Source of the DNA: Malacoraja senta
Taxonomy: Eukaryota
Length of the DNA: 64,000 bases
Direction of reading: 5' to 3'
NCBI GenBank assembly: GCA_038087875.1
Contig: CM075981.1
Span: forward strand, 2,728,001 to 2,792,000
The translations under genes were made by a program, and so were the position numbers. This document shows, one piece after another, positions 1 through 64,000 of the stretch (position 1 is its first letter; the number at the start of each line of letters is the position of its first letter). The notes under the pieces are model-generated. The model had not been told where the DNA came from, did not search any database, and was given only the letters and a program-made list of their open reading frames with translations.

Positions 1-679
1 AAGGAAGGAGGAAGGAAGGAAGGGGGAGTCGATGTGAAACGGGTCGAAAATAAAGTGGTGAAATCGGAATCAACTACGATCCATTTTTTCAATCATCCCT
101 CCCCATGAGTCTCAGTTTTACAAAGCATTATATGAGAGCAGGTTATTATCAAATGATCACAAAGTAATAATAGTAACTCTAAGCTGTAGCCGGGACTATT
201 TTATCCAGCTTCATCCATGATCTTATTTAATCACTTCTGAAATACTTGAGGAGAGGGTGGATGCAATTAAAGTGGTGACAACTGAATCCGTCAATGATTT
301 CCCTTTTTCATACATTGTCTGAATGAAGCAGGTATCTCTGGACAGATCTAGTGCTAAATTTAGAATCAAATTTACAGTTTTCGTATAATGCCATTTAATA
401 AGCGAGACCTAGAGCTAACCACAATTATGCTTAATGACAGCTATAGTATCAGTCAATTTAAAAGTAGATGTTTCTTATTTACCTAGCATTTATATTTCAA
501 AAAGTATGTATTAAACCAGTCTGCATTTTTTTCTGGAAAATCTGTAATTTTATTAAATTACATGTATTTTTCAATCAAATATGTCACCAACATAGGTTTG
601 TTTACATTCTTACAAATGTCAATTAAATAATTTGACCAATTCTTATTATTTCCTTCTCCCGCTCTGGGATCTCCCCCAG

Positions 680-845
680 CTTTAATAGCATGGTATCTAC
701 TCCGGCAAATAGACAAGGATTTATCAATTCTGTGGTTAGTTATGTGAGGAAATACCAGTTTGATGGTTTTGATCTGGATTGGGAATATCCAGGTTCCGCT
801 GGAAATCCACCAGAAAATAAACAGCGTTTCACAGCATTGGTAAAG
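680..845 (+). CDS. chia: Chitinase gene 1 catalytic exon (GH18 active site)
   Basis: cccccAG|C..AAG|GTaaat, 166 bp; [55 protein letters not shown] with intact DxxDxDxE. Confidence 0.96.
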
Positions 846-1330
846 GTAAATAAAACTGTATTCAGATTAAATTATGTTAAATGAGCAGTGCTGCTTGATT
901 ATTGATTATGAAGTGTTATTAATCTTCTGACAGTGTGTGCCATTTTTTATTTTAACTTACAGATGAAATTGTTCAAATAGAAATTATTATTTTGGTAAAT
1001 GTCCCAGATTTGTTTGTACCAAGTAATGCACTTTGGGACGTTCAATTGTAGTAGGACATATAAAGTAAATGGGAAGACCTCACGAGTGTCGGCAGAGGGA
1101 CCTTGGGGTAAAAGAACATAGCCTGGAATGTGGTGAAACAGGTGTATAGATAGTGAAGAAGACATTTGGTATGGTTGCCTGATGGGAATTGATGGCTTTG
1201 TGGCAAGTTTGAGGATGATGAGAAGGTAGGTGATGGGAGAGGTAGTGTAGAAAAAGCAGCGAGCCTGCGAAGTACTTGGGCAAGTTGGGAGAGTGGCAAA
1301 GAAGTGGCAGGTAATACAGCAGTCATGCAC

Positions 1331-4300
1331 TTTTTTTTTCTTTTTTTTTGTTTATTTTATTAGAAGTTAATACAATACAAAACAATACAGTGGCACCTAA
1401 TTTTAGGTGCCAACTATGTCATAACGTAATGCATTCTATGTACAACCTCTAGTTTTATGTTTTTGAAAAGGAGGTAAAAAATTAAAAAAAATAGAGAAAA
1501 GAAAGAGGAAAAATAAATAGTAGAAAATAGAAAAACGTGAAGTGTGTATATAAGAAAAGAAAAAAATAGAAAGTAGAAATAGTAGAAAAAGACCCTTAAA
1601 AAAGAAATTTTCAACTCTTTGTTTGGAGATGTAAATCTATCCACGACCTGACCTGAAATCAGTAATCTTTACGTACTGCTGCATCACATGATTCCAAAAA
1701 GTCGATGAAAGGTGACCAACTCCTTAAGAATTGGTCATATTTATCTATTAGGCGGAGTCTCATTTCTTCAAGGTGTGCTATGTCCGTCATATTCCTAATC
1801 CACATTTTAATAGTTGGTATAGCTGTATTTTTCCAAAATTTAAGTATCAATTTCTTTCCAATTATTAACCCATAATTAAAGAATACTTTTTGGTCTTTGT
1901 TTAAATTGATATCTTCTAATATTATTCCAAATATAATCCATTCCATATTCTTGACTTGAAGAGCTTTGTAAATATATCAAATATATCGCTCCAAAATGTA
2001 TTCAACTTTGTACATCCTACAAATGAATGTGTTATATTGACATTTTGAAACAAACATTTATCGCATCTGGGAGAGACATTTGGGTAAAATTTATTCAACC
2101 TCGTTTTTAAATAATATAGTCTATGTAATAATTTAAATTGAATTAAATTATGTCTTGCATTAATGGAACAATTATGTGTATTCATCAGATACTTTTCCCA
2201 TCTATCTTTTGGGATCTTTATCATTAGTTCATGTTCCCAATCTTCTCTTAGTGCCTCTGTTGAGGGTAATTCTCTATTTAATATACTATTATAAAAATAT
2301 GATATTAGTTTTTCTGAATCAGCCTTAATATTCATTGCTTCTTCTAAAGGGTCTAAAAATATAGTTTTAGATCTATGTATATATTTCTTCATAAAGTCAC
2401 ATATCTGTATATATTTAAAATATTGATTATCATTCAGTTTAAATTTTAATTTTAATTGTTGAAATGATAACAATTTGCCCAGTTCATACATATCTCCTAC
2501 TTTCCCAATCCCCAATCTATCCCATTGTTTATATGTTTTGTCGATAAGAGATGGTTTGAATGCAGGATTATTTAGAATTGGGGTTAATACTGATAGATTA
2601 TTTAATTTCAAGGATAATTTTATTTGTTTCCAAATTCTTATTGTATTGTGAATAATTGGGTTCTTCTTATATATTATACTATTCAATTTTATTGGTGAGA
2701 ACAAGATCGTTCCTATATCGTACGGGAAACACTCCTCTTTTTCCATTCTTATCCACTCCGACTGGTGAGTTGAACTATCCAACCAGTACATTATGTTCTT
2801 AATATGCACTGCCCAGTAGTAATACGTAAAGTTAGGTAGTGATAAACCCCCAGCTTCTTTAGGTTTACACAAATGCTTTCGTTGAATTCTGTGTGCTCTA
2901 TAATCCCATATAAAATTAGTGATATTAGAATCTAGTTTTTTGAAAAAATATTTCGGAATATATATTGGGATCGCTTGAAACAAATATATTAATTGTGGTA
3001 AGAAAGTCATTTTTATAGTGTTAATTCTACATATCAATGAGAGTGGGAGCGTTTTCCAAAATTTAATCATAACATTCAATTTATTTAATAGTGGCATAAA
3101 ATTGGCGCTAAATAATGATTTGTGTCTTCTCGTAATTTGAATACCTAAATACTTGAATTTTTCTGTTGCAATTTTGAAAGGGAATTTTAATAAGTGTCTC
3201 GCATCCTGTGGTTTTAAAGACATGATTTCGCTTTTATTCCAGTTTATTCTATATCCTGAAAAAGAACCAAATTCCTCAATTAGTGTTAATAAGGTGGGAA
3301 TACTCGTTTGTGTATTAGTAATATATAAAAGAATATCATCAGCATATAATGAAATTTTATTCTTTGAGTCCTTGGTATTATATCCGTGAATATTCGGATG
3401 ATTTCTAATCCTTTCAGCCAGCGGTTCTATCATAAGGGCAAATAGCAATGGTGATAAGGCACAAACCTGCCTATTACCCCTTGATAAATAAAATTTTGAA
3501 GATAACATATTGTTAGTTAATATTCTTGCAGTAGGTTTATCATAAAGTAGTTTAACCCATCTAATAAAATTCTCACCCGTATTAAATTTTTCGAGTACCT
3601 TATATAAATACTGCCATTCTACCTGACCAAATGCCTTCTCTGCATCCAGCGTAACGACTGAAATATCTTCAATGTCCTCTTTGTGAGAGTACATTATATT
3701 GAAAAGCCTTCTCAAGTTATTAAATGATTGTCTTTTGGGTATAAATGCCGTTTGATCCGGGTTTACCAATTTATTAATATAATTATTCAGTCTTCTTGCT
3801 AGAATCTTTGCTAAAATTTTCTGATCCGTATTTAAAAGTGATATAGCTCTGTAAGAACCCGGTTCATCTAAATCTTTATCTTTTTTTTGGTATAAGCGTT
3901 ATTGTTGATTCTGCTAAAGTTTCTGGTAGTTTATTTTCGGTATAAGCCTGCGTGTATAAGTTGAGTAATCTTGGTACAAGTGACTCCTGGAAGCGTTTAT
4001 AAAATTCATTACTAAAACCATCTGGTCCTGGGGTCTTCCCAATTTTCAATGAGTTTATTATTTGTTTTATTTCTTCACTAGTAATCCGTGCTCCTAATTC
4101 CTCTTGTTCTAAACTATCCAATTTAGGGAGGTTGCAAATATCTAAAAAAATTGTAATTTTACTATCATCTGTATTTATTTTAGTTGGTATAAATTATGAT
4201 AAAATTGGGAAACCCTTTTATTAATATCCTTTGGTAATGTTAGAAGCTCACCCTTATCAGATTTAATTTTAGTGATAGTATTTTCCTTATCTTGTTGCTT

Positions 4301-5326
4301 CAGTTGCCTCGCTAATAATTTATGTGGCTTATCCCCAAATTCGAAGTGTGCCTGTTTTGTAATTTGGAATAGTCTTATTACTCTACCCGATAATATTCTA
4401 TTGAGTTTATATTTCAATAAGGTTATCTTATTATGTTTATCTATAGTTGGGTCACTTGCATTGTCCAGTTCTAGTAATTTTATTTCCTGTTCTATCCTCT
4501 GAAGTTCTCTTTTATTTTCTTTATTTTGATAACTTTGATAAGAGATTATAACACCGCGAATGTATGCCTTAAAGGTTTCCCATAATAGCGATACAGAAAT
4601 ACCCGGCGTATCATTTGTCTCAAAAAAAAATGTTGTTTGTTCTTTTATATACTCATAACCCTGCGGGTTATTTAATATTTGTGCGTTGAATTTCCAAAAA
4701 GATTTTATACCCGGCATTCCCTCGATTTTAAGTATAAAAGTCAGTGGTGAATGATCGGAAATAATACTATTATGATATGATGGTTTAATTGTATACGGGA
4801 TTAATTTTGTATCCACTAAGAAATAGTCAATTCGTGAATAAGTTTTATGAGGCGACGAGTAAAACGAATATTCCCTTCCAATTGGGTTTGCTATTCTCCA
4901 AACGTCAGTTATGTTATTATTTTTTATATAAGTATTTAAAAATTCACAGGTCTTGGTTTTAACTAAACGCTTCCCTACCTTTATTGATTTATCTAAGTAT
5001 GGGTCTATAACACAATTAAAATCTCCCCCCATTATAATATTTTGATAATTATGCTCTGCAATTATATCTAGTATTTTCTTTAAAAATTGGGGATTATCAA
5101 AATTAGGCGCATAAATATTTATCATAGTTAATGGTGTATTGTAAATTTCTCCCGTGACTATAACGTATCTTCCCTCTTTATCAGATATAGACTTCTTTAA
5201 TTTAAAAGGTATACCTTTCTGAATTATAATGATCGTGCCTCTTGCTTTAGAAGTGAATGAGGAGTAGTAGGTTTGACCTATCCAGTTTGCCCTTAATCTG
5301 ATCTGCGTTTGTTGTTCCAAATGCGT
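1331..5326 (-). mobile_element. L1-clade LINE, 5'-truncated inside the ORF2 endonuclease, with disrupted ORF2
   Basis: APE endonuclease (NIYAPN, GGDFN, SRIDYF, SDH), RT (LYADD) and C-terminal Cys motif across ORFs 4175-5320, 3876-4121, 1922-3769, 1659-1946; poly(A) tail at 1331; TSD TCATGCACTTT at 1323-1333 and 5327-5337. Confidence 0.93.
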
Positions 5327-5468
5327 TCATGCACTTTAATAACAGGAATGAAGGCATAGGTAATTTTCTAAATGGTTAGTGGATTTGGAAATTGGAGGTG
5401 CAACGGGACTTGGGAGTGGTGGTGCAAGATTCCCAAAAGATTAATTTGACAGTTGAATTGATAGTAAT

Positions 5469-6015
5469 GGGCCTGTCCTAATTAGGCGATTTTTCAGCGG
5501 GCTGCTGGCGACTGGCAAGTCTCGCGCACACACACACACACAGACACAGACACACACCCACACACACGCATCTTCCTTCACTAGCCCGTTATGCAGGCGC
5601 GGGGCAGGGCAAGCAGGGGCAGCACTGTGTAAAAAATTCACACCGCGCAAAGCCAAGGGGATACAGACACACACTGCAATGAACAGGAAGGTTGGCGCAG
5701 TAATTAAGACAAAATTAAGTCCTTTAAAAGAGAGGGGGAGAAGGAGTGGAGACAACTTTTAAGAAGCCAGAGATACACAGGTGTGCAGCTCGGCGGACAT
5801 TTAACATTACCGGTCGGTTATCCTTGGTTCTGAAAACTACTGCTTACCTTTTTTTCCCAATGAGCCAATGAAATTTACCGGTCAGCACTGGCTACAACCT
5901 ATGAGAACCTCCAACCTCCTGGCCACCCATTATGACATCCTGGCGACTCACCTACGGCATGTGAATTCTCGCTACTCTCCATGGCGACTTCATTCTAGTC
6001 GCCGCTATTTTTTCT
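5469..6015. mobile_element. Non-autonomous DNA-transposon-like repeat fragment with internal (CA)n
   Basis: Starts GGGCCTGTCC; repeated GGCGACT motifs; CpG-rich relative to flanks; second terminus not seen. Confidence 0.45.
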
Positions 6016-6580
6016 AAAGATATGGAGGAATTTCTTTAGTCAGGGGGTGGTGAATTTGTAGAATTAATTGCCACAGACGGCTGTGGAGGCTGTCATTGGG
6101 TACTTTTAAAGCTGATATTGACAGTTTCTTGATTAGTGAACGTGTCAAAGGCTATCGGCAGAAGGCAGGAGAATGGAGTTCAATGGGAAAGATAGATCAG
6201 CCAAGATTGAATGGCTGATCTGACTAGATGGGTTGAATTGCCTAATTCTGCCCTATGACTCATGAACCTATTGTTCAGGACATTGGCTATGATAGTTGAG
6301 ACATTATGTTGCCATGGTACAAAACATTGGTTTGACAGCAGCTGGAGTATTATGTACAGTTCTCGTCACTACATTAGGGGAAGGACATGGTAGCAGGTAC
6401 GGAGAATGTGCAAAGAGATTCACCAGGATGTTGCCTGGAATGGAGGGCTTTAGTTATAAGCAGAGATTGAATAGGCTGGTTTTATTGTCACTGGTGTGTA
6501 GGGAGCTGAGGGTTGACATTACAGATGTTTATAAAATCATGAGTGGCACAGATAAGCAAGATATTTTTCCCAGAGATGGG
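6016..6580 (+). mobile_element. Degenerate CR1 LINE 3' fragments
   Basis: RFTRMLPGMEGFSYKQRLNRL-like ORF2 C-terminus and CR1 3'UTR. Confidence 0.75.
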
Positions 6581-6834
6581 GAAGATGGTTACTATTTGTG
6601 AAGAGCTATCATAGGAGGTGATAGAGGCAGATCCATTTATAATTGTAAAAATACATTATGATTGATACTTGTATAAGTAAAACCAAGAAGCATTTAGGTT
6701 TATTGGAGAAAAATTGGATAAATTAGATAGGCGTAACAGGCAGCATTGATGAGGTGCCATTTATTTTCTCTACAATTTCTGTGGTAAACACTGCTATGGT
6801 TAGGGTTTTACTGACATCATTCCATCAAATTTAA

Positions 6835-7630
6835 GCAGTTTAGGTTATTGTCACGTGTATTGAGGTACAGTGAAAACCTTTTTTGTTGCGTGCTATCCAG
6901 TCAGCGGAAAGACTATACATTATTACAATCAAGCCGTCCACAGTGTACAGATGAAGGATAAAGTGAATAACGTTCATTTCGAGGTAAAGTCTGATTAAAG
7001 AAATCGGAGCATCCCCAATGAGGTAGATGGCAGGTCAGGACTGCTCTTTAGTTGGTGTCAGGATGGCTCAGTTGCCTGATAACAGCTGTGAAGAAACTCT
7101 CCCTGAATCTGGAAGTATGTGTTTTCACACATATGTACCTCTTACCTGATGGGAGAGGTGAGGCCGGGGTGCGGTTCATCCTTGATTATGCTGGTGGCCC
7201 TGCCGAAGCAGCGTGGTACAAATGAAGTCAATGAAAGGGAGTTTGGATCGCGAGATGGTCTGGGCTGTGTCCACTATTCTCCCCGATATCTTCTGGTCTT
7301 GGATGGATCTGTTCCAAAATCATGCTGAGATGCATGCTAATAAAATGCTTTCTACAGCGCTTCTGTAGAAGTTAGTGAGAGTTGTTGTGGCCATGCCAAA
7401 CTTCCTAAGCCTTCTAAAGAAGTAGAGGCATTGGTGTGCTTTCTTGGGCTTATCTTTGATATGGCTAGTCCAGGACAAGTTGTTGGAGATATTCCACCGA
7501 TCTCTACTTCAGTGCCATCCATGTATACTGGGGTATGTGCACCACATTGCTTCCTAAAATCGATCACAATGTCCTTTGTCTTGCTCGCATTGAGGGAAAT
7601 ATTGTCTTGACACCAGGTTATGAGGTTAGG
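6835..7630 (-). mobile_element. Rex1/Babar-type LINE 3' fragment
   Basis: WCQDNISLNASKTKDIVIDFRK RT C-terminal motif on the minus strand. Confidence 0.7.
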
Positions 7631-7749
7631 CCTAATAGTTGACATAGACAAGGTGTCATTCATGTTCTGCACAATTCTGTGGTGCAAGGGTGGACACTGG
7701 TATGGTTGATGTTATAATGACATTGTTCCATCAAATGTTTAGAGTTTCA

Positions 7750-8870
7750 CTAAACCAAGTGGGACCCATTGGGCCTCGTTCCCCAATGCAATAATCTACC
7801 ACTCACCCGTTCCCTCAACGCAACTCGTTTCCACCACTCATCTGTTCCCCGAATGTAACCCGTTTCCCCCAATGCAATAATCCACCACTCACCCATAGCC
7901 TCCATGGGAGGCCTGGTCCCCCAACGTGAGATTCCATCACGCACCCGTTCCACCAACGCAATCCATTCCCCCTGTGCAATATTCCACCACACCCGTAGCC
8001 CCCAACTGTGCAGATCGGCTCTTTTTCACCCTCTCTCATTTTAAACTTTAAATCTTAGTGCTACTTAATCCTACACAATTTTTTTAAATGTGATGTAGGT
8101 GCCACCGACAAGGCCATGTTTTGTTATCCAAATCTAATCATTAAACTTTGGTGTGCTGGGTTAGGCTGGCAGATTCTTTCCCTGAAGGACATTTGCTGTG
8201 AAGGACTCAGTGTTCTGGGATAGCAACATTGTAATTGCCTAACTGCCAGTGCAAATCCTTCTCTAGACCAGGTGGGACCTGTTGGGTCCCTATCATACGG
8301 GAGGCGTGGTCCCCCAACGCAACCCATTCCCCAATGCAGTGTTCCGCCACACGCCCGTTCCCCCAATGCAAACCATTCCCACAGCGCAATATTCCACCAC
8401 TCACCTATAGCCCCCAACTGCGCAAGGGCTGCTCATTTTGCCTTATTCACCCTCCCTCACTTTAAACTTTCAAAAAAATTCAGTGTACTGTGACTTTAAG
8501 AAAAATACATTTGCACCTAGCAGGACTCGGTGTACTTGGATAGCAACAATGTTGCGAGCAGGGCTACGATCCCATTATGACGTCATAGCTGTAAGCACAG
8601 GGACGAATTTCTTTCCAAATTGGGGTTTCGTAAATCTAAAAATGTCTCACTCGTGAAATATAACACCAATCTGAACGAAACTTGACACAAAACAACCACG
8701 GGACAATTGTGATTATGGTGGTGCGAAAAAAAATTGCCGCAATCATGTTCCGTTTTGGCGTAGGTCCAGGATCACATGGGCAAACACGGATAGATGGATA
8801 GATAGATAGATGGACAGATGGATAGAAACAAACAAACAAACAAGATGAGAGTTTTAGTAATATGCATAGA
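7750..8870 (-). mobile_element. Non-autonomous Helitron-like element with two 3' termini
   Basis: Minus strand starts A|TCTATGCATATTACTAAAACTC at 8870; hairpin GGGACC-N5-GGTCCC followed by CTAG at 8263-8266; degenerate outer end TTAG|T at 7750; internal GC-rich tandem units. Confidence 0.72.
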
Positions 8871-9131
8871 TTATCATACTAAATTTACGCTGAACATTTT
8901 AATGGCGATTCCAGAATGATTGGTCAAAGATCTAGCAAATCACTAAGCTTTAATGGGGAATCATGGGAGGAATATCTGCTGAAAGTAGGAAGGGCTTGGG
9001 AAGGCAAATCTAGGAGTTGGGTCTTCCTGATGTTTAACAATAAGAACTTTCTCAATGACCTGCTGCATGTCTGATCAGCATTCTAACAATTAAAAGGTGC
9101 TGGAAGGTCAATTGAGTTGATGATGGCTGTC

Positions 9132-9660
9132 ATCTGAGGAAGGACATTATTGCCATAGAGGGAGTGCAGAGAAGGTTCACCAGACTGATTCCTGGGATGT
9201 CAGGACTGTCTTATGAAGAAAGACTGGATAGACTTGGTTTATACTCTATAGAATTTAGGAGATTGAGAGGGGATCTTATAGAAACGTACAAAATTCTTAA
9301 GGGGTTGGACAGGCTAGATGCAGGAAGATTGCTCCCGATGTTGGGGAAGTCCAGGACAAGGGGTCACAGCTTAAGGATAAGGGGGAAATCCTTTAAAACC
9401 GAGATGAGAAGAACTTTTTTCACACAGAGAGTGGTGAATCTCTGGAACTCTCTGCCACAGAGGGTAGTCGAGGCCAGTTCATTGGCTATATTTAAGAGGG
9501 AGCTAGATGTGGCCCTTGTGGCTAAAGGGATCAGAGGGTATGGAGAGAAGGCAGGTACGGGATACTGAGTTGGATGATCAGCCATGATCATATTGAATGG
9601 CGGTGCAGGCTCGAAGGGCCGAATGGCCTACTCCTGCACCTAATTTCTATGTTTCTATGT
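9132..9660 (+). mobile_element. Young CR1 (HER1-like) LINE 3' fragment
   Basis: Open ORF2 C-terminus (QRRFTRLIPGM..RVVNLWNSLP), 3'UTR and (TTCTATGT)n tail. Confidence 0.9.
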
Positions 9661-10299
9661 CATCAACTGATGCTGTGATTTCAGATGATGGTGCCGAGGG
9701 CCGGGATGAATGAGATTTAGGACAGCATAAGGGATAAATTCTTGGGGTGCACCAGAGATAATGGCATTTTTAATTGCTACTAACATGTTTTAATTTGTTA
9801 GCCAGTAGCCAGACTTGCATTGTAACTGTTGATATGTGTGAAGAGGATAGTTAGTTTGTGAACCTCTGTTATTTATTTGTATAACAAATGATTGTTTTTA
9901 ATAAATTATTAATTTATGTTGGAATTTGAAAGGTCTGTTCTTAGCTCCAAACTTAACGTGGACTGCATGGTGATATATTATTATCCTACTGAGATTTGTT
10001 TGAATTGCGACCTATTAAAAGCTAAGGAGAATTTCCAATACTTCCCAACAGATTTTAACTCTGGCTTTTTCAGGACGGGTGATGTAAGTAGGTTGCAATT
10101 TCTTAATATTACATGTTCCTCCACTGGTTTCAGGAGACCTATATTAAATGTTGCGTTGGAAGTTTGTTTATGGAAATGGATATGTCTTGGATAAAGGGAT
10201 GGTTACAATTTTGTTACTGTTATCTCTCTGGTCATCACAATAAACATCTGCTGAGATCATGGGCCATAATGTTATCCATTTGGTTATGTGTGCCCCCAG

Positions 10300-10424
10300 G
10301 AAATGAAAGCTGCTTTTGTAAAGGAAGGAAAAACATCAGGAAAACCTAGATTACTGATTACAGCTGCTGTGGCTGCTGCTAAAGGCACCATTGATGTTAG
10401 TTATGAAGTGGCTAAAATTGCTGA
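10300..10424 (+). CDS. chia: Chitinase gene 1 exon
   Basis: cccccAG|GAA..GA|GTaagt, 125 bp; EMKAAFVKEGKTSGKPRLLITAAVAAAKGTIDVSYEVAKIAE. Confidence 0.94.
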
Positions 10425-10831
10425 GTAAGTATAATCTTTTGGGGTTAGGTATTTTTGTGATGTATATTTCTTTCTGTAACTTCAGGTCAAGACCAACGGA
10501 CAAAACAGTGTAGGTGAGGAGATTTTAGTTACTGAGGTTCATTTCATCACTTTGGTGTTTGAGATTAAGTTGAATTGATAAATAGGTAGATAAGATTTAT
10601 TCAGCTTTTTGTGGACAACACATTTTGGGCACTTTTTGACTTTGCTGGGTGCCAGTGTTAGTGCAAAGTGGAACAGCATTGCTGGAAGAACAGCTGCTTT
10701 CGTAGCTATAGTCTTCAGGATGACAGGTGGAATCTTGTGAGGACAGTCTTTGTTGTATCTAATAAACTCAAGCATTTATTAATGTCACGTGTAGAGTATT
10801 AGAATGGAGGGAGCATGAAAGATTACCACGG

Positions 10832-11034
10832 TGTAGATTGGCTATAGCATGTTAGCCAATTAGAATGCTTAGTAATTATAACCCCGCCTAATTATAACAT
10901 TCATAGTGTAAGATCCTACCCACTGTCTACCAGTTAGAGTAGCAGTGTGAACGTGTGATGATCTGCTTAGTAGTTAATGACCTGAACAATAAAGATGCTT
11001 GTGCTTCAACCTGTGTGAGTCTGAACTCTTTACA
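10832..11034 (+). repeat. 5' LTR (203 bp)
   Basis: TGTAGA..TTTACA with internal AATAAA; direct repeat of 15980-16180. Confidence 0.95.
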
Positions 11035-11045
11035 TGGTGTCAGAA
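11035..11045 (+). promoter_or_regulatory. Primer binding site (tRNA-Leu-like)
   Basis: TGGTGTCAGAA immediately after the 5' LTR. Confidence 0.8.
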
Positions 11046-13321
11046 AATCGGGTCTACCCCGTGTCTGTTTACCGTGTTTTATTTCATTTTTTATTTGTGT
11101 GTTTTGTGATTTGAGGACATGGCTAACTCTTGTCGAAAGCCTAGCCCGCTCGTGTTAGATTCTGATATCGCCGAGCGATGGCGAATGTTTGAGAAGGACT
11201 ACTATCATTATATCCGCATCGTTCACCAAAATGATCCCGACGATTTGAAGGCTTCGCTACTGTTGAATCTAGCGGGTCCGGAGGCTATGACCCATGCTGA
11301 CTCGTTCGAATTTTCACCTGCTCAACTTGATGCGAATGGCCAGGTATTGGTGCCAGCTGAATCTATTGACAACTCTATGGTGTTGCTGAGGAAGTTTAGA
11401 GAACTGTGTGATCTGCCATCTAACAGAATCCTTGAGAGGACGAGATTTTTTGCTCGGTTGCAGCAGGCTGACGTGCCTGTGGAACGATTCATCAGCGATC
11501 TGAGACATCAGCTCTCGATGCAGATTTGGTGAGCTAACAAATGAACTAGTACGTGATAAAATTGTGGGAGGAATGCGTGACCGCAAGCTGCGAGCTGAAC
11601 TGCTGCGGAATGCAGAACTGACTTTAGAGCAAGCGATACATGCTTGTCGAATTGCTGAAACTGTGGCACCACTGGCTGATTTTGATAGCGCGAATGCTAA
11701 TCAACAGTTGAATGTGAATGAAAGTTGAATGTGAATGAAAGTTGAATGTGAATACGGCTAGTTATTCTCCGCAAAGATTTCTCAATGCGTCCAGCAAAGT
11801 TCAGAACATGCCTAACACGAGGTGCACAAACTAACTATTTCCACCCCAGGGGGGCACCAATTTTGCGTAGCCCATGGGGAAAGTATGTCATAATTGCAAG
11901 AAATTCAACCACTTTGCTAATTGTCGATCCAGTGGGAGTACAGCTTCAAGGACGAAGCTGCACCTGATTCAACAAGATCCGTCTGATTCTGATTCCCATA
12001 AACAAGACGAATCTTCCTACGGGATCGACTCCGATAACACAGACACTGAGTCTACCGTACTTTCCCTAAACCTGCGTACCCCAGGCAAAGTGACTGATCC
12101 TGCTGTGACCATGATAATCAATAACAAACCCCTGATCGCCAAAGTCGATACCGGCGCCGGGGTGAACGTCACTTTGAACACTCAAAGTGTTCAACAAGAT
12201 AAGAACCACAGAGCTCATGAAAAAAGACTCCTCCACTCTACATGCTTACGGAGGAGAAATTCTTCACCCGCTGGGTAAAGCAGATTTCAAATGTACCATC
12301 AATGAACAGACCAAGGACTTGCTATTTTACATCGTTCAGCCAAGTTCTGAAACCCTGCTAGGCATCGATGCGTGCCATGACCTGGGTTTGGTCTATTTCG
12401 GGCATGCTGTCCACAAACTCTGTTTGTAAGAGGAACCAACCAACAGATGCTATCCAACTACAAAGACTTGTTTGACAACAAACTCGGCAAACTACCTACA
12501 ATATACAAGATCATTGTTGACCATACAGTCACCTAATCGTACGTGCCCCTCACCGCGTCCCGCATGGTATACGTGAGCAAATACACGATGAACTGAAACG
12601 TATGGTCTCCATCGGAGTTCTTGCCGAAGTCAGCGAACCCTCTGACTGGGTCTCCTCCATCGTTGTCACTACAAAGAAAGACAAGAAGAAGTTACGCATC
12701 TGCATCAATCCTAAAGATTTGAACACAGCAATCAAACGCCAACATTACCCGATGAGGACCACCGAAGACGTAGCTGCACAAATCGGTAACGCAACGGTGT
12801 TCTCAGTCTTGGATGCCAAAAACTCTTTCTGGCAAATCCCGTTAGACCGTGCCTCATTCGCGTAAACAACCTTTGCCACCCCGTTTGGACGTTACCGATT
12901 CCTAAGAATGCCCTTCGGCATCAACTCTGCCAGCGAAGTTTTCCAGCGTGCAATGGAACAACTGATTGCAGAATTTCCCAGTGCCATCATTGTTGACGAC
13001 ATCCTAGTTTATGGCTGCGATGCCACCGAGCACATTGCCAACCTATGTAAAGTACTGGACCGTGCCAGAGACATCAATTTAAAACAGAACCCTCTGAAGT
13101 GCAAGTTCAGGGTTCCCGAAGTCACCTATGTAGGTCACGTGTTCACTAGCAATGGGCGAAAGCCTGATTCGCTGAAGACTACAACGAGCTTCCCGTACCA
13201 ACTGACGTCACCAGCCTACAACGATTTCTAGGCATGGTCAACTACCTGGGAAAATTTATCCCCAATCTCAGCGAATTATCAGCCCGCCCGCGTCAACTAA
13301 CCGACAAGGACAACACATGGT

Positions 13322-13927
13322 GTGGTGGGGGTGGGGGGGAGGGGGGGGGGAGAAACATGGTTTTAGTCTCTTCCTAGAAAAATGGTGCAGGGGAGAGAAA
13401 AGACTTTGCCTTCCATCACAGTGAGGAGGAGATTCACTGTGATGGATGTTTTTCTGTAAATTGAATTGTTTGTGTGTCTTGTAGGAATTGTTTTGTTTGT
13501 ATGGCTGTGGAAACGGAGTTTCGTTTGAGCCTCTCTGAGGTTCAAATGACAAGTAATAAAATCTAATCTAATCTTCCTTCGGGGGCTGCGACTTTTACTT
13601 GTCATGTTTTACTTGTCGACTTCGGAGCTGTTACGGCGGCGGCGGCCCGACTTCGGAGGCTCGGCCGTGGGCCCAGTGGACGACAACATCGAAGGCCTGC
13701 ATCGCCTCAGCTCAGAGGGAGAACAAGGAGGGAAGAGACAAAGACTTTAAGACTTTTGCCTTCCATCACAGTGAGGAGGTGCCTGATGAACTCACTGTGG
13801 TGGATGTTAAATTTGTGTTTATTGTGTGTTTTGTTTTGTATTATATGTATGACTGCAAGGCAACGAAATTTTGTTCAAACCGAAAGTTCAGAATGACAAT
13901 AAAGGATACTTTGACTTTTTTGACTTT
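13322..13927 (+). mobile_element. Insertion of two short non-autonomous retroposon 3' ends into Gypsy pol
   Basis: Interrupts DKDNTW|SWYPNHQ with TGGT duplication; each unit has a CCATCACAGTGAG..TCACTGTGRTGG hairpin, AATAAA and a microsatellite tail. Confidence 0.7.
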
Positions 13928-15979
13928 TGGTCTTGGTACCCAAACCACCAGCGAGCTTTCAAAACTTTAAAACTCCAGCTCGCCAGTGCTCCCACTCTGT
14001 CTTACTTCAATATCAACCTGCCAGTTACAATTACCTGCGATGCATCCCAGTATGGACTAGGCGCAGCATGCCTGCATCCTTCAATGGCTATGTCATGCCG
14101 GTATCCTACGCTTTCCGAACCCTGACGGATACCGAACAGCGCTATGCACAGATAGAGAAAGAACTGCTCGCCGTAGTTTTTGCCTGCTCCAAATACAAAG
14201 AATTTATTTTCGGCAAAACGTTCACTGTAGAAACTGATCACCAGCCGTTGGTTACCATCCTGAGCAAGCCGATCCATGCTGCCCCAGCAAGGCTACAACG
14301 CATGATGATGCAGCTACAACGGTTCGATTTTTGCATTGTCTACAAAAAAGGTAAAGAAATGCACATCGCAGACACTCTATCTCGAGCACCACGCGCCACC
14401 AGCGAACAACACTCATACGAACAGGAAGAATTTTCCGTTCTGAAAGTCTCGTTCGTTCCAACTGACCGCCTGCGCCACGTAGCCGATCACACTTCCGCAG
14501 ACAAAACCTCCCAGTTGCTAACTTCAATCATTAAAGGCGGCTGGCCAAACAAGTAGTCCAACACTCCCTCCGAACTACAACCCTACGTTTCGGTACGTGT
14601 CGAACTCGTACGACGGTGTGATAGTGAAGGGTCACAAGACGGTCATCCCTCCCCTTTCTGCGAAATGAGTATTATGAGGAGACCCACGGTGGCCATCCAG
14701 GCGTTGAAGCCACCCTACAGCGCGCTAAACAAATAATCTATTGGCCCGGAAGGACCAAGTACATTCGGGAAAAAACTGAATTATGCGCGATCTGTAACAG
14801 ACAGGCGCCACACCGGCAAAAACAACCGCTGCTGTCCCAACTTGCCCCCTATCTACCACGGTCGTCAGTGGCTGCCGATATCTTCGACTGGCACGGGAAG
14901 CACTATCTCGTGCTAGTGGACTCGTACTCGAGTTGGTTTGAAATCGACTTTCTGCCAACCACCTCTTCAGAAATAGTCATCCAGAAACTCCGACAACACT
15001 TCTCCGTACATGGCATTCCAGCCCGCCTTCAGACTGACAACGGGACACAATTCACCAGCCAGACGTTCAAAGACTTTGCCAAACGGTGGAACTTTCATCA
15101 TGTCACCAGCAGCCCAGAATACCCACAGTCCAATGGACTTGCCGAACGTGCTGTTCGAAGCGCTAAACAACTTATGCAACGCTCCTATCTGGCCAAATCT
15201 GACGTCTACCTGGACCTGTTGAACTTGAGAAATATTGCCAGAGACAATGTTTTAGGCTCTCCAGCCCAGCACCTGATGTCGCGCCGAATGAGACCTCCAC
15301 TGCCTGTGACACAGGATCACTTAAAGCCCAAAGTTTTCAGCCCTGCTGTAGTTCAAAAGTGCGTGCAATCCAATCGAGACGCACAGAAACGTGCCTACGA
15401 CAAAACCAGCAAGCCACAAGCCACTAATCCAAGGCCAAGTGGTTCATCTACAGACAGACAAAGGACATACCGAACTGGGGTTCATCCAACGTTCCTACGT
15501 TGTCGATGTCGGTGGTACCATCTACAGACGCACCGGTCAACACCTCCTTCCAGTGAATGAACGACATCCGGCACTCCAGGGTCCTGACTCACCTCCATTG
15601 AACTTTAAAGTGATCGCTGTTCCAGCCGTTCCAGTACCTGCTGCTGCTACTCCCCGACACTCTCCGCGTCGGTCTGCTTCCCCCTCCCCTTTTGTAACCG
15701 GTTCACCGGCATCCCCGCGACGGCCTTCCCCTACGGTCTCTCCCCAGAGGCCCTTGGGCTCACCCAAAGGTGCCCTCAACGTTTTGGAAGAAAAGGTTGA
15801 CGAGGCAGCTCCTTACTGTAAGAGGACCGGGCGGGTTAGCAAGCCACCTGTCAGATATGGCGACTGTTTAACCGATTATGTTTAGCCAATATTATTAGAT
15901 GTGGCATTTTGCATTTAACAATTTATGTACTCATCGTAGTGATAACGCTTTATCTACTTTTCATATTTAGAAGAAGAGA

Positions 15980-16180
15980 TGTAGATTGGCTATAGCATGT
16001 TAACAAATTAGAATGCTTAGTAATTATAACCCCGCCTAATTATAACATTCATAGTGTAAAATCCTACCCACTGTCTACCAGTTAGAGTAGCAGTGTGAAC
16101 GTGTGATGATCTGCTTAGTAGTTAATGACCTGAACAATAAAGATGCTTGTGCTTCAACCTGTGTGAGTGAACTCTTTCCA
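15980..16180 (+). repeat. 3' LTR (201 bp)
   Basis: Preceded by polypurine tract, followed by TSD CACGG. Confidence 0.95.
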
Positions 16181-16559
16181 CACGGTAAATTATTCTCTTG
16201 GCAATTCTGGCAAATATTTCTACCATTACACTCACGTGTTGGACTCTTCCATTACAGTTGGACAGTTTGTGGAACCGTTCTGTTGTATAAAATGTAATGT
16301 CTATGAATATCATACGCTAATGGCTGGACCTTGGAACTTTGATGTGAACCATTGATTATATAATATTAAATAAAAACATGATTTTTTTAGACTGTCTGCG
16401 ATAGGCTGTAACTTGGCAATTCGGTGGGACTGTTTTCCCGATGTATTCATCTTTGCTTTTCTGTTATAACTGAGGAGACCTTCATGGGATTAGCTGGATT
16501 TGTCTTTGCCTTTGTCAAATCCATTTCCTTTGTGAGTGGTAGGTTGTCATTCAAGCATT

Positions 16560-18480
16560 ATTGGGAACATAGAAAATAGGTGCAGGAGTAGGCCATTTGG
16601 CCTTTTGAGCCAGCACCGCCATTCATTATGATCAGGGCTGATCGTCCAGAATCGGTACCACGTTCTTGCTTTCTCCCCATATCCCTTGATTCCATTATAG
16701 AAACATAGAAACATAGAAATTAGGTGCAGGAGTAGGCCATTCGGCCCTTCGAGCCTGCACCGCCATTCAATATGATCATGGCTGATCATCCAACTCAGTA
16801 TCCCGTACCTGCCTTCTCTCCATACCCTCTGATCCCTTTAGCCACAAGGGCCACATCTAGCTCCCTCTTAAATATAGCCAATGAACTGGCCTCGACTACC
16901 CTCTGTGGCAGAGAGTTCCAGAGATTCACCACTCTCTGTGTGAAAAAAGTTCTTCTCATCTCGGTTTTAAAGGATTTCCCCCTTATCCTTAAGCTGTGAC
17001 CCCTTGTCCTGGACTTCCCCAACATCGGGAGCAATCTTCCTGCATCTAGCCTGTCCAACCCCTTAAGAATTTTGTAAGTATTATCCCCAAGAGCTATATC
17101 TAACTCTCTCTTGAATACATCCAGTGAATTGGCCTCCACTGCTTTCTGTGGCAGAGAATTCCACAGATTCACAACTCTCTGGGTGAAAAACTTTTCATCA
17201 TCTTGGTCCCAAATCACCTACCCCTTCTTCTTAAACTGTGACCTCTGGTTCTGGACTCCCCCAACATGGGGTACATCTTTCAGCAAGTAGCCTGTCCAAT
17301 CCTTTAAGAATTGTATATGTTTCTATAAGAACCCGTCTCATCCTAAATTCCAATTAATATAAGCCCAGTCGATCCATTCTTTCATCATATGTCAGTCCCG
17401 CCATCCCGGGAATTAATCTGGTGAACCTACACTGCATTCCCTCATTAGCAAGAATGTCCTTCCTCAAATCAGGAGACCAAAACTGCACATAATAGTCCAG
17501 GTGCAGTCTCACCAGGGCCCTGTACAACTATATGACCTCGACACAAAATGCTGGAGTAACTCAGCCGGACAGGCAGCATCTGGAGAGAAGGAATGAGTAA
17601 TGTTTCGGGTTGAGACCCTTCTTCAGACTGATGTCAGTCTGAAGAAGGGTCTCAAGTCGAAACGTCACCCATTCCTTCTCTTCAGAGATGCTGCCTGCCC
17701 CGCTAAGTTACTCCAGTGTTTTGTGTCTACCTTCAATTTAAACCAGCATCTGCAGTTCTTTCCTACACATGCTGTAGGACCTCCTTGCTCCAATACTTAA
17801 ATCCTCTCGCTGTGAAGGCCAACATGTCATTACCTTTCTTCACTGCCTGCTATACCTGCATGCTTACTTTCATTGACTGATGTACAAGGACACCTAGGTC
17901 TCATTGCACCTCCCCTTTTTCTAATCTGACACCATTCAGATAATAATCTGCCGCCTTGTTCGTGCCACCAAAGTAGATAAACCTTGTATTTATCCACATT
18001 ATACTGCATCTGCCATGCATCTGCCCACTTACCCAACCGATCCAAATCACCCTGCAGCCTCATAACATCCCCCTAGCAGCTCACACTGCCACCCAGCTTT
18101 GTGTCATCTGCAAACTTGGAGATGTTATATTTAATTCTTCATGTAAATAGTTAATATAGTAAATAACTGGGGTCCCATCACTGTTCCTTGCAGCACCCCA
18201 CTAGTCACGGCCTAACATTCTGAAAAGGACCTGTTAATTCCTGCAGTTATTTCTTGCACATTTTGTACCCGAAACGTCACCCATTCCTTCTCTCCAGAGA
18301 TGCTGCCTCACCAGCTGAGTTACTCCAGCATTTTGTGTCTACCTGTTAATTCCTCCCCTTTGCTTCCTGTCTGCCAACCAGTTCTCTATCCATGTCAGTG
18401 CCCTACCCCCAATACTAGGTGCTTTAATTTTGCTCACTAATCTCTTGTGTGGGACCTTGTCAAAGGCTTTTTGAAAGTCT
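16560..18480 (-). mobile_element. Nested CR1 LINE fragments (young copy about 16695-17078 inside an older copy)
   Basis: CR1 ORF2 C-terminal translations and two 3' tails on the minus strand. Confidence 0.85.
17541..17770. repeat. Palindromic Penelope-derived short element with two opposed hammerhead-like cores
   Basis: Inverted arms of about 90 bp centred at 17631-17632; CTGAAGA..GAAAC cores on both strands. Confidence 0.7.
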
Positions 18481-18997
18481 TACTGAGTTTTAGTCGAGTG
18501 ATTTTGTAGGCCATTTCAGAAGAAACCACTTTGCTCAAACTCAGATGTTGGGCAGACCAGGTAAGCATGGACAGTTTTCTTCCTTCTCAGGCAGTTGTGA
18601 ACGAGTTCAATTTTTCCCAAAAAAATGGTTGGTCTCATGGTTAACATTACTGATGATAGCTTTTTTATCCATATTTAGGTAATTAATTGAATTGAAATTC
18701 CATAACCTTGCATAATTTAAATTTGTGCCATTAGTTCATTAGCTGAGGACTTGCCTATTATGTAAATTGAATTATTATGTAATTATTATTGATTGTATAC
18801 CTTTTGGAATCATATTTACTGCATTGAGCAACTTTTGTGTTTCCTTAAACAGTAACTGGGTTTCAACAACAAAGAAATTATTTAAACTGATAAGTGTACA
18901 AATAATGTTTTATTTTATATCGATGCATGTTTATTTATCGGCCACAGAGATTTGGTGTTGCAGTTAATTATCATTTATTACATTTTCACTTGTTTAG

Positions 18998-19121
18998 ACA
19001 ACTGGACCTTATACATGTGATGAGTTATGATTACACCGGTGGCTGGAACACTTTCACTGGACACCATAGTCCTTTGTTTCGAGGAAGCAAAGATCGTTTC
19101 GACTTTGTGTACTACAATACA
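18998..19121 (+). CDS. chia: Chitinase gene 1 exon
   Basis: tttAG|A..ACA|GTatgt, 124 bp; QLDLIHVMSYDYTGGWNTFTGHHSPLFRGSKDRFDFVYYNT. Confidence 0.95.
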
Positions 19122-19248
19122 GTATGTTTGTAAATTACCATTGTGCATATGTATAGCACTAGCCCTGCCACATTCAAGTTCTATAATGTTTGAATCACTT
19201 TTATAATAGCTTGAAAATGTGCTTAATTTTTCTTGAACTAATTTGCAG

Positions 19249-19431
19249 GCATATACTGTTAATTATTATCGAACCAAAGGTGCACCCAGAAGTAAGCTGA
19301 TAGTTGGAATTCCAACTTATGGACGAAGCTTTAAACTTAGTTCTAGTGATACAAAGGTTGGTGCTCCAGCATCTGGTCCTGGACCGAAAGGCGCAATTAC
19401 GAAAGCAGAAGGTATCCTGGCAAATTATGAG
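19249..19431 (+). CDS. chia: Chitinase gene 1 exon
   Basis: ttgcAG|GCA..GAG|GTgatt, 183 bp; [61 protein letters not shown]. Confidence 0.95.
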
Positions 19432-19949
19432 GTGATTAAACTTGTGTACATTTTTAGTAGAGCCAGGTTACATCAATTCAAGTTGATAATTAGACAGTAA
19501 GTTATTTTATCTGCGTTTGTGCATGGCCAAATTTGTGATGCATGCTACTGCTTTCACATTTTTCACTAGTTTGAGTGACCTATGCTCAATAGGTCACTCC
19601 ATAGACCAAGGACAGAAAACGCTTGTTAGTGGTATACAGACCACCAAACAGCAGTAGGGAGGTTGGGATAGCATTAAGCAGGAAATTAGGGATGCGTGTA
19701 GCAATGGGTGACTTTAATCAACATATAGGTTGGGGTAACCAAATTGGTAACAGTGCTGAGGAAGAGGATTTCCTGGAATGTACACAGGATGGGTTTTTAA
19801 ACCAATATGTAGAGGAACCGACTAGAGGGCAGGCCATCCTTGACTGGGTATTGTGCAAATGAGGAAGGATTAGTTAGCGATATTGTTGTGCAAGACCACT
19901 TGGGCAACAGTGACCATAATATGGTGGAATTCTGCATTAGGATGGAGAG

Positions 19950-21035
19950 TGAGTCAAGAGTGTTTTATTGTCAAGTGTCCTAGATAGAATAATGAAATTC
20001 TTACTTGCTGCAGCACAACAGAGTATGTAAACAGAGTACACTGTAAACAATATGAGAAATGAGAGAGAAAAAAAAGTTCCGTGTGTATATACACTTACCC
20101 ATAAGTACACACATATATATATATATGTATACACATATCCACATACACACACACACACTCAAAAAACAAACAATAGCAGTGCATTAATAATAATAATAAT
20201 AGTCTAATAAAGTTCAGAACTTATTTGAGGTTGTAGTGTTTTATAGCCTGATGGCTGAAGGGAAGAAGCTGTTCCTGAACCTGGACGTTTTCAGGCTCCT
20301 GTACCTTCTTCCCGATGGCAGGGGTGAAATTAGTGTGTGGCCAGGATGGTGTGGGTCTCTGATGATTGTGGCTCGCTTTTTGAGGCAGCGACTCCGATAA
20401 ATCCCTTGATGGTGGGGAGGTCAGAGCCGATAATGGACTGGGCAGTGTTCACAACCTTTTGCAGACTTTTCTGCTCCTGGGCGTTCGTTGCCAAACCAGG
20501 CCATGATGCAACCAATCAATCTGCTCTCTACTGTACACCTGCAGAGGGAAGCGCAGAGACGCAGTTCCATGAGCTTGGTAACCAGCTTGGAGGAGATGGT
20601 GGTATTGAATGCCGAGTAGTCTATAAACAACATCCTGACAGAAGTGTTTTTATTGTCCAAGTGGTCCAGTGCAGAGTAGAGAGCCAGAGATCGCATCCTC
20701 TGTCGACCTGTTGTGACGGTAGGCGAACTGTAATGGGTTGAGGTTCTTGTTGAGGTAGGAGTCGATATGCACCATAACCAACCTCTGAAAACACTTCATC
20801 ACCGTAGACGTTAGTGCCACTGGTTGATAGTCGTTAAGGCATGTCACCTTACTCTTCTTGGGCACTGGTATTATTGATGCCCTCTTAAAGTAGGTGAGAA
20901 CCTCATACCTTAATAATGAGAGGTCGAAAGTGTCTGCAAAAACTTCAGCCAGTTGGTCTGCACAAGTTTTGAGAACTCGACTGGGTATACCATCAGGTCC
21001 AACCGCTTTCCGAGGGTTTACCTCCCTGAAGTGTC
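19950..21035 (-). mobile_element. Rex1/Babar-type LINE, internally deleted
   Basis: [43 protein letters not shown] motifs and 3' tail. Confidence 0.85.
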
Positions 21036-24000
21036 CTGAACTTGAATAAAGGGGACTTTGAGTGTATGAGACGGGAATTGACTGGGATAGACTGGCAAAT
21101 TATATTTAAAGTGTTGACAGTGGAGATGCAATGGTGAAGATTTAAAGACCGCATGGATGAACTCTAGAAATTGTTCATCCCTGTCTGACGAAAACCGGGA
21201 AAGCGGCTGACGAGGGAAGTCAAGGATAGTGTTAAAGCCAAGGAAGAGGCATATAAATTGGCCAAAAGAAGCAGCAGACCAGAAGACCACAAGTGTAGTA
21301 GGGATCGATGTGAATGGTGAGATGCGTAAGGAATTAAAAGTACTGTATTTGAATGTGCGAAGTATAAGAAGTAAAGTAGATGAGCTTGAGGCTCAGATAG
21401 AGGTTGGTAGATATGACATTGTGGGGATTACCGAGACATGGCTGCAGGAGGATCGGGTCTGGGAACTTAATATTCAGGGTTATACATCCTATTGAAAGGA
21501 CAGGCAGGTGAGCACAGGAGGGGGGGTAGCTCTTCTGATGAGGAATGGAATTCAGTCCCTTGCGAGGGAAAAAATATAGGAACTGACGAGGTAGAGTCAC
21601 TGTGGATTCAGTTGACGAATTGCAAAGGCAAGAAGACACTAATTGGTGTTATCTACAGACCCCCAAATAGTAGCCCGGATGTAGGGTGTAAGTTGCAGCA
21701 GGAGTTAAAACTCGCATGTAACAATGGTAATGCCACTGTGGTGATGGGAGATTTCAATATGCAGGTAGACTGGGAAAATCAGGTTGGTTCAGGACCCCAA
21801 GAAAGAGAGTTTGTAGAGTGCCTCCGAGATGGATGCATAGAGCAGCTTGTAATGGAGCCGACCAGATAAAAGGCAATTCTGGATTTAGTGTTGTCCAATG
21901 AACCAAATTTGATAAGAGAACTCGAGGTAAAGGAACCGCTTGGAGGTAGTGATCATAATATGATTAGTTTTAATTTGCAATTTGAGAAGGAGAAGGTTAA
22001 ATTAGAAGTGTCAGTGATGCAGTTGAACAAAGGGGATTATGAAGGCATGAGAGAGGAGCTGACCAAGGTAGAGTGGAAAGGGATACTAGCAGGAATGACG
22101 GTGGAACAGCAATGGCAGGAATTTCTGGGCATAATCCGGAAGACACAGGATCATTTCATTCCAAAAAGGAAGAAAGATTCTATGGGGAGTAGGAGACAAC
22201 CGTGGCTGACAGGAGAAGTTAGGGATAAAATAAAACTAAAAGAAAAGATATATAACACAGCAAAGAGTAGCCGGAAGCCAGAGGATTGGGAAACGTTCAT
22301 AGGACAACAGAAGGATTTATGAAAGGGAAATCATGCTTGACTAATCTTCTGGAATTTTTAAAGGATGCGACAAGTAAAATGGATGAAGGGGAGCCAGTGG
22401 ATGTAGTGTATCTAGACTTTCAGAAAGCCTTTGATAAGGTCTCGCACGGGAGACTGGTGACTAAAATGAGAGCACATGGTATTGGGGGTAGGGTGTTGAC
22501 GTGGATTGGAAATTGGTTGGCAGATAGGAAACAAAGAGTAGGAGTGAACCACAGGACACTGCGGGTCCTTTTCAGACAGGCAGTGGCGAGGAGTGCCACA
22601 AGGCTCGGTGTTGGGGCCGCATCTGTTTACCATATATATTAATGATTTGGAAGAGGGAATTAGGAGCAACACTATCAAGTTTGCGGATGACACAAAGCTG
22701 GGTGGCAGTGTGAACCGTGAAGAGGATGTTAGGAGGTTGCAGGGTGACCTGGACATGTTGAGTGAGTGGCAGATGCGGTATAATATAGATAAATGTGAGG
22801 TTATCATCTTTGGTGGCAAAAACAAGCGGGCAGATTATTATCTCAATGGGGTTAGGTTAGGTAAGGGGGAGGTACAGCGAGACCTGGGTGTCCTTGTACA
22901 CCGGTCACTAAAAGTTGGCGTGCAGGTACAGCAGGCAGTGAAGAAAGCTAATGGAATGTTGGCCTTCATAACAAGAGGATTTCAGTATAGGAGTAGAGAG
23001 GTTCTTTTGCAGTTGTATAGGGCTCTGGTAAGACCACATCTGGAGTATTGCGTACAGCAAAGAGTAGGAGTAAACGGGTCCTTTTCAGAATGGCAGGCAG
23101 TGACTAGTGGGGTACCGCAAGGCTTAGTGCTGGGACCCCAGCTATTTACAATATATATTAATGATTTGGACGAGGGAATTGAATGCAACATCTCCAAGTT
23201 TGCGGATGACACGAAGCTGGGGGGCAGTGTTAGCTGTGAGGAGGGTGCTAGGAGGCTGCAAGATGACTTGGATAGGCTGGGTGAGTGGGCAAATGCATGG
23301 CAGATGCAGTATAATGTGGATAAATGTGAGGTTATCCACTTTGGTGGCAAAAACAGGAAAGTAGACTATTACCTGAATGGTGGCCGATTAGGAAAAGGGG
23401 AGATGCAACGAGACCTGGGTGTCATGGTACACCAGTCATTGAAAGTGGGCATGCAGGTGCAGCAGGCAGTGAAGAAAGCGAATGGTAAGTTAGCATTCAT
23501 AGCGAAAGGATTTGAGTATAGGAGCAGGGAGGTTCTACTGCTGTTGTACAGGGTCTTGGTGAGACCACACCTGGAGTATTGCGTACAGTTTTGGTCTCCT
23601 AATCTGAGGAAGGACATTCTTGCCATGGAGGGAGTACAGAGAAGGTTCACCAGACTAATTCCTGGGATGTCAGGACTTTCATATGAGGAAAGACTGGATA
23701 GACTTGGCTTGTACTTGCTGGAATTTAGAAGATTGAGGGGGGATCTTATAGAAACTTACAATATTCTTAAGGGGTTGGACAGGCTAGATGCAGGAAGATT
23801 GTTCCCGATGTTGGGGAAGTCCAGAACAAGGGGTCACAGTTTAAGGATAAAGGGGAAATCTTTTAGGACTGAGATGAGAAAAACATTTTTTACACACAGA
23901 CTGGTGAATCTCTGGAATTCTCTGCCACATAATGTATTTGAGGCCAGTTCATTGGCTATATTTAAGAGGGAGTTAGATGTGGCTAAAGGGATCAGGGGGT

Positions 24001-26333
24001 ATGGGGAGAAAGCAGGTACAGGATACTGAGTTGGATGATCAGCCATGATCATATTGAATGGTGGTGCAGGCTCGTAGGGCCGAATGGCCTACTCCTGCAC
24101 CAATTTTCTATGTTTTGGTCTCTTAATTTGCGGAAGGACATCCTTGTGATTGAGGCAGTGCAGCTTAGGTTAACAAGATTGATCCCTGGGATGGCGGGAC
24201 TGTCATATGAGGAAAGATTGAAAAGACTAGGCTTGTATTCACTGGAGTGTAGGAGGATGAGGGGTGATCTTATAGAAACATATACAATTATAAAAGGACT
24301 GGACAAGCTAGATGCAGGAAAAATGTTCCCAATGTTGGGCGAGTCCAGAACCATGGGCCACAGTCTTAGAATAAAGGGGAGGCCATTTAAGACTGAGGTG
24401 AGAAAAAACATTTTCACCCAGAGAGTTGTGAATTTATGGAATTCCCATGCCACAGAGGGCAGTGGAGGCCAAGTCACTGGATGGATTTAAGAGAGAGTTA
24501 GATAGAGCTCTAGAGGCTCGTGGAATCGAGGGATATGGGGAGAAGGCAGGCACGTGTTATTGATTGGGGACGATCCAGCCATGATCACAATGAATGGCGG
24601 TGCTGGCTCAAAGGGCCGAATGGCCTCCTTCTGCCCCTAATTTCTATATTTCTAAGACTGGGAAAATTTAGAACTCAACAGAGGAGGACAAAGGGGTTAA
24701 TTAAGAGGGGGGGGATAAAGAGCATGAAAGAAAGCTTGCGGGGAATATAAAAATTGACTACAATTTTCTTTAGGTATGTAAACAGGAAAAGATTAGTGAA
24801 GACAAATGTAGGTCACTTATAGTCAGAGACAGGTGAATTTATATTGGCAAAACAAAGAACTGGCAGAACAGTTAAACAAGTACTTCTGTCTTCAGTAAGG
24901 AAGACACAAACAATCTCCCGAAAATACTAGGGGACTGTGGATATAGTGGGAGGGAGAAACTGAAGGGAATCCACATGTCAGAAAATGTTGTTGGGTAAAC
25001 TGTTGGGACTGGAGGCAGACAAATCCCCAGGGCCTGATGGTCTGCATCCCAGAGTTCCTGTGGACTGGAGAGTGGCCAATGTAACTCCACTTTTTAAGAA
25101 AGGAGAGAGAGCGAGAGAGAGAAAACTAGGAATTATAGACCAGTTAGCCTTCAGGGCTCGAAATTAACGATTGCCCGGGTGCCAATTGCCACCTAACGTC
25201 CCGCCAGGCAACCTAACAGTTGTGTAATTTTGCCCGGCTTGGCAAGCACCCAGGACGCCTGCCGTTCAACGGGCCCCCCTCTCTATATATCCGTCTCCAC
25301 CCGCCATCCGTGTCCGGGTCTCCACTCTCCACCGCTCCATATCCACCGGCACAGCCGGCCGCCTTGCACATGCGCACTGCCACGGCCAGCACATCCTCCC
25401 CCTGCACATGCACACAACCACGGCCAGCACATCATCGGCCGCCCTGCACATGCGCACTGCCATGGCAACTGGTCGGCGCCAGGCACTTTCTCCCTCCCTT
25501 TGCATTGTGGGAGATCTGGCCGCCTCGCCGCGACCGCTGAAAACCAATGCAGAATCACTCCCTGGAGCTGGAGTAACTCCCTGGAGTAACTCTTGCTTAT
25601 TGGTTTCCTGATCCTCCAAAAATATTCTAAATGGAATTTAAACGAGGTGGTGGAGGGTCCATCACCAAACACCAAACTCTGAACAATAACAGCCTATAGC
25701 ACTTTATCTGTTTATTTATTGTGTATATATATGGTCTATGGTATATAAACACACTGAACTTTTATCTCCTGTTCTGTATTATGTTTACATATTCTGTTGT
25801 GCTGCAGCAAGCAAGAATTTCATTGTCCTATCTGGGACACATGACAATAAAACTCTCTTGACTTGGACTTGAGCAAAAAAGGGTTCTTGGGGGAAAAAAG
25901 AGCTCCCTTAAATTTAGTTGCATCTGGTTGGGTAACTATGGTAGGGTGAAGACTATTCCATGCTTTAGTTTATCCGGGAAAATTCCATGGAGCAGCCAGC
26001 ATCTGTGGATAGAAGAAATTGGGTGACGTTTCGCCCGTAGAGACCCTTCTTTAGACTCCCTCTGGTTTTAGTGTTTTTAGTTTAATTTAAGGAAACAGCG
26101 TGGAATCAGGCCCTTCGGCCCACTGAGTCCACGCCGACCACCGATCACCCGTACACTAGTTCTATCCGACACATTAGTGACGTAAGTCAAGAGTGTTTTA
26201 TTCTCTCACGTCCCAGTTAGAACAATGAAATCCTTACTGCAGCACAACAAATATGTAAACATAGTACTCTGTAAACAATGTTATAAATGAGAAAATAAAA
26301 GTGTATTTTTATATATGAATATATAACTATATA

Positions 26334-26745
26334 TCTATATATTTAAAACTCTGTGTGTGTGTGTGTTTCTGCCTGTCTTGTGGCTGCCAGCCTTCCTTTG
26401 ATTCCTTGCTACGCCAACACCACACGCAGAAACGCAGAGATCTTTTCCATTTCGGTAGAGATTTCACTTTTCATTCCAAGTATCCACTCCTGATTAAATT
26501 TCGTCGTGTTTATGTAAACTTTTTAAATAAAATCCTTCTTCCACCCCCCACCACTCACTCATTTTGTCTCCTGCTGGCCAGACACCATAACGGCTGCTGC
26601 CGCCCGGCTCTACTCCAAAAACGACGGCATTTTTGTTTTCCGCTAGCGATTTTCGCCCCGGGGTCTGAAGCACGTTCGGGCTCTAAAACCCCAGGGTCTG
26701 AAGCACGTTCGGTGTCCAGACCCAACAGGTCTGCACTTGGTCTAG
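26334..26745 (+). mobile_element. Complete non-autonomous Helitron-like element (412 bp)
   Basis: A|TCTATATATTTAAAACTC start; CAGACC-CAACA-GGTCTG hairpin; CTAG|T end; no TSD. Confidence 0.75.
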
Positions 26746-26984
26746 TATATATATATATATGTGTGTGTGTGTGTAATATATACATATACACACACACACA
26801 CACACAATTTCCCTCCTGGGATTAATAAAGTGCTATCGTATAGTATCCTGTGTGCAGGAAGGAACTGCAGATGCTGGTTTAAACTGAAGATAGACACAAA
26901 AAAGCTGGAGCAATTCAACAGGTCAGACAGAATCTCTGGAGAAAAGGAAAATATTACATTTTGGGTTGGGTCTGAAAAAGGTTC

Positions 26985-27490
26985 CTGCACACCTTTGGAA
27001 TGTGGAAGGAAACAAGAGCACCCGGAGAAAACCCATGCGATCAAGGGAAAAGGAGCAAACTCCATACAGACAGCATCCATATTCAGGATCAATTCCAGGT
27101 CTCTGGCACTTTTAGGCAGCAACTTTATGGCCAATGTACTGCCCCATAGTCTTGAACTGAATTAAAACATACAGTAGCTGTAAAGGGGGACATAGCGTCA
27201 CTTAGAAATTTAAGACAGAAAATGGATAGTTTCTTCTTTTTTTTTTAGTAACCAAAGTTGTCAACGTATAATTTTTTGTGTATTGTAAAACAAAATATAG
27301 TGGCACAGCTGGTGGACTTGCCAGAGATCTGTGTTCGATCCTGTCCTCTGCACTCTGTGTTGAATTTGCAAGCGTGTGGGTTTCCTCCCACATCCCAAAG
27401 ACGCATTGGCTTTGCAGATTAACTTGTCTCTATAAAATTGCCCCTAATGTGTAGGGAGTGGGTGCGGAAAGTGGGATAAAAGGTGTGAAT
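26985..27490. mobile_element. HE1-like tRNA-derived V-SINE copies (about 26985-27145 minus, 27300-27490 plus)
   Basis: B-box-like GTTCGATCC and V-domain-like GTGGGTTTCCTCCCACATCCCAAAGAC. Confidence 0.65.
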
Positions 27491-27492
27491 GG

Positions 27493-27930
27493 GTAGACTA
27501 AAATGCTGGAGAAACTCATCGGGTGAGGTAGCATCTATGGAGCGAAGGAAATAGGCGACGTTTCGGGTCGAAACCCTTCTTCAGATTGATGTGAGGGTGG
27601 GGAGGTTGGGAAGAAGAAAGGAAGAGGCGGAGACAGTGGGCTGAGGGAGAGCTGGGAAGAGGAGGAGAAAGCAGGGACTATCTGAAATTGGAGAAGTCAA
27701 TGTTCATACCGCTGGGGTGTGAACTGCCCAAGTGAAATATGAGGTGCTGCTCCTCCAATTTTCTGAGGGCCTCACTCTGGCCATGGAGGAGGCTCAGGAC
27801 AGAAAGGTCGTATTCGGAATGGGAGGGGGAGTTGAAGTGCTGAGCCACTGGCAGATCAGGTTGGTTATTGCGAACTGAGTGGAGGTGTTGTGCGAAGCAA
27901 TCGCCAAGCCTGCGCTTGGTCTCACCGAGG
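27493..27930 (-). mobile_element. Penelope-like element 3' fragment (GIY-YIG end plus terminal repeat)
   Basis: GETKRRLGDCFAQHLHSVRNNQPDLPVAQHFNSPSHS; hammerhead-like core at 27557-27584. Confidence 0.85.
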
Positions 27931-30900
27931 TTGATCATACGCTGAATAATCCAACCACATTTTTGTTTGGAAGTGGAAAGAAATAATAGAAATTGCAACG
28001 TGTAAAAAGAGTTGAGAAACTGTATATACAGTATTATAATTTTGCTGCATGTCATTGTGGTATATATCATATCTTGATTCGTGAATATGTTTAGTTTGTG
28101 ACTTTATTTGAAGCAGAAATAATATGTGAATGCTTCATTGAGCATAATTCTGACTGGTAACTACGCACATCGTCTGAGCACATTATCGCACGCGTCATGC
28201 AAGCCGTCTTAAATGACCACCTAAACTCATTTGGCAACCTAAAAAGCTGCCAAGGTTGCCCGGCTGACAACAGAGAAAAAAAGCTAAGTGAGAGCCCTGC
28301 ATCGGTAGTGGGAAAGATGCTTGAGTCGATTGTTAAAAATGTTATAGCAGCGCATTTGGAAAGCAGTGAGGGGATCGGTCAAAATCAGCATGAATTTATG
28401 AAGGGGTAATCATGCTTGACTAAATCTTCTGGAATATTTTTAGGATGTAACTCGTAGATTGGATAAGGGAGAGCCAGTGGATGTGGTTAATCTGGTCTTT
28501 CAAAAAGCCTTTGACAAGGTCTCACACAAGAGATTAGCGTGCAAACTTAGAGCACATGGTATTGGGGGTAGGGTATTGCCATGGATAGAGAACTGTCGGA
28601 AAGAACTGCAGATGCTGGTTTGAATTCAAGGTAGACAAAATGCTAGGGCTACACGTGGGTTTAAACTAAATAGTGGGGAGGAGCGATTGACAAATTGGGA
28701 ATATAAAGATGGAGTTGAAGGGGAAGTGGCTATAGGAGAAATTACAAAATATTCTCGAATTAATGGGAAGGAAAGCTCGAGAAGGGACAACAGAGTAAGG
28801 TCATGGCCAATTGCGAGCGGTGCGAGGGGGAAAGTGAATACGGAGGTCAAAGTGCTGTATATGAATGCGTGAAGTATAAGGAATAAAGTGGACGAGCTTG
28901 AGGCTCAGTTAGAAACTGGCAGCTATGATGTTGTGGGAATTACTGAGACATGGCTGCAAGAGGGCCAGGGATGGGAACTGAATATTCAAGGGTATACCTC
29001 ATATCGAAAAGACAGACAGGTGGGCAGAGGGAGTGGTTGTTCTGTTGGTGAGGAATGAAATTCAGTCCCCTGCAAGGGGTGACATTGAAACAGGAGATGT
29101 GGAGTCAGTATGGATAGAACAGGAATTGTAAGGGTAAAAAGACCCTAATGCGACTAATCTACAGGCCTCCAAACAGTAGCCTGGACATAGGGCGCAAGTT
29201 GAATCAGGAGTTAAAATTGGCATGTAGCAAAAGTAATACTGTGGTTGTTATGGGAGATTTCAACATGCAGGTAGACTGGGAAAATCAGGTTGGTACTGGA
29301 CCTCAAGAAAGGGACTTTGTTGAGTGCCTTCATGATGGATTCTAAGAACAGCTTGTATTGGAGCCTACCTGGGAGAAGGCAATTCTGGATTTAGTGTTAT
29401 GTAATGAACTGGATTTGATAAAGGACCTCGAGGTTAATGAGTCATTAGGAGGCAGTGACCATAACATGGTCAGGTTTAATCTACAATTGGAGAGGGAAAG
29501 GGGTAGATCGGAGGTGTCAGTGTTACAGTTGAATAAAGGGGACTATAGGGCCATGAGGGAGGAGCTGGTCAAAGTTGACTGGAAATATATACTAGCAGGG
29601 ATGACAGTGGAACAAAAATGGCAGGTATTTCTAGGAATAATACAGAAGGTGCAGGATCAGTTCATACCTAGGAGGAAGAAAGATTCCAAGGGGAGAAAGG
29701 GGCGACCATGGCTGACAAGGGACGTCAGGGACAGTATAAAAATTAAAGCGAAGAAGTACAACATAGCAAAGATGAGCGGGAAGCAAGAGGATTGGGTAAT
29801 GTTTAAAGAACAACAGAAGATAACCAAAAAGACAATACATAGATACATAGAAAATAGGTGCAGGGGTAGGCCGTTCGGCCCTTCGAGCCTGCACCGCCAT
29901 TCAATATGATCATGGCTGATCATCCAACTCAGTATCCCGTACCTGCCTTCTCTCCATACCCCCTGATCCCTTTAGCCACAAGGGCCACATCTAACTCCCT
30001 CTTAAATATAGCCAATGAACTGGCCTCAACTACCCTCTGTGGCAGAGAGTTCCAGAGATTCACCACTCTCTGTGTGAAAAAGTTTTTTCTCATCGCGGTC
30101 TTAAAGGATTTCCCCCTTATCCTTAAGCTGTGACCCCTTGTCCTGGACTTCCCCAACATCGGGAACAATCTTCCTGCATCAAGGCTGTCCAACCCCATAA
30201 GAATTTTGTAAGTTTCTATAAGATCCCCTCTCAATCTCCTAAATTCTAGCGAGTATAAGCCAAGTCTATCCAGTCTTTCTTCATATGAAAGTCCTGACAT
30301 CCCAGGAATCAGTCTGGTGAACCTTCTCTGCACTCCCTCTATGGCTATAATGTCCTTCCTCAGATTTGGAGACCAAAACTGTACGCAATACTCCAGGTGT
30401 GGTCTCACCAAGACCCTGTACAACTGCAGTAGAACCTCCCTGCTCCTATACTCAAATCCTTTTGCTATGAAAGCTAACATACCATTTGCTTTCTTCACTG
30501 CCTGCTGCACCTGCATGCCTACTTTCAATGACTGGTGTACCAAGACACCCAGGTCTCGCTGCATCTCCCCTTTTCCTAATCGGCCACCAATTCACATTGA
30601 ATGGCGGTGCTGGCTCAAAAGGCCGAATGGCCTACTCCTGCACCTATTGTCTATTGTCTATAGTTAAGTCAGCGGAACAGGCAGCATCTCTGAAGTGAAG
30701 GAATGGGTGACGTTTCAGGTTGACAGCCTTCTTCTGACGTCAGTCTGAAGGATAGTCTCGACCCGAAACGTCACCCATTCCTTCTCTCCGGAAATGCTGC
30801 CTGTTCCGCTGTGTTACTTCAGCATTTTCTGTCTACCTTGGATAAAGAACTGGTTGGCAGACAGGAAGCAAAGAGTAGGAATTAACGGGTCCTTTTCAGA

Positions 30901-31690
30901 ATGGCAGGCAGTGATTAGTGGGGTGCCGCAAGGCTCGGTGCTGGGACCTCAGTTGTTTACAATATTAACGATTTAGATGAGGGAATTAAATGTAACATTT
31001 CTGAATTTGCGGATGACACAAAACTGGGTGGCAGTGTGAGCTGCGAAGAGGATGCTGTTCCTTTGTCGAAGAAGGACAGTAGATATAATCCAGGATATTA
31101 TAGACCGGGGGCAAGAAGCTGTTGGAGAGGATTCTTTGGGATCGCATTTGCTTGTATTTCGAAGAGAGTGGAATTATTAGGGACAGTTGCCATTTTATAA
31201 ACCTCTACAACGTCACTTTTCAGTCCCCTAAGCTCCCGTGAAAATAGACAACATGTCCAGCCTCTCTTTATAACTCAAACCATCCAAACCTGGTAAAACT
31301 CTCGTAAGTCTTTTTTAATACCCTTTCCAGTTTAGTGGCATCCTTCATATACCAGGGTAACCAAAACTGTGATGACCTGGTTTAACCAAATAAACAAGAA
31401 AACCAAAATTTAGGGTATATGAGATTTGAATTACATTAATGCATTCTTTTACAGATATATCCCCTCTGCCTGGCTGGTCTTCATATTGTGACTATTTTTG
31501 GACATTATGTCCCACATGCAACATTATCAGGAAAATATAATGTCACTTGTCTCTTTAATTCATAAATCAGTAGCTATAACAATACATTCCATGTTGATTT
31601 CATCACAAAAGTGACTTCCAGGTCATCTCAAGTAACTTCAGAGGGATTGGCTTGTACGTACTAACAATGCACCACCTTTCCCCTCAACAG

Positions 31691-31807
31691 GTATGTGACT
31701 TTTTGAAAGGAGCAAAAAGATATTGGATTGAAGATCAGAAGGTTCCGTATGCAGTCAAGGGAGATATATGGCTGGGCTATGATGACAAGGAAAGTATTAT
31801 TGCCAAA
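31691..31807 (+). CDS. chia: Chitinase gene 1 exon
   Basis: caacAG|GTA..AAA|GTaaga, 117 bp; VCDFLKGAKRYWIEDQKVPYAVKGDIWLGYDDKESIIAK. Confidence 0.94.
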
Positions 31808-32139
31808 GTAAGATTAATTTATTATGAAACAGTTTTTATGATCTGATATTTATGTTAATTCTAGAAAATATCTTTAATTTGTTGATGAATCAGGTATTTG
31901 CTAGTTTTGAAAATTCTTTGAATATTACTGACAACATGTTGGTTTCCTTGGTAGGCAAGTGGTAAATGAATTGCCTTATGTTGACAAAGATGATCCTGAG
32001 CAGATAGAGAATAAAATCTTTGACACAGGCACTGTTTGTAGGTTCACCTACAAGTCGTCTACTTTTGTAACATTGTTGTTGGTTTTAATCCTGGAACTCC
32101 ATAACTAAAGATACAGTGGTTACAGTTTGGAGAATCTGA

Positions 32140-32390
32140 GTGGAAACAGGCCTTTCAGCCTATCGAGTGCACGCCAACCATCAATCACCCATTCACACTA
32201 GTACCATGTTATTCCACTTTTGCATCCAACACACTGGGCAATTTACAAAGCCAATTAACCTACAAACCTACATGTATTTTTAATGTGAAGGGAATCTGAA
32301 GCATCCAGAGAAAACCCACATGGACATGGGGAGTACGTACAAACTCCGCACAGACAGTACCTGTAGTCTGGATCGAACCCGGGTTTCTGG
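32140..32390 (-). mobile_element. HE1-like SINE
   Basis: CR1-derived tail plus V-domain and tRNA-like region (GGATCGAACCC on + strand). Confidence 0.7.
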
Positions 32391-32394
32391 CCCC

Positions 32395-32810
32395 ATCTTC
32401 TTCTTTCGTGTCCATCATCTATGTTTAAAATATTCGACCAGGCTCTTGCACAGTGGACAGCCTTCTCGTTTGCTACCGCTAGATCTTCTAGGCAGCATTG
32501 TTCACCAAGAAGTGGGCATCTTAGTAGGTGTGGCATGGATTGTACAGATGTTCCACATTCACATTCTGTGTCTGCCACATCTGCATAGTCCCATTTGCTC
32601 ATATTGGTCTTGCATCGGCCCATCCCTGTAAGAAGCCTATTGAGGGACTTCCAGGTCTTCCAGTCACACCTGTGTCCAGATGGTGGCTGTTCCTTGGTTG
32701 GGATTGGCATCTTTATGTGGTGGTGGTTTTCACTGTGTTTCTTTTCCCACAAGGCTGGTCTGGTTGCTTGAGAAGACTGTGACAGTGGCTCTCTGCCACT
32801 GTGCTGCCCT
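32395..32810 (-). mobile_element. RTE-clade LINE 3' fragment
   Basis: WKSLNRLLTGMGRC..CECG..HLLRCP C-terminus with (GAA)n tail. Confidence 0.7.
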
Positions 32811-33189
32811 TGAGTGTTACTATCATTTTTTATATTTCGGATTTACAGCGTATGCAATATTTTTGATTTTCAGTAAATACAACTTATTGAATATGAAACT
32901 AATGAGCAGGAATGCTCCTCGTGATCTCACATTAAAGGATCTCAAGTTCTGCATCGTGTCCTGTAAACCAGAGGGATTTTGATATTTATCAGGACCATTT
33001 ACATTAGCGATGCAATCTTTTAAGAGCGACAGAACTAACTATTTGAACACTGAGTACCTCCATCTTCTTTCGTATCCCTCGTTGCATGTGGAAGTATCTA
33101 TTCAATATATATAGCAAATTTGACAGCATAATTATATTGTTGAGTACCAATCTGGTTCTAAAGTATCTAAAGTTAGTTTATCTTTGTAG

Positions 33190-33325
33190 ATTAAGTGGAC
33201 GAAGAAGCAAGGTTTTGGAGGAGCTTTAGTGTGGACACTTGATTTTGATGATGCACACAACCATTGTAAACAAGGTGTAAGTCCTCTATTGCAAACGGCG
33301 AAGAATGAGCTTTCACACAATTCAG
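33190..33325 (+). CDS. chia: Chitinase gene 1 exon (end of GH18 domain)
   Basis: ttgtAG|ATT..TCAG|GTcggt, 136 bp, phase-1 end; IKWTKKQGFGGALVWTLDFDDAHNHCKQGVSPLLQTAKNELSHNS. Confidence 0.9.
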
Positions 33326-33401
33326 GTCGGTATATAATTTTTGCATCTGAAATTTTTTACAATAATGTGCATTGATAGTTGCATAGAAAGATAGTAGTTT
33401 A

Positions 33402-34845
33402 CTAGACCAAGTGGGACACATTGGGTCCCTGTCACATGGGAGGCCTGGTCCCCAACGCAACCCGTTCCACAAAAGCAATATTCGACCACTCACCCTTAGC
33501 CCCCACGGGAGGCCTGGTCCACCAACGCAACCTGTTCCTCAACGCAATATTCCACCACTCATCCGTTTCCCCAAAGCAATCCGTTCCCCCAATGCAAAAT
33601 TCCACCACTCACCCATAGCCCTCAACTGCGCAGGGGCTGCTCCTTTGCTCCTTATTCACCCTCCCTCATTTTTAAATTTAAAAAAAATGCAATTGCACTT
33701 GCTAGTGCTAGCAGGACTCAGTGTACTAGGAGTTACAGTTCCCCCAATGTAACCCGTTTCCCCAACGCAATATTCCACCACTCACCCATAGCCCCCATCC
33801 CATATCCCCCAGCACTCCCTCCCCCTCCTCTTCACCCTCCCTCTTCTCTCCCGTCTCCTTCTCCAATCCCTCCCTCCCTCTCCTTTCCCCTACCCTCAGT
33901 CACTCCCTACCCTCAGTCTTTCCCACCCACCCTCCATAACCCCTACCCCCTGATCCGTTGGGCCCCGTTCCCCCAACGCAATATTTCACGAACCCGTTTC
34001 CCCAATGCAACCCGTTTCCATCACTCACCCGTTCCCCCAATGCAACCCGTTCCCCCAACGCAATATTCGACCACTCACCCATAGCCCCCATGGGAGGCCT
34101 GGTCCCTCAACGCAACCCGTTCCTCAAAGTAAGATTCGACCACTCACCCGTTTTCCCCCAACGCAGCCCGTTTCCCCAATAGGTCATGGTCACATGCGAG
34201 GTGTGGTCCCCCAACGCAACCCTTCCCCCAATGCAATATTCCACCACTCACCCATAGCCCCTCATCATCCCTCTTTTTAAGCGTTTAAAAAAATGCAAGC
34301 ACTTGCTGCCATGACTTTAAAAACAATTCTAATTCCACTTCCCCAGCCTCCCCCAGCACTTCCAATTCCAATTCCGCTTCCCTTGCCCTCTCCCCCTCCT
34401 GTTTAAGCCCTTGCTGCCAGGACTTTAAAAAAAATCCACTTCCACCCCCTGCCTCTCCCAGCACTCTCTCCCCCTCCTGTTCAGCCTCACTGCCAGGAGT
34501 GTTCTATGATAGGATGAAGTGTTCTATGATTGGAACATTGTTGCAAATGAGATTCCATTGTGGCGTCATAGCTGTAACTGTCAGCACTGAAGTGTTGAAG
34601 TGATTCTTTCTCAAAGTGGGGTTTTGTAAACTTTTAAATGTCAATGACTTGTGAAATATAACATCAATCTGAACGAAACTTGACACAAACGACCACATGA
34701 CAACGGTGAGTAAGGTGGTGCAAAGACGTTAGCGCTATCGTGTACCGTTTTGGCGTAGTTCCAGGATCACATGGGCAAACACGCATAGATAGATAGAAAC
34801 AAGACGAGTGTTTTAGAGATGGATGGCTGGACGGACAGACAGACC
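33402..34845 (-). mobile_element. Non-autonomous Helitron-like element, same family as 7750-8870
   Basis: Minus-strand end GGGAC-N7-GTCCC..CTAG|T at 33402; many internal CCCCAACGCAATATTCCACCACTCACCC-type repeats. Confidence 0.72.
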
Positions 34846-35059
34846 ACAATGATCACAACAGTATCAGCACTCATAAACTCTTGGATATATCCATACATAC
34901 GCTGGCATCATCCCCTCTAGTCTTCTTCCTATGTACCCTTCCATATCTCTACTTTCACTCTCCCCTGAATCTCAGTCTGAAGAAGGGTCTCCACCCAAAA
35001 CGTCACCCATTCCTTCTCTCCAGAGATGCTGCCTGTCCTGCTGTTACTCCAGCATTTTA

Positions 35060-35665
35060 CCCTACACAAGGGACGATTTATAGAGGCCAATTAGCCTGCA
35101 AACCTGCATAATTTTGGAATGTGAGAAGAAACCGGAGCACCCGGAGAAAACCCACGCGGTCACAGAGAGAACGTGCAAACGCTGTTCAGACAGCACCTGT
35201 AGTCTAGGATCAAACCCGGGTCTCTAGCGCTGAAAGGCAGCATAGACATAGAAACATAGAAAATAGGTGCAGGAGTAGGCCATTCGGCCCTTCGAGCCTG
35301 CACCGCCATTCAATATGATCATGGCTGATCATCCAACTCAGTATCCTGTACCTGCTTTCTCTCCATACCTCCTGATCCCTTTAACCACAAGGGCCACATC
35401 TAACTCCCTCTTAAATATAGCCAATGAATGGCCTCAACTACATTCTGTGGCAGAGAATTCCAGAGATTCACCACTCTCTGTGTAAAAAATGTGTTTCTCA
35501 TCTCAGTCCTAAAAGATTTCCCCTTTATCCTTAAACTGTGACCCCCTTGTTCTGGACTCCCCCAACATCGGGAACAATCTTCCTGCATCTAGCCTGTCCA
35601 ACCCCTTAAGAATTTTGTAAGTTTCTATAAGCATTACTACCACTGCATCATTGTGCCACCCCTAA
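35060..35665 (-). mobile_element. HE1-like SINE interrupted by a young CR1 3' fragment (about 35243-35630)
   Basis: SINE resumes at 35631 after the CR1 tail and ORF2 end. Confidence 0.75.
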
Positions 35666-35787
35666 TTTGCAGTTAGAGTTATCAGATTTAAAAAATGAAA
35701 AATATGTTTTATAGTAAGATAACCTCATTTTTTTAAATGTAAAATAGTGTTGTTAGTGATCAAATTAATTAATTTTTCTGTGCTAAG

Positions 35788-35933
35788 GCGGCGGCGATGA
35801 AGATGGGACAACGAATTCGTCGAAGGACCCTGATGTGGAAAACATGTCTGTGTTGGGGATTTCATTGAAAGTGCATATATTACTCATTGGACTGTTGGTG
35901 AACAAAATATCAAACTTAATGCTGCAGAGATAA
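35788..35933 (+). CDS. Chitinase gene 1 putative terminal exon (linker plus hydrophobic tail, no CBM14)
   Basis: aatttttctgtgctAAG| acceptor, phase-1 compatible with 33325; (G)GGDEDGTTNSSKDPDVENMSVLGISLKVHILLIGLLVNKISNLMLQR* with TAA at 35931-35933; not recognisable as a repeat; no homology support. Confidence 0.62.
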
Positions 35934-36942
35934 ATCAGAAAAAGTGACATACCCTATTTAAAAATGTGGTATAAACCATAAAATAACCACAAAAATAACC
36001 ATTTAAAATACTGAATACTGCTTTGTTAGGTTCTGAGGACTATGAAAATTAGGAGAATGCAAAACAAGCCCAATGTGAATAATATAAATGATATTTAAAT
36101 CTCAGAGTCATCGAGTCATATGGCATGGAACTGGACTTTTCGGCCTATCTGCCCATGTAACCAGAATGCCCTATCCAAGCTAGTGGCATTTGTCTGCTCC
36201 TGGCCCACATCCTTCTAAACCTTTCCTATCCATGTACCTATCTAATGAGCCTTTTCCATATACCTACCAGTCTTTTTGTGAAAAATTAGCCCCTCAGGTT
36301 CCTATTGAATTGTTCCCTCTCACCTTAAATCTATGCCTTTTAGTTCTTGATTCACCTACTTTGGGTAAAAGATTCACCCTATCTTGTTTACTCATGATTA
36401 TGTACACCTCTAAAAGATTGCCACAGTCTCTAGATAACAATCTTCATGGTCTAAGATACCACATATTTTGATGTAATCTGCAAACATAGTAATCATGCCT
36501 TGAATATTCCCATCCAAACCTTGAAATATAAAATAAAGGCCATATAAAATACACCTACTGCTTTGCCCTCATCAACCTATGTGATTAATTCTTCAAAGAA
36601 CTCAACTCATTTTGTGAGACATGATTTCCCACGCACAAAACCATGTGGATTATCCCAAATCAATCTCTGTTTTTCAAGTGTATGTATTTCTTAATACTCT
36701 GAATCCTCTCCAGTAACGGCTATAAGATGTTAGGCCAACTCAGGTTTTTCTTTGTAGCTCTTCTTAAATAGGGGCCCAACATAAGGCCCTCTGCAGTCTT
36801 GTGGCACCTCACCTATGTCTAATGATGATTGATATAACTCAGCCTGCACTCTAGCTTCCCAGTGTCATTGGATATACTTGATCAGGCCCAGGAAACTCAT
36901 CTGCTTTCATGCACAGATGACTATTTGGTTGCTGAGGAGCCT

Positions 36943-38000
36943 AATAAGCGAGCTTGGTATTCCGACTGCGCATGCTCAGGTCAAAGGTCACTATGCATAA
37001 ACAGCCCTGGAAAGCAGTGGATCTTCATTTCTTCTGTTTTTCCCAGCTTTGATTCTTCTGGGTAAGAAAATATTGCCTTCAAACTATGAAATAGTTTATT
37101 TATTGTTCCTTTGTTAAAAGCCAAGATTATTTTGTTGTTTTTATTGCTTTATTATGCTTTGGTTAGTGAGCGAGATCGTACACGTCCGTGATCGGTGTCG
37201 GGCCCGTGTCTGTAAGTTGCTGTTGGGCCATCCCCATCCCCTCCAGGGTGTCTCGTCCTTGTCCGGGGGGCGGCCGGAGGTGTTTGGCCGGGCCAGGCTT
37301 GCAGCCAGCGCGGGGAGGAGGCCGAGTTGCTGAAGCGCTTTGTGTGTATGGCTGGTACTCAGCTTTCGCTGCCGCCGGGGGGATTGGCTGGCAGTCCCTG
37401 GCCCGTCGGGATACGGAGTTGGGCTGGAGTTGGTGCTTCTCTGCGCTGGCTGTGACCGACGACACCAGCAGCCCCAGGCCCACAGCCAGCGCAGAAGCGC
37501 CAACCCCACTCCCCGACGGGCCGCGGACCGCCAGCCAACCCCCCTGGCGCCGGCAAAAGCCGAGCACCAGCCATCAACGGGGATATACACAAAGCGCTGC
37601 AACAACTCGGCCTCTTCCCCGCGCTGGCTGCAAGCCCGACTCGGCCCAGCCCGATACCTCCGGCTGCCCCCGGACAGGGACGAGCCACCCTGGAGGGGAC
37701 GGGGACGGCCTCAGAGCAACTCAACAGACCAGGGCCCGACACCGACCACAGACGAGCATGATCTTGCTCATTCACCAAAGCATAATAAAGCAATAAATAC
37801 GACAAAATAATCTTAGCTTTTAACAAAGGAACAATAAATAAAAGATTTCATAGTTTGAAAGCAATATTCTCTTACCTAGAAGAATCAGTTGGAAATAACA
37901 TGAGAAAACAAGGTCCACTGCTCCACTGCATTCCAGGGCTGTTTATGCATAGTGACCTTTGACCTGGGCATGCGCAGTCGGAATACCGAACTCGCTTATT
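36943..38000. mobile_element. Foldback (MITE-like) element, almost entirely an imperfect inverted repeat
   Basis: Termini AATAAGCGAG..CTCGCTTATT; arms of about 500 bp meet near 37455-37480; CpG-rich core; no clear TSD. Confidence 0.85.
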
Positions 38001-40816
38001 CTCTCCCTGTTTACCATTTTCCCCTTAATATACATTAAATCTCATTGTTTTCTCAAACGTATGTATTGCATGCCACCTTTTGCCCTTCGTGCATATGTTC
38101 TTTAATTCCCTATACCCCTCGGGATAGACTTGATGCCAGTTATCTATACCTGACCCATGCCTCCTTTTTTTCTGAACAGTCATAGAGTGATACAGTGTGG
38201 AAACAGGCCCTTCGGCCCAACTTGCCCACAATGGCCAACAATGTCCCAGCTACACACGTCCCACTTGCCTGCAATTGGTCCATATCCCTCAAAACCTGTC
38301 CTATCCATATACCTGTCTAACTGTTTCTGAACCTATGGGATAGTCCCAGTCTCAACTACCTCCTCTGACAGCTTGTTCCATACACCCACCACCCTTTGTG
38401 TGAAAGCGTTACCACTTGGATTCCGATTAAATCATTTCCCCTTCACCCTATGTCCTCTGGTCCTCGATTCCCCTACTCTGGGCAAGAGACTCTGTGCATC
38501 TACCCTTAATGCTACCCACCAGAGCTATCTCCTGGCCTCTTGTTGCCCTTCTGATCTTTTTCAGTTTACTCCTTAGTTCCTGAAATTCCTCCAGGGATGC
38601 ACTTGATCCCAGCTGCCTATACCTATCGAGAAAAAAGTTTGTTGATTGGCTTTTTCATTAAACATTTTGTGAAATAGAAATCTACAAACCAAACTATTTA
38701 ACCAAAGGGTAATTTGAATAGTATTACTGTGAACCACAATATAAATGTGTTTGGAAAGTGGTTTGGAAATCTCCACCTTACTGGACTTTATACTTTTGAA
38801 ATGTCCTTAAATCGGCTAGCATTTTCAGAAAGTTACTATACTCTGCAACAAATATATTTGATAAATGTGCTCTTAATAATCACCATCAGCCAGTTGACAA
38901 AATGCTCCGAAATCATTTATTCCTCTCAACATTCTTAGGAATTATAATCTTGTCCAGTCATGAAGTCCAATCAGCCAAGGACATATAGGAGCAGAATTAG
39001 GCCAATCATGGCTGATCTATCTCTCCCTCCTAACCCCATTTTCTCCACATCCACTCTATCCAGGCCTTTCACTATTTGGTAAGTTTCAATGAGGTTCCCC
39101 CTCATAGGTATAAGGTAAGTGGGGAAAGATTTAATAGTAACCTAAGGGGCAACCTTTTCCCCACACAGGGTGATGCGTATATGAACTGCCAATAGATAAC
39201 AACATTTAAAAGACATTTGGACATATACATGGATAGGAATGGTTTAGAGGGATATAGGCCAAATGCGGAGAGGTGGGACATATAGATGGGGCATTTTTGT
39301 CAGCGTGAGCAAGTTGGTTCGAAGGACCTATCTGTACAAGACTGACAAAACTAAGCCAAAGGGTGGATTCAAATAAACATTTGCAAGGATTTTCATGTGG
39401 TAAATAGTGTGTTTTATTACATTTATTAATGCTGCAAAAAAAAATTTAAATTGTGGTTATTGATATTATACTGTGTCTTTGATGACCGGGAACTTTTCCT
39501 CCATTTTACCGAATTTGTACTTCTGGTATGATATTTAAAAATATTGATTCTGTTCAATTTCATCATATTCAAATTGATTTAATAAATGTATCCTTTAAAA
39601 AATGTAAATGTAACATTAAAATGCTCAATTTAAAGACTGCTTGCCACATCTGCACTGTTAGTTGAAGGGAGACACAAGGAATTGCAGATACTGGAATTTT
39701 GAGCAAAACACAAAGTGTTGGCGGGTCAAGCAGCATCAGGGAATGGACAGACTGGAGTAAACTTTCCAGCAGATTTGGGAAGGACGGCCGGACAAAGGCG
39801 AGGCAGGGCTGCCTATGAGAGCGGCTCCTGTGGAGGATCGGAAGGTTACTTTGCACAGAATTGCTCCAAGCGTCCACAAAGCTTCACTGAAAACTCGACC
39901 CCGCTCTGGGGGAAACCGCCCCACCCAGACGCTGCCATCCAGGAAGCTGCTGGTCGCATCCGCACCGTCTCCCCTCTGGCCGGCCACGGGGATGTAGGCC
40001 AGTTGCCGTGAGAGAAACCAATTTGGGTTTGAGTTATTGAAAAGTTCTGCAAATATACTGGGTTTTCTTGTTCTGTGGCACAAAAAAAATACGAGATGGG
40101 ATGTTAAGCAAGAGACCAATGCCAACTGCTAATCCTCCCTATAATATGGTAATTGTTTGCCCCTGACATCAATTTTATCCCCTTCCCCAACAACACCATC
40201 TTGGCAATCACAGGCTCCACCACTATTGCCTAGATCTCCAGTGTGTATTCTGTTCATGCGCAACACAGGATTCAGTAATACCTGATATTTTAAGACTTGT
40301 TGGTGCTCATTTTGTTTATGGCATGTCCACAACCTAAATGGTGGTTGGTTGATTCCACACTGATCAATTATATGTCACTCAAGGCACCAATCAATTTCTA
40401 GACAACACCTTCCTGTCTCTACCACTGGATTAATTGGGTAGATCCAGTCATTTTCAGATTCTCAAGAATGAAATCCAGTTGGGGAATATTGGGAGTGGGC
40501 AAGGAAGCACACTTCTCTCCCTCCCTTCGCCTTGAAATAATTCTATGACACATAAAACAGTTGTTTCAGCCCTCAAAATATTTTCTGGAAACAATAGAAT
40601 ATAGATTTGGAATAATAAGTCTTGGTTTCATAAAAGATGATTCATCAAAGGTGGAAGATTCAGTTTGGTGGTGTTTTTTCAGATAATCTCAGTGACCACA
40701 AACAAATTATATTCCAATAGTATATAATTTTTAACCACTGAAGCTAGCCTTCTTAACCAAAATTGTGTGATTAAAATTAGTTAGGATGGCGCCAAATATT
40801 ATTTTACTGCTTGAAG

Positions 40817-40870
40817 GAATGACAAGTTGGAGACACTGCTGACACTTGGAGAGGATTTTGGTTCTAAAAG
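40817..40870 (+). pseudogene. Isolated degenerate chitinase exon (copy of the KTLLAVGGWNFG exon)
   Basis: ttgAAG|G..AAAAG|GTaagt, 54 bp; NDKLETLLTLGEDFGSK versus NSELKTLLAVGGWNFGSV at 63659-63715; same phase 2-2, one codon shorter. Confidence 0.65.
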
Positions 40871-41206
40871 GTAAGTATGTTTATGCATTTTCATAAAGGA
40901 ATATGTTAAAACACAGATACTAACTGGCAGCTTGGTTTAATGCATTAATGAATTGTACACCTCCAATAGCTTTTGGGACTTCTGCACTAAGATAGACACA
41001 AAGTGCTGGAGTAACTCAGTGGGTCAGGCAGCTTCTCTGGAAAGGGAATGGGTGACGTTTCGGGTCGAGACCTTTCTTCAGACTGAGTCAGAGGAGAGGT
41101 TCCCTAGAGATGCTGCCTGACCCGCTTAGTTATTCCCGTACTTTGTACCTATCTATGTTCTCCAGAGATGCCGCCTGACCCGCTGAGTTACTCCAGCACT
41201 ATGGAT

Positions 41207-41234
41207 CTGAAGAAGGGTCTCGACCCGAAACGTC
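41207..41234 (+). ncRNA. Minimal type I hammerhead-ribozyme-like motif (Penelope-associated)
   Basis: CTGAAGA-A-GGGTC-TC-GACCC-GAAAC-GTC: conserved core, stem II, GUC triplet; helix I support weak. Confidence 0.5.
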
Positions 41235-43954
41235 GCCAATTCCATCTCCATGGATGCTGCCTCACCCGCTGAGTTACTCCAGCATTTTGTGTCTACCTAT
41301 ATATATATCTTCCACCCCACCCCCAAACTGCGCCTGCGCGGCAGACGGCATGATCCGTTGTGGCTGCGCATGCGCTGTGTTTGGCGGGAGGCCGTTGTCC
41401 GCCGGCCGTCGAGGAGCAGGAATTGCGGGGGCATCGACATATAAAAACAAACCGGCGTCCGTCCCACATCACACGGCGACATACAAACACCCAAAGGTGC
41501 AGGAAGCTGAGGATCGGTGTGAAATGCCGGCGGCGTTGGGCGTCTCTCCCACCAGCTCTGGGGCATCCTTCTCATCCGACTGTGGCGCATAGTCTGGATA
41601 AGACAATCTCCCTTGTAGCCTCTATATCTACACTGACACTTTTACCAGAGGATTTTTATTTTAAACTCAAGATATTGTTTAACCTTTTTCACCCAATCTG
41701 AATAACACTTCATAATTGGAGTCATACAGCACAAAACAGGCCCTGAGGCCCAACTTGTCCACGCCGACCAACGTCCCATCTATACTTGTCCCACCTGCCT
41801 GCATTTTGCCCATATCCCTCAAAACCTGTCCAATCCAAACGTCTTTTAAATGTTGTGATAGTCCCTGCCTCAACTACCTCTGGCAGCTTGTTACCACCCT
41901 CTGTGAAAAAGTTGCCCCTCGGATTCCTATTATATCTTTCCCCTCACCTTAAACTAATGTCCTCTGGTTCTTGATTCCCCAACTTTCTATTCCCCTCGTG
42001 ATTTTATACACTTCCATAAGATCACCCTTCAGGCTCCTGCGCTCCTAGCCTGACGAGCCCCTCCCTCTATTTCAGGCCCTCAAGTCCCCCCACACTCCAG
42101 CTTAAGACGTACTTGCTTTGTTAGAAAAACTGAAGAACCGAGGGTCCAAGGAGGAATGAATGGTTGATGTTTTGGGTTGAAACTTTGCTTTAGGACAGGA
42201 ACATTCCTTTCCTTCCGCTGATGCTGCTCGACCCACTGAGTTCAGCAACAGATTGTTTCAGATTTCGGTGTTTGCAGTATCAGTGTCTCTGAGGGATTAC
42301 AAGGGGTTAATGTTTGAAAAAGTGGTGATAGAGACCACAAGTAACTCCAGCTTCAGGAACGGATTCTTCCCCGCTGTAATTAGTCCTCTCAAAAGCTATG
42401 GGTGGAGTCCTGATTTTCCAACCTACCTCATTGAAAAATAAAAAGGGTATCAAGTAAGCCAACTGGCGAGAAATCTGATTGTCCCAGTGTATAATTTGGA
42501 AAATGCTAGTATGTAGGAAAAGCAATTAGAAACGCTAACTGAGCTATATATACTATGAGGGAAATTGAATATGGAGGTAGGAAGGTTCTGCCATGGCTAT
42601 ACCATATCTGGAGCAATTTGTACAATACTGATCTCCCTATGTAAGAGTATTGGTTTGACTCTCATGTTGGAGATTATCATTCTCAAGCACATTTGTGGCT
42701 TAGATATTTCTTTACACTTACCAGCTTATGCCTGATGTTGTCTAGGTCTTGTTGCATCAGTGAACATTCCTATTCCTGACCATATAATGAAAGGAAAGTC
42801 ATAATGAAGCAGCTAAAGATGATTGGGCCTGAGAAACTGTCCTGAGAAATTCCTGCAGTGCTGCCCTATGTTTGGTTAGATTTACCTCCATCAACAATAA
42901 CCATCTTCCTTTGCGAGGTATGTCTCAAGGTATTTTCTCCGTGATGCCACACTTGGTCAAGTGCTGTCTTGATGTCAAGGGCAATCAATCTCACCTCACC
43001 TTTAGAATTCAACGCTGGTCATTATTTAGCCTTCGCAAAACCAAAATTGAATAAGTGGAGCTTAATAATGCTGCGAGTGACATTTTACAACATTTGCTGA
43101 TGATTGGGTAAATTGATTGGGTGGACAGCTGGATTGTATAGAGCAATGTGCCTATACTGGAAAAAAATGGCTAAATGCATGGAAAATTCTGGATTGTAAG
43201 TCTGCAGTTTGACTACGAGGATAGCTGTTGCTTTATCCAGTGCTCATTTCTAGAATCACAGAATAGAAATTAGCTCTTCAGCCCACCATGTTCGTGACAA
43301 ACATTTTGCCCACCTGTGTGAATCCCATTTACCCGCATGAAATTCAAATCCACTTTGGCTGTTTCGGCACGAAACGTTGCCTATTTCCTTCGCTCCATAG
43401 ATGCTGCTGCACCCGCTGAGTTTCTCCAGCATTTTTGTGTACCTTGGCTGTTTACATGCCTGCCTAAATGTTTCTTAAATGTAGTGATTGTATATGATTC
43501 CACCACTTCCTTGGAAAGTATATTTCAATAATTAACCACTTGGAAAAAAGATTCACCTCAAATCCCATTTAAACTTCCGTCCTTTCACCTATGTTCTCTT
43601 GTTTTTCAATGCTCCTACAATGGGAAAAAGATTCTATATACCCTATTGAAGACATAATATATATACCTCTTTCTAGTCACACTTAGCCTCCTTCAGTCCA
43701 GTGGAAAAAAAACTCCAACCTATCCAATCTCTGTTCATCAATATTAATTAGTGCCCTATACAACTTCCTAAAAAGGTATTGTCTCCCAATAAAATTCCAT
43801 CTGCGGATGTCCAGCCCAGCTTTCCATCTGATCTGCAAGCAGTTCCCAGGTTACATAAAGCTTCCATTCCTGAGAACTGTCTGTAAACCGATTTTTCCGT
43901 GACTCAGAAATGAACAATTTCAATGAGATTCAATCAACACAAGCACTTATTTGT

Positions 43955-44270
43955 TGTCTTCCCCTATGTAGTTACCATGGCACAGAATCAGAATGTTTCA
44001 CATCCATTGGCCACTTTTAATAGCCTAAATATACCAGTGGATATTGTTTGACAAAGTATTATACGTGTCAATAAAGAGCGTGTCTTGTCCGGTCCAAAAT
44101 AAATTTCTTAATGTCTTCCCCTATGTAGTTACCATGGCACAGAATCAGAATGTTTCACATCCATTGGCCACTTTTAATAGCCTAAATATACCAGTGGATA
44201 TTGTTTGACAAAGTATTATACGTGTCAATAAAGAGCGTGTCTTGTCCGGTCCAAAATAAATTTCTTAATG
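43955..44270 (+). repeat. Perfect tandem duplication, 157-bp unit x2
   Basis: 43955-44111 equals 44112-44268; TG microhomology at the junction. Confidence 0.95.
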
Positions 44271-44910
44271 ATCTTCCACTGTGAACCAATAGCCAGCATG
44301 CTTCACAAGCAATGGTTTCCATTTGATTACAGCGAACTTAAGTACAGAAATTAAATATGATAACAATTTTAATAGAGAGGTTGCTGTAGAAGGATATAGT
44401 CAAACTAAAGAAAAGATATTGATTCTGATTATACAAAATGCTGCAACATAAAGGTGCTATTTACTAATTCTATATATAAACATAGTACGATGATGTTTTT
44501 TAATTACATCACTTTAAAATGTGATAAATTTACATAAAAGTTTCACTTCAAAGTAAAAGCAGTCAGGCAAATGATTTAAAATAGACCAATAATAGTTCCC
44601 TGCATCTTAACTATGAGGAATAATGTGCAGATTTTTAACATTCTGCTTAATGTTTAAGCAGATCTTTGTTCTGCTGATCTTTGTTCAGAACCTGTTGTTG
44701 AAATAAATGGTCATGTATCCAAGAAATCTGGTTGAAAACCATTTTGTACCTCCCTTTTGGAATGCCAGTCTCTGCTCATGAAACGAATGACTGTGTGACC
44801 ATATATTATAGGTAATGCGGAGACATTGCACAGTTCCAGCAGTATTACCAGGGTACCCTCCATTACGTCAAGAATAAAGCTATAGAGATAGTAACTCAAC
44901 TCATCACAAC

Positions 44911-44935
44911 ATGGGAATGATATTCAAACTTTTTG
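44911..44935 (+). CDS. chia: Chitinase gene 2 first coding exon (start of signal peptide)
   Basis: cacaacATGG Kozak context; MGMIFKLF+G|GTaagt; 25 coding bp as in vertebrate CHIA/CHIT1. Confidence 0.8.
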
Positions 44936-45214
44936 GTAAGTATGGTTTGTTAAAATATATTTAGAAAATATACAATTAAGCTATTGTAAGCAAAGAGTTA
45001 TAATGATTTGGAATAAAAACATGAAATGCTGGAAAACTTAGCAGGTTAGACAGCATCTGTGTGGGGGGTTGTCAAGATCTTTGACATCTCAAGCCAATAT
45101 GTCACCCATTCCTTATTTCCAGAGATGCTGCCTGTCCCTCAGAGTTATACCAGTATTTTGTGTCTATCTTTGGTGTAAACCAGTATCTCCAGTTCCTACC
45201 TATAGATTTCTAAA

Positions 45215-46255
45215 AGTAGGTATGTTACAAAACTTACCTTCAACGGCGCTGCAGTTCTGTCACTGGCCGTGTGCGCGACTTTGGCGCCTTTGATTGGGGG
45301 GGGGGGGGGCGGGATTAAAATGCCGTTTTCTCCTGCCTGTCCGAGAGATATTTTCTCGGGCTACTTCCTGATGCTGAAAATTCGTTCCAACTGCCGTTCT
45401 GTGAATTTATTTTTTTCAAACCGCGGGACAATTTAAGCGCTGGAGTAAAATAAAAATCTAACGCCGACAACGGGACGGATCTCCCGTACGGGACAAAACA
45501 TAAGGTAAGTTGTTTATTTTACATATAAACTTGCTTCTTAGGATTACTTTAATCAAAATTTCATCAGCGAAAATGTGATTATGTAAATATATGAACCGGC
45601 AGTGTTTTTGCTGCCGATATGGGGTTTAAATTCACCGCAAACCGCAACGTTCCAATCGATCGCGTTCCACAAAATCTCACTCGCAAGATGATTAAAATGC
45701 CCATTAATTTATGGGAATTAAACACTAAATTCCTTCCATTTGTCCTATAAATTCATGACAATGAGATTTAAAAATCATGTTATATTGTGATTTCTTGTGT
45801 GAATGTTATTTGGACATTTAGGCTATTTAAAAATGTTAACCTTTTCTTAAGAAATGGGTAGATGTTTAGATCTATTAATTGAATTTTGTAATTAGCTACA
45901 ATTAGGTAACTAACTAATTATATGCTTTAATTTCAGGTCATCCAAGTAAGATTGTTTCATATTTGTTTCAGAATGCTTCAATCTATAATAACCGAAAATT
46001 TCATTCAGTTCTCTTAATTTTTAAGAAAGTTATGGGCTTTTGACTGTCCTCGATCACAGCTTTTGAGTTAAGTCAATGGAAAAGCAATAGGGAACAAGAT
46101 GCTAATTTCAGAGTATGAAAATGGCCATAACTTTTTTAATACTGAAGATATGAAAGTGAATTAGGTGTCAAATTAAACTTCTTTTTGTGCTTTACCTGAT
46201 GGGATAAATTACAGACTTGATTTTTTAAATCTCAAAATTTTGTAACATTGCTACT
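45215..46255. mobile_element. Non-autonomous DNA transposon (superfamily uncertain; Kolobok- or Academ-like termini)
   Basis: Imperfect TIR AGTAGGTATGTTACAAAA / TTTTGTAACATTGCTACT; no coding capacity. Confidence 0.65.
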
Positions 46256-46478
46256 AAAACCACTGATCTTTGTGATTCCTTTTACTGGCATTAATATTGT
46301 TTTCAAGACTGTTTTAAGTAAAACTGCCATAGTAAGATCATAGTTCAAATTATATGGATTATGAGTCAAGGCCTCTAGATACAGTTCAGTTACATAACCA
46401 TGATGCTTTATGTTAAGAATCCACGACAAATTATGCCTGGATAACTCTCCACAAGCCTTTAGTTTTGAAGGGCATGTG

Positions 46479-46492
46479 GTGCCACCTGGTGG
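46479..46492 (-). promoter_or_regulatory. CTCF core motif
   Basis: Minus strand CCACCAGGTGGCAC matches CCASYAGRKGGCRS exactly; motif only, no binding data. Confidence 0.45.
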
Positions 46493-46964
46493 GCAAGCCA
46501 CTTACTGATTGAACCTTCGTCACCAGAACTGGAACAATCACGTGACAGGGAGATGACAGTTGCAGATGACAATTGACAGTTGGAGATGAGAAGCTCAGCT
46601 CGAGCCCACGAGTCAACAGATGTGTGGTGCTCCTCTCAACGGCAACAAGCATCTAACTGTTCTCCTAACTAAGCGCAATAATTTTCAGGTGTTAAAGAAT
46701 GCCTAGCCTATCGCGTGCATTACTTGATCAAACACTGGTGGGTGGACAGGAGAACAAATCCATCTTCTGCATCCATAACTACCCACTCACAAAAATGCCC
46801 ATTGGGAATATATTGGAATCTTGATCTAGGTTCGGATCAGTGTTATTATTGAAGCAGTTATCCCGCTATTTTTATGGAGAAATTACAAGAGGGAAACAAT
46901 ATTTGTCCTGATCCGTTGTGCCAGACTCATTTCCACATGCGTCTAACCTATGATTATAGAGATT

Positions 46965-47373
46965 ATCAGTGACAAAGCAGTAAGGAATAAGTGGTCAGGT
47001 TTTGAGAGGTGTATGAGGAGCAAGGTGCAGGTCATCCTCAACAACTCCTGGCACCCCCACCATGAAACTCTGGAGGGTCAGAGGAGCACACGGAACAACA
47101 ACCGGCTCCTCTCCCTGCGCTGTAAAACAGAGCGTTTCAGGAGATCCTGCACCCCTGCAGCCATTAGATTTTATAATACTGACGGTTAAGCTGTATGGGG
47201 ATGCTTTGCAGTTTTAATCGTTATTTTTTTTTATTTTTTTAGTATTTATTACTTTTATGTATTGTCCGTATTTTATGTATTGTCTGCTTTACGTTCTGAC
47301 TGTGTTGGCTCCCGGACATCGGAATTTCCGAGGGGATTAATAAAGTATTTATCTATCTATCTATCTATCTATC
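46965..47373 (+). mobile_element. Rex1/Babar-type LINE 3' end
   Basis: HPHHE..RCKTERFRRS..PAAIRFYN, AATAAA and (TATC)n tail. Confidence 0.7.
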
Positions 47374-47809
47374 TTACGTCGCAATACTTCCAATGTGCAG
47401 TTCTCATCCTTGTATTTATGAATCCTTTCATGATTTTATCCTTCCAATCTTTTCTATTCTTTGTCAACCCTATCAACACCATGCTCCTTTGATTCTAGGC
47501 TTTTTTACATCCATCCTTTGCCCAACTACAGGCCTGGAGCCTTTAGATATCTGTCCTTATATTTCCTTTTAAAACCATGCACCCTACTACTTCCTCCCAA
47601 ATCCCGTGTCTACTCTTTCCTTTCGAGAACCTTTTCAATCCTAATTTATTGGGCACTTTCATTTACCCTGTTTGCTTCTTTGACCAATCTTTCTATGAAA
47701 TGACAGTACATTTTTTAAATTTTAATTGTAATATACAAATTAGTTGATTGTCTAATACTATTCTTTAATGAAAATGATAAAATAAGCTTTTTGACTTTTT
47801 TTTCCCCAG

Positions 47810-47842
47810 TGGGATTCTTTATATTTTTGCAACTACAATTGG
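47810..47842 (+). CDS. chia: Chitinase gene 2 exon 2 (signal peptide)
   Basis: tttttccccAG|TG..TTGG|GTaagt, 33 bp; (V)GFFIFLQLQL(G), compare CHIA LQLG. Confidence 0.85.
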
Positions 47843-48059
47843 GTAAGTCATAGTATTGTCATCAAATGCCAAAGCTACTTCTAGTCAGCATATTTCAGCA
47901 ATCACTTTCATTAAAGTATTGTAAATTATAATAATTATTATTAAACTTTTAGGTCCAGATAAAAGACGACATTACATAGAATACATTGCATATAAAAATA
48001 CCATAAAATACATATAAAAGCTTAGTAAATTACTTATGAGCATCATAAATTATACACAA

Positions 48060-48850
48060 AAACACAATACATGGTTTAAAATCCAGAATAAAAAGAAAGA
48101 TCAATGTCCTACTATGAGACAACTATATCAATGTCCCCACAACTGGGATTGCTAGCATGTAGTGCTAAACCATATGTTTTGATAAGACCAAGCTAATTCC
48201 ATTTTCTGAGTAATTAATCCTGCAAATAAATTAATACATATGATTTCTTAGGATAGCTTGTATGGTACTGACTCCTGCAGCCACAAACATTTTACTTGCA
48301 CCACACCATCTAGGTTTCTTCAGCAGTATTCTCATTGCATCATTATACGCTTCTTTAAGTCTCTGTATACTTGTTTTTCTGTACTTAGACCACAGATGTG
48401 CAGTCTAGAGTGGTGTACAATATGCTCTAAACAGAGACACCTTCATTATATCTGTACACACACCAAACCTGCATAAGAGGATAGTCGCTTGTACATACAG
48501 CATACGCCGTTGCCTATTAATATCCTCATCATCTGTCATTTGTTCTGTAATAAAATGTCCAAGATATTTTACCTTATTACAGACACTAAGATTATTGTCA
48601 GACAATTTAGGAAATCAGGAAAATTTAGACATTTATCCACTTTGGTTCTACAGATCATAACAGCACTTTTACCAGCATTATATTTGATATCATGTTCCAC
48701 AACATACACATATAGTAAGGAGCTGCTGGAGACCAGCGCTAGATGGACTAATGACCACAAGATCATATGCATACATAATATGGTTCACTAAAGTATTACC
48801 GATCATGCACCCAGTATTACAGGTTTACAGGCTATTAATCAACAATCTTA
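48060..48850 (-). mobile_element. RTE-X-type LINE fragment
   Basis: YADD-like RT motif near 48760; KYLGH..DDEDINRQRRMLY..KVSLFRAYCTPL. Confidence 0.7.
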
Positions 48851-49098
48851 ATAGAAATTGTGTTTCAAGTGTGTATTTATTTATTTTTTAATTAATGTTT
48901 TTAAACTACTTAAAAAATGTTCATTTCTACAACAAACCAGTGACATTTAGAAGGTTGCAATTCTTTGTTGCTACGAATTTGGACTTATTAAAACATAACA
49001 AATAATTACATTTAGGCATGATTAAGTTTTACACTGAATACTTATCCTGAGATAAATAACACGTTTTATCATAACATGTTTTATTTTGTATATTGCAG

Positions 49099-49303
49099 GC
49101 AGTACTTATATCATTGTTTGTTATTTCACAAACTGGGCACAATACAGAACTGGAATTGGTCGGTTTGCAGCTAAGGATATTAATCCTTTTTTGTGCACCC
49201 ATTTGATTTATGCTTTTGCTGAAATAACTGAAGATTATAAAATTTTTATCCAAGACCCAAAGAAAGAAGATTCTTTAAAAGTATTTAACGATCTCAAGTC
49301 TAG
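49099..49303 (+). CDS. chia: Chitinase gene 2 exon 3
   Basis: ttgcAG|GC..TAG|GTgagt, 205 bp; STYIIVCYFTNWAQYRTGIGRFAAKDINPFLCTHLIYAFAEITEDYKIFIQDPKKEDSLKVFNDLKSR. Confidence 0.96.
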
Positions 49304-49589
49304 GTGAGTGGGAATGCGTTCCTCAGCAGTTTACTTATAACCCAAACAAATTCTTAATCTATAGTTCTTTCTCATGTTAAATGTTTTCATCCTTGAAAGC
49401 AGTTGGACTTTTGAGAAGCAGTTAGTGAAGCCTATGGAAACACAAGAGACGACAAATGCTGGAATCTTTATCAAAAAACAAACTACTGAAGGAATTCATT
49501 GGGTCAGGCAGCATCTGTGGAGGGAAATGGACAAACAACATTTCAGGTTGGCTGCCTGTCCCGCTGAGTTCGCCAGCTTTTAGTGTCTA

Positions 49590-50235
49590 TCGAGCCTGCG
49601 CTTGGTCTCCTAATGTACAGGAGTTGACACCTGGAACAGCAGATGAGGTTGGAGGAGGTGTGTGAACCTCTGCCACATGTGAAAAGACTGCCGGGATCCT
49701 TGGATGCAGTCGAGGGGGGAGGTAATGGGACAGGTGTTATATCTCATGCGGGGTTGCAGGGGAAAGTATCTGGGGAGGGGGTGGTTTGGGAGGGAAGGGA
49801 TGAGTTGACCAGGGTGTTGCGGAGGGAACGGCCTCTGCGGAAAGCAGAAAGAGGTAGAGATGAGAAGATGTAGCCAGTCGTGGGATCCCGTTGGAGGTTA
49901 CGAAAATGTTGGAGGATTATATGCTGCATGCAACGGCTGATGGGATGGAAGGTGAGGACAAGGGGGACTCTCCTAGTTACATAGGGGGGAGGGGGAGCAA
50001 GAGCGGAGCTGCGGGAAATCGGGGAGACCCTAGTAAGAGCCTCATCTATAATGGAAGAGGAAAACCCCCGTTTCCTAAAGAATGAGGATATCTCCGAAGA
50101 CCTGATATGTAAAACCTCATCCTGGACGCTGATGTGACGAAGACGGAGGAATTGAGGAGTAGGGGAGTAGTAGGAAGCCGGGTGGGAAGAAGTTTAGTCT
50201 AGATAGCTATGGGAGTCAGTGGATTTGTAATAGAT
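49590..50235 (-). mobile_element. Penelope-like element fragment
   Basis: QHIILQHFRNLQRDPTT..AFRRGRSLRNTLV..TFPC linker between RT and GIY-YIG. Confidence 0.75.
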
Positions 50236-50239
50236 GTGA

Positions 50240-51110
50240 TATCAGCAGAAGAGAGGTCTGTTGAAGAGTCTGATGACAGCAGGAAAAAAGCTGTTCTTGA
50301 AACTGGTGATTTCAAACCTTTGCATCTTCTGTCCGATGGGAAGGGGGAGAAGAGGGAATGACCTGAGTGTGAGTGGGCCTTGGTTATGTTGGCTGCTTTC
50401 CTGAGGCAATGGAAAGTGTATACAGTGTGTATATGCGCTCACAACTCTGCATTTCTTGTGGTCTTGGGCAAAAGAGTCGTCATACCGAGCTGTGAAGCAT
50501 CTGGATAGGATGCTTTCGATAATGCATTTGCAATAAGAGTCATTAGAGATGTATTGAATTTCTTTCTGAGGAAGTTAGAAGCATTGGTGTTCTTTTTTTA
50601 GCTGTGGTATCAATGTGATTGGACCAATTCAATTTGTTGCTGATGTTTACATCTAGGAACAAAGCTTTGGCCAATTTCCACCAGCACCATTGATGGTGAT
50701 TGTGGTACGTACTCCATCACTCCTTCTGAAGTCGATTATCATCTTCATTTTTTTGACATTGAGAGATTGTTGACTTGCCACCATGCTACTAGGTTCACTA
50801 TCTCCTTCTTGTACTGCATCTTGTCATTGTTTGATATCCAGCCCACTATACTGGTGCCACCTGTAAACATGTAAGTGGAGTTAGAACAGAATTTGGCCAT
50901 GCTGTTGTAAGTGTATAGGGAGTATAGTAAGGGTCTTAATACTCAGCCTTACAGAGCACTGGTGTTGAGAATTATTGGGGAGAATGTTTTGTCACTTATC
51001 CTGACTGATTGTGATCTATGGGTCAGGAAGGTGAGGATCTAATTGCAGAGGGGGGTGCTGAATCCTAGGTCCAGCCGTTTGGTTTAAAATTTGTTGTTGA
51101 AGACAGAGCT
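50240..51110 (-). mobile_element. Degenerate Rex1/Babar-type LINE fragment
   Basis: SFKNSFFPAVIRLFN end and degenerate RT sequence. Confidence 0.6.
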
Positions 51111-52443
51111 ATGGTCAATAAATATATTTCCTAGGATGGAGCGAGACTGAATAGGCAGGAATTGTTTTCCTTGGAGCAGGGAAGGCTGAGGGAGGAGGCT
51201 GATTGGGTAATACAAAATTATGTCGGACATAGTGGGAAATTGTTCCTTTTAGCAGAGATACCACTAACCAGAGGGCATAGATTTTAAATGCAGGAGAATG
51301 AGAGAACCTTTTCAGTCAGTGAATGGTTGAAATCTGGAACACATTGGCAGCATCCTCACAACATTTAAGAAGTGGGGTTTGTATAGATGGGCACTTGATG
51401 GCTGGCACAGGCGCATTGGGCTGGAGGGCCTGTTTCCACACTGCATGCCTGTGACTTTATCTCTGAGACAGTTATTTTTTTCTTCAGCCTTCTCTATTCC
51501 AAGTAAAACAATCCCAGCCTCTCTGACCTTTTCACATAGCCAAAATCTCCTAGCCCTGACACCATTCTTGTAAATTTCCTGTGTACCCACTTTAAGGTAA
51601 TCATATTGTTCCTGTAATAACTCATACTTTTGTACACAATACCTTTAAGGATCTGTAGATGGGAGGTTCCTCTCTCCCTTTACACCTCTGAATGAAAAAC
51701 ATACAACTAAAGTATCGGGCCAGTTTTGCTGTGCTTTATATTTGCATATGTCTTTCAGATATTTGGGTTGAGAGACTGTCCTTCCAGATCTGGTTGCAGT
51801 TCTCCTGGCCCTATTACCAAGCTGTGGTGTTCTCATTCTTCAGGGTAAGTGGTGCACCCTTGACTATCTCCAAATCAGGTTCTCCATTTGTCTTGCTGAG
51901 ATGGTGCCTATTCCTCCAATATGATACACGTCCTCCATCAAGATCTTATATAATCTGATATGTGATTGTATTTCAACACCTCTGCTTTCTGTCATGAAAA
52001 TCAAGAAACTGCAGACTTTGGGATTCTGAAATAAAATAGAAAATGGTGGAAATGCTCAGCAAGTCAGGCAGCATCGGCGGAAAGGAAAATGGTTAATGTT
52101 TCAGTTCAAAGACTCCTTTGTCAGAAATGGAAAAGATAGTAAACAAGTTTTAAGTTGCTGGAAAGGAAGAGGTCAAAGGGATTATCTCTGATATGATGGT
52201 TGGTTAGTCGCGATCAGGGTTCTTTGGGGATAGATAGTACACATCGTCATGGATGGGTTAATGGAAGCGGTTGGAGAGAAATGGAACAAGAGACTTTAAA
52301 ACAGAATATAAACAGGATTGTGAGAAGGTGCAAAATGTAGGGCTGTAAGATATGTTCGCAGGACAGGCCATGCTCATGGAGAGAGAAAAACCCTGAGCAA
52401 ATATTGTAGATGGATGACTTCCATCAAAATAGCGAGTTCCTCA

Positions 52444-53077
52444 ATGGCATTCATAGCAAAAGGATTTGAGTATAGGAGCAGGGAGGTTCTACTGCAGTTG
52501 TACAGGGTCTTGGTGAGACCACACCTGGAGTATTGCGTACAGTTTTGGTCTCCAAATCTGAAGAAAGACATTCTTGAGGGAGTACAGAGAAGGTTCACCA
52601 GACTGATTCCTGGGATGTCAGGACTTTCATATGAAGAAAGACTGGATAGACTCGGCTTGTACTCGCTAGAATTTAGAAGATTGAGGGGGGATCTTATAGA
52701 AACTTACAAAATTCTTAAGGGGTTGGACAGGCTAGATTCAGGAAGATTGTTCCCGATGTTGGGGAAGTCCAGGACAAGGGGTCACAGTTTAAGGATAAAG
52801 GGGAAATCCTTTAGGACTGAGATGAGAAAAACATTTTTCACACAGAGAGTGGTGAATCTCTGGAACTCTCTGCCACAGAAGGTAGTTGAGGCCAGTTCAT
52901 TGGCTATATTTAAGAGGGAGTTAGATGTGGCCCTTGTGGCTAAAGGGATCAGGGGGTATGGAGAGAAGGCAGGTACAGGATACTGCGTTGGATGATCAGC
53001 CATGATCATATTGAATGGCGGTGCAGGCTCGAAAGGCCGAATGGCATACCCCTGCACCTATTTTCTATGTTTCTATT
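52444..53077 (+). mobile_element. Young CR1 (HER1-like) LINE 3' fragment
   Basis: Open ORF2 C-terminus near-identical to copies at 9132, about 23057 and 29845; TTTCTATG tail. Confidence 0.9.
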
Positions 53078-53804
53078 AGGTACAGCAAAATTCCTTTTTT
53101 GCATACACTTCAATAAAAAATCTTAATATACACAAGCACAATCATACTTAAATACAAGAGTGCAAGAATAGTAGATAACACTGAAGCAGTACACGAGAGT
53201 TGCCACATTTCTGGCAGCATCTTGCATCCTTTTTGTGATACAGTGAAAGTGAATTACCTAAAGGTTTACAATTTAATATCGCATTTGGAAGGCTGCAATG
53301 TGCTCGGGTAGAAAATGAAGTTTTGTTCCTCAAGCTTACATTGGGCATAGTTGTGGCAGTGCTGGAGGCCACTAACAGATAGGTCAGTGAAAATTGGCAA
53401 GAAGCAGGGAGCTCTGAGTCACATTTATAGACTAAATGCAAGTGCTGTACAAAACAGTCATCCAGTCTACATTTGGTTTCTCCGAGATTAAGGAGATCAT
53501 ATTGTGAACACTGAATTGGAACTGCAAGATAATTGTTGCTTTACTTTCAAGGATTGTTTGGATATTGGGATGGGAAAATTAAAAAGATAAACATAGTATC
53601 TCCTGAGTTGTATGGGGAAGTACTGCAGAAAGTGGAGTGATTGGTGAGGGCAGAAGAATGGACATGGGGTTGTGAAGGAAAAGGTCACTTCAGAATGCTG
53701 AAAAGAGAGGGAGGGGAAGATGTATTGGTGGGGTAATCTTGTTGAAGTTGTTGGAAGTGCAAGAGATGATCTGTTGTATGCCAAGGTTAATTGGGTGGAA
53801 AGGA

Positions 53805-54430
53805 ACTTCACCTCCCCCCTCCACTCCATTCAAGGACCCAAGCAGTCGTTCCAGGTGCGACAGAGGTTCACCTGCATCTCCTCCAACCTCATCTATTGCA
53901 TTCGCTGCTCTAGATGCCAGCTGATCTACATCGGTGAGACCAAGCGGAGGCTTGGCGATCGTTTCGCCGAACACCTCCGGTCGGTCCGCAATAACCAACC
54001 TGAACTCCCGGTGGCTCAGCACTTCAACTCCCCCTCCCATTCCGTATCTGACCTCTCTGTCCTGGGTCTCCTCCATGGCCACAGCGAGCAACACCGTAAA
54101 TTGGAGGAAATGCACCTCATATTCCACTTGGGCAGTCTACATCCTGGTGGCCTGAACATTGAATTCTCCCAATTCTGCTAGCCCTTGCTGTCCCCTCCCC
54201 TTCATCAGCCATCTGGTTGTCTCCTCCCCTCCCCCAGCCCTCGGGCTCCTCCTCCGCCTTTTTCCTTTTTTCCTTTCTTCTCCCCACCCCCTATCAGTCT
54301 GAAGAAGGGTTTCGGCCCGAAACGTTGCCTATTTCCTTCGCTCCATAGATGCTGCTGCACCCGCTGAGTTTCTCCAGCATTTTTGTGTACCTTCGATTTT
54401 CCAGCATCTGCAGTTCCTTCTTTAACAACA
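53805..54430 (+). mobile_element. Young Penelope-like element 3' fragment nested in an older minus-strand copy (about 53230-54900)
   Basis: FTCISSNLIYCIRCSRCQLIYIGETKRRLGDRFAEH GIY-YIG endonuclease followed by terminal repeat. Confidence 0.88.
54299..54326 (+). ncRNA. Minimal type I hammerhead-ribozyme-like motif at the 3' end of a Penelope-like element
   Basis: CTGAAGA-A-GGGTT-TC-GGCCC-GAAAC-GTT, about 120 bp after the GIY-YIG stop codon. Confidence 0.5.
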
Positions 54431-55869
54431 ATGAGGGAAAGTTTGTCTAGGAGGGTGGTATGAGGACAGAAGTGTAGGAAATAAAGTAGATGAGGCCCTT
54501 GGTTCTGCTAGTTATGTTAGAGGGAAATTAATGGTCCAAGAAGTATTGAAGACATGTTAGAGATACCGATGTGAAAAGACATCATCAGAGGAAATATGAC
54601 AAAGAAGCAAGAATAGAATGCAGTCCTTGCAAGGGGGGCATTTTGGGAGGAATTATAGTCAAGGTAACCGAAAATCTATGACTTGCAATGGATGTTTGTT
54701 ATTGGTTTATCCTTGAGATGGAGACAGTCAGAATGGGAAGGAGGGAGTCAGAGATGGACCATGTGAAGGTGAGGGCAGGGTGGAAATGGCTGCAAAAGTC
54801 AAGACATTTTGAATTATTTTTGAGTACTGAAAACATCAGCAATTGACGTCATCGGTGTACTGTGAAAAAAGTGGGATGTGAGCCTGAGAAGGACTGAAAC
54901 AAAAACTGTTCTAGAGGCCCACAAAAAGCCATGCATTGGTTAGAAACATGCAAGTTTATATAACAACACTATTGATCTGGCGAAGTGAGTGAAGATGCCA
55001 GAGAAGTTAATTCAATATGAAGATGAGTTCAGTCAACAAAATGAGTGAGTTTGTCAAGTTGTGGAGTTTATTGTCACGCACAACTGTAGTGATGTACAAG
55101 TTCAATACAAATCTTGTTTGCAGCAATTTCACATACATTAAAACATAAAATACACATAAAAACATCAATTATAAAAATGTTACGTAAATTCTACAAGGTG
55201 GTGAATAGAAGAATGTGAAACAAGACATTAATGGAAAAATACTATACACAATTGGAAAACAAGACCATTGTAATGCAAGGAGGTGGTCCATAGTGTTCCA
55301 TTGCCGAGATACAATTAAGGTTGTGCAGAGCAGTTCAAGAAGCTGATGGTAATAAAAAATATGTTATTCATGTACCTGGTGGTATGGGACATCAGGCCCT
55401 GTATCTGCCCCACGAGCAGCAACAAGAAAGCATGACCCAGATGGCGGGAATTCTTGATAATTAATGCTTGATAATTAATGCTGCCTTCTTAAAGAAGCGC
55501 CTCAAATAGATATTTTCAATGATACCAATGTCCACATTACCTCTTCAGTTACATAAATATCTATTGAAGACCTGGGTGAGTCCACCACTCTCTGCAGCCT
55601 CTTGTGTTCCTGAGCTTTGGAATTGCCTTACTAGACTATGATATAATGTCAGGATACTATCTACTCTGCATCTGTAGAGATTTATGATGACATACTGAAT
55701 CTCTTTAAACTTTGAAGAAAGTAGAGGTGCTGGAACGTTATCTTCGTGATTGCATCGATGTTCTGAGCCCAAGACAGATCGTCCAAAATGTTGACCCCAG
55801 GAATTTGAAAGTGCTAATTCTCTCCATCACTGATCCACATGTTCTCTCTACTTCCCATTTCTACCACCA

Positions 55870-56580
55870 GGGGCGCCGAACAATTGGCAGCCTCGCCAAC
55901 AGTCTGTTTTTTCGATTTTTTAAATTGTTAGCGCACTTTATAAGTCTGTGTAAATGTTCTCCGGTTTGTTTTATATGGGGGGCGGGGAAGGGGTTGGGGG
56001 AAACTTTTTTTTTCAGTTTCTTACCTTGCCGTAGATGCGATGTTTTCCGGGTCGTGTCTCCAGTCGCTCTGCGGCCTACCATCATTGGAGCTGGAGGCCT
56101 CCTCGGACTGACCTTGGGCCCCACCGCGGGGCGTGGACTTAACATCAGAATCGAACCCTTGCCTGGGATTGCTCCAACCATGGCCTACAATCTTAAGAGC
56201 TCGCAGTCTGGAGAGGCTAGTCAGGAGCTCCAACGAATGCAGAGGCTCAACCAGCCCCAGCGCGGGGGAGTTGACATCCCCCCCGATGCAGGAGCAGATC
56301 GCCCCGATGCGGAGGGCCCAAAAACGCCGCCGGCTATGGGAGTCAAGATCGTCCCGTCAACAGAGGGCTCGAGGCCCCCGACCACTGGAGATCAAAAGAT
56401 TAAACTTTTTTTCGCCTTCCATCACAGTGAGGAATGTGGAGGAGTCACTGTGGTGGATGTTTATGTTAAAATGTGTTTTGTGTGTTCTGTTGCTTTTTAT
56501 TTGTATGACTGACTTGGCAAATCAAATTCTTCGTATTTTGCAAAACATACTTGGCTAATAAAGTATTATTGTGATTGTGA
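55870..56580 (+). mobile_element. GC-rich non-autonomous retroposon-like element within Rex1-type remnants
   Basis: 3' end has the same CCATCACAGTGAG..TCACTGTGGTGG hairpin, AATAAA and short tandem tail as the 13322-13927 units. Confidence 0.55.
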
Positions 56581-57638
56581 TATCTAAAGTAGAGGGGAAG
56601 TGATTATGTCTCTGTTGAAGAAAAGCAGGAATCCCTCAAACTAGGGGAGGTGTAGATTCTGTCACTTCTCTATTTCACTCCCACTCTGACCTCCAACAGT
56701 ATCTGTGGCCTCCTCTGTTATTATACCAATGCCTAATGTATATTTGAGGAGCAGCACTTCACCTTCCATTTGGACATGTTGCAGCTCAGGTCAATAATGA
56801 AGTCAACAAACTCGGGGAACTGATCTTCTCTTTCTGTATCAGAACTGTTGATTTATGTTGGAAATCATTCATCTGCACAATTGGCTCAGTCTTTCTATTA
56901 GCCCAGCCTGGCCTCATGGATATACCCTACAGACTTGCACCTTTTCAAATCTTTGTATTTTATTCCCTTTATGATACCAATCTCCACATTACCTCTTCAG
57001 TTACATAATGCCAACATGTTTCTTGCTTTCTCTCATGGATACTGTCAGTCAGACCGAACTTCAAAGTCAATGACTACAGTTCTTAGCAATGGCAGATCTT
57101 TGGCTCTGCATTGCGTTGGTTGTCTCTGCCTTCCAGCACCCTTTTGCACTCCTGGTACGCAGCATGTGAATATTCATATGCAAATTGTGTGATTAAAATA
57201 ATTACTTTCAATGAAGCAATGTTCGTAATCCTATTATGGACTATGTTTATCAGATCCATCTGTCCTGTGCTGCTTCCACATATGTAATCTACATTTAAAA
57301 GACATTTGGACAGATATGAGGATAGATTTAGAAGGATATGGGCTATACTTGGCAGATGGGACCAGTGTAGATGGGGCATCTTGGTCGGTGTGGACAAGTT
57401 GGGCGGAAGGGCCTGTATCCATGCTGTATGACTGACTATATATTTGGGGCATCATTCTGATCTGCTTTGTTGAAATTACCATAAAACATTACTTCATTCT
57501 TTGAGTGCACGCCAGAGTGTGCCCCAGCCAGTTTGAGTGTGTTCTTGTTGTACAACATCACTTGTTGTGCCAGTGCTAAGTGAAAATGTCACTGGTTACT
57601 CTTGCACCATCATGTAACATAGGAACATCAGGTGCATA

Positions 57639-59162
57639 CAGTGCATTCAGAAAATATTCAGACCCCTTCACTTTTTTCCACATTTTGTTACGTTCACAAC
57701 CTTATTTTTAAATGGATTAAATTCTTTTTTTTAATCTTCAATCTACACATAATGCCCCTGAAAGCAAAAACAGGTTTTTAGAAAATTTTGTTAAATAATT
57801 AAAAAGAAATAACTGAAATATCATATTTACATAAGTATTCAGACCCTTTGCTATGACACTCAAAATTGAGCTTAGCTTCAACCTGTTTCCATTGACAAAC
57901 CTTGAAATATTTCTACAACTTGATTGGAGTCCACCAGAGGTAAATTAAATCAGAGCAAAATAAAAGCCATGAAGATGAAGGAATTGTCCCGTAGACCTCT
58001 GAGACAGGATTGTGTCAAGACACAGATCTGGGGAAGGGCATAAAACAATTTCTGCAGCATTGCAGGTCCCGAAGAGCACAGTGGCCTCCGTCATTCTTAA
58101 ATGGAAGAACTTTGGAACCACCAGGACTCTTCATAGAGCTGGCCACCCAGCCTAACTGAGCAATCGGGGGAGAAGGGCCTTGGTCAGGGAGGTGACCAAG
58201 AAGCCAATGGTCACTCTGACAGAGCTCCAGAGTTCCTCTGTGGAGATGGGAGAACCTTCCAGAAGAACAACTATATCTGCAGCACTCCACCAATCAGGCC
58301 TTCATGGTAGAGTGGCCAGACGGAAGCCACTCTTCAGTAAAAGGCACATGACAGCCCGCTTGGAGAAACAAGATTCTCTGGTCTGATGAAACCAAGATTG
58401 AACTCTTTAGCCTGAATGCCAAGCGTCACGTCTGGAGAAAACCAGGCACCACTCATCACCTGGCCAATACCATACCTACGGTGAAGCATGGTGGTGGCTG
58501 CATCATGCTGTGGGAACGTTTTTCAGCGGCAGGAACTGGCAGACTAGTCAGGATCGAGGGAAAGATGAACGGAGCAAAGTACAGAGACATCCTTGATGAA
58601 AACTTGCTCGAGAGTGTTCTGGACCTCAGACTGGGGCGGCGGTTCAACTTCCAACAGGATAATGACCGTAAGCACACAGCAATGACAACGCAGGAATGGC
58701 TTAGTGACAAGTCTGTGAATGTACTTGAGTGGCCTAGCCAGAGCCCGGACATGAACCCGATCGAACATCTCTGGAGGGACCTGAAAATAGCTGTGCATCG
58801 ACGCTCCCCATCCAACCTGACAGAGCTTGAGAGGATCTGCAGAGAAGAATGGGAGAAATTACCCAAATACAGGTGTACCAAGCTTGTAGCGTCATACTCA
58901 AGAGGACGAGGCTGTAATCACTGCTAAAGGTGCCTCAACAAAGTAATTAGTAAAGGGTCTGAATACTTATGTAAATGTGATATTTGTTATTTCTTTTTAA
59001 TTACTTTGCAAACATTTCTAAACACCTGTTTTCACTTTTTTATTATGGGGTATTGTGTAGATTGATGATACAAAAAATGAATTTAATCCATTTTAGAATA
59101 AGGCTGTAACGTAACAAAATTTGGAAAAAGTGAGGGGGTCTGAATACTTTCTGAATGTACTG
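57639..59162 (+). mobile_element. Tc1 (IR/DR type) DNA transposon with defective transposase
   Basis: TA TSD; TIRs of about 210 bp starting CAGTGCATTCAGAAA; transposase remnants about 57969-58950 with WSDETK, QQDND and [11 protein letters not shown] (DD34E), frameshifts and a deletion. Confidence 0.95.
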
Positions 59163-59489
59163 TATGCCTTCCACTGAATTGACCAGGGATTCATTGTATT
59201 CATCTGGTAACCTGAACCTCATCCCCGTTTGCCTGCACAAATTATCTTATTCATTTAATGGACTTTGTGTATTCTGTTTATAAAATGATTTTCCAATACA
59301 TTTCATAATTTGCCCATATGAGGGTCATTTCTTTCTTCTGCTACTTACGTCATTGTCCACACTACTTGCAACATCTAAGCCACCTTGGCAGTACTGCACT
59401 TTTCTGCTTTTCACCACAAGTACTTCCTTTTGTAGGTCATCCAGTATTTCTAGCTTATGTTTGCGAGCTTTGCAGCTTTGTATATCTGT

Positions 59490-60500
59490 TTAGTTTTGAT
59501 ATATCATTGTTATGTGTACAAGATACAGTAAAAAAAAGTAGTTTGTGTGCTCTCTGGATAAAGCATCCATGCATGTGGAAAAATCAAGCCATCTATGTAG
59601 TATTACAGCTACGAAGAAAATGCAGAAAATGAAAGAGTACAACGTCTGCAACAGGGTAGATTGGGGGATCAGGAATACATCCTCAGCTTATAAGAGGTCC
59701 GTTCAAGAGTGTGATAACGGAAAGAAGCTGGAACGTGTGTTTACACTTTCAAGGTTTTGTATCTTATCCGTGATGGGAGAGGGAAGATGGAATGAACGGG
59801 ATGAGTGGTCCTTTATTAAGTTAGCTGCATTCCTGAGGCAGTGTGAAGTGTAGATAAATCGCTTTATGTGGGGTAAGATTTGTTGGAGACATGCTGAATT
59901 TCCTTAGTCCACTGAGGAAGTAGAGGGGCTGGTGTGCTTTTTTGGCTGTAGTGTTAATGTAATTGGACCAGGACAGAAAGTGGATGATATTTACCCCAAA
60001 GAACTTGAAGCATTAAATCATCTCCACTTCTGCACTATTGATGTAGACTGGAGTGTGCACTCCACCCTGCTTTCCAAAGTCAGACCAGCTTCTTTTTTCT
60101 TGCCGACATTGAGAGTGAAGGAGAGTTTGTTATCTTGAAACCATGTTTCTAAGCTATCTATCTCCTTCCTGCACTCTGCCTCGTTGTTGTTTGAGACCAG
60201 GCCTACTATGGTGATGCTATTGTGAAAACTTGTAAATGTAGTTAAAGCAGCATTTAGTCGCACAGTGCAAGTGTATTGGGAGAATAGTATAAAGGTTGAC
60301 AATACAGCCTTGCGGAGAGCCAGTGTTGAAAATTATTGTACAGCATGTTTTATCACGTATCCCCACTGACTGTGGTCTATGGGTCAGAAATCAAGGATAT
60401 AGTTGCAGGGGGAAGAGGGGGGTTGGTGGTGTTGAGTGTGAGGTTCAGGAGTTTGGAGATGAGTTTGGTTGGACATGGTGTTGAAGGCGGAGTTATAAAC
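59490..60500 (-). mobile_element. Degenerate Rex1/Babar-type LINE fragment
   Basis: TIVGLVSNNNEAECRKEIDSLETWFQDNKLS and GSPQGC motifs on the minus strand. Confidence 0.65.
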
Positions 60501-62559
60501 AATTAATACGTAGGTGTCTGCATGTGAAATGTTATGCTGGACTCTTTGATTGTACAAATAAGTAAGTAAGTATTTTTTTATTTATATAGCACTTTTAAAT
60601 CAAATCACGTTGAAGCCAAAGTGTTTTACAGAGAAGAAATTAGATTTCCATACATCCATATAAAAGAAAAAAGAAAAAAAGACACAATACACTATAGGAT
60701 TCAACATGAATGTCTCCCCACAGCAGAATCAACACTTTCCACTGTGAGGGAAGGCACTAAAAAGTTCAGTCCTCCTCCTAGTCCACCCGAGGTCAGGGCC
60801 TATTTGAGGCCTCCGCAGCCAGTCACCACAACGGTGGCCCGATGTTATAGGCCCTCTGCCGGGAAGATGGAACTCCGGCGTCGTATGGAACTCCTCATAT
60901 ATAATAAGCCACTATTTCAAGGACAAGTTTGTAATTTTACAAAATCGCAATCATCTGCTAATAGTTTAGGTTTCGTTAAGGAAGAATCATTGGATTTTCC
61001 GTGTTTCTGTTTGCATGAAAATAAATAATACTAATCAACTGAAACAGTCACATTTTTACCATTGATAAGATTGCTTGCATGAAATCGTGACATGGGCATT
61101 GCTGTACTAACCACTTAATTACATAGCTCACTGACTCAAGTCAATCTATTATACCAATCGGGAAGAATCACCTAGTTTTCAGTATTTTAATTCAGGTACA
61201 TTGCTAAATTTCATAGCTTCGACGAAGAGCACTTCTGACGATATGTCACAGTATCTCTTAAGATAATAGAAAGTTGGCAGTGATTCAAATTTACGGCAAG
61301 GACACATAATTACCTAAATGGAAAGCACACTGAGGAATACCATTCTTGCTATGGCTTAATTCTTGATAATCTTCTTCACTGTCTATGATATCACTTATTT
61401 TAATGTCATCTGCAAACTTACTAAATATGCCGTGCATTCAAATTGTTGATAAACTTGACATACAGGAATGGACCCACCAACCCCTGAGGAACAACACAAG
61501 TCATTGACAACCAGCCTGAAAAAACAACTTTCCACCATCACCTTGTTTTCTACTATTGTCAATTATGTAAGCAATTACCTAGCTCTCTCTGTATCCCATT
61601 TGATCTAACCTTCCAGAACAACCTACCATGCCAAACTTTATCCAAAAATTCTAACATTCGTGAGACACGATATCCCATGCACAATGCCATTCAGATGGTC
61701 TCTACCCGAATAAGGCTGGTGGACATTTAGCTACTAAATTGTGACGCGACAATGGAGAGAAAATACAGTCAAATTGCTTGCAACAGTTCTAAAGCAAATT
61801 GCGAATGCAGGCAGTTCAGCTATAACATGGTCTCATAATTAAAATAGGATATAATATGATTGATAATTTAAGGAATGCTATTTATATTATGCTGATCGAA
61901 TTGGTTATAACACAATTTTGATTAGGATCTAGAAAATCACAAGATTTGTTTTGGAAATCACTCTTTACCATCTCTCGCCTCTATTTCAGCAATCTGAAGA
62001 AGAGTCGTGACCTGAAACATTGTCTGTTTATATCCCTCCACAGATGCTGCCTGACCTGCTGAATTCCTCTAGTACTTTGTTTTTTTACTCAAGATTCCAG
62101 CATCTGTAGTCTCATGTGTCTTAAAGCAGGAAAAAAACTGTATTGAAAAAAAAATCTTTCTAGGTCACCTCGTCAACGTAATCAAACACCCTTGTCTCTT
62201 ACCAACACTTTTTTTGGGTGTGTTTCTGAGTCTATATGCTAGTGCATCACCCTCAAGTTTGAAGAATTTGCTGTCATCTTCAAAGGGGAAGACCGGGAAT
62301 CCTACATCTATTAAAGTCGTTTGGATTCACCCTACTTGATATTCAGGAACAGCTAAGAGCACTGGGTTCAGAAAAGGCTGGCCAATATTTTAACAGTGGA
62401 ACTGAAGACCTGCGTACCTTTCCCTCTTGCCAGACTGTTCCAGTATAGTTATGGCAGCAGCTCTACCTGACAACTTGAACAAATACCCAATTTAGTTCTG
62501 TCCACAAGAAGCAGGACATATGTGGTCTGGTTCACTATTGCAACCCTCAGCAATTTGAT

Positions 62560-63250
62560 GGATGAAGTTTTTGAGCCACACAAATGCCATGCAGTGGCCA
62601 AGAAGGTAACAGGAGTAGGTCACCTGGCCCTTCAAACCAGCCCTCTCTGTGCTAAATCTCTCAAATCCCCTATCTTTAAAAAAACTGTCTACCTCCACTT
62701 TAAATATCTTTAATGATTTAGCCTCATTTCTTTAGTAGAAAATTTCAGAGATCGCCATCTGTAAGAAGAAATTTCTGCACACCTTGATTTTAAGACCACA
62801 TCTTCGTGGTCAAGATTCTCCCACTGGTGAAAATATCTCGATATCTACTCTGCCCCTTTATAATTTTATGTTTTTTCAATCAGATCATTCCTCATTCTTT
62901 TAAACTCTACACAGCATTTTAGCCTCTCTTGTTAGGACAATCTCCTTATTCCCAGGAATAAACCTGGTAAATCTCCTTTGGTAAAGGGACCAAAGCTGTA
63001 TGAGTTATTCCAGCACATTGTGTCTGTTTTTGTAAACCAGCATCTGCAGTTCCTTGTTTTAAAGTGCATCACTTCAGATGTGGCTTCACTAATACCCTTG
63101 TTACAAAACTTCCTAATTTCTAAACTCCAACCCCTTTGCAATAAAGGCCAATATGTCACTTGCCTTCTTAACTACTTGCTTCACCTTTTTGTGATTCCTG
63201 CAACACCCACATCCCTCTGTACCTCACCCATATGCAGCCCCTTTCTATTT
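62560..63250 (-). mobile_element. Degenerate CR1 3' fragment
   Basis: Reverse complement of CR1 ORF2 end and 3'UTR. Confidence 0.55.
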
Positions 63251-63658
63251 CAGTGAAGATCTGCAACAATAGAGATTCTCACTGGCAATTCGGTGGGCAT
63301 GACTGACCATCACCATGTTCTTCCATCATCAGCATTGTTGGGTCGGAGGGTGGAGGTCATTAACTGGAATCTTTGCTCGACCAACTACGGCTATAGTGGC
63401 TGGGTATACCATACCATGGAACCTACCTCTGGACTCTTTCCACTATTAATTTTTAAAGTGTTCCTTAAAAACACAAGGCCAAATTTTCTGCCATATCCCC
63501 AGATAATCTCATCATATCTTATCTTAAGGTTATTTTGAAAAGGTGCTTGAATAAGTTTTCCTTTAGACCACTGATACCAATATCTGTTGCCAACATTATG
63601 AAGGTTTACTTCAATTATTTTTTTTTAAAATACATGAATTTGATTTATTTTTTTAAAG

Positions 63659-63715
63659 GAATAGTGAATTGAAGACACTTCTTGCTGTTGGAGGTTGGAA
63701 CTTTGGTTCCGTTCG
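63659..63715 (+). CDS. chia: Chitinase gene 2 exon 4
   Basis: ttttaAAG|G..CG|GTaaga, 57 bp; NSELKTLLAVGGWNFGSVR. Confidence 0.94.
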
Positions 63716-63887
63716 GTAAGAGTTTGTAATGAGGATATATTGGTAAAATATGTACGTGTAACTAATGTAAAATTCCCATCAATAATTACCTGATGCCGTT
63801 TTGCAAGCTATCCACAGTATTCCAAATGAAAAATATAAATGCCACGAGCAATTTTTAAAGTATTACTAAACTGTAAATGAAGGTTTA

Positions 63888-64000
63888 TCTATATCTATAT
63901 ATTACTAAAACTCTCATCTTGTTTGTTTGTACCTATATTTGTTCCCGAAACTCCGGCAAAACTGTACACGATAACGCTACAATTTTGGCCCACCTTAAGT
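63888..64000 (+). mobile_element. 5' end of a non-autonomous Helitron-like element (runs off window)
   Basis: A|TCTATATCTATATATTACTAAAACTCTCATCTTG, matching the 5' end of 7750-8870. Confidence 0.7.

What the first reader, a model, noticed from the sequence alone, without database searches (positions are those of the whole stretch)
33190..35933. Chitinase 1 appears to replace the chitin-binding domain with a GPI-signal-like hydrophobic tail
Seen: the last GH18 exon ends in phase 1 at 33325. The first clearly non-repeat, phase-compatible exon I found downstream (35788-35933) encodes GGGDEDGTTNSSKDPDVENMS-VLGISLKVHILLIGLLV-NKISNLMLQR*. This is a polar linker, small residues (N-M-S) about 30 aa from the end, then a hydrophobic stretch. 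I found no six-cysteine CBM14 exon before gene 2. Known: vertebrate CHIA and CHIT1 are soluble and put a hinge plus CBM14 after this phase-1 intron, whereas GPI-anchored GH18 chitinases are known mainly from fungi. Inference: a catalytically intact, cell-surface-tethered chitinase in a cartilaginous fish. It could act on dietary chitin at an epithelial surface or remodel endogenous chitin. The tail is only moderately hydrophobic and the acceptor is a weaker AAG.
Basis: partly seen in the sequence, partly recalled or inferred. Interest (0 to 1): 0.8.

Follow-up and report, generated by a model that had tools for sequence, protein, structure and literature searches.

The report
Skate chitinase with replaced membrane-anchor tail
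This skate chitinase gene really has no chitin-binding domain: it belongs to a shark-and-ray family that normally ends in a short greasy, lipid-anchor-like tail, and in this gene that tail exon was lost and apparently replaced by a stretch of the old 3' untranslated region, so membrane tethering is possible but unproven.

Summary
The last GH18 exon ends in phase 1 at 33325. The frame at 35788-35933 is open and unique. A CBM14 profile finds nothing in six frames of the window or of six related loci.

Gene 1 is the orthologue of Leucoraja erinacea XP_055510982 and Amblyraja radiata XP_032898116. It sits in an elasmobranch-only clade with no CBM14 (SH-aLRT 100). That clade is sister to a CBM14-bearing elasmobranch clade.

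Most clade members end in a roughly 22-residue terminal exon laid out like a GPI signal. This gene does not carry that exon. In sawfish and Rhinoraja the canonical exon is present, and the block matching 35841-36064 lies about 300 nt downstream with a broken frame. In five rajid copies the canonical exon is gone. There the block is open for 48 or 59 codons back to a conserved phase-1 AAG acceptor.

Only one of four RefSeq models uses it. The sequencing runs I found were DNA, so no transcript evidence exists.

The tail is an acidic linker, a 17-19-residue hydrophobic stretch and a 10-residue end containing K and R. It could be a weak transmembrane or GPI anchor.

Verdict: partly supported; a new variant of a known kind. 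The scan has not reported this before.

The parts
680..845 (+). Gene 1 GH18 exon carrying the catalytic motif [11 protein letters not shown]. Earlier exons lie before the window.
   Evidence: Pfam PF00704, E 7e-17. tblastn to P0166 residues 101-164. Splice sites read.
10300..10424 (+). Gene 1 GH18 exon
   Evidence: 95% amino-acid identity to P0166 residues 158-200. cccccag acceptor and GTAAGT donor.
18998..19121 (+). Gene 1 GH18 exon (MSYDYTGGW)
   Evidence: Pfam PF00704. 95% identity to P0166 residues 201-241.
19249..19431 (+). Gene 1 GH18 exon
   Evidence: 95% identity to P0166 residues 242-303. Splice sites.
31691..31807 (+). Gene 1 GH18 exon
   Evidence: tblastn to P0166 residues 298-343. 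caacag acceptor and GTAAGA donor.
33190..33325 (+). Last GH18 exon, with a phase-1 donor G|gtcggt
   Evidence: 93-96% DNA identity to the L. erinacea and A. radiata orthologues.
33326..35787 (+). Last intron, mostly interspersed repeats. No canonical tail exon and no CBM14 exon. Reading through the donor stops after 16 codons, and that frame is not kept in L. erinacea.
   Evidence: Repeat tiles and contig depth. Tail-profile scan. CBM14 HMM. A 1-nt indel breaks the read-through frame.
35788..35933 (+). Candidate terminal coding exon. It encodes an acidic linker with an NSS glycosylation site, a hydrophobic stretch, then NKISNLMLQR and a stop.
   Evidence: The frame is open and the AAG acceptor conserved in five rajid copies. 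The CDS of the L. erinacea 431-aa paralogue ends at the homologous TAA. In sawfish and Rhinoraja the homologous block lies downstream of the canonical exon with a broken frame.
35934..36560 (+). Probable 3' UTR. The first AATAAA or ATTAAA on the + strand after position 32936 is at 36532-36537, inside a stretch 100% identical to L. erinacea.
   Evidence: Pattern scan. Conservation profiles against the orthologue and the paralogue.
35746..35747 (+). Alternative upstream TAG acceptor. In phase 1 it would give a different 17-residue ending, hydrophobic and then RRRR.
   Evidence: Read from the sequence. Open in the orthologues but only 8 codons in the paralogues. Its use is untested.
37170..37850 (.). 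GC-rich inverted-repeat element that the A. radiata RefSeq models use as C-terminal coding sequence. Not a credible exon here.
   Evidence: P0338 residues 486-586 hit both strands at 43-76% identity. Contig depth is roughly 40-480 times the single-copy level.
40817..40870 (+). Orphan degenerate GH18 exon (GGWNFG-type), a relic of a further paralogue
   Evidence: Sequence read. Window 40795-40887 aligns at 81% to the P0166 exon at L001:14333-14430. A second relic exon lies at L001:48701-48820.
49080..49304 (+). Gene 2 exon (CYFTNW...). Gene 2 is the orthologue of L. erinacea XP_055510984 (P0340) and runs off the window after 63657-63716.
   Evidence: 85% and 95% amino-acid identity to P0340.

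Best explanation
Gene 1 is a catalytically intact GH18 chitinase of an elasmobranch-specific clade. That clade lost the hinge and CBM14 exon. In its place it acquired, after the same phase-1 intron, a short terminal exon. That exon encodes about 22 residues laid out like a GPI-attachment signal: a small A/N/D-S-G triplet, a spacer of about 9 residues with a conserved Lys, then 12-13 hydrophobic residues running to the C-terminus.

In the rajid skates (this window, Amblyraja, Leucoraja) the canonical tail exon of this gene and of its upstream paralogue has been lost. The mRNA most likely now splices from 33325 to the AAG acceptor at 35787 and ends near the AATAAA at 36532. Part of the ancestral 3' UTR has therefore become coding.

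The resulting 48-residue ending has three parts. The first is a fast-evolving acidic, glycosylatable linker. The second is a 17-19-residue moderately hydrophobic stretch. The third is a 10-residue end with K and R. The most likely consequence is that the enzyme is held at a membrane, either by a weak single-pass anchor with a tiny cytoplasmic tail or by a GPI anchor attached near N-M-S.

Shown: clade membership, absence of CBM14, loss of the canonical exon, and an open frame with a conserved acceptor in five copies.

Inferred: that the exon is used (about 0.55-0.6), and that it tethers the protein (about 0.3 overall).
For: Gene structure
- GH18 identity and intact splice sites across six exons.
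- No CBM14 in any frame of the window or of the related loci.

Clade
- In the tree, 23 elasmobranch-only sequences without CBM14 form a clade (SH-aLRT 100). It is sister (99) to CBM14-bearing elasmobranch genes. The window groups with L. erinacea P0166 and A. radiata P0338 (99).
- Canonical hydrophobic tails occur in Heptranchias, Heterodontus, Scyliorhinus, Pristiophorus, Pristis, Hemitrygon, Leucoraja and Rhinoraja. They are absent from non-elasmobranch proteins that lack CBM14.
- Where the genomic DNA was read (L. erinacea L002 and L003, sawfish L004, Rhinoraja L006), the canonical tail is a separate terminal exon that completes the phase-1 codon after a tag acceptor.

The canonical exon and the block
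- The sawfish and Rhinoraja loci carry a canonical exon, with profile scores of 25-26 against a background of 18 or less. The window-like block lies 290-340 nt downstream with a broken frame.
- The rajid loci lack the canonical exon. Their block is open for 48 or 59 codons from a conserved AAG acceptor, and the paralogues differ by an in-frame 12-nt indel.
- The annotated CDS of the L. erinacea upstream paralogue (431 aa) ends exactly at the homologous TAA. Its length fits GH18 plus this exon.

Alternatives and the 3' end
- The read-through frame after the donor is not conserved.
- No AATAAA or ATTAAA occurs on the + strand between 32936 and 36532, and the one at 36532 lies in a 100% conserved stretch. 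A canonical poly(A) signal therefore first appears downstream of this exon.

Tail properties
- The best 19-residue Kyte-Doolittle mean of the tail is 2.17.
Against: - No transcript evidence.
- The RefSeq models of the direct orthologues do not use this exon. L. erinacea P0166 ends in an exon 14 kb downstream that has no counterpart in the window. A. radiata P0338 and its upstream neighbour gene appear to end in the same kind of repeat-derived downstream region (established for P0338 only).
- The hydrophobic half is as conserved in Rhinoraja and sawfish, where it is not in frame, as in the rajids. The conservation therefore reflects an older non-coding role, and the hydrophobic reading could be fortuitous.
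- The AAG acceptor is weak, and a TAG acceptor 40 nt upstream would give another frame.
- The 10 residues with K and R after the hydrophobic core are atypical for GPI signals. K and H inside the core are poor for a transmembrane helix.
- The GH18 exons differ from L. erinacea by 24 non-synonymous and 4 synonymous changes (dN/dS about 1.7, by a rough unrun estimate not distinguishable from 1). The gene may be under relaxed constraint.
Confidence: 0.5

Rival explanations
1. The gene makes a soluble chitinase without CBM14. The 33325 donor is read through, or it joins the upstream TAG acceptor at 35747, the AAG at 35802, or another exon. Under this reading the 48-residue tail is not made, or it is a non-functional appendage removed or degraded in the ER.
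For: - Three of four RefSeq models of genes with this block end elsewhere.
- The L. erinacea gene-2 orthologue has an annotated read-through isoform, P0153.
- The AAG acceptor is weak, and a TAG acceptor lies 40 nt upstream.
- Conservation of the block does not depend on its being in frame.
Against: - The read-through frame is broken by a 1-nt indel in L. erinacea.
- The alternative RefSeq endings are absent from the window (L. erinacea) or lie in a high-copy inverted repeat (A. radiata).
- The AAG-acceptor frame is open in all five rajid copies with an in-frame indel, and one RefSeq CDS ends at its stop.
Confidence: 0.3
2. Gene 1 is drifting towards a pseudogene. After it lost its canonical terminal exon it has no proper ending and is little expressed, and the open frame in the former UTR is a leftover without function.
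For: - 24 non-synonymous against 4 synonymous differences over 275 GH18 codons versus L. erinacea.
- Gene models of the orthologues are inconsistent.
- Relic exons of a decayed paralogue lie next door.
- No RNA run holding the exon was found.
Against: - All six GH18 exons in the window are intact, with good splice sites and an intact catalytic motif, in three species.
- The exonised frame and its acceptor are kept in both paralogues of two species.
- Exon DNA is more conserved than intron DNA.
Confidence: 0.15
3. A CBM14 exon exists but was missed, because it is diverged, lies beyond gene 2, or falls in an assembly error.
For: Nothing positive. The only argument is that the sister clade in elasmobranchs has CBM14.
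Against: - The CBM14 HMM is negative in six frames of the window and of six related loci from four species, with a working control.
- All 23 clade members lack the Pfam CBM14 domain in their annotation.
Confidence: 0.02

Closest known systems
Vertebrate acidic chitinase (CHIA) and chitotriosidase (CHIT1): GH18 with hinge and CBM14
   Same: The same GH18 fold and catalytic DxxDxDxE motif, the same exon layout, and the same phase-1 intron after the last catalytic exon. The sister clade in elasmobranchs still has CBM14.
   Different: No hinge or CBM14 exon. A hydrophobic tail stands in its place. CHIA and CHIT1 are secreted, soluble enzymes (established knowledge).
Elasmobranch 'acidic mammalian chitinase-like' / 'chitinase-3-like' RefSeq predictions without CBM14 (e.g. 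L. erinacea XP_055510989 and XP_055510984, S. torazame P0158, P. pectinata P0170)
   Same: The same clade and the same tandem cluster; gene 2 of the window is one of them. All have a hydrophobic C-terminus after the same intron phase.
   Different: Those proteins end in the canonical exon of about 22 residues. Gene 1 and its rajid paralogue lost it and use a different, downstream-derived exon with a long acidic linker and a polar, basic end. Some skate paralogues have lost the catalytic Glu (DWAFP, AWHYP), whereas gene 1 keeps it.
Fungal GPI-anchored GH18 chitinases (e.g. Candida Cht2, Aspergillus ChiA; from general knowledge)
   Same: A GH18 catalytic domain followed by a linker and a C-terminal hydrophobic signal instead of a chitin-binding module. 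The idea of a surface-tethered chitinase acting on the organism's own chitin.
   Different: Unrelated lineage of GH18, Ser/Thr-rich linkers, and experimentally shown anchoring. Here the resemblance is an analogy only and nothing is shown biochemically.
Exonisation of 3' UTR or terminal-exon replacement giving new C-termini (general phenomenon)
   Same: Loss of one terminal exon, with a new acceptor recruited in formerly non-coding downstream sequence that keeps the old poly(A) region.
   Different: In this case the new ending again happens to be hydrophobic. Whether that is selection for anchoring or chance in T-rich sequence is open.

Membership tests
Glycoside hydrolase family 18 (PF00704), active chitinase | Sequence match to the GH18 profile and to solved chitinase structures | tested here: met
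   Pfam E 7e-17 and 6.5e-9 on two exons. The last exon aligns to CHIT1 and AMCase chains. 80-95% identity per exon to the annotated skate orthologue.
Glycoside hydrolase family 18 (PF00704), active chitinase | Catalytic DxxDxDxE motif with the Glu present | tested here: met
   [11 protein letters not shown] at 680-845. The same motif is present in the orthologues. Enzyme activity itself was not tested.
CHIA/CHIT1 architecture (GH18 + hinge + CBM14) | A six-cysteine CBM14 (PF01607) exon after the phase-1 intron | tested here: not met
   No tblastn hit. The CBM14 HMM scores E >= 0.27 in six frames of the window and six loci, against a control at 1.4e-20.
Elasmobranch GH18 clade without CBM14, with hydrophobic tail | Phylogenetic placement inside the clade | tested here: met
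   Clade support 100. The window groups with P0166 and P0338 at 99 (quick IQ-TREE, SH-aLRT only).
Elasmobranch GH18 clade without CBM14, with hydrophobic tail | Canonical terminal exon of about 22 residues (..SG | LQLxTSxxK + 12-13 hydrophobic residues, then stop) | tested here: not met
The profile scan finds it in sawfish (25.6), Rhinoraja (25.1), L002 and L003.
GPI-anchored protein | N-terminal secretory signal peptide | tested here: inconclusive
   The first exons lie outside the window. The orthologue P0166 begins with a typical hydrophobic leader before CYFTNW. No predictor was run.
GPI-anchored protein | C-terminal hydrophobic segment that runs to, or nearly to, the C-terminus with no charged tail | tested here: not met
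   A hydrophobic core is present (best 10-residue KD mean 2.9). It is followed by NKISNLMLQR, which has two basic residues. The canonical tails of the other clade members do meet this feature.
GPI-anchored protein | Small omega and omega+2 residues about 8-12 residues before the hydrophobic segment | tested here: inconclusive
   N-M-S lies 7 residues before the core in the window and its orthologues, but the paralogues have L-M-G-S. This was judged by rule of thumb only.
GPI-anchored protein | Positive call by NetGPI, PredGPI or big-PI; release by PI-PLC | not testable with these tools
   No such predictor was available and no experiment was possible.
Type I single-pass membrane protein | A hydrophobic helix of about 18-21 residues followed by a basic cytoplasmic flank | tested here: inconclusive
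   The 19-residue KD mean of 2.17 exceeds the usual 1.6 cut-off, and K and R follow it. However, K and H sit inside the segment.

The most novel reading that the evidence does not exclude
Sharks, rays and skates have a whole clade of GH18 proteins (active chitinases and chi-lectins) that swapped the chitin-binding module for a GPI anchor and sit on cell surfaces. They might remodel the animals' own chitin, which is reported in the ampullae of Lorenzini, or act at the gut epithelium. In rajid skates one branch then lost that anchor exon and rebuilt a membrane-holding tail from its own 3' UTR.
Probability: 0.4. Interest if true: 0.7.

Novelty: new variant of a known kind. Interest (0 to 1): 0.55.

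Why it matters
All described vertebrate GH18 chitinases and chi-lectins are secreted, soluble proteins. Searches of the held literature found no membrane-anchored vertebrate member.

A conserved anchor-like tail across roughly 400 million years of elasmobranch evolution would place chitin hydrolysis or chitin binding on a cell surface. It would do so in animals that make endogenous chitin: chitin synthase is expressed in the ampullae of Lorenzini of little skate (bioRxiv 10.1101/687301).

The skate gene in this window adds a clear case of terminal-exon loss followed by apparent exonisation of the old 3' UTR. It also shows that the RefSeq 3' ends of these genes disagree between species and need transcript data.

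All of this is testable with standard experiments: 3' RACE, tagged expression and PI-PLC release.

Tried and rejected
- RNA evidence. Both sequencing-run searches with the RNA filter returned only runs of unknown kind. When laid on 31600-37599 their contigs cross exon-intron borders at single-copy depth, so they are whole-genome DNA.
- Representative-library search with the 45-residue last exon. It gave mainly invertebrate multi-domain chitinases and fragments. It was useful only because it yielded P0032.
- Region-restricted homologue search. It returned 6 proteins and did not find the 431-aa L. erinacea paralogue, so I could not read that protein's sequence directly. Its ending is inferred from the CDS end coordinate, the frame and the length.
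- A small HMM of canonical tails against intergenic open frames. No significant hit.
- A 13-residue profile of the canonical tails. Its score of 16-17 lies within the background maxima of other loci (16-18), and a hydrophobic exon scores well by composition. I therefore do not count this as proof of homology with the canonical tail.
- tblastn with short tail peptides at lax thresholds. Noise only.
- The L. erinacea RefSeq tail exon (L001:50773-50886). It has no counterpart in the window, because the alignment stops 20 nt before it.
- ESM Atlas feature search with a canonical tail. It gave only weak leads (scores of 0.64 or less), among them C-terminal fragments of fungal glycosidases. Not used as evidence.
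- Rfam scan of 35600-37100. Nothing.
- The bacterial promoter and terminator scan is not meaningful for this eukaryotic locus.
- Missed CBM14 exon. Rejected.
Full report
**What is in the window.** Two tandem GH18 genes lie on the + strand.

Gene 1 begins before the window. Its exons are at 680-845 (catalytic motif [11 protein letters not shown]), 10300-10424, 18998-19121, 19249-19431, 31691-31807 and 33190-33325. All have plausible splice sites. The last one ends ...TCA G|gtcggt in phase 1, and it aligns to the final helix of solved chitotriosidase and AMCase structures.

Gene 2 starts near 49 kb and runs off the window. A degenerate orphan GH18 exon sits between the genes at 40817-40870.

**The observation.** The segment is unique within the window and single-copy in genomic contigs, whereas most of the intron before it is repeat.

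No CBM14 exists here. tblastn with CBM14-bearing relatives finds nothing between the genes. A CBM14 HMM built from 144 vertebrate domains finds nothing in six frames of the window or of the six related loci. Its best score is E 0.27, while a held-out control scores 1.4e-20.

**Which gene this is.** The closest annotated proteins are both in one 90% cluster:
- L. erinacea XP_055510982 (P0166, 423 aa)
- A. radiata XP_032898116 (P0338)

The L. erinacea locus (L001) is collinear with the window at about 90-93% DNA identity. The A. radiata locus (L005) is about 95% identical over the last GH18 exon and the tail block. The window therefore comes from a rajid skate nearer to Amblyraja.

In L. erinacea four GH18 genes lie in tandem: a 431-aa gene, P0166, P0340/P0153 and P0161. 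Window gene 1 is the P0166 orthologue and gene 2 the P0340 orthologue.

**The family.** A maximum-likelihood tree of 62 sequences was built (quick search, SH-aLRT support only). It puts 23 elasmobranch-only sequences, none carrying the Pfam CBM14 domain, in one clade (support 100). That clade is sister (99) to an elasmobranch clade that keeps CBM14.

Many members end, right after ...SG, in about 22 residues. These comprise a spacer with a conserved Lys and then 12-13 hydrophobic residues up to the stop. Such tails occur in Heptranchias, Heterodontus, Scyliorhinus, Pristiophorus, Pristis, Hemitrygon, Leucoraja and Rhinoraja. Non-elasmobranch GH18 proteins that lack CBM14 stop shortly after the catalytic domain, with no such tail.

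Where I could read the DNA, the tail is a separate terminal exon behind a tag acceptor that completes the phase-1 codon.

The layout is that of a GPI-attachment signal (rule of thumb from general knowledge): a small A/N/D-S-G triplet, a spacer, and a short hydrophobic end with no cytoplasmic residues. No predictor was available.

The catalytic Glu is kept in the gene-1 lineage and in sharks. It is lost in the P0340 (DWAFP) and P0161 (AWHYP) lineages, so the clade holds both enzymes and chi-lectins.

In sawfish (L004) the canonical exon of P0170 lies at 34198-34275. In Rhinoraja longicauda (L006) one lies near 34946-35051. A held-out profile scores them 25.6 and 25.1, against background maxima of 18 or less.

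In both species the sequence homologous to window 35841-36064 lies 290-340 nt downstream of that exon (71-77% identity). There the skate reading frame is broken. Sawfish has a 2-nt insertion. Rhinoraja has a 19-nt gap and no AG at the acceptor position. The frame is open for only 21 and 28 codons respectively.

In the rajid loci no canonical exon can be found. These are the window, and the orthologue and upstream paralogue in each of A. radiata and L. erinacea. In all five copies the block is open for 48 or 59 codons back to a phase-1 AAG acceptor at the same position. The paralogues differ by an in-frame 12-nt indel in the linker.

The simplest reading has three steps:
1. The block was 3' UTR of the ancestral gene.
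2. The canonical exon was lost in the rajid ancestor.
3. A new acceptor turned part of the UTR into coding sequence.

Consistent with a 3' end here, the + strand has no AATAAA or ATTAAA between 32936 and 36532. The AATAAA at 36532 sits in a stretch that is 100% identical to L. erinacea and 90% or more identical to the paralogue.

**How strong is the case that the exon is used?**

In favour:
- The open frame and the acceptor are kept in five copies.
- The L. erinacea 431-aa paralogue's annotated CDS ends exactly at the homologous TAA in this frame. Its length equals the GH18 part plus this exon, give or take one residue.
- The read-through frame after the donor is not conserved.

Against:
- The RefSeq models of the direct orthologues end elsewhere.
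- The L. erinacea model uses an exon 14 kb downstream whose sequence is missing from the window.
- The A. radiata orthologue model uses a GC-rich inverted repeat, equivalent to window 37170-37850, that is high-copy in the genome. The CDS of its upstream neighbour gene ends a similar distance beyond its own copy of the block.
- The acceptor is a weak AAG, and a TAG 40 nt upstream would give a different short ending.
- No RNA data could be obtained, because the runs returned were genomic DNA.

I put use of the exon at about 0.55-0.6.

**Selection.** Against L. erinacea the hydrophobic half has 0 non-synonymous and 2 synonymous changes in 27 codons. The linker has 7 and 1.

The hydrophobic half is just as conserved in Rhinoraja and sawfish, where it is out of frame. 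The conservation is therefore inherited from a non-coding role and does not show selection on the peptide.

The GH18 exons show 24 non-synonymous and 4 synonymous differences over 275 codons (dN/dS about 1.7). By a rough, unrun estimate this is not distinguishable from 1. It suggests relaxed or diversifying selection.

**What the tail could do.** The ending has three parts:
- an acidic linker of about 20 residues with an NSS glycosylation site;
- a 17-19-residue stretch with a Kyte-Doolittle mean of 2.17, including one K and one H;
- NKISNLMLQR.

Acidic residues before and basic residues after a hydrophobic stretch fit a type I single-pass anchor, but the stretch is marginal for a helix. For a GPI signal, N-M-S seven residues before the core is acceptable. 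However, the 10-residue basic end is atypical, and the site is not kept in the paralogues.

I therefore consider membrane tethering the most likely function if the exon is used, without being able to choose the anchor type. Overall probability of tethering is about 0.3. For the canonical tails of the other clade members a GPI anchor is the best reading, at about 0.6.

**Comparison and novelty.** The protein works like a CHIA/CHIT1-type chitinase in its catalytic part but fails the CBM14 test. It belongs to the elasmobranch clade without CBM14 but fails the canonical-tail test. The nearest functional analogy is the fungal GPI-anchored GH18 chitinases.

Literature searches found no report of a membrane-anchored vertebrate GH18. 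The tails are visible in public RefSeq predictions but appear undescribed. Endogenous chitin and chitin synthase expression in the ampullae of Lorenzini of little skate give a possible context.

**Verdict.** This is a new variant of a known kind, of moderate interest. It rests on comparative sequence analysis alone and needs transcript and cell-biological tests. The scan has not reported this chitinase tail before. The only related note on this window is the orphan exon (s1-175119).

Noticed in passing
window 40817-40870; L001:48701-48820: A degenerate GGWNFG-type GH18 exon with a good gtaagt donor lies between the two genes. L. erinacea has a further relic exon (47% identity to P0166 residues 161-200) in the same interval. 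Both look like remains of a decayed third paralogue.
   Followed up: partly
window 36430-36980: This block is 95-100% identical to L. erinacea and 85-94% identical to the upstream paralogue, more conserved than the coding exons. It contains the first canonical AATAAA (36532). It is probably distal 3' UTR and poly(A) region, but the conservation continues beyond that. There is no Rfam match.
   Followed up: partly
window 37170-37850: A GC-rich inverted repeat has long open frames on both strands and a contig depth roughly 40-480 times the single-copy level. The A. radiata RefSeq model XP_032898116 translates the equivalent element as its C-terminus, so that model is probably wrong at both ends. 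It also carries an odd 90-residue N-terminal extension.
   Followed up: partly
window 680-33325 vs L001: The GH18 exons differ from L. erinacea by 24 non-synonymous but only 4 synonymous changes. The synonymous divergence (0.02) is well below intron divergence (about 0.07-0.1). Possible causes are gene conversion among paralogues or an unusual constraint.
   Followed up: no
L002 (P0340 gene), L003 (P0161 gene): The skate paralogues of gene 2 and the next gene have lost the catalytic Glu (DWAFP, AWHYP) but keep the canonical hydrophobic tail. They would be tail-bearing chi-lectins.
   Followed up: partly
L002:31868-31912: L. erinacea isoform X2 (P0153) is simply read-through of the last donor. 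The 14 intron-encoded residues are again hydrophobic.
   Followed up: yes
window 47719-47850: The open frame matching the gene-2 signal-peptide exon (..VGFFIFLQLQLG) shows no ATG at the position of the L. erinacea start. The gene-2 start in this species was not resolved.
   Followed up: no
Runs listed under the RNA filter with kind '?' turned out to be whole-genome DNA of this species and of related skates.
   Followed up: yes
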